This document shows, one piece after another, positions 1 through 64,000 of a DNA stretch of 64,000 bases. The stretch's first letter is position 1. Every line of letters begins with the position of its first letter. Origin of the DNA: Podarcis vaucheri (lineage: Eukaryota). Under the pieces are notes generated by a model. The model was not told the origin of the DNA. It worked only from the letters and a program-made list of their open reading frames with translations, and ran no database searches. The position numbers and the translations under genes are program-made. The stretch is taken from NCBI GenBank assembly GCA_965113315.1, contig OZ220367.1. One strand, 5' to 3'.

Positions 1-429
1 GTATTCCATATCGAGACAATCAACAGGGGAGGTACCAGACTAGCCGCTGTTGGAAACAGCAAGATGAACCAGTTGGTACAGAAAACCAGGTCCTAGGTTC
101 CACATCACTCCAGTAATGTAGGAATGGATGAACCACAAAGAGATGCAGGATCACATGAGAAGAACCACACCAGCAACAAAGGCTGAGTTAAGAAGGTGAT
201 GCTGATGAGCTTTTAGCTGTATAAACATGCCCTTCATCCATTACAGGAGCAGGGTGGAAAGCAGCTATGGGGGGCAGTAATCACACCGCTTGCATAACTT
301 AAGAACCAGACTACTGAGCAATAGTGCAGCTGCTTCTCTATTCAGAGGAAGTACTTAGTCCAATAGCAGAAACTGCCTAGTGTACCCCCATGAACTGTTG
401 CATCCTATATTCTTCTCCTTTATTTTGAT

Positions 430-800
430 GAGACTTGTCAGCCTGGGAAAACAGCCCACTTAGGAGAAAGAAAACTGACCCTAAACCTCCACAGCCTTGA
501 GGAACATCTTTGGGAGAAGAAAAGGCTAAGGAGCAAACCCTACCAAATCTGGAGTGGAGGCCCTAAGATGGATGGCACATTATACACCTCATTCCAGTGG
601 CCATGCAGCCATGCTGGTGCCAAATGAATTGCTCTGCCAAGAGGGGGGTCTTGCCATCTGGGCAGCCCAGGACCTCCTTGCACACTTCCCAGGCTTGCAC
701 CCTGGGGAGGTCACTTTAGTCCTGTTAACACAGCAGTTTTGACTTCTCCCCCAGAAATGTACTCCATTGTGTCTCAAGATAGACAGGTGCCAACAACTTT
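430..800 (+). mobile_element. Interspersed retroelement-derived repeat (RTE/Vingi-like, family uncertain)
   Basis: Resembles a recalled squamate repeat (ggagaaagaaaactgaccctaaacctcc...gggcagcccaggacctcc...gccaacaac); not verified. Confidence 0.35.
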
Positions 801-1769
801 GCTGCAATCAAGGATGCTTGCACCAGTGTAAAAACAGAGAAATGGTGCAATGCCAGCTCCAAATACCACACAATCATACAATGTGCACATTTAACATTAG
901 CAGAAGAAAATCCAATAGAAGCAAAGTATTTCTTTTAGAGGAAGAGACTGAGCCTGGAAAATAGGAGAATGAGTTTTCTGTCTTTGTGACTTGTTCTAAG
1001 AAGTTTTCTTTATTTCTTCTCCTTTAAAAGTTGTCTGAAAAGGACCATGCACAGAAAGGCTATGTGTACCCATACAGAAATAGTGAATCAATAAAATTCT
1101 AATGGCTATCCCCTTTTCAGTTGTTTAACCAGAGAAACTAGAGAGAACAAGAGGTGAGAGAGGTGATTCTCTTTTGTAATAGCAGGAATTGAAGTTTTGA
1201 GTGGGCGACAGAGGCATTTGCCTTGTCTCTTGAAATAATATGTTCTTGGCGAAAGGTACCGTAATAGCCTTTTATTGTCAAATCTTAAGATTCCTGGAAT
1301 GGCACATATGTGTGTATGGAGTTGGAAGGGGGAAGGGTGCAGCTTTGCTGGTATAGCTTGCGGGCATATGGTCTTGGTTGGTATGGATACCGTTGACTGA
1401 GCTGATTCTGAGTGAAGTGCTGTTGTGCAAGCCATCAACATACTTAGCTCGAGATGCAAATGATAGCCCACAACCAAAACAAAAAGGTCGTAGGGCAACA
1501 GCTTACAGGATCATGTGCTCAGGATCACTCCAGTTTTATAACCTTTTAGCACACTGCTAATCAGAGTGGATTCTGCTCTCTGTAGTTCTCACCTTGCTAG
1601 TCATTCCACCCTTTTGTCTACAGTGTGTATGTGCAGGATACAGAGAGCCAGCTTTGTGGGGTGAAGTGGTTTCCAAGCTGTATTATAGGGAACCCTGAGT
1701 TTTCTCAGTAGCTGATCAAGATCAGTAACGGTGAACAAACTTTACTGAAAGGCAGTTTCTCAAATACAG

Positions 1770-1896
1770 CAGGGATGGGGAAATGGTGGCCCTCCCAATG
1801 GTTTTGATTAAAACTTTCATCAGCATGGTCAGTGAGTAGGGTTGATAGGAAATGTGGTCCAACAAAATCTGGAGGGCCACAGGTTCCCATCCCTTG
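1770..1896. mobile_element. Short non-autonomous DNA transposon (MITE, hAT-like)
   Basis: Inverted ends cagggatggggaa..ggccctcc / ggagggcc..ttcccatccct. Related degenerate copies lie near 25190-25265, 37610-37700, 43814-43945, 43990-44120, 52835-52950 and 53145-53260. Confidence 0.6.
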
Positions 1897-4267
1897 TGTT
1901 GCTTGCATTTATTAGCTCATGTACTTATCATGTAGCTCCAGTGAGTCCCAACACATTTGGCCAGCAATTGGCATTGACAGAATGCACAAAACACATAACC
2001 TCTTCCCCAAGAATTCTCTGTACCTCACACAGGTTGTGTAGCAGATGTGCAGGGTTTCCTTGGGAGGGATGAAGTCTGAACATCTCTGGTATAATAGATA
2101 GACCTGAGAGATGGTCAGCCATGAACCAATGTAGGTGGTTCCCCTTACTTCACTGGGCATAAAAGTGGGATAACCCCTGGATATGTTGCTCTATGCTCCC
2201 TGGAGAGAAAGGATGCACATAATAAAATAAACATGCATAACAATCCCGATCCACTTTATACCCTTGATCAAATAAGTAGTAGCCTACAAAAGCTTAGGCC
2301 CTTGGGTGCCATAACATCCGTTGTCTTTTTATAGCCTCCTGCACTGATCCAGTCATGATGCTGATGCAAATCCCATTAACGCCAATGAGATTATTTCCAC
2401 CATCTTCACCGATTCAAATTCTGAATTTCGTTTGGTGACAGATGCAAGCCTAAATGCAACAATTCCATTATGGAAACCGTTTTTCAAAAAATTAGATTAG
2501 CTTCAGTACATGAAGCATAACAGCACTGACTAGATGATCCTTGATGTGTGAACATAAACAATGGAAGAGATTCCAATTATCTCTAATTCAGATTTTAGGC
2601 CAAAATCAGAGGTGTTGATGAATAATGGATTAGCTTTTTTGCAGAAACATCAGTGCCGAGCAGAACAAATATGAAAGAAAGTTTGGAAGGGGGGCTTCTG
2701 TATACGTGGGAGATGAGTAATTTGTTTAAACAGACATATGCCACATTTCTATCTCTTGATATCTCAACACTGCTTCAATTAACAAAACACATGTCAACAG
2801 GCAGCTTTGAAACAGGTAAAAAAATGGGTTCTAATTTATAGTTGGTGCATTTTGGGATAAGATTTGGTCTTGGACATTTTCTAGGAATCAGGGCTGGACC
2901 ATGGGAAGGTGTCTGAAGACAGGAAAGGAAGGGCAATTGGGATCAGAGAGTGAGCTACCAGGCAGTACTGAAGGCAAGAGCTCAGGTAGACCCTTCTGAT
3001 GAAGCATAGCACCAGTGACTTGACACAGGAAGCTTTCTTATACAACTTCCTGCCCAGAAGCAGCCAGCAGTCCAGTGAATAGGCCAGGTCCAGAACTTGG
3101 GATGTTCTTCACAGAAAGGATGCAATTGGGTCCTTTTTCACATGGGACAGTGGTCAGCAATTCCTGCTAGAGGGATAGTCTGCTACAAATATACATTACA
3201 CCTTCAAAGGAGAACTCGCTTCCATTGCCTCTGGGTAGATAACAACAATAAATATGCCCACTTATTTGAGTCATGGGGCATCTCCATGGCAGAACTCATG
3301 TTTCTTACAGGGTGGTGATGTTGGCATCATTGAGACCTTATGAGAGGGCATTGTATATATTTACAGGTGCTATTAATTACATAGAAGATGTGGGGGACAT
3401 TAATACCTGTGATGAGTATACTATGGAGGCCTGCCCTTGAAAGTAGCTCTACATATATTTGATGACCATTGTTGAACGCTGTGCAGAGGTATAATTTCAT
3501 GTCTCCATGGTGGCAGAGGAGCAGTGAGCATTCTGGTAATGAGTGGGATTTCTATAAAGGTCTGACGATACACTCTTGGGTATATTCAAGATTAAATTGC
3601 AAAAATGCAATGCGCTCCATGTGGGGGAGGGGGATTTTCTTGTGATTATGTGGTGTGAAAAGTTGCCATCAGCAGTATATGTACTCCTGACTCTGAGGAA
3701 TCATAATATGTGGTGTCAAACAAAGGCGGCTGGGTGAGAAATCCCCACTCTCCTCTCCCTCTAAATGAGATGTTTGATGTTCAGCAGAATAATAATTTTG
3801 TCTGCAGGTGTCCGTATTTCAAGACACATTTGGATAACATGTCTGTAGCTGTAGCTACATGTGAAAAGAACATTAGTCTCATGTATTATTTGGGTTGGAG
3901 GAACCGTGTATATTTTGTGAAAAGGGCTGGGACCGAGACAGGAAGGTGGTTCAGATTGATTGTAACCGTGAAAGGATGCATCTGGATAAGATTTCCTTCA
4001 ACTTTTTATCTGAGCCCTGGCTCAAGAGCTGTGCTCAGTCATTATCCATCCCTTATGTCCACGGGTCATTATCACAGTGCGCCATGCAAAGGAAGGTTTC
4101 CTGCATAAGCCATCAAAGGCTGTTGAGAAATGTCACACAGATAATATCTATGGAAGTTTACTAGCAGCATCAGCCATTCAGATCTTGGAAAGGAAAAAAA
4201 CTTTTCATCCACACAGCTCTCTTTTGTGTTACAGGAGAAGCTATTGGTCACTGATCAATGTTAGCCA

Positions 4268-4855
4268 TGTTATAGATTTGGAAGAGGGACCTGTCCCCCC
4301 CCCCAAACCCCAAGAAATTAATAAATGGCAGGATTTTGATTATTTGGGAGGTGAAGGGAGAAGTACAAACTGCAGAGTAATTCCTGGGCAAGCTAGGGCC
4401 ATTAAGAAACAATATAGGGCCACTGAGGGCTATTGGCAAGGCAAGAAAAATGTCCTCCCCCCCTGCCCAGAGACAGGGGTTTGGAAGGTTGCCAGGGTTA
4501 CTGGGTATGAGGTGATAGGAAGAGTCTTTAGCAAGGGTTGCTTGGAAGAAGGAAAAGGAAGAAGGACTGGGATCCATGTTGGGCAGGTTGGCTGCAAGTA
4601 GGCTAGGAGAGATGCCTTGGACTCCATGGCTGCACTGCTGTGGGATACAAGTCCCTCTTGAAATGATCCTGCTGTAAGGTCTGGACTCCCTCTATGCAGA
4701 CTGAAGGTGTAAATAGGTGAATCAACCATATTTCTTAAAACTATGACAGTCTCCGCCATGTCTCAATTCCCCAAAGGACCACAGACCCTGGGTGAGTGCC
4801 TGGAACTCCATGGCTCTTGCCACCATTGGGTAGAGAGAGGGGAAGGCACCCAACT
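4268..4855 (+). mobile_element. Possible degraded solo LTR
   Basis: Starts TGTTA, is purine-rich and contains a tgtaaatag..aaccatatttcttaaaa segment resembling squamate ERV LTR poly(A) regions. The 3' CA end and TSD were not resolved. Confidence 0.3.
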
Positions 4856-5064
4856 TTTGTAGCAGCCATCAGCCACTATTTGCAAACTGGGTAGTCTTTG
4901 CTGTTTAATAGTCAAAATTAGTTGTATGAAGACTGTTTATGGCACTGTTATCCCATGGAAACATTGCAAGGTGCATCAAGCCACTGGTGGCAACTGTTGC
5001 TTGTACACTATTGCAAAGGGATGCTTGTATTGTATGCACTGGAATTGGACATGGGTAAGGAGTT

Positions 5065-5165
5065 TGATCAAACTGCGGGAGGCAGTGGAGGACAGAAGTG
5101 CCTGGCGTGCTCTGGTCCATGGGGTCACGAAGAGTCGGACACGACTAAACAACAACAACAACAAC
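5065..5165 (+). mobile_element. 5'-truncated RTE/BovB-type LINE 3' end with (CAA)n tail
   Basis: Encodes KLREAVEDRSAWRALVHGVTKSRTRL (BovB-like RT C-terminus); TSD AAGGAGTT at 5057-5064 and 5166-5173. Confidence 0.85.
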
Positions 5166-5620
5166 AAGGAGTTCTGGAAATAGACAAGAATACAATAATC
5201 AGGATGCTATAATCAGTTTATTGGATTACATCTTGTTTGGAAAGTCAGAGGTAGCCTTGTGTTTATTAGTGTATATGCCAAACTGGCAGGCTGCTCTGAA
5301 AACTTTTTAAAATAAACTGTTTGTAAAGATCACAAGACATTGCATCTAACTAAATGGGCAGCATACAGTAGAAGCAGTTGGAAAGGATGGCTGATTTGCA
5401 TGTCTTTCAGGCGGGATACCTTAGAAGACATGGTGTAAGTATTTAGCACTATTGCCAAGAGAGCAGAGAAGCAAAAAGTTGTTGCTATTTTAAAAGCATT
5501 ATTTGCTAGGATTTTAATACTGTATAGCGCTGGAACACATATCCAGAAAAGCCAAAGCTGTTTCCAGAACTTTGTGAATATGGCCAATCAAGCCAGGGAT
5601 CCATTGGAAAATAATAGTTT

Positions 5621-6534
5621 GAATGAAAATGAAAATGTTTATTCGGCTTTACGCCCATCATAAAGCACAACACAACAAAACAAAACAAATAAAACAGTGG
5701 ACTCATACAAGCCACCAGTAATATAACACAGTTCACAGCTCACAGGGACAGATATTAGCAATTCAAAATAAAAAATTAAGATTAAGATTTAGGCACTACG
5801 CTAAAATCAATATCTGATGTCATTGTAGAAAATTCTTATAACTATCAATAATCGGCTAACATTCCATTCCGTCTCTTGTACGAGAGGACGGCTGTTAGGA
5901 ATTTAGCAACCTGTAGGGTAATATAAGGATCCACATCTTGAAGAACCCAGGCAAGCTGTGGGTCTACTGATTTGTCAGCCATAGGCTGGATTATTGAGTT
6001 TAGTATACTAGCACGAGCTGAACTGTACATAGGGCAGATAAACATGACATGCTGTAGAGATTCAGATGTTTTCATATCACAAGCACACATTGAAGGAACT
6101 TGGCCCTTAGTGAATCTATGTCTCAGGACATTTGTTGGAAAAACATTGAACCTAACTCTAATGAAGGCGTATCAGTGAGACGCGGCCATAAGCGATGTTA
6201 AGTAGGATGGAGCACGGTAGATAGGGATTATGCCGAAATTTAACAGCGAGCAGACTCCACCACCAGCTAAAAAAATTTGGTATAGCTCCGTATCATCCAG
6301 CCTTTGATTTAAACACCTTGTTGCCACATTTAGATCCAGTTTGAGCAATTCAGAGGGCGAGATCTCATAGGACAGCAATTTGGCATGGATTTTTCCTGAC
6401 CACAAATTTGTGAAGTCATCCCGCCACATACATTGAATGAGATAGTGGTTCGGGAGTTTATGCCATAGGGATATCCAATAAATCAAAACTCTCCTCCATA
6501 GAACTAACTCCACTGAGGGGATCTTCATTTTTTA
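5621..6534 (-). mobile_element. 5'-truncated non-LTR retrotransposon 3' part (RTE-X-like), degenerate ORF2 C-terminus
   Basis: ORF remnants at 6172-6528 and 5845-6090 with a CxC...E..QHVMFICPMY zinc-knuckle-like motif; minus-strand AATAAA plus (TTCAT)n tail; 13-bp TSD AAAATAATAGTTT at 5608-5620 and 6535-6547. Confidence 0.8.
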
Positions 6535-8039
6535 AAAATAATAGTTTTATAAATGCATTTGATCCTTTCAGAGCAAGATAATCTCACCTCTATGGGGATT
6601 TTCTGCAAATGGAGTTAAGCAATGACTCAGATCAGTGTTTTGGAAACTTTCATTGCTGAGGTTTGCTCTGAAATTGTTGTATTAGTAAACGTAAGGCTCA
6701 TGTGCCTAAGTTTTATCAGTTTGTGCCTGTCTCATGGTCACTTTCACACATGGGATGCTTCAAAATTATACAAGAAAGCAACAGCTTAAATCTAACCTGG
6801 GAAAATAAAGAAAGTTGCTTTGCTGTTGCCTGCCAGAACTATTAAACTGACTTGCTAGCCTTGTTGTTTTTAGTTTTCTTTAACACATTGCTGCTTCTGA
6901 TGTCTTGTGGCTTGAAAAGCTTTCAAAGGGAATGTTGATGTTAAATAAGAGGAAGCTTATAAACATCCCAAAATACCGATTTAAAGACTGACATCAGCAG
7001 ACTTTTGTGTTGTCTCTGCCGATTTGCTGAAACATCCATGTGCTTGCATCTTGACATAAGGGGTTTTGCACATTCAGCTACGCTGGTACAATTTTAGTAG
7101 GAAAGTTGCAAGCATTTGAGGAGAGGCAAACACACACACACACCCCTCCACAAATGTTCACAAGAAGGAACAAGGGGAACATAGGATGGCTTGCAGCCTG
7201 ATGCAAGCAGAACTGTGTTCAGTCTGCGAGCCATTGCCTCCCAAGCTCCCTGCCCCACCATGGAAAAAATGTAGGAAGTGAAGAAAAAGCAGAGGTTGCA
7301 TTTGTCCCTGAAAACCATCTCTTCCTTTCCTCCTCCTCCTGCTCCCAGAACTGGGACTAGAATCATATCCCAGCATCCTTGGTGGAGAAGCGATGTTGCA
7401 GATACTATTCACAAAGCCTCCTCCCAAGCAGGAATGGGATAGCATCACTTTCCAACTAAGGATGCAGGGACTAATAATTCATACTCCAGTCCCATGTGGG
7501 GGGAAATGTGCTACTGGGAGCATCCACAGCCACCACTACCTGTACAGCATTTCCTGTCGCAAGAAGGGAGAGTGCCCCCCCCCACTACAGCAGTAGGACA
7601 CAGCAGACTTCGTCCTGAGAAAACTCAATGATCCCAATTTTATTTTATTTTATTCTTTGGTAGATTTGCAAAAAAGAAAAACACACACCAATGAATAAAT
7701 TTTAGAAAGGGGCAAGATTTGACATGGACGCACAAAGCATTTTCTTGTATATATAAAAAAATCAAGACTCCTTCTGCTCCCCCTTTCTTCCTGCTCAGGG
7801 CAACCCTGCCCTCTACCTGCCTCTCAGAGCCAGCACGTCACGTCAGTCGGGGGGGCCACAGCCTCTCCTCCTCCTCGCCCACTCTCCAGCTGCTCAAGGA
7901 AGGAGGCCAATCACAACACATAGGCTAATAGTTGATCAGCAGCTACACTATCTAGTGAGCACGGATCCTTAGCATGAATCTTACTTACATATTCTGTTGA
8001 AAAATATCGGCTGATGAAGACTATTATGAAACAGTAGTA

Positions 8040-8281
8040 CAGTGGAACCTCGGGTTAGATACGCTTCAGGTTACAGACGCTTCAGGTTGCAGACTCCACT
8101 AACCCAGAAATAGTGCTTGAGGTTAAGAACTTTGCTTCAGGATGAGAACAGAAATCATGCCGCAGCGGTGCAGCGGCAGCGGGAGACCCCATTAGCTAAA
8201 GTGGTACTTCAGGTTAAGAACAGTTTCAGATTAAGAGCGGACCTCCGGAACGAATTAACTACGTAACCAGAGGTACCACTG
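8040..8281 (+). mobile_element. Tc1/mariner-type MITE, 242 bp
   Basis: TIRs CAGTGG(T/A)ACCTC...GAGGTACCACTG with TA target duplication; near-identical to the copies at 15639 and 45600. Confidence 0.9.
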
Positions 8282-11200
8282 TATCATTCCGGAGACACTG
8301 TCCTTTTGAGGCTTTTGAGACATCTTCCATTGAAACTTTTGAAAGGCTATTGAGAGACTGTCATTAGACATCTGTTTTGAACACACGGCTTGACGGTCCT
8401 TGCTACCACTCTGTTATATTGTACATATGAACTTTGATTGGCTTCTTCCTATAATTTGAATGATATTATTATTCTATTATATATTCTCTACTATTAGCCT
8501 ATGTCTTGTGTTTGTATTGCTGTGATTGGTTCTTGTTGCAACACAGGGGTTTGTTTTTGGTTCAAGGGAGTAGGCCAGCAGCGGCAGCCATGGAGAGGCA
8601 ACGGGGTGCTCCTTTGTGCTACTGTCGCCACTGCTACATCCAGGGACAAGCGCTGGCTCATCCTCCTCCCCTAGCTTGACAGCAGCACTGGCAGGGGAAA
8701 TGGAGACATTCCAGGATCAAATCAGAAGCTGGGATGGTTTTTGTAATTTCAGGACTGTCCCTTGAAAATCGGGACACTTGGAGGGTATGGTAGTGGTTAT
8801 GTTGCTCTGTCAAAGCTCTGCTGCTGCCAGCCAGGGAGTTGGATTACAGTCTTACGTGGCTCACAGTCCTGTTTACACTGCCTTGAGTGCATGCTCCAGT
8901 GAATACAGAACATTCACATACGTATATTCACTTCTGACTAGCCATTGATTGGCTCACACTGTAAGGGCATATCATCCTATACTATAAAAAAGCCCCAGTC
9001 AGTTTAACGATCAATGGCTTCCCCCGCAGAATCCTGGGAAATTGAGTTTAGTGAGGGTGTTGACAGTCTTTAAGAGATCTCCTCACAGAACTTCTGGTGC
9101 CAAGATCCCAAAGGGAGGAAGGAATGACTGTTAAACTGACTAAACTCTGTTGATATGACCACAGAACCCACAAACCTGATTTTCACTGATAGCATTTATA
9201 TTCACAGCTGACTGAGAAGAGCTAAATAAAGTTACTGCCTCATTGAGACTATTACTGCATCTTATTATACTAAAGCTTAAAGTTCCACAATGAATTCTTT
9301 TCTTAAAAAAAAGATTTTTAAAAAAATCTACATATAATGTGCCTTTTACTAAATTAAAAACAGAATGTTTAAAGTAACAGAAGGGGAAATTTATTAATTT
9401 TTTTTAAAGGAACTGAGAGGTCAAATTTTTAAAATGAAGGCTTTTCCTTTAAAATAAAAGCATCCTTTGCACTGAAAATGTAAACTAACTTGGAACTAGT
9501 TATTATTGGTAATTAGGAGTAACCCTGAGCTGTTTCACAGAACTACAGTTCCCAGGATTCCCTGCTTGAGTTTCATGGCAGCTTTGAAAACCATCTTTCC
9601 ATTTGTCAAGCGGATGTGCCCTTAATTCCTATTGTTAAAAGACACGTCCTTTATTCGCACTGTTTGTTTTGCACCGGCCAATTAAATGTATTTTTTACTT
9701 AGGAGGAAGCTCAAATTCAGTGGGAGTTTCCCCCTCACTGTTAAATATACATAGGACTGCATTATCATTATGCATAATTCAGACTCAAATACTAATAATG
9801 TCATGAAACTTTATAATATACAGAGGTATCTCCCCTAGGTGCCCTCTGAGGCTGCATACTTAGCTACCTGCTGCTAATTGCTCCTGGAGGGCATTTCCTG
9901 CACGTTCCATGCTGCCACCTCACCCTGCGTGCCTCTCTTGTTTGTGTCAGGCTTTGCCAACTCTAAAGAGCCCCGCCCTGCCAAAGCAACCCAGTAGCGA
10001 GAAACAAGAACACTAAGAACTGATACCCTAAACTTAATCCAGCCCAGTTTTGAATAAGCTTGTTTACCATTGCACTTGCACATGACAAGGTCACAAACCA
10101 GCACAGAGCTTGCAGCATTTAAACTCGTAATAGACTCAATAAAATTCACTCACATAAAAACATTCTCGTGAATTGCCACGTGCTCCGTATGAATGCATAA
10201 AAAAATGAATTTTTAAAAGATGTGTTTGCTGCATTAAATGGCTTTGTTACTTCGCTGCGTAGAGATAACAGGCAAACTGAACAACCACCCCGTTTTTCAA
10301 ATTCCAAAACTTCTGCATCACCTCCCCATATAGTATCCTTGTTTGATGCGGTGCAGTATCAAATAAGAGCTGTGGATCTCACAATAAGCCAGTGCACAGT
10401 GTTTGAAGTGTAGCAGTACAACACTATGTTGTGCATACAACACTACGTATGTGGAAGCACTCAATGAGTATGGAAACTGGCCAGTGCCTAGATGGAAGAT
10501 GACATATATCCCATGTAAACAACTCTGAGGTTTCTACAGAAAGGAAGCGTTTAGTATCATCAGTAAAATAGCAAGCATATGATTTACAATTGAGAGGATA
10601 GTTTGTAGCATGGTGTTTCGGTTACCATACTCAAAATTTATAATCAATTTTTTGAGGGTGCAATACCAACGTGTCAGAGGGGAGGCGTAAATTTGAAGGC
10701 AGTTCTACCACCTAATGCAAACCCCTTCTGGACTCAAGCCAGCAGAGTGGAAGTCTGCATACCTCAGTTGTTTCTGGGCCTTATAGTATTAATTTTGGGT
10801 GAGAGTCGGGATTGTCTGTTTCCATCCTGTTATTTCCAGCAGGAGGGGAAAGGGGCGGGGGAGAGGTTTAGAGATGCTCAGAGGTGTCTAAACCTTTCTC
10901 CAATTGTTGGATCCAGAATGTCCCTAGAATGTCCCTTTTCTGGCCCTACTGATGCCAGAAGCGTGATGTCAGTTGGGCCAGAACTTCAGTGGGATGCTGG
11001 TGATTTTGAAGAACTAGGCTCCAACACTGAAGTTTGGTCTTCAACATCCAAGGTGAAGATCCAGTCTGCCCTATGGCTACAAAGGATTCCACTCTTAAGT
11101 GATTATATGAACACCACAATATTAAAGAGCATTCTCTACCCAGATTAAAACATCAACAAAATTATTTTTCTCTTAGGAACAATGAAGTAAATTTGCTCCT

Positions 11201-13396
11201 TGCTTCTAGCATTCTGGTTAGTTATTGCAAAAGCACTGGGGAATAATGATCTATCCTTAGGAGGTTTCAAAGTTGTATTTTATTGACTTAAACTGGACTA
11301 CATGTATTTGGGCTTTGTTATTTCTTATTAAAAAAAACACAATCCCCACTCCAATCTCACTCTTTCCAGGAAGACTCTCAACAATTAGCACTACGCTATC
11401 CCTATTACAAAATCTCTGGCTGTGGGCCTGATTTCAAACTGTACAATAAAACAAACTAGAAATTATTGTTATTATTATTATTATTTCCAGCTTAGTTTAC
11501 AGCAAAATATGTAACATGAGAAAAATCTCAGTTTCCACATTAAATATATTTTAGTAAATTTATTGATGCTGGGCCCCTATTTTATACGGCTCCAATGATT
11601 TTCAAATTTTGTTGTAGAAACCCTTGGATCTTCAGGCACTTTTCAGGGGTTCCTCATGAGTAATGGCAAGCAAGCTTCCCTAAAAGTGAGATGGCATGCT
11701 CCTATTAGCCTTCCTTTGCAATTCCAGAGTAGCCTCTCAATTTGCACATTGTAGAATCCAGTTTCATAAACAAGACTCTTTCAATGCCCCACATAAACTG
11801 AGGGTGACATTAGAACTCAGCCCACAATGTTCTGCAGGGTTTCGGGTTTTCATGACAAACGAAACCGATGTGAAAGGCTCTCTGCAAGGAGGGAACTTGA
11901 AAACTATTGTAACTAGATCCAAAGATGCATCGGAAGCTATTGGCTGTAGCCTGACTGAAGATTCAGTAAACTGCTTTTAAGCACTTGTTGCAGAAGTTGC
12001 CTGCACCACAGTTGTGGCCAATCTGGTTTGCAATGGAGTATCTCATATGTTGAAATTAACTAAGGGTTTCTGCTTCACGCCTCTGTACCACACCTTCTAA
12101 CTGGGAGGCCCGAGGTAATACTAAGCTCATAAAGCATGCTGAGTATGAACATTCCAAGAATACTTCCCTTTGTGTACAGGTTGTGCTGTTACATAAGAAA
12201 GAAAGGCAACCTAGCATGTCATCCCCTCCACTGGTTTACCACATCACTGCATTCCAATAAGGCACTTTCAGCAATGTTTCCAAGTGTTCCTCCTGCACAA
12301 ATCTGAGGTGAAAGATCCTCTATGATAAGAAGACTGTTTTCTCCTTAGATGCTCCCCAGCCTTTTTGCTACTATACATGAGTGACTGAAATCACTATTAA
12401 GCTAGAAGTCTCATTATTTGCTATTTACAGAGTGAGAAAGATCAGGTCTTTTCCATGGCCCGCCCTCATTATTCCTCCCCCATTTCCTCACTCCTTCTGC
12501 ACCAAACTTCTTTTTCAGAACAGCATTTCATTGCACATGTATTAGGGAAGGAAGAATCTCTATGTTTCTAGACCACATCACAAGCTTTCACCCATAATTT
12601 ATTTCAATTTCCGTATTAATCTGCATTTTTTTTTAAAAAAAAAAACCAAACCCTTCTCAAAATCAGGAGTGGGGTCAAGGGTTGGCATGTGGTGTATTTT
12701 TCTCCAAGAATATGCATAAAAATGGGCATTTGCTCTCAAAATCCATATTTTGATACTTTCCAGAACAATGTCATTACGCTTGGAGAAATGTGAAATATGG
12801 TGGATAACTTCAGTTCCAATGCACACATTGGTCTGAGATGTGTTCATCAGGTCGTTTCATATAGGAATCCCAAAAAATGTGAATTCTTCAAATGGTTGTA
12901 GCATGCATGATGTTCTGCGAACTCTTCTTAAAGAGCAATGTACATGTAATGAACCTAAACATTACTGAAAGAACTTACTAAGAGGATGTAAATGGCATAT
13001 GTCAAAACTACTTCCCTTGTAATTAACATGATTCAGAAGAATGTAAATTGGTGCCTTTGTAATTACTTGTTGCTGTCCTGTAGGAATCGGGTATGCAATT
13101 TATCCAAGTGTCTTTAAGTAAATCAGTTGCAGCGCACTGTAATCCAGTTCTTCGTTTGTTTTTGACTCTTTAAATTATCACGGTTCCCTTTGACCCCCGC
13201 CTTCACAATTTTATGTAAAAGTGCTTAGTCTAAAGAAAGAAGGAAGCCCCGCTCAGACTTGTTGAGTAGGATAAAATACTTTTGAACAGTTTCTCTTCCC
13301 AAAAATTTTATGTGTCAAACTGAGTGCTATTTATAGAGCTATGTGTACATAACACATAATGCAGTGCAAATGGAGTGCATTGGTCTTATGTCTGAG

Positions 13397-13480
13397 CTGT
13401 AATTCTTATGCCTGTTTACTCAGAAATAAGTACCACATCGTTCAGTGGGTCTTACTTCTAAGTAAGTGCATATAGGATTG
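13397..13480. repeat. Old ~85-bp quasi-palindromic dispersed repeat (MITE-like)
   Basis: aattcttatgc..tttactcagaaataagt..cttacttctaagtaagtgcatataggattg. Similar degenerate copies lie near 40778-40850, 48648-48730 and 49412-49850 (the last interrupted by a SINE). Confidence 0.55.
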
Positions 13481-15638
13481 TGCTTAAGACACATTAAACG
13501 AGACTTATTTTTTAATACAGTATGTCCACAATTTACATGCCTTTAACTTGTGCATGTTCATCTTTATGTGCTGGCTGGGGCAGGGAGAGAATTAAAAGGG
13601 GGTGGGCATCCAGGATAAAAGGCTTTGGTAATCCCACCCACCATTGAACCCTCTGTGTTTTGACTATATGTGATTTTAGCTTTGTGGATAAACATGGATA
13701 GGGTCACACTTTTTGGCCAGCTGTGATAAACTCTGTTGTTAGCGACTTTGAATGAATCAGTTTCAGTTTCACACCATAAAAATGACAAAACTGTCATTTC
13801 TGGAAGGGTTTGGAGTAGATAAAGGAAATAGGAACTGTAAAATATTCTCAGCAGTTGGAAGAATGCAACCTGAATGACAGCCTTTACCATAGTATAAACA
13901 TCACCGTCTAACCTATAACTGAAATATTATTTGCATTTTACCAAGACAAAACAGAGAATGGCTTGCAAAGGAGAACAGCAGCAAAACCTTGGAAAACCCC
14001 AAGGTGCGCAGCTACAAACCAACTGGCCTGAGAGTAAAAACAACACAGATAACATCTGGCCAGGCCAGTTTCCTGCTGGTTGTTTGGCAAGCCTACCAGC
14101 CAGCCAGGTGCATAAAAACCTCCCTGCTTTGGCAGTTCAAGGCAAGCAGCAAAAGGAGAGATTTGTAATACTCCTCTCAAACCAAACTGAAGTCATGTTC
14201 TTTCCTGTAATTTCACTCAACTTTGAAATGTACCCCATCTTGGCTGGGGGGCAAACTGGTTTACGGTCAGCTGACGACTATAGCTTTTATTGTGTGCTTC
14301 CTTTACACATTTCCAGACACGTCTAAGTAAAGCCATGTAAAATCTAGGTATCTAAGGGGAGCTTTACCAACCTTGCACCCAAACCATGCTTGGTTATTTG
14401 TTTCCATTACACTTTTCTTTAAAATACAGAGGTTTGGGTCAAATATTTTATCAATCCACAATCTAAGCCCAAGTCAGACTTGTACTTCTTCTTGCAGACA
14501 AGACACACATACTAAATGCACTAAAGTTGTTGGACGACAATTCCCATCACCAGAGAGGTGTACGTAGGTGTTGGAGAAGCCGGCACTCTCCAGGGGCACT
14601 GGCCCTGGGGGAGCACAAAAACCACCCCAGAAATCTGCCTCCAGTTATCTGTGTCAGGTCATGAGTTTAGACCAGAGCTGGAAACTGAGCAGTAGGAGAA
14701 ATGGTGAGGCGGTATGAAGGCAGACCACTGGAGACTATGGCATCTATGATGTATATGTGTTTAGCAACATGCCACTGCTGTTGCAGTAAGTTCAAACGCA
14801 GGAGATTCTTCCTGTCTTTCTTGCCCTTCCTCCTCACCCTCACTCCAGACACTTTGACTACTTGGGTCACATAAAACGTAGTGATTTCTAATGTGGCTAC
14901 TATGGTATATTGATTTTTGAGGTGGGGGGAGCAATACAGATCCTTGCCAACTGCATAAGGGACCCTAGATACACCTCTGCCCATCACCCCTGACTTTGGC
15001 TGTGCTGACTGATGGGAGTTATTAGTCAACAACATCTGGAAGGTAACACTTTGACTACTTCTAGCCACACACAGAAAACACCAGGGAATAAGATACTGGA
15101 AATGTGCTTATGAGGGAAAAGCCCATTGTTTCCTCAACTACCTTGATAGTAACGTTCTTATCACCATGCAAGGAAAGCCTCAAATGTTGACAGAGGTTCT
15201 TGGGAGGGAGATGAACTGCCATGACCTTTGTAACAGAGTGTGGAAAGAGCAACACACAACCTTGTCCATAACCACCCATCAACATTCAAGATGAAAAGCT
15301 CGTAGAAATTAGTTCTTTCCAAGGTTTGTTTAGAAAAGGGCCCAAGCAGCAGGTTAGTCATTCTTATTAGGCATGTTCGCCATTGTTATTATACACAGCT
15401 GCTTTCAAGAGACACAAGGCAGGCACTAAGTGTGTAGCAGTGGAGGCCAAAATGTAAGTGTTTCTAAATACATTGAAATATATACATTCTTTCAAGCAAG
15501 GTGGGAAGTGATGGGTTGCTACAATCAGGTTACAAAATTGGAGTGATGTCCAGAGTAGCCCAGTTTTAGCAATGGGAATTACGACGGGGGAAAAAAATTG
15601 AAAAAAAGTCTTAGTCATACTTGTCTTTAAACCAAATA

Positions 15639-15886
15639 CAGTGGTACCTCGGGTTAAGTACCGGTACTTAATTTGTTCCGGAGGTCCGTTCTTAACCTGA
15701 AACTGTTCTTAACCTGAAGAACCACTTTAGCTAATGGGGCCTCCTGCTGCCGCTGCGCCGCTGTTGCACAATTTCTGTTCTCATCCTGAAGCAGAGTTCT
15801 TAACCCAAGGTACTATTTCTGGGTTAGCAGAGTCTGGAACTTGAAGCATATGTAACCTGAAGTGTATGTAACCCAAGGTACCACTG
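15639..15886 (-). mobile_element. Tc1/mariner-type MITE, opposite orientation
   Basis: TA|CAGTGGTACCTC...AGGTACCACTG|TA; the internal sequence is the reverse complement of 8040-8281. Confidence 0.9.
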
Positions 15887-16079
15887 TATAGCTAAATGAT
15901 CGGTGTCTATTTCACAAATTTATATCCGTCCCCCGCAAAAAGAAATTCAAAGCTGCCAATAACAATAAAATATACACACATACCAAATTGACAAATAAAC
16001 CACAAAAAAACATAATAAAAACCTTAATTTTTAAAAAACAAAAAATCAACAAAAACATCCATTCACAAAGCTCCCCAAA

Positions 16080-16350
16080 CTGAGTGAAGCTATAAAGGAA
16101 AACAGTCTTTAAATATTAATAGGAATGAGAGGATGGAGGTTTCCCATCCTAAACCAGGCTTTGGCCCACAAAGTGTTCGGACTTGGCGAATCTAAGCCAA
16201 GAGGACTTTTCACAAGGTGCACGCCACAAAAAGGACTCTGCTCCATTTTGCTGCCCCCTAGGATTCAGGTGATTCCTCAGGTGATGAATGGAGCATGTGA
16301 AGAGGAACTTATGGAAGAAGGTGCTCTTTGAGGTATATGGGTCCCAAGCA
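16080..16350 (-). mobile_element. Degraded L2-type LINE 3' fragment
   Basis: Similar to the L2-like minus-strand fragment at 38340-38660 (aaaacagtcttt, ccacaaaaaggactctg, gaggtatatgggtcccaagc). Confidence 0.4.
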
Positions 16351-16499
16351 ATTTAGGTAATACCGTATTCTTTTCTCTTCTTTCATAATGCAATATAAAT
16401 AGTACAATCATAATACTTAAGGGGGGGATTGCCAGAAATGCATACTTAATTCATTCTTGTTGACCCTCCAGAACAAGTAGATAAATAAATTATTGGAAT

Positions 16500-17585
16500 T
16501 TCTCCAAAATTCTTCAGTGAGGTACTTCGTCGAAAGCTTTTTGAAAGTCCAAGTACAAGGCTGTATGAATTGTGTATTGCTTAGTTGGGTCTCTGGACTG
16601 TAATAAAGATTGTTGTTGTTGCTGTTGATATCAACTGGATCACCTCTATCTATATGCTTGTTGATACTCTCAAAGCACCCTAAGAGGTTAGTGAGACAGG
16701 GCTTACACTTGCAAAAGCCATGCTGGTTCTGCTTCAGCAAGACTTGTTCTTCATATGCTTTCCACCTGCTTTCCTGGAAGACACATGAAACTAACTGGCT
16801 GTTATTTCTTGGATTCCCCCAGATCGCTTTTTAAAAACTGGCAGCCGGATGGCCACTTTCCTGTATAGAGGCCGATCTTAGAGACACATTAAATCTTTTT
16901 GTTAAGAGTATCAGCAATTTCACCTTTGAGTTACTTAAGAACACTTGGGCAAATGCTATCTGAACCTGGTGATTTTCCGTTTTTATTTTGCCAGTAAGGC
17001 CTAGAGCACTTTCTCTTATCACCACAATTCTTCAGACTCTCCTTCCTGTGAAAGTTAGTTCAGGCACAGGGATCTGAACTATATTGTCCATTGTCAAAGT
17101 ATTCACCCAGTTTCTCTGCAATCTTCTTTTCTTCCTTCAATATACCTTTGACCTACTTGTCGTCTAAAGGCTAAAGCACCTCCCTAGCTTATCTCCTGCT
17201 ACTAATGTATATAGTGATTTTTTTTTTGTCTTTATGTTTGCTTGTTCATAACTATGTGCTCCTCACATTTCGTTCCCCCCATCTCATACTGTCTACTTGC
17301 ACTTCTTTTGCCAAAGTTTGTTTCCTCATTTGGACTAGACTTTCTGAAGGTAGCCTTTTTAGCTTCTAACAGTTCCTTCACTCTGCTTGCAAACCACATC
17401 CCCTTGGCCCTGATGGTACCTTTCTTGATGGGTGGTAACCCTTCTAACTGAACTTCTAATATTGTAGTTTTCAATAACCCTGAAGCATTCTGGAGACATC
17501 TGACCCTTCTTAACTTTCTCTTTCAACTTCATTTTGGGGAAATTTCCTCTTTTGAAGTCAGATGTGACTGTGTTGCATTTAACAA
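16500..17585 (-). mobile_element. CR1 LINE ORF2 fragments, degenerate and internally deleted
   Basis: LKQNQHGFCKCKPCLTNLLGCFESINKHIDRGDPVDI...DFQKAFD is a CR1 RT motif; further CR1-like segments (LEAKKATFRK, DFKRGNFPKM) lie upstream on the minus strand. Confidence 0.85.
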
Positions 17586-18779
17586 TTAACCATGTGAGTA
17601 ATCTTGTGCATATTTCAACACAGCAATGAAGGGTCGGGGGGGTCATGGGGGTCATGGGGGCAGGGAGTGGTGCATCTAAGAACTGTTTTTGCAATCAGCT
17701 TTTAAATTGTCTTTTGCATTTCCTACACTCGAACACAAATAATGAAACCTAAATGAGCTAGAACATTCATTCGGTTTTTAAAATAAGCCTCTTCTATATT
17801 TGATATGTCTAAATACTGTAAAAAGAGGTAACAAATGAAGACCAAAAGGCATGGCTACTTGTGGAAAAAATCAGAGGGATACAGTACTGGCCCTTTAACC
17901 CATAAATTATTCCAGGACAGGACAGCAGTTAACCCTATTAGCTGGGCAAAACGTGTCGGACAATAAAGGGCTATTGTAAGCACACTAACATGATATACAG
18001 TAATCGTTTTATTATTATTTTAGTATTATTTACTAATTACGACCATTGTTATAAGAGTAGGAGTAGCAGCATGTTAGCAAGTGGGGAAGGGTGAGTCTCC
18101 ACCCCAAGAAGCTCACATTCTAAATATACACAATGCGGAAGACAACAAAGGGAAGGAAGGGAGGCAAAGGAAACAGGATGAATGTAAGCAAAAGTTTGTT
18201 AGGTTTTAGCTGGGGATGAGAACACTGTTTTAATTATTAGGATCTGGGGAATTTTTCCACAGCTGCTAGCGTCATATTGAAGTAATGTGAAGTTGATGGC
18301 AATGTAGAGTGTGCTGTGTATCTGTTAATTCAATCTGTTTGGATTGCTGGATGATCATACTATTTGTTGCTTGTAAAACTTTGTAAGGAGCCATGTGCCC
18401 TGATAATGCTACATAAATGAATAAATAATAATAATAATAATCCAAATCACAAGTACACAATCCACGATTTGCCACTCATGCAAAGGGTCTGTTTGTCAGT
18501 GTTTACGGTTACTATCTGTCAGAATTCCCCTTCTGACAAGAAATAACTCAAAAAGCAGTTGTTCGAAACGAGGAACTATTTAGAGAAACAGAGTCGGTTC
18601 TGTGAAACTGGCTAGAAATACCCTGACTGCTCTACAAACGATCTTGGGTGTTTAATTTTTTCAAAATAAAAACTCCAAGCCATTCAGTAAGTTCCTCATC
18701 TTTGCTTCCCCACCCTTTCGCTCTCCGAGAAAGCAGAGCTGAAGGGTGAATGGGGAATAGTATTACCATGCGACCCAAC

Positions 18780-19100
18780 CTGTTGGAAAGCTTTTCATAA
18801 AGGGAAGCAGAGGGTGGGCTTTTCCTTTCAAAGCTGGCACTCTCCGCGCACAAAAGGCAGCTGTAGTAGTAAACTCCGCTCCTTTTGAATCAGACAAGCT
18901 TCCTCTCAGCCAACGGCAAGCCAAGCCAGCTGCTGACGTCAGAGCTCGCCTGGGAAGCTTGCAGGCTTGCTGCTTTTGCTCAGATGAACTGGAGCTGTTT
19001 TTGAGACCGGAGCTGGCGGGAAGGGCAGCTGAAGCCAGAGCGCTTTCTCGTTTTCTCGTCTCAGGCTCGAACTGCGATGCTCGGCTAAGGGTTACTCTTT
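18780..19100 (+). promoter_or_regulatory. Probable RASGEF1A promoter; locally CpG-enriched, with a full CRE TGACGTCA at 18934-18941
   Basis: CpG density is raised relative to the flanks, a palindromic CRE is present, and the region lies just upstream of a consensus donor AGG|gtaagg at 19164/19165. Confidence 0.55.
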
Positions 19101-19164
19101 TAGAAAGCCACCGGGATCAACATAGCACTACAAGCTTATGTACATACTACAGAAAACAATGAGG
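18950..19164 (+). other. RASGEF1A: Probable first exon of RASGEF1A (start approximate); ends ATG AGG|gtaagg
   Basis: ATG at 19159 (acaATGA, A at -3) followed by AGG is in frame with exon 2 GAA ACT ATG (25809), giving MRETMPQT. Confidence 0.55.
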
Positions 19165-19811
19165 GTAAGGAAAAACAATTCCCCATTCTTCCTTTATTTC
19201 TCTTTTACGGAATTTCCTGGGAATGTTTTGTTTTGTTGTTCTAATACTTCTTTCCCCCTCCTCCCGGAAGAGCAGTAAACGACATTCGGGACTCAGTCCC
19301 CCCCAGGTGAAACTTTGGCTTCTCTGCTAAACTGGAGTCGTGTCGCATGCACGACAGCCAAGGTTTAAAAGTAGTGCGTATGTGGATATTGTTAAATGGC
19401 TTTGCTGTGTTGTGGGGGAAAGAACGGCTCCCACGTTAAAAGAGCTGGAGGGGTGTCTCTTTTTCTCTTTATGGGATCCTGTCAAAGTGCATTTTTGCTT
19501 ACAGATCCAAAATGCACATTGCGGTTTGGTTTCGCGTTTGGCTGCTGTTGTATAAATATAATCGGGCCAGCTTCAGAGCACTTGTGCTCCAGAGACTGCT
19601 GGCGAAAGTACAGTATGCGTTTTACATTGTTTTATCTAGAAATAAGGAATTCTTTGAGCTCTATTCCAGTGTTTACTGACAGAAATAACAAGAGTAGGTG
19701 ACTTTTAGCCTCGGCATGGGCAAACATAAAGATCTTAAACATCCCAGCTCCGCATTCTTAACATGCCAAAGCAAATATATTATTTCCCCCTCTTTCTCCT
19801 CTCCCCTCCTT

Positions 19812-19814
<3 letters not shown>

Positions 19815-19848
<34 letters not shown>
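19815..19848. repeat. (TC)n microsatellite
   Basis: Seen directly. Confidence 0.95.
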
Positions 19849-19852
<4 letters not shown>

Positions 19853-21059
19853 AGCTTTTAACTTGTTTGGTTATTGCTCTCTTTTCTTGGAGTGGAACTA
19901 GATGTTGCTAGACACACTACTTTGTGTATATTTTGTACTCCTCATGGCAACCTATAGCATTCTACAATGCACAATGTGATGTCATCACCCGTTTCATTTT
20001 TCTGACACCACGATCAATGATAAGAGAGGGAACACACGGCAGAATGTTATGTTATTTTAGATTTTTGTGTTCCTTGGGGCACAGAGAGGATTTGCTTTTT
20101 GCTTATATTATTCTATAATATACCACATAAGGGAAACATGTCATGCAACTACAAGTCTCAAAACCATTGAATCCATTGTCTTGGTAGTCAATGTGGTACA
20201 GGGGGGTGGCATTTCCCTGGGCTTGGAAAATCCAGGTTCAAACATCTATTCAGTCATGTTTTTGGGGTAGCCTTCAGTAAGTCCCTGTTATGCCAACCTC
20301 AGAAGGTCATTGTGAAAAGAAAATGGGGTATTTTAAAGGAAATCCACAGGCAAGCCAAGCAACTTATTTGAGATAAGCCAGTCCTCTCTAGAGATGTGAA
20401 GGCGCTGTCAAAAAGACAAGAAAAGAATCAGGGAAAAACCCCAATTTCATTCTTTCCCTCCCCTTAAGACTTCTTCCTGGTTTTTCCAGTGGGGGAAATG
20501 GAAGTAGGTTTTGTTGCCACAGAATATCTAAGGGTGTAAAGAAATGGATCCTGGGTAGGTTTAGCTGAAATGCAATGTACAGTCACCATTTGTTTGCCTT
20601 GACCTCCCCCCCCAGGTGTGCATATGTTCCCTCTAGCTGTACATTATGGGGGTGGTGGGTGAGGAACAGGAGCAGAATGCCTGCTAGCATTGCTTCTTAA
20701 ACTCTGCATGTTCAGGGTGAGTGTGAAAGTGGCCTCCTTGCCCAGAGCCAAATACACATGGGGCTCCTTCACAGAATTGGGAACACTGATTGCCCCACAA
20801 ACCAAGCTGTACACATGTACAGCAGCTTGCACGCATTCTGCTTTTACACTCATTCTAAACATGTGGGTGCCAGGGAACATGGGTAGTGTGTGCACCAATA
20901 CTAGCAAAGTTGCCAGCAGGTGAAAGCCTCTACCCAAGTTTATTCATCATGTGAGGAGGGGGTTGTTTAGTGTAGATGTGCTAACATGTCATTTCATGGA
21001 TTTGGAATCTCGTCATGCGCGGCCAATGATTCTACTCTTCATATTCAAATCTAGGTGCC

Positions 21060-21230
21060 TAAGAACATAAAAGTAGTCCTTCTGGATCAGGCCAAAGGTT
21101 CGTTTTGTCCAGCATTTTGTTTACATCAACAGCTGGCCAGATGATGAGAAAGGGCATGAAGGCAACAGCCCTCCCATGTTGTCTGCCCTCCACATCTGGT
21201 GTTCAGAGGTCTACTGCCTCTTAACATGGT
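21060..21230 (-). mobile_element. CR1-type 3' terminal fragment
   Basis: aagaacataa..ctggatcaggccaaaggt..gtccagcat matches the reverse complement of a reptile CR1 3' end as recalled. Confidence 0.55.
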
Positions 21231-21299
21231 AACTTTCAACTATCACAGCTGAGAGTTGTTGATACACCTGTCTTCCTCAACTGATAAGAAATAAGAACT

Positions 21300-21430
21300 A
21301 CACAACTTTTGTAAGACATCGGAAGGCAGCGCTGTATTGGGAAGTTTTTAATGTTTGACCTTTTATTATTATTTTTTATGTGTTGGAAGCTGTCCAGAGT
21401 GGTTGGTGTATAAATAATAACATTTTCATT
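21300..21430 (+). mobile_element. L2-type LINE 3' end fragment
   Basis: gggaagtttttaatgtttga..gttggaagc..ccagagtgg..tataaataataa tail. Confidence 0.55.
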
Positions 21431-21731
21431 ATTATCAGGATTGTATTCTAAATGGGGCCACTGATGAACAAGAGGGAGGGAGCAGCAGGCTTGGAAGCAA
21501 ACCCAAGGTTTGCAAAAGTACAAAAAGATTTCCCTAGGGGAAAATCTTAAAAGGAAAACCCCACCACTACCAAAACCGTCTAGTTAGTACTGTCCATAGT
21601 CAATGGCCTCAGGATGCTGAATGTCCATTGGTGGAATGGCAACTGGGAGGAGTATGGAATGGTGTTCCTGAAAGAGGGCTTGGCTGGCAGGCTCTAACCT
21701 TGAAAAGAAGTGCACTACATGACAACATTTT

Positions 21732-22086
21732 GGGACGCAGGTGGCGCTGTGGGTTAAACCACAGAGCCTAGGACTTGCCGAACAGAAGGTTGAGGGTTCG
21801 AATCCCCACAACGGGGTGAGCTCCCATTGCTCGGTCCCTGCTCCTGCCAACCTAGCAGTTCAAAGCATGTCAAAGTGCAAGTAGATAAATAGGTACCACT
21901 CTGGCGGGAAGGTAGACGGCATTTCCGTGCACCGTTCTGGTTCACCAGAAGCGGCTTAGTCATGCTGGCCACATGACCTGGAAGCTGTACGCCAACTCCC
22001 TCGGCCAATAAAGCGAGATGAGCGTTACAACCCCAGAGTCGGCCATGATTGGACCTAATGGTCAGGGGCCCCTTTACCTTTACCTT
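21732..22086 (+). mobile_element. Sauria SINE (Squam1-type), full length
   Basis: tRNA-like head with B box GGTTCGAATCC, (ACCTTT)n tail and 16-bp TSD TACATGACAACATTTT at 21716-21731 and 22087-22102. Confidence 0.92.
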
Positions 22087-25000
22087 TACATGACAACATT
22101 TTGTTGCAGGCCCCACTGGTCTAAGCAGATCCCTGCATCTTGTTGCTTTGAATCTTATGTTAATTATTCACTTTGTGAAGGTATACCTCCTTTTGCCTGT
22201 GTTAATCCTGCCAATGAATCAATTTCATTGCCTGACCCTGCGTTTTAATACTATGAAAGAAGCATGTTCCCTCCTATTCCATAATCTGCAGTTTGGGCAT
22301 GCATCTAGATGAAATAGCCTGACAGTGCACACTGTACATGAGTAGCTCATTAAAAACCACTGCCATATCCCTTAAAAGGAAGGAGTAAACTCACAGGCAA
22401 CTCGCATAATAAACAGAGTCGAGCTGCCTTCCACGTCCCTCCCTCCCTCCCAAAGAAACATCCCATTTGTCAAGCTGTCATGTGAACCTACAAGGATGCC
22501 TTGTGACTAAATTTGTGAAATACCACAGAACATTACCAAGAAAGCACTTGTGCATAGAATTGCCGTGTCTCATTTCTCAATTATATGTCAATTAGATGCT
22601 GTACATTTTGTCTCTCGTCCCCATTCACATGAGTCACTTCAAACATTTAAATGACAAACACTGGCCTGAACTGTGGGAGGGATATGCTGCTGTTTACTAT
22701 TAGGGACATTCTGCCTTCTAAGTCGTAAACAGCTGTGCAGGATTCTGTCCTAGCATATGAGCTGGCAGGAGTTTTCTTCTTTCTTGGTGTCAGGGTGATG
22801 TTGGAATTAACTTAGACAAGTCCCCAACTGGCTTGCTAAATATTGCTTTTTTGGGGGGGAGGGGGAAAGCTTCCTTAAAAGGGAACATAATGTTTGGCTG
22901 ATGCTTTATATAGCAGAGCTGGCTCACACTGAATTAATGTCCCATATGAAATTTAATGTTGCTCCCCCAGCTCACATCATGTTGTGGTATTGCCTCCTCA
23001 AGGTTGTCCCAAAAGTAGTTCCATCCCCCTCTTTTTTATATAAGTAAATTGTGTGAAGGGAAGGACCTGAAATGGGAGCAGTTATGAGAGTTGCAATACC
23101 CTTGTTCTAGCCCCTATTGTCCCAAGAGGTGTGAGGCATTTGTGTTACACCATTCAGGGTTTGTTTTGGGTTTCACAGTAGCCCCCTAGATTTGGATAAG
23201 CCAGGCAGCTGCATGTCCTTCATATTGTGTTGAGCTGTCAGGAATGCGGGGAGTGGAAGAGGGTTAACAGTAGAAAGCAACAATTATTTTAGTGTTAGTA
23301 TTAATGATGAAGTGAGGTTGACTCATCACCTTGGACCTTGCAATGAACATCCATGAATTTTCATCAGGTAGTGGGAGGTTCATGAACTGTTTGCTTGCAT
23401 ATGCATCAAAGGGCAATAAGGAGTCATGCATGCCCATTACAAAGTTTGCTGAAGCTCCATGGCTGGTGGAATTTTTCACGTGCCATATAGACATTACATA
23501 TGCATGGTAGAATTCTGAGTGATGGCATACAGGAGCTCTAGCATTACTTAGCAGTGATGTGTTATAACTTAGTTAATGAATCCCCAAATATTGCAGGATA
23601 TCTACATTTTAGTGCAATTAAGGGAGACTTTGTGGTTTATGATGTGCCTGGCAGTGACTGGTTTAGTTGCTCTAATGTCACAGAAAGCAGAAATGTCTCT
23701 GACTGCCATTGGCTCAGCAGCTCAGAGCTCAGAAACAAGCATGGCAGGCAGCAGGAAAGGCGATATGGAAGAAATGGGGGGTTTGGAAAGGAAAGGTCCT
23801 GAGAAAGCAGTGCCAATCCATCAAAGAAAGTAGGGTCCAGAGAATGGAGGGAAAGCAAAGGCTGGGGTGGTGGGGGAGAGACTGCAAAGAAAAGAAAACT
23901 GAGATGGCAAAATTGCTCATGACCAGGAAATGCAAAGGTGAAGAATTGCATATTAACTAGCAATAAAGAGCCCTATCTTTGGCTATAGACATCGAGTATT
24001 CCCATATTTCAGGAAACTAATTTTCTACTAGATCTCTTGCTCATGGCAATACTACAGTCTCATGGACATGATACCATACATACCAGCCATGAAATGTTTA
24101 CAAAGCCATCCCAATATCCATGGCACGAAGGAAGCAGAGCAATGTCACCTGAGCCACTATTGAGGATTTCTCTTAGCAACTACTCCTGATATAGCTTAGC
24201 AACCTTGAAAATTCAGGCTAGTAAACACGAGATACTGAGAAAGCATATGGAGGGCTGATGCATAATCACTCTGACATTCACGTTTCATGATCTAAGCACA
24301 CCATGGCAACTTGATTGTTTTCGCCTCCCATGCAAATTTGCTTTGCAGCCACACATATTTGTAGTTGTTGACTATCGCATACTTCAGTCTGATAGCTAGG
24401 AGAAGAGCTGGGTGGGGGGAGCTCTGATCTCTGCCAATAACCCAGGATAGCAGGTATACTATTTTTCCCTGAAGCAAGACAGAAACACAAGATGCTGTAA
24501 GGTTGTGTTTGCACTCACCAGTATGTTGTTAAGACAAGCAGACAGTCTGGCCCCATGTATTTCTGTCCCAGGATAAGACCTGGTTCCTGCCACCTCCCTC
24601 TGACCATGCTTAGAGAAAGCTGCCAGACTCAGAGACTCGGTTTAACCAACTGCTCGGTTTCCCAACTGTCCCTATAGCCCGCACACCTCTGAAAGCATCA
24701 CCCCAGCAACGCATTCTTCAGTGTTCCAGAAGCCAACTGCCTCCCCAGATTACCTGCTCTTTGGCAGATGTTGTGTCAGCAGACACATCTTCAGACACTT
24801 CTAGAAGTGTCCATGTATGAGAGGGCAGGGCAAATGAGATGAACTGCTGTCAAGATCTAAACCAGATCAAGGAGAACAGCCATGCTTGAATTGGTTTTCT
24901 GCTAAGTAGCCATCTAAACAGGTCAGGCAGAATTGCTTTGTTCCACCTTGGGAAGCTCCTCATGTCATGTGGATATTTCCTGCCCTGTCAAGATCCGGTG

Positions 25001-25808
25001 AAGAGACTTCACTACACATGCCCTGTCCTTGGGATGCTTAAACATTGATGGCCTTGGAAGAGCAGTGTCATTTCTCTTGAGAATTCTCCCCCCAAGTGAG
25101 GTCCACTTTTTGAAGTCTTTACTTACAAAGTTTAAACCCAGGAGTGAGGAGCTTCCAGATTTGCTGGACGAAGAGCCCACCAACCATGACCACTGATCAC
25201 TTGGGCTGAGGCTATTGAGGACTAAGCTGAACAACCCTTGGATGGAAGGGTACAGGTCCCCAACTCCTGTTGTAAGGCAACTCACTTCCACCATGTGTTT
25301 AATTTGTGGGTTTTTCATTGGAATATTTTAATTGTTAATCTTAAGCTTCTCTTTTAATAGTTACTTGTTTTTATAGGAATCCTTATGAACAATTTTTAAG
25401 ACTGATTGTTTGGTTTACTCTTTGTAAGAATGTGTCCTCGAGGTTGTCTTCAAACACTCTTATTGTGAGACACAAATGTCATCCTGCTAGCCAGGGCACA
25501 ATTAAATGCGTATTTAATTTAACAACAAAGCCAGACAAAAGGCTTCATGCACACTTGGGCATGTTGGGACTGCAAATTCCTCTTCCAAAGTTCATGCTAT
25601 GTTATGTACAGTACAAAAAAGCAGTCTGACCCTATGAAGAGTTGGCCAGAGGTCCAAGCCAAATAATTGTAGTGGACTTAAGCATGCCTAATGTTGCACA
25701 GGATCAGGCTGATATTTATTCAAAACATGGGAAAGCACCAATGAGACATATGAAAAAGCCGCTGTATATGGCTCACATCGCTTCCATTTTCTCCCTCCAC
25801 TTTTGCAG

Positions 25809-25988
25809 GAAACTATGCCCCAGACACCAATATTTTCCAGCATGCTTGGTTCCGGATGTAGTGGGCAGGTGCAGCCAGATACAGGAGAGAGGAGTGGAGA
25901 TCCTGTTTATCAAGATGGGAGTCTCATCTCTGGATCACTAGAGGCCCTGATTGAGTGCCTAGTACCCACCACAGACTATTATCCAGAT
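25809..25988 (+). CDS. RASGEF1A: RASGEF1A exon 2 (ETMPQTPIFSS...PTTDYYPD)
   Basis: ttttgcag| acceptor; GAT|gtaagt donor; ATG at 25815. Confidence 0.93.
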
Positions 25989-28900
25989 GTAAGTAAATGG
26001 TTGGAGTTTTCCTTATTTTTTGCCACTGTTTTCATGGCCTGGGAACTTGAGGGTATGCAGAGCTGCTGGAGGAGAACTCAATTCATCCTTGGTGTTTATA
26101 AGTTTATAACACTTTCCTAGGATTTTTAGTTAGCAATTGGTTGGTTGGTTGAGGCAGCTTTTCCCATGGAAACATGGTGAGCGTATTTGCACAATACAGT
26201 TAAATTTCTTAAAAAGTCATTTTCTCTCCTTAAGGAGCTTTGTGATCTGTAGTTTGGGGGGAGGGGGAGGGGGGAATCTCCTCCCCCTGACCAGAGGCTG
26301 TTCTCAGCATTATCCAGCTAAGGATCCTGGTGGAGAAAGCCATGTAAAAAAAAGAAGAACTTCTTGGATAAAATCAGTAGAACATTGCTGTGCAGATATG
26401 GCCTAGATACTTTTGTTTGGTTGTTGAACTGTCAGCTTTCTCACTTTGCTGGTCAGATCTTTGTTATTATACACTGCATTTTGAATTTTCAAGCTTTTAT
26501 TATTTGGATTTGGACTGGGGAGACCTCGGCTCAAAGCTCACTTGGTAGCCTTAGGCTAGTCACTCTGTCTTTGTTAACCGGCTTCGTAGGGTTATTTTGA
26601 GGAGAAACTATACCAACCTGAGTTACTTGGATTAGAGGAAATTCATGAAAATAAATATAAATAGCAAAACAAATGCAGATTGCTGCATCCAGTGTTTTAA
26701 AAATGCACTTTCTGAGTATACACCTTCGTAAATTCCTTAAGACAGCGTACTGATTTCCAGACCTCAGGGAAATAATTTGATCGTGCCATTTCAACAATGA
26801 GGGGCTTATCTCCCACAAAAATTAAGTGAATAAATTTTCATCTGAGGTGTGTTAGAAAGTATCCACCCTTAAACTGGGATGACATTTGGCAGTGGCTTAA
26901 GCCTCTTGGTTTGCATACTGCTGTGATTGTTGAGTATTTAGGTACAGTCATAAATTGATTTCCAAATGCCTTGTGACTCGAACGTTTTGGCTCCCAAACA
27001 CCGCAAACTCGGAAGTGAATGTTCCAGTATGTGAACTTTTTTTCGAAGCCAAATGTCCGCTGTGGCTTCTGTGGCTTTTGATTGAGTGCGAGAAGCTCCT
27101 GCAGCCAATCGGAAGCCGCACCTTGGGTTTTCAAAGGTTTTCGGAAGTTGAACAAACTTCCAGAACGGATTCCATTTGAGAACTCATGCTACTTGCCATT
27201 TCATTTTGTCCCACTCTTATCAAGCTTGATAAGAGTGGGACAAAATGAAATGGCAAGTAGCATGAGTATTGTTATATCTCAGAGGCCCCTCTGAGGAGGA
27301 GTCTAATCGGTATTTCTTTCAAAATAATAATTGGTTTCCCATCAATTACCAATTTTTTCTGGTAACTTTCTCTCAGAATCATATTTCTCATTTCTGTCGA
27401 TTTAAAAATCACTAAGCAGTCACCTGGGGCTTTTTTCAGTCTGTTTTGTTTGGGTTTTATTTTTATTCTGAAAGCATTTTCTATTGTTTGTGCGACCTCT
27501 TCTTCTTTCAGTACGAGCCACGCCGCAAGTTCTTTAACAATTTTTCCTTTTATATCTTCCTCTCTTTCTTCCCCTATCCCTCTAAATTTTAAATTTAGCT
27601 GCTTTTGTTTCATCTCCATCAAGGCTAAATTATCTAAGACCTGATCTTGGGTTTTACTCAGTTCTCCAAAATTTTCTTTAGCTTTTTCAGCTTCTTTTCT
27701 CTGGTCTCTTAAATCTTTCTGTATTTTTTTGTTTATTTCTTCTAAAGACTTTGTTCTAACTGTAAGGTCTTTTATCTTATTTGAGAGTTCCCCTGTAACA
27801 ACTTCAATCTTTTTATCAAACGATTCTTGCATCTCTCCTAACTTTTTTTCTATACGTGTTTCATTTTGCCTAAATTCCTCTTTTATTTTCAACCATAATG
27901 CATCTAGGTCTTTTATTTCCTCTTGCCTTGAGGTTCTTCTGTCCATTGGGGTCCCCACAGATTTCTTCCCGTCTTTCCCCGACATCTGTTCACCCTCCTC
28001 CTCTCCTCACCCCCTCCCTTCCACAATCAATTAATCTAGAGGTTTGTAGCTTTCCCGAAGCGAGACATACAATCTTGAATCTTATAACTGTCACAGGGTG
28101 GGTTATAACCTACCCCTTAATTCAATTAACACACTCTTTCTATATTCTCTAACTTATTTCTCTTCCCTGTTTAAATAGTATTTGTGTTATCCTTTGAGTC
28201 AACGTACAGTTGCCCCGTCTATTTCCACAAACCGTACACAATTTGTTCCCTTGCACCGTATTAGAAGCCTTCCCCTCTAATTTGGGGATCTTTACAGTTA
28301 CCTAATAACCAAGATAGGGACGCAGGTGGCGCTGTGGGTAAAAGCCTCAGCGCCTAGGGCTTGCCGATCGAAAGGTCGGCGGTTCGAATCCCCGCGGCGG
28401 GGTGCGCTCCCGCTGCTCGGTCCCAGCGCCTGTCAACCTAGCAGTTCAAAAGCACCCCCGGGTGCAAGTAGATAAATAGGTACCGCTTACCAGCGGGAAG
28501 GTAAACGGCGTTCCGTGTGCTGCGCTGGCTCGCCAGATGCAGCTTTGTCACGCTGGCCACGTGACCCGGAAGTGTCTCCGGACAGCGCTGGCCCCCGGCC
28601 TCTTGAGTGAGATGGGCGCACAAACCCCAGAGTCTGTCAAGACTGGCCCGTTCGGGCAGGGGTACCTTTACCTTTACCTTTAATAACCAAGATAAATTTC
28701 AGTTAGGAGGATAATATGCAAGATACCAAAAATAAAAAGGGGGGAAGGGTTAGGAGGTACTGAAAGAGTAAAATAGAGGGAGAAAAACACAAAGGGGAGC
28801 AATAAAAGAATAGTGCAGTCCAAATAACACAAATAACACGGGGACTTCTCTTTAAATCTCCGCTACTTGTTTAACTTAGTCCGTTCCCTTGTATTGCAGG

Positions 28901-31900
28901 CTCCTGTCCTACCAAAGTTACCTTAAGTCCGAGATCAGGGAAGGTCAAGAACACCGATGATGCTGGGGAGATAGGGTGGGGTAAGAGAAGGGGGGGAGAG
29001 CAGACAGGGAGGGCAACCAGGTAAGTATGCGGGCGGAGGTCCAAACGGCTTTAAAACTGCTCAACAAAGTCTGGGTGAATTTCTCACGAGGAAGTAGGGA
29101 AATCAAATTTGAGGAGTAAAAGTCTCAGGTTCAAATTCGGAGAGTAAGGGTCTAAATTCCAGTTCCAGGAAGAAAAAAAAAATAAGGGTCCAAATCCCGT
29201 TCCAAAAAGAAAAGAGGTTGCAAGCGCCAAAAAAAAGGGGGGGCTGGCCCCACGATGCAAGGTCAGTCCAAGAGAAGAAAGGAGAAAGGAGACCGGAATG
29301 AGATGGAAAAGTCTTTCAAAGTCTCTGAATCCTTCAGGAAAAACCAGCTTCGGGCGCGTGCAATCACGCAACTGCTAACCGGACCTCTGCCCTCAAAGGC
29401 AAACTGTCTCGTCTCACACGTCCGAGCTTGTGCGCTATGTCCCTTTTATTGTTGAGGTAAAATGGCAATAGGCTGAAAAAAAAAAAAAGGACTGGAGAGC
29501 TAAAAAGGAAAATGGAAGAAAAAAAAAGACCTGGGAAGGTAAGTACGGAGAATCTGGGTCGCTCTTATCCCCCCGTCGCAGGGGCTGGGGGGGGGACTTT
29601 GCCTCGCCGTCTCCCTGAGCCGATTTACTCTCCCTTCCCCCTTCGTTCGTCTTCTCCACTTCCACTCGTTCCTCCCGATTCTCTCTTCAGCCTTTAACTT
29701 TCTATTCAAGCTCTCCGACAGTCCGCTTCTCGATACAAAGTCACAGATACAAAGTTTTTAAAGTTTCATTTCATTGTATATCTTTTTTTTCTAGTTACTT
29801 TGCCCCGCGGAGTCTCCAACGGGGGCTTCCCTCTCTTAGTTCTACAGCTGGTGAGTTTTAGTTACTTTGTCTCACTCTTCCAATTAACTCCCAGCGCCAT
29901 CTTAACTCCGAGATACAGTCGGGCTCCTTAAAATTAGTCCGTTAAGTTCTGTTGCGTCTTGGAGTCCTTTCTTCTAATCTTATACTCCAACATTTATTTG
30001 GCAACTCCAGAAGCGACAGTTTTAAAAGGTTTCAGAAATTTGTCGCCTCTTTCCAGTGGGAGCTTGAGACATAGCTGCGCGGGGTCGCAGAGCTTACCAA
30101 ATTGCGTCTTTCGGTCCCGTTGCTCCGGAGTCCTCCCAAAGGAGGGGAAAACTCCAAAAAGCTTCGAACCTTTCCGACGCTGCTGGAAGCGTTTCCCTCC
30201 AGGGGGCCCCCCTGGAGGTTTTGGGGTCGCAGTGCCTTTGCGTTGCCCCTCAAAATCCCCGTGCAGTTCGGAGAAGTCGTGCAGCAACTTCTCCGCGCTC
30301 CCGCACTGCTTGCGAGCCAAACCGGAAGTCCATAAATTGATTTCCAAATGCCTTGTGACTCGAACGTTTTGGCTCCCAAACACCGCAAACTCGGAAGTGA
30401 ATGTTCCAGTATGTGAACTTTTTTTCGAAGCCAAATGTCCGCTGTGGCTTCTGTGGCTTTTGATTGAGTGCGAGAAGCTCCTGCAGCCAATCGGAAGCCG
30501 CACCTTGGGTTTTCAAAGGTTTTCGGAAGTTGAACAAACTTCCAGAACGGATTCCATTTGAGAACTCATGCTACTTGCCATTTCATTTTGTCCCACTCTT
30601 ATCAAGCTTGATAAGAGTGGGACAAAATGAAATGGCAAGTAGCATGAGTATTGTTATATCTCAGAGGCCCCTGATTTCAGGGGCAAGCTGCATCATCACC
30701 TTTTAAAACAATCTGTTCACATTCCCCTCCTCCTGCTCCCACAGTCAAATCTGCCAATTCATGTACCTCTTGAAGGAGGAGAATGTCTGACATACTCAAC
30801 TTTAGTCACACGATAAAAAGTTATTGAGTCCTGCCAGCCTATTAAACCAGTTATGCTGACCTGTAATTGCATTGCACCTAGTAGACAGGCAGTTCCCATG
30901 TACGTGTAAACCCTGGAAGGTTGCTTCTAAATAGCTTGCTCTATTCTTTCCTGACCTTTTAAATGCATACAGCACAACATGCATGTTTGATCTTTCCTTT
31001 ATGATGCTTGGGGGGGCATATTTATCCTTCTATGTATCTATGAATTAGGGGCAAATTCTGAAGGTTGAAGGATTCCAAATACAAACACCAGCTTAAAAAC
31101 AAACAAACCAAAAACTTGTCACATTTAAATTGGGACCAGCTTGAAACTGCATTTGTCTCCTGCTCCTGGCACTAGCCAGCCCTCCCCTGCTGGTTTCCCC
31201 TTTTTCCAAACAAAAAGTAATAGTTATTTTGGGGAAGAGAAGGGATAACCAGATGTGTGGTCTGTCCTTAGCTGGAAATTATGCCCTCCCACCCAAGTAT
31301 ATGTAGGAGTTTTCTATGCCTCCTGAATTGAATCAGGAGACAGAGAAAAGCATAATCACCGTGGTCTTTGGCTATCATTTTCTGCCAAGGACTGTGAGAT
31401 TTGCAGTTTGGTCTTTCAAATCAATTCAAGAAGGGGGAATTGCACAATCTGCAACAAGAAAATACAATATTTCAATAGTGGCCCATATATTACATGATCC
31501 TTGCCTTTTGGTGCCATTATCCAGGTTATACCCAAGATTGGTGTGCCATTCTTGCCCCATTTCATAGAATCATGGAGTTAGAAATGACACTGAGGATCAT
31601 CTAGTCCAGTCCCCTGCAATGCAAGAATAGGCAGCTGTCGCTTACGGGGATCGAACCTGCAACCTTGGCATTATTAGCACCACACTCTAACCAAGGGAGC
31701 TATCCAGCTGTCTCCTTACACTGCTGACATAATTAACAATGGAAACAAAAGTTGTTTTTATGCAGTCTTTGCGCAGATTAAATTCTGGGGCCATGTTAGC
31801 ACACCGTTATAACGACCAGCTACTTCCTCACCATTCCCAAGCAGAAATTGTCCCACACCCATGTCTCCAACTGGATACAAATTCCAGAAAGGCACAAAAA

Positions 31901-34900
31901 GATCACTTGGAGCATAACAAGTTTCCCCCCCCCCATCTTCTTCTGGCCACGCTGGAGGGTAACAGGAAAACTACAAGGGTGGTTAGTGGGGGGGAAAGGA
32001 GAGAGAAGAGGTACACACAGTTCCATAGAGGATTCTGTGCATACAGGACTTCATTTGCCTAGTACCCAGGAAAATATGCGTACTCGCAAGACTTCAGCTT
32101 TCTGGAGGTTAGGAATGGAATGTCCTTAGCTGCAACCCTTGATGCCCATTGCAAGCAAACATTTCAGAAAAATATTCAGACAAAACATTCTGGATAGAAC
32201 AGAATGAGCTGAAGGGGGAAAAATTCTTCTTCGTCTTCCTTAGAAGTTATCACTGCATTCTTGGTCCTTAAGTAACAGTTACTATTTTAGTCTTCCCTTT
32301 TACGTGTTCTTTTCCTGTTCTCCTCCACCCCTCCTTCAATTAAGCGTGTCTCTTAGCAACAAGTTTAGGAGCTATAGGAATCCACTTCGACCTTTTCAGT
32401 TTCAAGGCCCCAATCCTTCTTTTGTATCATCTTAAATTGGGCCAAGGGTTCATGGGGTTTTCCCCTTCTCCCAAATTCTCCCCAGCTGCTGGAAACTAAA
32501 TGGGGTGTAATTTTCAACCCCAAAGATTCCACAGCCTCATTTTGTTTGCACAACCATGGTGGCACAGAAAAAATATCATGATAGTTGCATGTGGCCTCCA
32601 TGCATGTTGGGGCTGCATCTGAATAGTCCCTTAGGGGAGTGGCTGGTGCTACCATCTAGCATTAACTGGGTCCTGTGTCTAAAAGTTGGAACATTTGTCC
32701 GGCATCTGCCCAGGATGATGTTTTGGTTGACACTGATAGTTGTCAGTGGTTGGTGAATGTTTGGAATGGTCTCATCTGTGTAAAACTCCACACACATAGA
32801 AAACAAGCCTTTTTGGTGGGGCAGGTTGGGGAAGTTGAGCTATCTCTCTGACTTTCAGCATTTCTGCATGCATGCATGGGTTTTTTGCTTTTCATACAAG
32901 ACAACAATTCTGCCTTACAGCCTGGGACCTGCAACCTTTGTAAAGCCTCAACTAGTGTGCTTCAACACTGTTGCTATATTTGGGTGGGATTCAGGTTACA
33001 CTATTAATGTTGACTTGGGGCTCCTATGCAACAAACCTCTGTCCCCACCCCACTCCAACGATTGGATTTTAATGATAAGGAAAGTGGCAAGAAGCACTGG
33101 AAAGTTGGAATAAGATTTGCTTTGCTTAACCTCTTCACAAACAAATCAGAATGAATGCTCCATAAACAGCCAACGTCTAACATGACTGCAAACCTTGTGC
33201 AAACAAATCAGGATGAATGCTCAATAATGAACAGGTCATCTGGATCCAACTTTTATTTCAGTCCTCCTCTTTCTAGAAGTCTATTAATCTATTTAAAAAG
33301 GAAACTGCTTCTTGAGGCAACATAAGCAGTTTTGAGCGGGGGCAGGGGGGACTTTCAGCTGTAAATTCACTTGCAAACTCGATCGCTTCCCTCATTTTTT
33401 CCCATCCTAAAAATCAAATCAGTGTAGGTTGTTTTTAGAAGAGAACCCAACTTGTTTTTCAGCTCTCACCCTTTCTAAGTTCATACATCATTACTCAAGA
33501 GCTGGCTTGAGTCTGTCCTTTTTAAGGAAAGCACACGCAGAGGAATGCAGTACGTTAAGTGTTCTCTTGCTGTAGTATGCATTTTGCAGTGTTTTAAAAA
33601 AATGACATTCAAATTACATTAATCACAGGCCACTAAAATAAGCTCATCAGCTGCTTCCCTCCAACTCACTGTGTGCAGACTTCCATCCAGAACAAATTGT
33701 TCACTCCTGAACCACTCTCACAAAAATGGAGTTGGCAGTAGGGCTGGGCACACACGCCTCCATTCTGAAATGGATCTGGTCCCCAAACCAATTGTGGGAT
33801 GGGGGAGAAAGCCCTAATGTTTTGTTAAAGTTTTAAACCCTAACCAAAAGGGGGCAAGGGAGAAAGGAGGCCCTTTGTCTGCCCCCTCTCCCTCCAACCC
33901 CACTGCAGGCTGTTGGGATGTTGTTTGCCAGCACATTCCCTGCAGGGAACATACTGGTGAAGGAGACCCCCGCAGCCAGCAGGACTGAGCCCTCTGCCCA
34001 CTGGGATTTAACCAAATCTGGTCACATTCCTAGTTTGCAGTGTCCACTCTAGGCTTGGCTGATGTATCAGTACATCACCCTGGACCATTATGAGGGCCAG
34101 AGCACGATGGCTGCTTCACCCGGTGGTATTTCGTGGGTGAAGCATCTGCCACTCTTGAGTACCTCTTCTCCTATAAACACATTTTAACAAGGGTGTGGGG
34201 GGAGGTCTTTGGGATCAGGGCTTCTGTTGGGTGCAGACTGGGGGATTCAGATGCTGGTTTGGGCTCCCAGTTGCCTAACCCCCCTGTAAAGGAATACTGG
34301 ATTATCTAAGGGCAAAGTACCCTCCCACACCCTTATTACCCACACTTCCAGCATGTCTGCGTGCAGCATTGGCATAATAAGTGATAGTGTATTTGAGGCC
34401 ACCTCACTGTAGACATTTAAAAGCCGTTACCGGGATTGCAAGTGGGCTGATTTTCTTATTTTACAGGGGTTTGGTACAGAACGTCTCAAATCACCTTCCC
34501 AGACACTGTTGCCTGCCTACACATGGCAGTATATGAGATTGGGGTCAGGTAGGCACAGGTTTGGACGCACTCCCACATGAATGCAATCAAAGATGTTGTG
34601 AAAGCTAGACCCACCCACCCCTCAGTGTCTTAAACGGTTTCCCTGGTTTCCTTTTAACATATGGAAACCTATTCAAAACGTTAGGGACACTGCGTGTGCC
34701 AACCTTTTCAGAGAAGTGTCTCTCTCCAGACTGTGTGTGGGAGGGCTCAGCTGTAAAGTATTCCCCGCATAAAAGCCTCTCTGCACATTGGAAGTTAACA
34801 CATTAAGGAAAAGACATTGGATTTTGGGGTGCTTTCCAGGCATTGCTCCCTACCAAGCATTCTGAGCAGGCGCAACTTCAGGAACAGATTTCACCCAATT

Positions 34901-37900
34901 TATATTTGGTATAATTGACTTTCTTACAAAGGAGCTCAGTGCGGAATTTCTGATTCACAACAACAGTGCCAGGAAGGTTTCGCTAAGAGATATTGGACTT
35001 GCCCCTTCATAGCCAAATGGGAATTTGAACCTGAGTTTCTTGTATCTAACCCGACATTCTAGCTCATAAACTTGTGACTATTTGCATGGAGGCTGTTCCC
35101 GCCCCCCGCCCCCGCATAAGTGTTTAGTCCTGGTTTTCCCCAGGTATTTCCCCATCTTCTGAACACTGGGGAAATGCCACATAGGCCTCTGTAGCTTCTT
35201 GTTTTGCAAACCTTTTGTCCACGAGAAACAAAACACGTTGGTCTCAAATGCAGAACCACTCCCAGAGACAGTGAAACCTCTGGCCTACACAAACAGTAAT
35301 TGAGGCTGAAAAATTGTTACTAGACTAGACTTGTGCTATTTTAGACTGCAGGTGATAATAAGGGACGGAGTATGTTTGAATGGTTTCTCCCACAACACAC
35401 ATACACAAACAAACACTGCACGTTAGACACTAACCTGTAAAAGCAAAGGTTAGGTTAGAATCATTCTCCCAGATGTGCAAGATCTCTTGCGGCATTATGA
35501 AGAAAACAGTGCAAACATATGGCAGGAGAGCAGCAGGTGGAAGTATATTAGAACAGCGTAAACGCTTTGACTATTTTTCTCACCTACCAACTTGTGGAAG
35601 GTAACTCTCTGCAAGATGGAGTCTTTTATATCAACGGAGGCCCCCTGCATTTCTGAGAATGGAATATTCCTTCCAAACCTAGTAATATGGGTTGTGTTTG
35701 TTTGGGATTTATGTCTTCTGAATGTACAGTGTAAAAAATAAATTAACCCCCCCACACACACAATTTGATCTTTCTCGGCAAACAAGATGGCTAATAATAT
35801 AAACAAATTTTTTAAATGTAAAGGTATTAAAATATTTTCATGATTCCTTAGTGAACCTCGGAGTCTGATGCCTTAGACAACCTTCTTGATTGTGATAAAT
35901 GGAGAAATTGGTGGCCCTGTCTGTATTGACAGCCTTTGTTATTCATGGCTCCCATCCCACAGCATTTGAAAAGCCAGCATTCGGACTGGAGTTATCTCAG
36001 CTTTAGACAGCAATTTCCTGCTTTATGCAGACTGTTCAGAATAGAGTCCCAAACTAGACTTAGTGCAGGGGACTGAATTATAACATGCTGTCCTCAGAAG
36101 AATGTGGCCTAGCTTGTTGGAAGAAGGGTCACTGACAGGGCAGAGCTGCTTACATGTCAGATTCTTTGCACTGACACATGTAGCAAAAACTTCTGCGTGA
36201 CACATGCCAACACCACTGTTACCAGTTTTCTCCAGTAGAGTGAGGGGGGAATTTATTCAGTTTTCCAAGATAAACCTCTTTCAGTTCTTCCTAACTTCAA
36301 GAGTTGGCATGGAGGCAGCACAAAGCAGCAGGCAATTGGCACACTACCATGAAGGACTATAGCCACACCTGTCCATTTTCCCTTTCATTCCCTCCAACAT
36401 TTGACAGATGGAAACGAGGAACAGTCTTGCAGCACCCTTATTTGCAGATCAAGGAAGAGCCTAAGGCTCTTTTCCCCCACTCAGATTTTGCCGAAGACTT
36501 TCCATCACAATGTTGCATCCATTAACTCCACAGCAGCCTGCCTGTCCTGCTCTGGCTTCAGAAGCAGGGTATAATAATAATATTTTATTGTTTATACCCC
36601 GCCCATCTGGCTGAGTTTCCCAGCCACTCTGTAGCTGACCAACTACAACAATTTCCTCTTAAAAACAAACAAACGTGAGAATGTTTAATCACTCAGCGAA
36701 ACTGGTTGTGTTCATTGCATAATAGCAGCAAGAAGAAAGATGTTGATCTTTCAGTATCATAATATGTTGGTTTGGAGACAGGAGATGGGAGTGGAAATAA
36801 CTGAGGCCCACGTACGTGTGGTTGCAAACATGTGCTCTAGAATCAAAATTCATCTGTCCAAGCTCTTCCCAGGGCCACCTCAGGGTTTCAAGGGCAAAAC
36901 ATGGGAGACATAAACAGCCTCCTGATCGTTTGTTGCTGTTTTTGGAGAAGCAGCCTTGGAAGCTGCAGTTGTGAGCTGAAGAGGGGGCAGCTTAACCTTT
37001 CCTGCTCAAAACCCACACCAAGTTGTTGTCTTGCTCCCAGGGGGAAATATATGGAGTCCCCACATCTTTTCCTCTGCAGAAAGTTAAACAGTCCAGGGAG
37101 GTTATTTCTAAGCAACCAGCAGCAGGAGGGGAAAGGATTAAGTACCCCCGCCCCAGCCTTTCCTCTGCTCACACAGCTGCTCTTCAGTTTTGCGTTAAAA
37201 GTCAGCAAACTGCTCACAATAGTCTTGTGAAATACTCAGTTTGGGTTTGAGTTGCAGGTGCCCAGGAGCAGGGTGGGAGACAGAGAGATGAAAGGCAAGG
37301 CACTCCAGTCAACATATATGTACGCGAGTAACAACGTTTTAAATAAGCACCCCCAGCATCTCCCTCAAAGGCAATTACGGACTATGGGTTGGTTCCAGAC
37401 TGTTAGTTGAACCTAGGCCTCACTAGGACAGATTAGACAAGACGCGAGTCCCATTGGTTTCAGTGGGAACTAAGTTTGACCAACTTAGCGTGCGTTCCAA
37501 CCCAATGTTTTACCAATGACAACCATAACACAGATACCATCTCTGATAAATGCTTGTTGGAATTCTGTGCCATCACAGAGAAAGTAAATCTACTCCATAC
37601 AAGAGAAACAGGGAACCTCTGGCCCTCTTGTTGCTGGACTTTTAACTGCCTCCATCTCTGTCCACTCTGGCTGGGGTGATGGAGTCCAGCAACTTTGTTG
37701 CAGAGAAGATGGAACATGAACTCAACATGGGCGTGCTATCTTCAAGTTCATGTTCTGTAATGTTTGCTTCAATTTACATTGTGTCCTGACACCATTACAA
37801 TGTGTGTGTTTTTGTCCCACCAAGCAGTTATATAAAGTGAGGTGGGGGGAAAGGCTCATTGTAATGTCAGGGTAGGTGTTCACTTGAACTGGAAGCTTGG

Positions 37901-40900
37901 GGGACACAATTCAAACTGCAGGGCCACCTTCTTTGTATATTACATCCAGTTCTGCACTTAGTACAGCTTGCTGGCAAAGGAAGGAGAACAGGGGAACAGG
38001 AAAATATGTGTAGCGTTTATCACTTGCAAACACACAACTGTACCCTCTTGTCGTGTCACTGTCAGCTGAGTCAATAATTTGTTACAGCAAGCTTGGCTAT
38101 CTTTGTGTGAGCAGACAGATTGGAGAATGAGTCTTTTTTCCTGCTTTGGTCAAAGGTTTTTGACTTATCAGAACTTGAAACTGTGCGTTAAATAACAAGA
38201 ATGAATTGATAGCCTTCCACCAAAGAAACAGATGTCAGCTGCTACCCGCCCCCCCCAAAAAAAGATACCAAACTTGCTTAACAAACTTAGCTCCATTTTA
38301 CAGGTGGTTCTCAAATATCAGCAAAGGAAATCAATGACATTTCTTTATTATTATTTATATCATAAGATCTCCGGATGATTCACAGAATAAAACACAGGAT
38401 AAAAACAAGTAAATAAGTGAAAACAAAACAGCAAGACAATAACTCCCCCTTCCCACAGACACATTTAAATGGCTGTAGAATATTAATCAGCCAAAGGCCT
38501 AGTTGAAGGGGAACATTTTTGCCTGGCACCTAAAATATATATAATGAAGGAGCCAGGCAAACTTCCCTGGGGAGAGCATTCCACAAATGGGGAGCCATTA
38601 CAGAGAAGGCCCCGTGTTCATGTTGCCACCCTCCAGACTACACATGGAAGGGCCTCAGATGATGGAGGCAGAGTATTGCCATCCTGAGCCGTCATTTCAA
38701 ACATAAAAGTAAGATTTCCAAATAGTATAGAAACATCCCCCCCCCACACACAAGTCAGCAACAAGCATCAGAAAACAGCAATGACTGACTGTAGCGAAGA
38801 ACTTGAGATATAGATGTTACTAAGGAGCAATCACGTGAGCTGAAATACACATGAGACAGGCAACAGCCCACACTTACCCTCTCTAAATGGCAGAATCCCA
38901 CACAGAAGTGGGAACATCTGCAGAGAACATTTAGAGAAGCAAGATGGTGTGATTATATGCCATACCACTTCTGCTTCCACTTGGGAACAGTTGTGGGTTC
39001 CTGGCCACATAGAAGCTGCAAGGGCATATATAAACCAGGCCTAAATCAAGGGGGTGGGGAACTACACCAGTCTGGTTTTTTTTAAGGTTAAAGTCATAAC
39101 ATAACTGGACATAGGTCGTTTGTCTCCCAAACTAAACAGGCATTCTGAACATCATGAACCCCAGTGCACATAGCCTTCTCCAACCTCATATTAATGTTCT
39201 ATCAGTCATGCTTCCTTCATGCTCCACTCCCTTCTACTGTGATGAGTTCCAGACCTCTGAACATATGTTGCCCCAGCTATTGATAATTCATCTGTCCTCA
39301 AGCGAGTTTAAGATCTTAGTAATTCTTCCATAGATCATAAGTTCTGCATTAACATGATGGATTCACTCAACTAGGCATTAAAATGTAATGTATGATGGGG
39401 TTTTCTATAAAAATAAATGGTCATATATTTTGCAAATGTTAGCTGCTCATCTCTGGCAATAAGATGGAGAGAGGGGAAGAGAAGCGTTATATTCTGTTCT
39501 GCAGATTTAAGGAGATTCATCTACTTCTGTTCTAGTACTCAGCTGCTGCTAAAAGAGGTGGGAGAAAATACACTATGTGACTGGTACACAGCATGTGGGC
39601 TGATACATAAAATATGTAGGATTTTCAAAGGGAACATTTCAACATTACCTTAACTATCTTCAAAGGCTGTGGCCTAATCACAAATGCACACTTGTATGAA
39701 TCATGGATCCTGCAGCCACTACCCAAATAGTTGGCTTGACCACCGTAGCCTTGAAGGGAAAAAAACAAAAAACCCTACAGGATTTATTTGCGTATTATCA
39801 GACCCATGCACATTGTCTCTAGTGATTTAATTGACAGGTAGGGCACTTCCAAATGGCTGCTGTTTTTAGGTGGTATTCATTAGCATACTGGCACATTCAA
39901 GTTGCACAGTTAAAGCTGGTATGGAGATTTTGTGTGACAAAATTGCTTTCCACAAGATTGGACTTTTTGCAATAAGGAGAATGATGGAGAAATAAATATT
40001 GGAAAGTGTGGGATAAAACTTGCTTGATGCAAAGTCATCTAACCTCTTCACAAACAAATCAGGATGAATTCTGAATAAGCAAGTCATCTGTAAGGGGTCT
40101 TAGATAAGGTTGCCATATTTAAAAAGGTGAAAATCCGGAGACAAAAGTTGTTGAGCTTTCAGCTACTTCACTGCCCGGATGTATGGCAACCCTACCTTAG
40201 ATATTACCTCTCAAACAAGAAGACGAGGTGATGCTGAGGCAAGGCAGTTAGACATGATCTACTGCTTGCCACACTATGTATTTTCATGCATATTTTTCTT
40301 GGACAGCTAGGATTTTCCCACTGTAGTCCAAAGGCAAAAATATGAAAACAGAAACTTCTTGCATACAATAATTATATTAAAGTCTTTGCACAATAAATTC
40401 AGTTATCTTCTGCTTTCTGGCACTACAACAACTTTGAGAGAATGAATCACAGGCAGTAAAAATAAAATTTCCCTTGGTGGTCTTGTGGCTTTGACCATAG
40501 GACAAGCAGGGAGAGAGAGAAATCCTCATTCACTGACAGATGGAGAGTCAAGGGAAGCATAGAGGATGAGGGGTCTGGAGAATGGAGAGCATTTGACCTT
40601 GTCAAGCAATGGTACTGGTACACAGTGCTAGGCAATTTGGTAGAGATTGTTCACGAATTATACATGTCTACTGTACTGTTGGCAAGCTGTGCTATGTACC
40701 GGTATGTTGTCTGTACGATGAAATGTTCAGATTAAACTCAGAGTTGAGGGTGTATGCCAGATCCTTCCAGCCTAAGTCTGCAATTCTAAGCCCATTTATA
40801 AACCTCATTGAATTCAATTGGACTTCTGAGTAGACCAGGTTAAACTGCATTGGTATTAACTACATGGGAAGTTACTTGGGAGGGAAGGGATTACTCTGGG

Positions 40901-41361
40901 AATCCTATGCCTGCTTAGAATTAAGTTCCATTGATTCTTAACATTTTCACAAAGATCCCAGGAACAAAGATCCATATTCCTCTTAGAAGGAAGTCCATAC
41001 TCCTTACTCTAACTCTGTGCAGACTAAGAGGGAACTGTAAACACATATTGTTACACAGAACAAAGACTGCAACTCTAAACTAGAAGTTTTGTCTTACTTA
41101 CATCAAGCTTGGTTCACACATGCATGGTTACTATGTGATGGCTGACACATGTAAGGGCTTGCATGTGGAAGTGGAGTGATCTAACACTACAGACAGAAGC
41201 AGAAAATTATTTACATTTGCAGGCCTCCTCAGGCGTTAAAAATGTGTACAATGAAATGAAGGGGCCAATCATGCAAGAGGGTCTAATGAAACACACAGGT
41301 TATGGCAGTGCCACTACTATTGTGCAGTCATTGTACCTGCTTTGAACACCTTGTAGTTGTT

Positions 41362-41396
<35 letters not shown>

Positions 41397-43737
41397 TTAT
41401 TATATCACCTTTTGCCCAGACCAGGACTCAAATCTTACATGGCCTGCAAACCAAGAAAAATCATACCATCTGTAGAAAAATGTAGTTATCTGCGTATGTA
41501 AATACGTGATGTAGTCTATTTTGGCTGGTGGTTGTCAAAATGATACCAGTTATCTAATGATTAGATTCTAACCCTGAGAAGAAGACATTCACATTCCTTT
41601 TTTTATTCTTTTCCTTGTCTTCCCAACACAGAGGACATATATCTTTACCTTCCTACTGAGTTCCAGAGTCTTCATTCACCCCCATGAACTCCTAGCTAAA
41701 GTGGGGCAAATCTGCCTTAAACAGAAGCAGCAACTGGAGACTGGAGTCGACGCAGACAAGGTATGTGGAATTCAAAGCTTCTCACTGGTTTAGATGCAAT
41801 GTATTTTTCTTCTTCTCTCCCTGAAATCTCTACATCCTCTTGTCAAACAGGTTCTTCCAACTAACAGATACAATCTCCTAGTCACCAGCTGTACCCTTTT
41901 GCTAACCTATTCATTTTTGCACGTGCTGTATATACTCAGTAATACGAACTTTACTGCCAGTTGTACTTACTGGAACTGGCACAGTGTTATTGCTGTGGGT
42001 AGGAGAACTGAATCTCATAGCTGTTTTCGTGCGCTGAGCAACCGCGTTGGCTGTTTTGCACAGCAATGCTGCCAGGGTAATTGCATTTACATCGTGATAA
42101 GCACGGCTGTGTGAGTCTTCCTTGAAACAAACACCTGTAAATTTCACCTTAGCAGCCATTACTGAACGTACCTAGCATCATCTGAGTCAAATGTTAAAAC
42201 AAACAAAACATTATCTGTGTGAGACTTTACAGAGACAGCCTCATGTGCAAGGTGCCTACGACTGCAGCATTCTCAGGCAATAGATTCTGGGCGTGCTAAT
42301 GCTACATGTGTAGGAAACACACTGCAACAGCCATTAATTTATCTTATGTCAGACTGTTGCTAAAGATCAGGAGTGGGACCTGTTAGAAAAATGGACAGGG
42401 GGTGGGAGAGTTGGATAGCTCAGTCAGTAGAGCATGAGACTCTTAATCTCAGGCTCGTGAGTTCGAGCCCCACATTGGGCAGAATATTCCCGTATTGCAG
42501 TGGATTAGACTACACGAACCTTCGTGGTCCCTTCCAACTCTACAATTCTCTGATTCTATGAACTAGCATTGATTCTACCTATTATAACTCCCGGTTCCAC
42601 TTACCATTCACTGTCCTGCCTCGCCCCTCACCAAGCCCATTGGGCACCACTGTCCCTAAACAAATAAGTTGCTTTAACAAGCCCAGCATACATATACATT
42701 GGGACTGATCCTCATTAAACCATGTATAATGAATCAGTCCCTTGCTTTCTCCATGCTTCTGGGCATCCCCACCAGAAGAGAATGGCTGAGGATAGAAGAG
42801 TAACGCACTGGAGTCTAGACTCTAGGAGTCCTATCTCCTCTGTCCTTTCAAAAGCTTGCAAATATTTATTTTCAGGACAATATTTGAAGTCTTTCTTATG
42901 TCACACTGTCATATTCTAGAGACATTAACTCTTACATAGTAAGAGGAAATGGTTATGTATCAAGATTCTGGTTTCCTCTTCTCAAATGTTGGAGGAGACG
43001 GCATTGTTTATTGCGTCTGTTGAGCTTTCTTCAGCAGAACAGTTCTTGTTTTAATTTTGTCCGTGATCTGCTAAGGAATCGTGAGTTCTGAAAAGTCATA
43101 GTGCTGCCAGTCAAAGCTTACTACTGTGCAAAATAGATGAAACACACAGAGCTCTGATGCACTGTGATAAGGTACCTGTATAAACAAACTATTAAATCAA
43201 ATACCAGTTGGGTGGCGTGTGAGCAGAAACCCTGGCAAGAAGCCAGGCTTTGTGGTTATGTGCTTATACTTATCATTCCTTTATTAATGACATCACCAGC
43301 CACTAGCAAAATCTCACAGAAAATGTTCCAAGACACAAGCTGACAGATTAAACACAAACTTTAGCCCTGCTCAGATCCACTTGGGAGGCTTTTGCTGCTT
43401 TATTTGACAAGGGAGAGGGTCTCGGTGTTTTAAAATACCACGTTTTCATAAATATGTCAGAGGGTTGTTAACCCTGCCAAAAAGTAGCAAGTTAACTTTA
43501 TAAGGCTATATAATAGGGACAAGGGGGGAAATCAGATATTGCCCTCCTTAGGGAACTGCCAGAATGTAATTTGTAGCTAGAATCCAGAAAATTGCTGAAA
43601 AGGTAGAACTATTTAGGACCTGCATGCATGATAGCTATCAACACTGCCCCCCCCCCCACAGTAAATCAAAGGAGTGCTGTTTCATTTCTTTAAGTTTTCC
43701 ACTGCCCAAATTTTCCACTGGATATGTGTCAAAAATG

Positions 43738-43771
<34 letters not shown>

Positions 43772-46700
43772 AACCCACTCTCTTCTCTTTGAACAGCTCA
43801 GTTTGATTTATTGCAGTGTTTCTCGAACTTGGGTCTCCAGCTGTTTATAAACCACAGTTCCCATCATCACTGATCACTGTGGTCCTGCTGGCTAGGGATG
43901 ACAGGAGTTCTAGTCCAAAAACTAACAAGCATCTCAACTGGAGGTGGGGAGGACTGATACTTTCCCAGAAGAACTAATTGCCTAAAATGGGGGGAGGGGA
44001 GCCTGTGACCTTTTAGATCCCATCTACAGCTGCCATCACCCCTGGCCATTATGGGCCCTGCTGGTTGGAGATGATGGGAGATGAGAGTCCAGCAATGTCT
44101 GGAAGTCCACATGTTCCCCTACCCTAAACGCTTCACTGTATCTTGAATTTCTCCACCCTGTTTGTGGGGAGAGGAATTGGGGGGACCATTTTGCCAGATT
44201 TCTTTCAGGAGGAGTTCTCCAACTGTTCTTGCGGGTGTGGCTCATCATTAGCACAGCTTCTTTGTCTCTTCCCCCCTGAATATTTTTTGTTGCTGATGCT
44301 GCAGATGCTGCAACTGTGCTGGCAGCTTGGCCATCAATTTGCATCCCACCCAAAGCCCAGCGCAGCTCGAGGGCGGTTGGAGGGGGAAATGGTGGTCACC
44401 ATGATAGATGGCAGAGAATTCTGCAAAATGGATTGGGGGGGGCAGAGAAAGATCTTGACCATCTTCTTAGAAAAAAATGTGTATTCTGAGAAATTTTGGC
44501 TCAGTTCTAGTTTTCGTTCAATCCTCAAGTGCACAGTAATCAAGCACAGTGAAATTAAAGGATATATATTCACATGTGAACCTGGTCTTTGGAATTTTAG
44601 AAGTTAGGCAGGGAGGGTGATTGGCCATTATCCTGCTACCAACCCTTCAGAGACTGCTGCTTAAGTCCTCTGTTTCTCCTTCCACACATCACTCTTTCCT
44701 TGTTAACCTTGGGGACAAATGTTAAAACACAGAGTCTAGCCCAGGAACTGCCAGTTTCCATTTTCTGCCCTAGACGCTGCATCTGCTGGGTGGTAGAACC
44801 GTTGTTCCTTGCAGTTCTTAAATGACCCTTTTCTAGAATTCCTATGTAATCTGTTTAGACATTAATATCGCAAGCAAGTGGCTGAGTCTCCAGCAGATTG
44901 TCTTTGGTGAGTTGTTAAGAATCAATAAAGAGCTGCTAGGTTATTTTTCTTAAAGAACAAAAAAAAAAAAAAAAACAAAGCCTGAAATACTGGAGCCTAA
45001 GGATCACTTTCTTTATGTTAAGCAATCGTAAGGCATTTTCTTCTTTCTCCGAAAAGGGAACCTGTCTGCTTGACATCCCCTAGAGCTCTGTAAATTCCCA
45101 GGCAAGGGTGGAAATCATGGAAGGAATAACCCTTCCCTTGCTTGCTTGAAGTGGCTGTGGGTGGGGAGAAACTTGAAGCAACTGGCTGGAATGACAAACA
45201 AAGGAAATGGTTGCTCCCCCAAACTTTGCTGAGAGCATTATTTCTGCTCCTTCTCACAGCAAAACTTAAATCATTTTCTCTCGCTGAGAACTTTAATTAA
45301 ATGTCATTAGCTAATAAACCCAAGCACAGTGAAGAAAAGGTACAACAACAGAGCTATTAGGAGAAATGAATAAGATGACCTGTGACCAACGAGTATTTAG
45401 GAAGTCCCCACCCTCCAAAGCCTGGATGAAGCTCAAATGACTCAGTAATGAAGGAAATCTAAATTTCCATCTCCCTCCAAAAAAGGCTGCATTGGAATTT
45501 GCTGATACTAGACTCCAACCAATATGTAATGAAACTAGAAGAATGATCTTGCCTCGTGACACCTGATTACAACGTAGAAAGATGTACATGTTCCTTGTAC
45601 AGTGGTACCTCAGGTTAAATACGCTTCAGGTTACATACGCTTCAGGTTACAGACTCCGCTAACCCAGAAATAGTGCTTCAGGTTAAGAACTTTGTTTCAG
45701 GATGAGAACAGAAATCGTGCTCCAGCGGTGTGGCAGCAGCAGGAGGCCCCATTAGCTAAAGTGGTGCTTCAGGTTAAGAACAGTTTCAGGTTAAGAACGG
45801 ACCTCTGGAATGAATTAAGTACTTAATCCGAGGTACCACTGTATAGTAAATGCACTGGATTTTGGGAAGTGCTGGAAATGACACTTGGTCCAATTCAAGG
45901 TGCCCAATGGCCATTTGCTGCAGGAATCACCACCTATCTTAAATATTTACATTGGATTTAGGAAGGAGTTAGACCATTGATCTATGCGGCTCAGTAACTG
46001 GCAGCAGCACTCCAAGGTCTTAGGCAGAAGTCTTTCATAAGCCCTACCTGGAGATACCAGGTTGAACCCAAGATCTTTTACATGTCACGAATATGTCCTG
46101 CCACTGACCTAGGTGCCTTCCCACTTTGCAAGCTTGTTCAAAGGGCTGGCTTTGATTTTCAGAACCCCAAAAGCCCTGGGCCCTCAGTATCTGAAGGGGC
46201 ACGTCAGCACTTTATTCCTTCATATTCATTATGATATTCAGAAGCAGCTCTGCTTAGGGCAATGTTTGCAAACCTGGAGTCCTTTCTCGTTGTAACTCTC
46301 CCTGAGAAACCCACCTGGCAAAACCTTCTTTTGTTTTTTGTTTTTTTTAAAATAAAAAAACAGCTTTTGAGCTGCCAGAGAAGACAGTGCCTTTCCTTCA
46401 CCCTGCCTGCTTGTCTGTGTGTGTTTGTGGGGCGGTTTACTATGCATTTTAAATATCAGGCATCAAATTGGCATGAAACCACATTTATTTTTATGTTGAT
46501 ATTTTGTAAGCTGCTATGAGGACTTGCAGCGCTGCGGGACGCATAAATAAATGCCACAATCCAGTCACAGTTAAAAGCGCTTTCGCTTCCTGTTGTTTTT
46601 AACGAGGAAGCTAAGCATACGCTTAAATCAACGTGCTTAACTTTGACTGGCTAATGTCTAAAACAAAATAAACCCAAGGGATGCATTGTCTGTATGGAAG

Positions 46701-49700
46701 AAGCTGGAGACAGAGCTTTCTGACAAAATGTGCTTTAAAGCCGTAGAGCAAGCCGCTAAAACTTTGCATCAAAGGTATCCCTTAATTTTTCCTTTCTTTT
46801 ATGGCTGTTGTGTATGCACTTGAGACAGCTGAAAGAACCAAACTGCACCCCCCCCCAACACACACCACACTGATGCAAAGCCTTGAGGATGCTGAGCTAA
46901 GCATTAGACACACCTGCTCTCTCCTTTTAATGCTCTCTATTGGAAGAAAGACAGAAAGGGATTTGTAAGACCAGCTGAGACTTTAGCCTAACACAACTTA
47001 TTTTTCCTTTTGTTTTCATATGCCACTGTTAATGATTCAAAGATCTGGCACTTGGGGTGCCATCTGGTTACCCAGAAGTCACCGTCAAGGAAAGTCTCCT
47101 TGGCTCATTGATTAACCACTCTGCATTCTTTCCTAGGCAAAGCTTAAGTCCTTTGCTGCCAAGATCATTCAGCTCCTGAAAGAATGGACTGAAACATTCC
47201 CCTATGACTTCCAGGATGAGAAATCTATGAAAGAGCTGAAGGAAATTGCTCACAGGATCACACAGTGTGATGAGGTAAGGGGAGGAACACACACACATGC
47301 AGGTGGAACAGATACCACTACCACCCGTCCCAACCTATAATTTGTCTTGACAGGTTGCAAATATTTGCTAGATGCGTTGAGGCACCACAACTGCTGACCA
47401 TGACTTGCCTAAATGGTATTAACAAGAGCAGAGGAGTTGGCCCTTTCTGCCTTTTCAGGGACCTCTTACTCCTCAAATTTTATGTACAGCTGACCACACC
47501 ACCACTATTGAGTAACTCACGGTACTTGCTACCATTGCAACTCCCTTATGGGACCGGTCTTAATGTAATCCTAGCAATGAGAGAGCCCAAACCCCCATAT
47601 ATGTGTTTCACTTGCTCCCCCTAATCTCAAGTGGTGAAGGCAAGAGCCCAGAAAGGCCACTGGGATTGGGGGAGAGGGAGGTATCAATTGGTAGGGGGCA
47701 TGGGGCGGTGGGGGCAGCCCGTCCCACATGTTATTCCAGGGGGGTAACAAAAAAAACCCAGTAGATCGTTGCCGCACCAATTGGCCCCCCGGGTGGATCA
47801 CCGTCACGCCGATCAGCCCCCTGGGTGGATTGCCACCATGCCATTCGGCCCCCCTGGGCGAATCAACCCACCCCCGGTTGCACGGCATATGCGCCTCTCC
47901 GGGTGCCCGAGCGACTAGCTCCGCCACTGCTTAGGGAGGCCCTGAGGTTTGCAGAAGAGCAAAATGTTGTGTTTTTTTAAAGTAAAACAAAAACAGGTCT
48001 AAGTGGGTAGCCCTCTGCTACATCAGAAAATACAGCTAAATGAAAACTGAGTGCACTCAGTAGCCAGGGACACTAAGAATCAATTGGAATAGAAAAACAA
48101 CAGTTGGAAGAGAGTGGAATGTCATGTCTAGAAGGAACGGCTGCCTAGAACCCTGGACAGAAGCACTCCTTCTAGGGAGGGAGGGTACACTGCAACATTT
48201 TCTTGCAGGCTCCATTTGTGTGGCATACTATTGGATAGTGCTTGGATGTTCGCCATATTCCTGTAAGGCAACTGGCCTATTATTTTTTCTTACTGCTGGT
48301 GTGATGTCAACATATTCCTTTAGAATTTCCATATCTCACTGTAAAATTGGAAGGGGCTTTTCAGGTAGGTTGGCGGCCATCTGTCACGGATGCTTTAGCT
48401 GAGTTTCCTGCCTTGCAGAGGGTTGGACTAGATGACCCTTGGGGTCCCTTCCAGCTCTACAGTTCTGATTCTATATGAATTGCCTGTGCATCAAGGCACA
48501 GCCTACCAAGTGGTGCCAAGGTACAAAATTCACACATGGCCTTGTGATTAAAAACTGCCTATTGTACCTTATTTTATGTTGATAAATCAAATACATTCTG
48601 AAAGCACACAGGTAGGAGGGGATAAAAGGCTCTAACTAGATCCTTACAGCATAATCCTAAAGTTGTTTACTCCAAAGTCTAGCTGAGTTCAGTGGTATTT
48701 GCTTCCTGAGTCTATGTCTGGTTAGGCATGTTGCCTAAGTACTATAAAGGGTAGAGCGAGAAGAATGCTGTCTTTTTGAAATGACTGTTCCAAATATATA
48801 TTTGAGATTGGCCCCAGAGGTTTAAGAGTGACAGGCATGTGTCTGTTTAAAATGTTAATGGCCAAAAAGACTAGAGTGGTGCAACAGCTTTGGCAGCAAT
48901 GCATGATGATTGGAGGTGATGCTTTGATATTAAAGGTGTTGTCAAGAGTAGCATGACAAGTTTCAGGATGTCAGCAATGTTGTTTACCTGCATTTTATTA
49001 AGCTGTCACAACCTGAAGTCAAGAGGAAATGATTAAGGCTATGTGCTGGGTTTTTAAACGGTGTGTGCACAAACACTCGTACAATCTTACACTAAAGGAA
49101 AACAATTATATTTGTTTTATGTTCAGTTTTCATTAACTGGGTCATTTTTAAAATTGGAGGAAACACTCCTGTCTCCTCCTTGTCTCCCATTCATCAGCGA
49201 GGCTATACCTGAATCAAGAATAATAAGTTGTAAAAATAATTCATCTTGGTAAAGGCCTATGCTTCTCAGGCTGTAAAACATGCCTACAAATATCCAACAA
49301 GATCAACAATAGCATGCGAGCCAATAAAATGGGGACAGGGAGAGTTGTGTATATGTGTTTGCATACCTATGCAAAAGAACAATAAACTGCTATAAGGCCA
49401 CCTGCTTATGATGTACAATTTCTGTACATGTCTACTCAAAAGTAAGCCCCACTGCCTTCAGTGTGATTTACACTCACGTAAATGTACCTAAGGGACGCGG
49501 GTGGCGCTGTGGGTTAAACCACAGAGCCTAGGATTTGCCTGTTCAAATCCCCGCGACGGGGTGAGCTCCCTTTGCTCGGTCCCTGCTCCTGCCAACCTAG
49601 CAGTTCGAAAGCATGTCAAAGTGCAAGTAGATAAATAGGTACCACACTGGCGGGAAGGTAAACGGCATTTCCATGCACCGTTCTGGTTCGCCAGAAGCGG

Positions 49701-52700
49701 CTTAGTCATGCTGGCCACATGACCTGGAAGCTGTACGCCAGCTCCCTCGGCCAATAAAGCGAGATGAGCACCGCAACCCCAGAGTCGGCCACGACTGGGC
49801 CTAGTGGTCAGGGGTCCCTTTACCTTTACCTTTAAGTGTACCTAGGATATCAGCCTGATCTAGACATATGTCTTTTCAATTGAGAGCCATGTGCAATCCT
49901 TCACATTTAAGTGGTAATAATGTGGGAACATCAAATCACCATTTGAAAAATCAGATCTTGCTGATCTGAAGATTGCATACTCACTCTTGTCAATATGTCC
50001 CCAAAATGCAATATCTGAAGTATCTGTGGAAACAAAGGGGAGGTTGGTGCATGCCAGAGGCGCCAAGCTCTGCCCGACTTTGGGGAGGAGGCCCTTTGCG
50101 TGTGCATGACATCACACATGTGACACTCTGCCAGGAGGCCCAGTGAAATTAACCTCTGCTGTAGGTTTAGGCTAGCCAAGGTAACTCTCTCAGCCCATGT
50201 TTCTGATGTCTAGGGCATCCTAGGGACATGGTTCTACTTGTCAGACTTTTGTGCTTATATTCATATGCTGTGGTAACATAGCAGTCAGGTAACAGCCATA
50301 AAATAAACATGCTGACATTGGCAATGTCGCTTGCCGTGGAGACTCAAGGATGACACAGACAGGTTGCTTTTGCTGCCTGAGTAAGCAAAGATGCAAGACA
50401 TACCAAGGATTTCAGACATGAGCAGGGCCCAAGTGTATTGCGTAGGCAGTTCTTTAAAGTCTCGGTGCAGTAAGGAATACTAAAGGAAGATCAAGCAGCC
50501 TACATGCCTATGCAAGCAGGATGACAACATTTATCAAGGTTCATGGCCATGTGCTTGAGGTCACAATTGAGCAACAAGCCAAATTAACACAGACGTCAGC
50601 AAGGAGAGTTTATGCAGACTCAGTCAGTTGTGGCAACATTGTCCTTGCTTATATATGTAACTAGAGCTTGTGTCTAAGGTGAGAGGTTATTGTTCCTCTT
50701 CCGCAGGACTCTAGCAAGGCTATACATTACACAGATAACATGGAAAGCAGCCTGAATATTCTTGACTAGATGCCTCTATCAAGGAAAGGTGGAGCATCTT
50801 AATATACTCACTTCCCCTCATTTTCTCCTGCATTCCTGATGTTGCAGCTGATGTTGAACTGTGCTTTGGGCTAAGAGTCACTGAGCTGGTTCTTTCCTTG
50901 ATTGTTAGCTCCCATGTGATTTGAAACAAAACCGTCCAACTGTTAACTGAACTAGAATCATAGAGTTGTATAGTTAGAATCCTGAGGCTCATGTAGTCCA
51001 ACTCCTTGCAGTGCAGGAATATGCAGCTCTCCCATGTAGGGATCAAACCTGCAACCTTGGCATTATCAGCACCACACTCTACCCAACTGAGCTATCCTAG
51101 GCTAACTAACTGCTGGCTGGCTGGCTGCCTAAGACAATAAACTGTAAGCTGTTCTAGTAGTTCTATATGACTAGAATGGATTGGCAGTTGTAGCTTCCAT
51201 TCAGGGGCATTGTTGACTCAAGTCATTTAAATACTTAGCATCCTCCCTGTTTTGGCTGGTATCTCAAATCACCTGGCAATCCTACACAAATCAGAATGAT
51301 GATGCAATTCATCTGCAAAAAGCTCTCCAATCCTCCTGAGGGCTTATTCAGCACATGAACTGACTTGATACTGAATTCTAGTATCCCAGTCAGAAATCTT
51401 TCCAGCGTAATTCTGATTAACAAAGAGGCAATCTAGAATTTCCTCAGCCAGGAATAATTAACAACAGTCTGTTTTATTGATTAGGAAAATGGAACTGTGA
51501 AGAAGATCATCAGCCAGATGACGCAGAATCTACTGATGACTCTTGCGGCACGCAATCAGTACCAGGAGATCAGAGAGAAGTTCCGCCAACCCGTGACTGA
51601 CAAAGGCACAATCCTTAAAACAAAGCCTCAGTCGTCACAGAAGGACATACTGAGTGTTTGCTGTGACCCACTTGTCCTTGCGCAGCAACTCACACACATT
51701 GAGCTGGTGAGTTCCTTTATCTTCCATCTACTTGAAGGTTTAGCAGGGCCAGGGCAAGCTGTTCTCCAGCCGAGCTCTGAGTTACAGCTTGAAGGTTTGA
51801 GAAAAGTGGCTTCTAGATATAAGAGAGACCGAAGGAAGAAGGGAGCCTGGCAGTTACAGAGACAATGAACTCACTTGAGCTGGAGAGAGAAAAGACCACT
51901 TGCGACTGATCACTTTCTCACTCCTGCAACCTCTTTTAGGAGATTCATTGCATTATCAAACTCTTGTTCCTGACTTGGAATATCTCAAGGGGGAAAAGGG
52001 AGGGGGAAGAGGAGTCACAGTCAACGTCAGAAGCTCACTGTCTTCTAAATCATTCTAATGAGTACTTCAGCCATACATGCTACCAGGACTGGTTTCAAAT
52101 GTCATCTCAGAGCAAGGCTAACACACCCAGAGACTAGGAGAGACAAATGAAAGCAGAAATCTTTCCCAAGGACCACCTCTCTTAAAGGTCCAACCACATA
52201 TCTGCATTACTGTCCCCTGGTTCCCCGACCTGGAGTAAGGGATGCCAAATATTAACCTGGAAGCTCTGCTGCTGAATATGCAGCTGTGAAACCACCTGCC
52301 CCACTACATCAATGGTTATTTTGCCCACCCATCACTCCTCTCTGCTGTGCTGGGCGGCTAGAATCTGATCTGGCCCGACAGGGCTGTCTGGCTGTCACAG
52401 CTCTCTGTTCCTCATATGTGTGCTTGCAAAATTGACGGCCTTTGCTATCTTGCTGTATCTAGGAGAGGGTGAGCAACATTTACCCCGAGGACCTCATGCA
52501 AATAGTCAGCCACGTGGACTCCCTGGATAATCACAAGGTGTGTACAAAGTGTGAACACAGTGGCAGTTTGAAACAGGGCTACAGGTAACATTGTGTGCAT
52601 GGCTTATACAGGTGTTTAAAATTAAAGGCAAACTTATCTTGTTTCTGTAACAGTTTAAGTGCTATAATTCCCCCCAAAGAATCTTGAGCATTTTAGCTTG

Positions 52701-55700
52701 GTAAGGGCATGGTATGGGTTAGGATTAAGATCCTTGGCCAGAAATCACTAGGCTACTATCTTCCACCCAGAACTACAGTTTCCAGGATTTCCTCAAGAAA
52801 GAGGATGACTGTTACACCAGACTAAATCCATAGCGCAGGCCACCCCTTGCCAAGCAGGAGCCCTCTAGATACTTTGGACCGCAACTCCCATCAATCACAG
52901 TCCTGTGGTGACTGGAGCTGATGGGAGTTTTGGTACACAACAACTGGTGTAGACATTCCATCAATAGCTGCCCAATCTGCCACATTTAAGCTGACACCCA
53001 GTTCCTATGGCACATACCAAGTTTTTGTACAACCCGTGAATCGAATGTAAAGAAATAGGAAAATTATCACCCGCAGTATTTAGCTAGTTTCTTGAACTGT
53101 CAAACAACCAAGCTGCACTTGGATATGGAAGAATCAAGAAAGGATAGCCAATGTGGTGCCATTCAGATGTTGCTGAACTCTCAACTCCCAGCAAGCTTGG
53201 TAAATATTCAGGGATTATGAGAGCTGAAGTCCAATATCATCTGTAAGGACCATATGGCTAGCTCTGCTCTAATAGGACAGCTCCTGTTAAATAAGCTGAC
53301 TGCACTGATTTCTTCACTAGCTGAGGCTTTCAGTACATTTTAATATATTGTGCATACATATAGCATGAGGCCTTCTTTTCTGTTCATGCTTTATGAGGCT
53401 TAAGCATTGAGGATAAACAAACAAAAAAATATTGCTGGATAAGACAATAGCCCCTATCGCTGCCCCCATCCCCTTTGTCTCTTAGGTGCCCTGTGGATTT
53501 TATTCAGGTAGGAGGGAGAGAGATCCCTATTTGTGAGCTACCACCTACACAGCTGGGAGAACATGTAAAGAGCACCTTATGTAGCAGTTCTTTTCTGCAA
53601 GTTAGCAATTATGGAATTCAGAGGTCAAGGAAGTCTGCAGGGATATTGCACAAGACTGGGATCTGTCTAGACACAACAACAAGAAAAGATTAAATATCAT
53701 AATTCACACCAGTACTTATTATTTTGAGCCTCTTTCCTTAAAGTCCCCAGGTAGAAAAGTGTCATATATTGTTTTGTTTTTTTTTCAACCTTCCTTCAAG
53801 GTTAAAAGCAATTTGAAGTTTCTCAGTTACATACAGTAAGTTGAGTACGCGCACCTTAGCTATTGTTCCCTACTAGCATATAATGTTACTGAACATGCAG
53901 TCATCTCTTAAATATGACAAAATGGGTTTGGACAGTGTGTATTTTCCCCCTGCTTGTCATTCCTAAACACTTATTGAAGACAACATGCAAATCCTTACTA
54001 TTTTCGCAAACACCTCAGGAGGAAAAGCACGAGAAATATACACCCCTTTCTCTCTGAATGCTCTAAGTGGTTTCCCAGACAGCTGTCCAGACCAAAAATT
54101 CAGAATGATGTAAAAGAGAACCAAAATTCTTATTTCTAATGGTGCACTTATAGCCAAAACAATTGGCCATATTTGGGGAGTTCCCCTCCCACAATTATAA
54201 TTGTGCAAGGGAGGAAACAACAGGGCCTCACCCCTTCCTTAGGGGGTGTTGTCAGTGCCCAGACTGTGCATCTCACACTTGTACAGTGTGGCTGCCCACT
54301 TGTGGAAGGTTCTCCCCAGGGAGTCTTGCCTGGCACCCTCATTACATATCCAACACTTACAGCAGTCCCATCCCCTGAAGAAGTTACCCTTGCAATATGT
54401 GAGAGGTGCACAGATCAGGTGACAAGGAAGTGACATAGGAGGCAGAGCCAGAGACTTCAGCCCTGCTCCCCGACCTCACATAGGCTGTAATCCTGTGAGG
54501 TGAGGGGCAATTGCCCATGTGGGGCACTTGATTGCTGGAAATGTCTCAAACGGGGAATACTTTTGCATCTGACAGAACTCAGGACATAACATTTCCCCAA
54601 TAATAGAGGGCACTGATCTAGTAAGGAGGATACCACATGGGATGGGGGAGTTCATTTGCCCCATGTCGCCATTGAATCGCAACCTGGAGAGTGTGACTGT
54701 CTTTGAAGCATGCAAGCTGAAGTCACTTGTGTGGAGATGCATGGGTGTCACTGGAAACAACCATTTTTTTGCAAGCGCTTCATACAGGCATAATTTACAA
54801 CCTTTCTTTTGTAGTGCCGAGGTGACGTTACTAAGACTTACACTCTGGAGGCGTACGACAACTGGTTTAATTGCCTCAGCATGTTGGTGGCGACGGAGAT
54901 TTGTAAGGCAAGTACTGACAAGGGAAATGTGCCAGCTACTCTTCCTTCACTCTCGCAGTTTTTGGCCCAACTCATTCCAAACTGCCTTGGCTGAAACTCT
55001 GTATCTTAGCCACCTCCCACCAAGTAACATCTCCTCTGGCTCAGGATGCATACGAATGCACCTGCCCATGCAAAAATGCAATCCTTTACAGAATATTTGT
55101 TGGCACTTGAAGTCAGCTTCCCTTTGTATTTTTTGCACCCATTCCCATCCTATTCTGATTTGACTCACGCTGCGTAGCAAAAGCCCAATTCATACATTCC
55201 CCAAGTAGCATTACTGCTGCTTCACCTGGCTCCATCCCATGCGACGCTAATACTGTAGGCTGTAGTGATATCCCAGGAGGCTCCTTCAGCACTGTATTTC
55301 CTCTTGAGTTCTAGCAGATGTGGCACTGCAAAGTCCCCTGTGACTTTCGCCTCCAACACAATTCAGTGTGTCATATATTTCTGGAACTTTATGGGATGGG
55401 GGCTGGAAATGTATGAACTGGACCACAGCGAGGGAACAGGAATGGGTTTGGTCATATGAACACACATCATGCCTTGTCTAAACCACTGAGCCTCTTGGGC
55501 TTGCCAATCAGAAGGTTGGCGGTTCGAATCCCTGCGACGGAGTGACCTCCCGTTGCTCTGTCCCAGCTTCTGCCAACCTAGCAGTTTGAAAGCACACCAG
55601 TGCAAGTAGATAAATAGGTACCGCTGTGGGGGGGGAGGTAAATGGTGTTTCCGTGCACTCAGGCTTCTGTCACAGTGTTCCATTGTGCCAGAAGTTGTTT

Positions 55701-58700
55701 AGTCATGCTGGCCACATGACCCAGAAAGCTGTCTGTGGAAAAACGCTGGCTTCCTCAGCCTGAAAGCGAGATGAGCGCTGCAACCCCATAGACACCTTTG
55801 ACTGGACTTAACCGTACAGGGGTCCTTTGCCTTTACCTTTTTACCTTTTACATCATGCCTTGTAACAAACAGTACATCTTCACTTTAGAATGAACGGTGT
55901 GTAGGTGTGGAGATGCAATAGTCTTTGTGGCTTCGCTTGATCTGCTTACAGTGCCAAACTAAAACATACAGCATGTGCCTCTTTCTCAAACTCCATATAA
56001 TAAAAAGGAAGGGAGAATTGTGTGCCTGTGACATGAAAGTATCTAGTATCATGAAAGTGGCTGAGAGCTGAACAGCTTTCTTAGAGTTTTTGAAATCCAA
56101 TATAGAGAATATGTAGGCTTACCTCAACAGAAGTGTCTTCTCTGTATGCAAACAGGTGGACACCAACCGCACATAGGATTCATAACATGTCAGAGTCTGA
56201 CCGGAAGATGGAAATGTATCCCAAAACATCATCTTCCAGATGTACAAAATCAGTATGGTAGTGAAAAACTTACAGTGATAAATTTTGGAGTGCATTTTTC
56301 CAAAATTCTTAGAGTCATGTAGCAGAATCATGTGGTAGCATCCTTCCTGGGTTATATCACATTAGATTGCAGATAGACAATGACATTTTTGGATGCTCCA
56401 CTATGTCAGTTAATTTTCTGCATGTAAAATCTTGCACGCTCGGAGAAAGGTTCTAGCATAGCCTCTCCCTACATGTGATTCTGCCTTTAAGAAAAACGTT
56501 TGTTAGCCCTCAGAAACAAAACTTGAAAAAATAATGCACAAAGCAAGCATTGATCCACTATCAACAAGGCTAGTGAACAGTGACTGATAATTGTACCAAA
56601 CCCATTAATTCTCAGAAGCCAATTACAAACAGCATAGGCAAAAATGCAACTCAGCAACACGTCATGTGGGAAGCAAATGTGTTTTTAAAAAAACAACATG
56701 GGGCAGTCATTCAGACAAAGCTAAGAATTTTAAAACCCTTTGTTTTCAGTGGGAGAGATTTAAGTGCATGCCTAAGTCTCCCACTTTAAATGAAAAATGT
56801 AAAGATATTTTTCCCACTGTGGCAAACTGCAGTGGTGGCACCAGGACTCTCCTGGAAAAATGCCTCACTCGGGGGGGGGGGACCTAGGACCTTCCTTGCA
56901 GTGAAGAAGAATAAAGTGCATGGGGTGGCAGACATGTTCACTTTGCTAGGTAGTAGCATCAGGACTAGCAGCCAATAATGAGGTGAGCGGGGGTGAGGGG
57001 TTGGCAATTTTTCGCTACTTTGCCTGAGACTGTTTTCTTGCTCTGCCCTGCACAATTATTATTGTGCAAATGCTGTTGATTAGTCTCATTTCCCTGCAGA
57101 TTTGAAGTGAGCTTGGTGCTTTACCTCAGGATAGCTTATCAACAGTAACGTTAAAAAAAGCTGGATTATAAATCCTCAGTGCTATAGTGAAGCAAACCCC
57201 CTGCTTCCACCCTACCAAAGCACACCTCCCCTGGATGGAATATTTCCTATTTTCTACATTTGAGGACAGAATGTTTTAAATGTATTTGGTATTCCAGTCA
57301 CCAAAATCATTCTTTCTTTGCTTTACAAAATTTCCCCAACGCCTAGTTTCTTCCTTACATAAGGCTACAGGATTCCAGCATCCAAAGACATACAAAGTTT
57401 TCATGATTTTCCAAAGATAATGGCTCTTTAAACAAAACAGGGATCTTAGATCACTATCACAAAGGCTTACTCTAAAAAAGGGGGGAGGTGACTCAACTCA
57501 GGATAGAAACATCAACACCTTTTCCACTGAAATACTCTTCCTCAAAGCCTTTAAAAAACAAACAAATGTTGTTTGCTTGCGGGATTGCCATGCCTCCATT
57601 GAGTAAATGCGACCCCACTTCTCCCATTCAAGGTTTGCATTTTAAATTTCAGGTTGTGAAGAAAAAGCAGCGGACAAGAATAGTGGAATTTTTCATTGAT
57701 GTGGCAAGAGAGTGCTTCAACATTGGAAACTTTAATTCCATGATGGCCATTATCTGTGAGTACTCTTCTGCAAGGCACCTGTGGGCAATGTGTGTGACAG
57801 CGTCAGTAGAATGATGGTGTTTGAGTAGATGCAGCATCCCGCTGAGAGTGCTGCACTCTGGATGACAAATGGGCATCAAAGATATTACCAAGTGAGACTC
57901 TCCAAATAATTAACTGGTAAGCGGTGGGAGATCAAAAGAAGAGACAGGGGAAAGACAGGTAAAAGTAGTCTGCGCTTGCCAAAGAGACGAGCCACACAAG
58001 ACCTTTTCATGCATTGCAGAATGGCAAATCAGAGTTTGATGCTCAAAGCATATTTGACGGAGAGGGACAACCAATCCTGGCTCCCTGGAGAGTGAGTCAG
58101 TGCATGTTTGCAAAAGGCAAGTGTGCCTCTTCTTGTCTACATAATCTAGTGCACACTTAGAATATTTGAAGTCTATGCCTAATGTGTGAATTGTCCTGAT
58201 TACATAAAAGGACTTTTGGGGGGGGGATAATCAGAGATTATCCAAATCCTGGAAATGCAAACTTCTCCCAGCTTCAAACCTTTGGCACAGTTGTAACAAA
58301 AGTGACCAAAAGTGGACACAGAATTGTTTTCCCAATAGCAAAATTTCCCTCCATCCTGCGTTAAAACATGTTTAAGGTACGCAACAGCCGTCTTCATTGG
58401 GATTAAGCTAAGAAGAATTCCTGTCCTAGACTCAAAACTGGCATTGTCACCTGAAGAGGAAACACACATAGATGAAGGCTGTGGGGGCACATGATCAGCC
58501 CCACCGGCTGGTGTCACATGACTGCTCCAGTCCCACCTTGCTTTAAAGTGCACTTTTGCAGCCAGCAGCCTTCTGTATTCCTGGATGTTCCCTGTGTGAG
58601 TTAAGCTCTTGGAAGATGAGGGTTTTCACCCACTGCAGAAGTGCACTTTAAACATGCAAATGGGCTGAAAGAGTTGTGCAGCCCCAGTTAAGAGAGCTGC

Positions 58701-61700
58701 AACCCCAACTTACAGATGTTCCCTCTTCAGGGAAGGGGGCTTAAGAATCCTGGTTAAGTGGGATGCCAGGTCAGTGCTGGTGCCAGTGCAGTGCTTAATA
58801 GAAAGGGTGGCTAAGGAGGGATGCAGTCTGGAAAGGAGAGGAACAAGTGAGAAGGAGCACGCGATCCCATGGCCTGTTTCTGATCTTCGTTACATCTGCA
58901 CTACACTCCTTTGACACAACTGCCTGCAGAAGTAGTGATTTGCAGAACAGTACTGCTGAAAGCATCCTGACAGACATGCAGGGATGTTTTCAATAATTTG
59001 CTGAAAATTTTCCATTTGTTTTTTTCTTTCTCTTTTTAGCGGGTATGAACTTGAGTCCTGTTGCCCGGCTAAAGAAAACTTGGTCCAAAGTCAAAACAGC
59101 CAAATTTGATGTTTTAGAGGTAATTAAATCATCATCATCATCATCATTTATACGCTGCTTTTTCCACGTGTCCCAAGTGGTTCACAACACAACAGCAAAA
59201 ATCCGCATCAATGCATTATTAGAATAGCCCAGAAAAATGGATTTTAAAGCATGATTGATATGAAAATCCAAACCATTCATTTTGATAATACTAACATTAT
59301 AGCACCATAAATGGTTCATGCTTTGCCACATACTACCAGAAATGTGCCATGAATTTCTTCCTTTTAAAAAAAGTCTTTAAAACTGTGTTTAGTAATTGTT
59401 CTCTGCCCATAGCCAGATAGTATGAATGAAGCTCAAAAGGTACACTATAAGATGCTGAGTAAGAAACAGCTAAGATAGCCTGATCTCTCAAAAGCCATTG
59501 AATTTCTTCACAAACTTTAATTCAGTTTCAGTAGAAAATAATATTTAAAAGTTCCACAGTGCTCATCAGACATCTGCAGCTTTGCCCACATCAGGCTGGA
59601 ACATTGCAGAGAAGGAATACATTGGTTCATCTTACTGAGCAATTGGGCAGAATAGTGCCTGTGCATCTTTAGTCCATAAGTAAAACATCCTTCTTAAAAA
59701 CGGGAGCTGAACTTTCAGAGAAAGGACCTGGAATATCTCTAATTGTGGCCGGTGCCCCTTCCCCCACCTCAGTCCCTGTGGTATCAGCCCTGTTTAAACA
59801 CAAGTGATTCTCCTTTTGCCTTCAGGATGTATATTCATCTCCAATTTAAGTCCGCCATCTGGTGGAGAGTGATGATCAACATTTAACCAGAGTAATTCCT
59901 GCCACAAACCTCTCGTTATTTTTAAATTATTTGAAAACAAGCACAAGTGGGGAAGAGAGAAAGCAAGGAGGGCGAAATGGTTTGGAATATTTGAAAGATA
60001 TTGTTGGGGGGCTTGTCCTGAATCACTGGAAATTTCACTAATATTCTGCCACTCGGAACCTAAGTAGACCCTGGCAACAAAAACCAGTTGGTGAAAGAAG
60101 CATATCCCACTGTGAAACAATAAAATATCAAAGCAGGAACAAAAAATGAACAAGTGATGTTTCTCTCCAAAGGCAATATTTAGTAATGCATGATGACTTA
60201 TATGTGTGCACCTAACCAATCATAGGCAATATCTTTCCCATCACTCCAGCACAAGGCTATTCAGTGGACAGAGTTCACATGTGCAGCTGTAGGTCATCAG
60301 GTGTCAGGTAATCAAGTGATGTACATGGATGTGTGAACCAACCCTGAAAATCTCTGGGTCACAACTCCCAGGTCAAATCCAAACCTGCCCATGCAGCGTA
60401 TAGGCAAGCACCCATCTCATACAGAACTCTCCATACTCCTTTGGTTCCTCAGAATGCAACCTGTCTAAAGCAATGAAATAGCACTTCCTCCAGTCTCAAG
60501 AAGGTTCTGTGGGGAGGATGTTTGTAATTATCAGATTACCCCCATCCTGATCACTATAAAGCAAATTTTGTAAGCCTTTGTACTCAGAGGAATTCTAACA
60601 AATTCTCTGTTTGATCCGAACAGCATCACATGGACCCATCCAGCAACTTTTGCAATTACCGAACAGCCCTTCAAGGAGCAGCACAGAGATCGCAGACAGC
60701 ACACAGCAGCAGGGAGAAAATAGTCATCCCCGTTTTCAACCTCTTCATTAAAGATATCTACTTTCTGCATAAAATACACACCAACCACTTGCCCAACGGA
60801 CAGATAAACTTCAAGGTACAGCTTGTTTTGCAGGCCGTGAATGAAGCAGTTGCACAGTGAGTGCTGCAGGCAGACAAAACATCCAAGCAAAAGAACAGAA
60901 TGCCATATGGAGTCAGTGAGGCTTGCCACTTGGCCATTTTTATACTGATCTGTTTGCATTCTGTTCCTTCAGAATAGGTTTGTCACAGCTTGCTCACAGC
61001 CTCACGTTCAAACTAGAGCAATTAACCAATCAGGGGCGGGGGGGGGGTGGTGGAATTGCATTTGAAGTGAGTGCATCTCAGCAACGAGAAAAATTTGGGT
61101 TACTTGCTATCACAACATTGAACACAGAACCTCTGACTCCTATGTCCCCATCTGTAGAAGATGGAAGTGCTGGCTGCATAATGGGCAGGGGATGAAACTA
61201 TTTTACCTAGTGGTTAAAGTGCAAGAACAGGACCTGGGAGGCCTGGGTTCAAATCCCTGCTCGGCCCCAAAGCTGGTGATGCCAGGATTGCACAGAGGAA
61301 CTGGTTGCATGATCGGGTACTTCTACATGGGAGGAGGGAGTGAGATGGCTGCTGCCATGTGCACGATTGCAGCAGCTTTGAAAAGGCCCATTGCAGATGT
61401 GCCAATGGAGGTGACTGCAAATCCGTAGGGATGTAGCCAGTACTGTTCTAGTGCTTGCGCAACAAAACTCCTTGGCTCTTCCTGCACATACCTCAAACCA
61501 GCTCTGGAGGGTTTGGGGGAGACTGGAGCACTTTCTGGAAGGAAGGGTGCATGGGGAAAGGAAGAGAAAGTTATGTTTTGTGCAGCACTGGATGCAGCCC
61601 ATACAGTTGACAAGTCTTTGATGGCCCTGTTTCCCGGGGGGGGGGGCAGGCTGCACACTGTCATCTCTAACCGTTGAACTACAGGCTTAACCAAAGTTCA

Positions 61701-63790
61701 GAAGGTGGCATGAAATAAACAATAATGAAATGCTGATTTGAATAATTTTATCTCATACAGAAGTTCTGGGAAGTTTCAAGGCAAATCCACGACTTTATCA
61801 CATGGAAGCAGGTGGAGTGTCCTTTTGAGAAGGACAAGAAAATCCAGAGCTACCTGCTCACAGCACCTATTTATAGTGAAGAAGGTAAGATTCTTCGGCA
61901 GCTCGCGCAAAATTTGCTCGTTTCCACAAACAACATGTGCAAGAGGCTCAACGGTGAAAGTGAAAATGGGCAAATTTGCTGTGGATGTTGTTGGTACTGA
62001 AGAGGAAGAGATATAAACTCTGCAACCGACAAGCATAAACCACATGGCAGTATTCTAAGAATCCAGAGGATTCCTTCTGTTGTTAGGGCTCCGTTCTCCT
62101 TTTATGTCTCCTAAAATGCTATCGTTTGACATCATTATGGCTATAAAAGGAGAAGGGCTGCAGCTCTGCTTGAGTTGCAGAAGGACCAGATAGGGGTGGG
62201 AATGTTCCCTGTCCCAAGTTGTGGAAAGACACTGCCAGTCAAAGCAGTACTGAGCTAGGTTGGGCAATGTTCTTACTACATATGAGAGCCAGTGTGGTGT
62301 AAAGGTTAAGAGCGGTAGACTCGTAATCTGGTGAACCGGGTTTGCTTCCCCGCTCCTCCACATGCAGCTGCTGGGTGACCTTGGGCTAGTCACACTTCTC
62401 TGAAGTCTCTCAGCCCCACTCACCTCACAGAGTGTTTGTTGTGGGGGAGGAAGGGAAAGGAGAATGTTAGCCGCTTTGAGACTCCTTCGGGTAGTGATAA
62501 AGCAGGATATCAAATCCAAACTCCTCCACTCCTCCTCCTCCACTTCCCTTTGTTCCTGTGTGATTCAAATCCTGTTACATGTTCTGACTGACTTCCCGTC
62601 TTTCTTTGCCCCACCCTCCCAACGCTCAGCTTTGTTTATTGCATCATTTGAAAGTGAAGGTCCAGAAAATCATATGGAGAAAGACAGCTGGAAGACACTC
62701 AGGTAATGAAACCAGTTCCTTGGTTCTTTCTCATACTGCGAAATGCAACCTGCGCTACTGGCCTTTTGAGCCTTCAGAAATTTGGCATGGGAGCTACACT
62801 TTAGGTAAAGAAGAGGGGCCGCCAAAGTTTGCCATGCTCATGGACACCATGATGCTTGCCTCAATTGAGAGGCAAGAATTAGAAGGCCATTAAGTCTTCT
62901 CTAGCTCAAATGAAAATCAAAGCCATACATAGAAGACTTCTTCGTCTATTTCTGCTTCAAAGGACTACACTAAAAGTCAAACACCCAGACCACCCAGGGG
63001 AACATGCAAGACACGATTGTACAGTATGGGGGGATGACATTGTACAATGCTCACCTTTGTTGAAAAATAGAAAGCCAACACAACCAGCAAAGGACTTCTC
63101 CCTGGTCTACTAGTTTCCTTCTTGCAGGATGTTTTGTGTGGGTTTTTAAAATTTAACATGGATAGTATTGAGAAGTGATATTTCCCACCTGTTGCCTGAG
63201 GCACTACAGCCCATCAACATTCCTGAACCTTATTTTCACTTCATTTTGCTGCAAATTTAAATCCAACACAGTAGAACAGCTCTGAATTACACAGCAATCA
63301 AGGCCTTGCTTGACAGGCTGGATCCAAATTCACTTTTTGGTTGTGAGATACGGTGTAGGTGTAGTAGCTAAACTTAAGTATTAGTCTAGATTTTTTTAAT
63401 ATAAAAAACAAACAAACCAGGGAACACCAGTTCCAATATCAAGGGCCAGAAACCTGATCTGTAGTCAGTTTTCAATACATGGTTGAGGACTGGCAAGTCA
63501 TTATCAAATGATTGAGAATACTGGGGTAAACACAGGTAACAGAGAAAACTAGAAACCTAATCATCCAGCTAGGCAGTTGGAGATCTGAAGCCAAGCTTAA
63601 TGGGGCAGCCAGGCACTAATAGCTGGGAACTTATACCAGCCAGTAATCTGAGCTGATCTCAAGTATATTCGCAGTTGCATCTGTTTCTCTTAATGTAACT
63701 TAAGGTGACAACATTTAAGACGATTTGCTGACGTTATCTTTTCATTTTTATCTCTTCATTTTTAGGACAACTCTGCTCAACAGAGCCTGA
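25815..63790 (+). CDS. RASGEF1A: RasGEF domain family member 1A, spliced CDS join(25815-25988,41632-41760,47137-47274,51485-51706,52463-52537,54815-54907,57653-57755,59040-59119,60624-60815,61761-61884,62630-62702,63766-63790), 475 aa
   Basis: Exons have AG acceptors and GT donors (one GC), with consistent phases. The translation runs MPQTPIFSSMLG...GSLEALIECLVPTTDYYPDRTYIFTFLLSSR...(REM domain)...[28 protein letters not shown]...(CDC25 domain)...EGPENHMEKDSWKTLRTTLLNRA*. The C-terminus and the LDNHKCRGD segment match RASGEF1A as I recall it, rather than 1B or 1C. Confidence 0.95.
26943..27181. mobile_element. Diverged Tc1/mariner-type MITE (second family), right end obscured by the palindrome; duplicated at 30331-30563
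   Basis: Begins TA|CAGT. Internal motifs (cgaacgttttggctccc, ctgcagccaatcggaagccgc, cttccagaacggatt) match a recalled lacertid MITE. Confidence 0.55.
26949..27290 (+). repeat. 342-bp direct repeat, copy 1
   Basis: Identical by eye to 30331-30672 (cataaattgatttcc...tctcagaggcccct); the ORF-track translations are also identical. Confidence 0.97.
27182..27267. repeat. Perfect 86-bp palindrome (43-bp arms, no spacer, centre AAGCTT), copy 1
   Basis: actcatgctacttgccatttcattttgtcccactcttatcaag|cttgataagagtgggacaaaatgaaatggcaagtagcatgagt. Confidence 0.98.
27272..27985 (-). pseudogene. L1 ORF1p, C-terminally truncated (open frame, 237 aa)
   Basis: Coiled-coil heptads, then RRM motifs NLKFRGIGEE, IENAFRI, PGDCLVIF and IIILKEIP. 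The frame breaks off before the CTD and reads into the direct repeat (GASEI*). Confidence 0.85.
27291..30330 (-). mobile_element. L1-clade LINE 5' half (about 2-kb 5'UTR plus truncated ORF1); no ORF2 and no poly(A)
   Basis: The minus strand starts GACTTCCGG, is CpG-rich, has a YY1-type AAGATGGCG at 29895-29903 and leads into an ORF1p-like frame. Confidence 0.88.
28317..28680 (+). mobile_element. Young Sauria SINE (distinct subfamily) nested in the L1 5'UTR
   Basis: Intact CpGs, (ACCTTT)n tail and 14-bp TSD TAATAACCAAGATA at 28303-28316 and 28681-28694. Confidence 0.93.
30331..30672 (+). repeat. 342-bp direct repeat, copy 2 (contains the palindrome at 30564-30649)
   Basis: Identical to 26949-27290. 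Confidence 0.97.
31562..31709 (-). mobile_element. tRNA-Ile-derived SINE with CR1-type tail
   Basis: The reverse complement gives ggatagctc..ttggttagagtgtggtgctAATaatgccaaggttgcaggttcgatcccc followed by an ATTCTATG tail. Confidence 0.8.
38340..38660 (-). mobile_element. L2-type LINE 3' fragment
   Basis: (TTA)-rich tail, then tttgcctggcacctaaa..ttccctggggagagcattccac..gagaaggccc, typical of the reverse complement of squamate L2. Confidence 0.65.
41362..41396. repeat. (ATC)n microsatellite
   Basis: Seen directly. Confidence 0.95.
41632..41760 (+). CDS. RASGEF1A: RASGEF1A exon 3 (RTYIFTFLLSSR...GVDADK)
   Basis: Polypyrimidine tract plus cacag|; AAG|gtatgt; 129 nt, phase 0/0. Confidence 0.95.
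42408..42561 (+). mobile_element. tRNA-Lys(CTT)-derived SINE with CR1-type tail
   Basis: ggatagctcagtcagtagagcatgagactCTTaatctcagg..gttcgagccccac followed by ggtcccttccaactctacaattctctgattctatga. Confidence 0.82.
43739..43770. repeat. (TTA)n microsatellite
   Basis: Seen directly. Confidence 0.95.
45600..45841 (+). mobile_element. Tc1/mariner-type MITE, 242 bp
   Basis: TA|CAGTGGTACCTC...GAGGTACCACTG|TA; same family as 8040-8281. Confidence 0.9.
47137..47274 (+). CDS. RASGEF1A: RASGEF1A exon 4 (AKLKSFAAK...ITQCDE)
   Basis: tcctag|; GAG|gtaagg; 138 nt; LLKEWTETFPYDF REM motif. Confidence 0.95.
47690..47929. mobile_element. GC/CpG-rich DNA transposon fragment (hAT-like)
   Basis: The right end agctccgccactg is the reverse complement of CAGTGGCGGAGCT. 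There is an abrupt GC/CpG rise, and the left TIR is unclear. Confidence 0.45.
48350..48476 (+). mobile_element. CR1 3' end
   Basis: gggttggactagatgacccttggggtcccttccagctctacagttctgattctat. Confidence 0.75.
49492..49832 (+). mobile_element. Sauria SINE with a small deletion in the tRNA head
   Basis: Homologous to 21732-22086; (ACCTTT)n tail; imperfect TSD TAA(A/G)TGTACCTA. Confidence 0.9.
50953..51100 (-). mobile_element. tRNA-Ile-derived SINE with CR1-type tail (second copy)
   Basis: Homologous to 31562-31709. Confidence 0.8.
51485..51706 (+). CDS. RASGEF1A: RASGEF1A exon 5 (ENGTVKK...AQQLTHIEL)
   Basis: attag|; CTG|gtgagt; 222 nt; LAQQLTHIE start of the CDC25 domain. Confidence 0.95.
52463..52537 (+). 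CDS. RASGEF1A: RASGEF1A exon 6 (ERVSNIYPEDLMQIVSHVDSLDNHK)
   Basis: tctag|; AAG|gtgtgt; 75 nt. Confidence 0.92.
54815..54907 (+). CDS. RASGEF1A: RASGEF1A exon 7 (CRGDVTKTYTLEAYDNWFNCLSMLVATEICK), GC donor
   Basis: tttgtag|; 93 nt; the frame is preserved only with AAG|gcaagt. Confidence 0.9.
55478..55849 (+). mobile_element. 5'-truncated Sauria SINE
   Basis: B box, body and (ACCTTT) tail; 14-bp TSD ACATCATGCCTTGT at 55464-55477 and 55850-55863. Confidence 0.9.
57653..57755 (+). CDS. RASGEF1A: RASGEF1A exon 8 (VVKKKQRTR...NFNSMMAII)
   Basis: tttcag|; T|gtgagt; 103 nt, ends in phase 1. Confidence 0.95.
59040..59119 (+). CDS. RASGEF1A: RASGEF1A exon 9 ([15 protein letters not shown]...FDVLE)
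   Basis: tttttag|; GAG|gtaatt; 80 nt. Confidence 0.95.
60624..60815 (+). CDS. RASGEF1A: RASGEF1A exon 10 (HHMDPSSNFCNYR...NGQINFK)
   Basis: aacag|; AAG|gtacag; 192 nt; IPVFNLFIKDIYF RasGEF motif. Confidence 0.95.
61761..61884 (+). CDS. RASGEF1A: RASGEF1A exon 11 (KFWEVSRQ...PIYSEE)
   Basis: tacag|; G|gtaaga; 124 nt. Confidence 0.95.
62283..62540 (+). mobile_element. Squam3-like tRNA/CORE SINE
   Basis: gagagccagtgtggtgta..ggttaagagc head, gggtgaccttgggctagtcac core, L2-like tail and (CTC)n end. Confidence 0.75.
62630..62702 (+). CDS. RASGEF1A: RASGEF1A exon 12 (ALFIASFESEGPENHMEKDSWKTLR)
   Basis: ctcag|; AG|gtaatg; 73 nt. Confidence 0.95.
63766..63790 (+). CDS. RASGEF1A: RASGEF1A last coding exon (TTLLNRA*); 3'UTR continues past the window end
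   Basis: ttttag|G ACA ACT CTG CTC AAC AGA GCC TGA. Confidence 0.93.
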
Positions 63791-64000
63791 GATTTTGGAC
63801 TTCTGCTCTGGATTCTAAAGCACACACTAAAAAAAAACATTGTTTTTAAATCCTCGAAGACGTGATTTGAAAAAGGAAGGCCTCACTGGTTGGGGTCTGT
63901 TTTGTAGATACAATGCCTTTTATGAATTACAGAAGAAAAAAATGTGCTAAATATTTCACATCAACCTTAAGGCACTTAAAAAAATGAAGGATTTTGTTTT

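Follow-up and report, generated by a model that had tools for sequence, protein, structure and literature searches.

Insertion of L1 retrotransposons independently of their endonuclease was reportedly described by Morrish in 2002. A canonical L1 insertion has an intact 3' end with an A-tail, is frequently truncated at its 5' end and is flanked by a TSD of 7–20 bp (PMC1920257). Endonuclease-independent or non-classical L1 insertions (NCLI) occur at breaks as 3'-truncated, poly(A)-less copies; they have by definition no TSD, target DNA is often deleted, and 18 of 21 are also truncated at the 5' end by at least 3 kb (Sen et al., 2007; PMC1920257). Passages of Servant et al. (2017; PMC5223499) report L1 TSDs longer than 100 bp, up to 5.3 kb, and 'tailless' inserts within the same data set, citing Gilbert (2002, 2005) and Symer (2002) as the source of such inserts; both outcomes, the long duplication and the tailless insert, have been seen before in cultured cells.

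Sequence self-comparison of the window (the whole 64-kb stretch of DNA analysed) revealed two copies of a 342-bp block that are 100% identical, with 0 bases of extension of the match on either side and a 3040-bp insert between them, just as the sequence-only reading had claimed. Writing X for the left flank, A for the block (A1 and A2 for its left and right copies), B for the insert and Y for the right flank, the locus reads X-A-B-A-Y, and both copies of A adjoin unique flanks (Table 1). The ends of A read CATAAA...GCCCCT, the outer flanks ACAGT and GATTT, and the inner borders with the insert CTGAGGAGG and CCGGAAGTC; the 3' junction, GGCCCCT/GATTTC, contains no L1 endonuclease site. The zero differences over 2 × 342 bp are compatible with an age below about 2–5 My. 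A simple tandem duplication can be discarded, since the insert sequence CTGAGGAGG does not begin again in the right flank GATTTCAGG. Our best, still tentative, reading is that a lacertid lizard genome here carries a genuine insertion, young and lineage-specific, which arose when an L1 was reverse-transcribed once, aberrantly and without its tail, at breaks lying 342 bp from each other.

Table 1. Coordinates of the features of the locus within the window.
Feature	Position	Strand	Details
Left copy of the duplicated host block (A1)	26949-27290		identical to 30331-30672
Mid-repetitive element in A	26963-27181; second copy ~30345-30563		approximate limits, from contig depth
Palindrome in A	27182-27267; second copy 30564-30649		perfect, spacer-less, 86 bp, 43-nt arms
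Inverted repeat across the A1|insert junction	27278-27295		8 bp; CTCAGAGG / CCTCTGAG
Insert (B): L1 5' region, truncated ORF1 and nested SINE	27291-30330	-	3040 bp
L1 ORF1 codons 1-231	27293-27985	-	coiled coil and RRM, without CTD; frame open
Presumed L1 5'UTR	27986-30330	-	about 1.97 kb after subtracting the SINE and one TSD copy; 30330 is the presumed 5' terminus
tRNA-type SINE	28317-28680	+	364 bp; B-box-like GGTTCGAATCC, (ACCTTT)n tail; within the presumed L1 5'UTR
Right copy of the duplicated host block (A2)	30331-30672		identical to 26949-27290
TTTT/AA L1-endonuclease-type site	30701-30706	+	32 bp to the right of A2; lies on the would-be priming strand

Set against canonical TPRT, the locus has L1-derived sequence and flanking direct repeats of the kind that a staggered break produces, but it is reversed in its 3' end, its (presumed) 5' end and the length of its TSD, and it shows no TTTT/A nick at the 3' junction; the earlier view that a tailless, 3'-truncated L1 with a 342-bp duplication departs from the canonical pattern is thus borne out. 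Like the inserts in the cited passages of PMC5223499, it has a host duplication of more than 100 bp around an L1 insert, and the same data set includes inserts that did not begin on poly(A); unlike those events, it is a germ-line lizard allele rather than a de novo event in cultured, mostly NER-deficient human cells, and it is cut deep in ORF1 with an apparently complete 5' end. With NCLI it shares the 3' truncation, the lack of poly(A) and a site off the TTTT/A consensus. It differs from NCLI in its exact 342-bp duplication, the absence of visible target loss and the retention of the 5' part; we do not class it as an NCLI member because of the flanking duplication, although its priming may have worked similarly. 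LTR or pseudo-LTR (Penelope-like) elements resemble it in that about 3 kb lie between identical direct repeats, each a few hundred bp long, but the locus has no TG..CA ends, 4–6-bp TSD, PBS/PPT or hammerhead, its interior is an antisense L1 piece, and in relatives the 342-bp repeat is contiguous with the unique flanks. It is a rare, aberrant outcome of L1 insertion and does not represent a novel type of element.

The insert is a fragment of an L1 rather than a complete member. Its ORF1 part comprises 231 codons with zero stops or frameshifts, is 75% identical to Podarcis muralis 'L1 RRM domain' proteins (E 1e-87), and aligns to 330–357-aa L1 ORF1 proteins of Podarcis and Zootoca until it stops at IPIRLL|, where the homologues go on RKREGY...; the cut falls on the border between RRM and CTD. 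Pfam returned no match for this part or for the full-length lizard homologues, so we identify ORF1 by homology together with a PDB profile match, in which the lizard ORF1 family matches the human L1 ORF1p structures 2ykp/2yko (E 1.4e-6). Position 27291 shows neither a T-run nor a poly(A), ORF2 is absent, and apart from the ORF1 part the insert contains no ORF longer than 101 aa; these observations agree with the initial description of an insert that ends inside ORF1. At the other side, CpG o/e is 0.8–0.97 over 29891-30330, forming a CpG-rich block at the putative L1 5' end. The first five letters of the insert (CTGAG, 27291-27295) may be a snap-back templated filler instead of L1 sequence, a suspicion that arises because the homologues read RLL-RKREGY and not RLL-LR. 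A metagenome scan with the ORF1 alignment and a protein search with short pieces over the A|B junction both gave no match.

Nested within the insert is a SINE that had gone unmentioned in the sequence-only reading. Its own TSD is 14 bp long (TAATAACCAAGATA, at 28303-28316 and 28681-28694), three diverged copies lie elsewhere in the window, and its depth exceeds 10^6. Contigs assembled from reads of a divergent conspecific (X1) and of the sister species (X2 and X17) contain a joint from 28302 to 28681 that skips 378 nt, which indicates that other copies of the insert's L1 family exist without the SINE; moreover, contigs of the same and sister species at several times unique depth span 27965-29904 as one unit, again skipping the SINE. 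Within the window, no second copy of this L1 family was found, even by sensitive blastn. The SINE may either have been present already in the source L1 or have inserted later.

Block A is host sequence, in agreement with the initial claim, and consists of a repeat with more than 1000 copy-equivalents, the palindrome and a low-copy tail. In all four runs, the summed contig depth (counted at ≥90% likeness) reached 17,000–58,000 in bins 27005-27185 and 30444-30624, as compared to 10–35 in unique flank. The high copy number is restricted to the inner ~220 bp of A and stops short of both ends, and within the window the element has no further copy beyond the two in A. What had been taken for an old, diverged MITE is therefore indeed a repeat, but one that contig depth places in a mid-repetitive family. 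The palindrome, which had likewise been noticed before, is perfect, and as a DNA hairpin would have a folding energy of -55 kcal/mol (z -14.8). The 181-bp bin that bears it, and that also covers where the L1 piece begins, has a depth of 129–574, or ~1% of that of the adjacent repeat bin. Rfam yielded for the palindrome only sub-threshold miRNA-like matches, as any perfect palindrome does, and no hammerhead family in a scan of 26500-31200 with E up to 1; a Penelope or hammerhead origin of the palindrome can be set aside on this ground.

All the read evidence is in contigs built at k=31, a word length that does not bridge a repeat of 342 bp. In the same-species run X15, which over 1.7 kb of flank has 0 differences from the window, the contig of the left flank ends at 26978 and that of the right flank begins at 30643, 30 nt inside A2, where a k=31 branch between A|Y and A|B should lie. 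At k=31, these are exactly the break points to be expected if the reads contain both the B|A and the A|B junctions. Three X15 contigs that match the insert exactly (28681-28838, 28881-29027 and 29112-29294) have a depth of 29.6–35.1 against 28.8–34.1 for the flanks; single-copy depth in these contigs points to one locus in the homozygous state. By contrast, the left-flank contigs of X2 and X17 run from unique flank into A1 up to 26992 with no branch at 26949, and the right-flank contig of X1 reaches in to 30620, the limit set by the palindrome, with no branch at 30643. With one readable side each, these contigs suggest a single A, i.e. empty sites, in X1, X2 and X17. The expectation that an empty allele carries one copy of A is thus matched by these contig ends but contradicted by the right-flank contig of X17, which begins at 30643 like the filled allele and conflicts with the left side of the same run. 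Window alleles missing from the X1 insert contigs were not taken as absence, because the contigs seem to lose low-depth variants: in those of X15, too, the window's letter is missing from several positions of the insert.

In the single event that we tentatively favour, the + strand 3'-OH at the right end of A (...GAGGCCCCT-3', no L1-endonuclease site) would have primed reverse transcription, perhaps after a 5-nt snap-back extension, inside ORF1 of an L1 RNA and not on its poly(A). The cDNA would then have extended to what we assume to be the RNA 5' end, the 5' terminus of this L1 family being presumed; the other strand would have been broken 342 bp upstream and its broken end joined to the cDNA end, and fill-in of both 342-nt single-stranded regions would have duplicated A. 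The predicted product is a tailless L1 piece (5'UTR plus the coiled coil and RRM of ORF1) between identical host copies, incapable of autonomous movement. The sequence and the contigs show the anatomy of the locus, the agreement of the reads with both junctions, its single-locus status and hints of empty sites in relatives; where priming began, that everything happened in one step, and whether the palindrome contributed are what we infer. In favour of this order are the 3' junction, which is not TTTT/A, and the 8-bp inverted repeat across it; against it are the perfect TTTT/AA site 32 bp past the duplication on the priming strand, and the human endonuclease-independent insertions, which lack TSDs and usually come with deletion of target DNA (PMC1920257). 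A near-identical source L1 was not seen in the same genome, where those insert-specific k-mer stretches that the X15 contigs show are single-copy; the source would thus have been lost, or be missing from this individual, which is plausible because full-length L1s occur at low frequency in Anolis (PMC3787681).

If a single step is the true history, the locus preserves a rare natural instance, from outside cultured mammalian cells, of an internally primed L1 cDNA that reached the 5' end and was resolved with a target duplication of several hundred bp, and it would join tailless inserts to large TSDs, two features so far found together mainly in repair-deficient human cell lines. A more specific version, improbable as it stands, is that L1 RNA patched a structure-induced break, which would be a germ-line repair, in a vertebrate other than a mammal, that was RNA-templated, endonuclease-independent and left a long duplication behind. 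Here the 86-bp palindrome, or a small hairpin at the A|Y border, would cause a nick or a stalled fork; the 3' end, snap-back-extended by 5 nt, would prime inside ORF1 of an L1 RNA, and repair would leave the 342-bp duplication. The proposed priming site lies 23 bp beyond the palindrome.

The TTTT/AA site is the basis of the main rival, a two-step history that we regard as somewhat unlikely. Here a canonical full-length L1 would have inserted by TPRT at that site with a ~374-bp TSD, extending from 26949 to the equivalent of 30704. One later deletion of roughly 4–5 kb would have created the junction 27290|27291, taking away ~32 bp from the end of the left TSD copy together with the poly(A), 3'UTR, ORF2 and C-terminal part of ORF1. 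The endonuclease consensus is perfect, on the correct strand and close to the repeat end; otherwise normal L1 inserts with large TSDs are documented (PMC5223499); a deleted derivative would persist more easily, as full-length L1s are selected against in lizards (PMC3787681); and a deletion ending in the left TSD copy gives exactly the observed layout of a repeat next to a truncated ORF1. However, two rare events would have to fit into the short time in which 2 × 342 bp acquired no substitution, the deleted part has left no trace, and a site of the TTTT/AA type falls within 35–50 bp by accident with a chance of 3–5%. If this history is true, we are looking at an ordinary L1 that has decayed and whose TSD happens to be unusually long. 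The sequence-only reading had not listed such a history among its options.

A purely DNA-level event with no local reverse transcription appears quite improbable: a 342-bp tandem duplication would have taken in 3 kb of filler, templated on or captured from an L1 locus already containing the SINE. This could happen when replication switches template (FoSTeS/MMBIR) or when a break that has long overhangs is repaired by end joining. Such an event would suit the duplication-insertion-duplication layout, the presence of a short inverted repeat at one of the junctions and the fragile palindrome in A, as well as the nested SINE, which is what a copy of genomic DNA would bring along. Against this, one boundary of the insert coincides with the apparent (presumed) start of the L1 promoter region, which is unexpected for a random DNA fragment, and since those insert-specific X15 contigs that were seen are single-copy, a donor locus is absent from that genome.

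Very improbable is an assembly artefact, in which a heterozygous or misjoined region has been laid out as A-B-A, for example by threading a separate A-B circle or array into an X-A-Y locus, so that no molecule holds both copies. The k=31 contigs, none of which crosses the 342-bp repeat, would give the same k-mer graph for an A-B circle plus X-A-Y. The X15 contig ends nevertheless fit both junctions at flank-like insert depth, and the 3.7-kb structure is below typical long-read length, if the assembly was long-read based, as we assume. The artefact considered at the outset is accordingly unlikely.

Hardly credible is a retroelement of composite or partial-tandem type, with pLTRs like those of Penelope-like elements, or a Campbell-type integration of an A+B circle via a genomic A: A-B-A does amount to 1.1 tandem units, and the right contig end of X17 could signal an A|B-type junction elsewhere, but A lacks a hammerhead or any other PLE feature, its high copy number is confined to its interior, the insert-specific pieces shown are single-copy, TG..CA, a short TSD and PBS/PPT are all missing, and circle integration would need an A-B junction that existed beforehand, of which we see no clear sign. 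The composite mobile unit proposed earlier finds no support, given the single-copy insert pieces shown and the drop in depth at the palindrome bin, and a multi-copy unit is rejected on the depth of the insert-specific contigs shown. An LTR retrotransposon is likewise rejected, for want of TG..CA ends (a lack already stated in the first description; the repeat reads CATAAA...GCCCCT), a 4–6-bp TSD outside the repeats and PBS/PPT.

Finally, the identical 342-bp repeats, 3 kb apart, could recombine with each other and delete the insert; the allele may therefore be short-lived, and useful as a population marker.

A repeat search and direct string comparison confirmed that the two copies of host block A, direct repeats on either side of the insert B, are identical over exactly 342 bp. 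Just outside them the first bases already mismatch (T vs C on the left, C vs G on the right), and identity of this length cannot be put down to chance. The observed structure is genuine and represents an L1-derived insertion of a non-canonical kind.

Coordinates of the main features of the locus
Feature	Position	Strand	Details
Block A, left copy	26949-27290		342 bp
Perfect palindrome in left copy of A	27182-27267		86 bp, spacer-less; hairpin -55 kcal/mol, z -14.8
Insert B, between the A copies	27291-30330	minus (L1)	3040 bp
Presumed long L1 5'UTR	27986-30330	minus	upstream of ORF1
tRNA-type SINE	28317-28680	plus	364 bp; opposite to L1, nested in L1 5'UTR
Block A, right copy	30331-30672		342 bp

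On the minus strand, an ORF starting with ATG at 27985 stays open for 231 codons to the junction and for six more inside the repeat. A word-indexed protein search with this ORF returned seven matches, those named all lacertid (Podarcis, Zootoca), headed by two Podarcis muralis 'L1 transposable element RRM domain-containing protein' entries (75% identity, E 1e-87); in the alignment the window protein ends IPIRLL, and homologues of 330-357 aa go on RKREGYKQ. Pfam recognised neither the window ORF nor its full-length homologues. A profile made from the ORF1 alignment matched the human L1 ORF1p crystal structures 2ykp and 2yko (E 1.4e-6), spanning coiled coil, RRM and CTD. Thus, from the homologue alignment and the profile match together, the fragment is an L1 ORF1 that breaks off at the RRM/CTD border after 231 codons. 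This bears out the sequence-only reading, which had the L1 stopping inside ORF1 and lacking ORF2 and poly(A): the cut has no A/T run and the insert no ORF2.

Upstream, 27965-29904 was covered as a single multi-copy unit by contigs of one conspecific and two sister species, and the final ~440 bp toward 30330 is CpG-rich. A 262-bp stretch of 5'UTR (joint 29910 to 30173) is missing from part of the family's copies in X15, a sequencing run from the same species, and in X1, a run labelled as that species. The initial ~250 bp of the 5' region (bin 30082-30262) exceeded the adjacent 5'UTR interior in depth in three of the four runs, the exception being X2, from a sister species. A YY1-like motif, AAGATGGCG, lies on the minus strand at ~29886-29894, some 440 nt into the L1 from its presumed 5' end, and an ETS-like motif, CCGGAAGT, right at that terminus.

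The earlier description of the insert as an L1 5' region with partial ORF1 stands but overlooked the SINE. This element carries a B-box-like GGTTCGAATCC and ends in an (ACCTTT)n tail; its 14-bp target-site duplication (TSD), at 28303-16 and 28681-94, is perfect. This SINE is very abundant (summed contig depth above 10^6), with three diverged further copies in the window (21732-22088, 49491-49835 and 55486-55840). The joint 28302 to 28681 is present in contigs of X1 and of the sister-species runs X2 and X17, so other copies of the insert's L1 family lack the SINE; it was either carried by the source L1 or landed after the L1 insertion.

Any account must explain jointly the long duplication, the lost 3' half and tail, and the kept 5' part. 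Both odd features, long duplication and tailless 3' truncation, already have precedent: PMC5223499 puts TSDs >100 bp at under 10% of HeLa L1 inserts and describes TSDs of up to 5.3 kb in NER-deficient cells, with 'tailless' inserts in the same data set, and in the human genome 3'-truncated L1 pieces without poly(A) have inserted at breaks (PMC1920257). The locus is a combination of known aberrations and not a new mechanism. It falls outside the definition of endonuclease-independent (non-classical) L1 insertion because that definition demands the absence of a TSD, and the Podarcis locus has a 342-bp duplication.

The reading we tentatively place first is a single aberrant retrotransposition. 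Firstly, cDNA synthesis would be primed within ORF1 of the L1 RNA by a 3'-OH of non-endonuclease origin at A's end; secondly, the cDNA would be extended as far as the 5' end of the RNA; thirdly, the second strand would be open 342 bp upstream, and fill-in would duplicate A. The priming strand ends in GGCCCCT, which is no L1 endonuclease site. The 3' junction reads CTCAGAGGCCCCT followed by CTGAGGAGGAGTC and is straddled by an 8-bp inverted repeat, CTCAGAGG / CCTCTGAG. Since lizard homologues read RLL-RKREGY at the cut and the window copy RLL-L-R, the five bases CTGAG may be snap-back templated filler instead of L1 sequence.

A two-step history, the main rival and in our estimate only somewhat less probable, would yield the identical sequence: a canonical full-length L1 landed at TTTT/AA with a ~374-bp TSD, and a later deletion of 4-5 kb, starting in the left TSD copy and ending within ORF1, removed the rest. 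A perfect TTTT/AA does lie at 30701-30706, 32 bp right of A, on the would-be priming strand (such a site has a 3-5% probability of turning up by chance within 35-50 bp), and a deleted derivative would survive better, given selection against full-length L1s in lizards (PMC3787681). Improbable in our estimate is a duplication at the DNA level with templated filler.

An assembly artefact is less probable still. The read evidence consists of Logan k=31 contigs, which cannot span a 342-bp repeat. X15, which may be the assembly's own sample, showed 0 differences across 1.7 kb of flank; its left-flank contig stops at 26978 and its right-flank contig begins at 30643, each exactly 30 nt within A, where the de Bruijn graph must branch if the B-to-A and A-to-B junctions both occur in reads. 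Exact-match insert contigs, among those listed, had depths of 29.6-35.1 as compared to 28.8-34.1 for the flanks, which points to one homozygous locus in a genome without an identical source copy elsewhere.

In X2 and X17, whose flanks are ~1.5-2.4% diverged, left-flank contigs continue to 26992, with no branch at 26949. X1 is ~1.3% diverged from the window in unique flanks (26100-26914, 30620-31500) and shares most of these variants with the two sister species, suggesting a deeply diverged lineage within the species, introgression or mislabelling. On the right, the X1 flank contig extends to 30620, the limit imposed by the palindrome itself, with no branch at 30643. Such contig ends, indirect evidence as they are, would be expected if the site were empty and held one A in these three runs. 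One contig does not fit: the right-flank contig of X17 begins at 30643 like the filled allele, though its left side shows no duplication branch, possibly through a heterozygous SNP at 30642, a longer palindrome, or an A-to-B-type junction elsewhere in the genome. Depending on the substitution rate, 0 differences between the A copies are compatible with an age of up to roughly 2-5 My, in keeping with an insertion confined to the reference lineage.

Least probable of all is a unit of composite, pLTR-like or circle-derived origin. Four parts make up block A: a ~14-bp left end, which appears to lie outside the repeat family, judging from the end points of the sister-species flank contigs; an inner ~220 bp; the palindrome; and a 23-bp tail. 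The inner stretch is a member of a mid-repetitive family, with a summed contig depth of 17,000-58,000 vs 10-35 in unique flank in all four runs; the bin holding the palindrome has only ~1% of the depth of the adjoining repeat bin, and elevated depth stops short of both ends of A. Curated RNA families, the hammerhead among them, gave no match in A. Together, the depth profile and this negative result indicate local host DNA with a transposon copy. The view of A as old host DNA with a diverged MITE and a palindrome therefore holds for the host DNA, transposon copy and palindrome, with the repeat now placed in a mid-repetitive family. A role for A as an LTR or terminus of a mobile unit was rejected on the same two grounds. 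TCGGAAGT was found twice within A too (27009, 27141). The ancestral border of A with the unique right flank is straddled by a 7-bp inverted repeat (CCCCTGA TT TCAGGGG, 30668-30683), so that on the right the duplication ends within a small hairpin, at a distance of 23 bp from the 86-bp palindrome.
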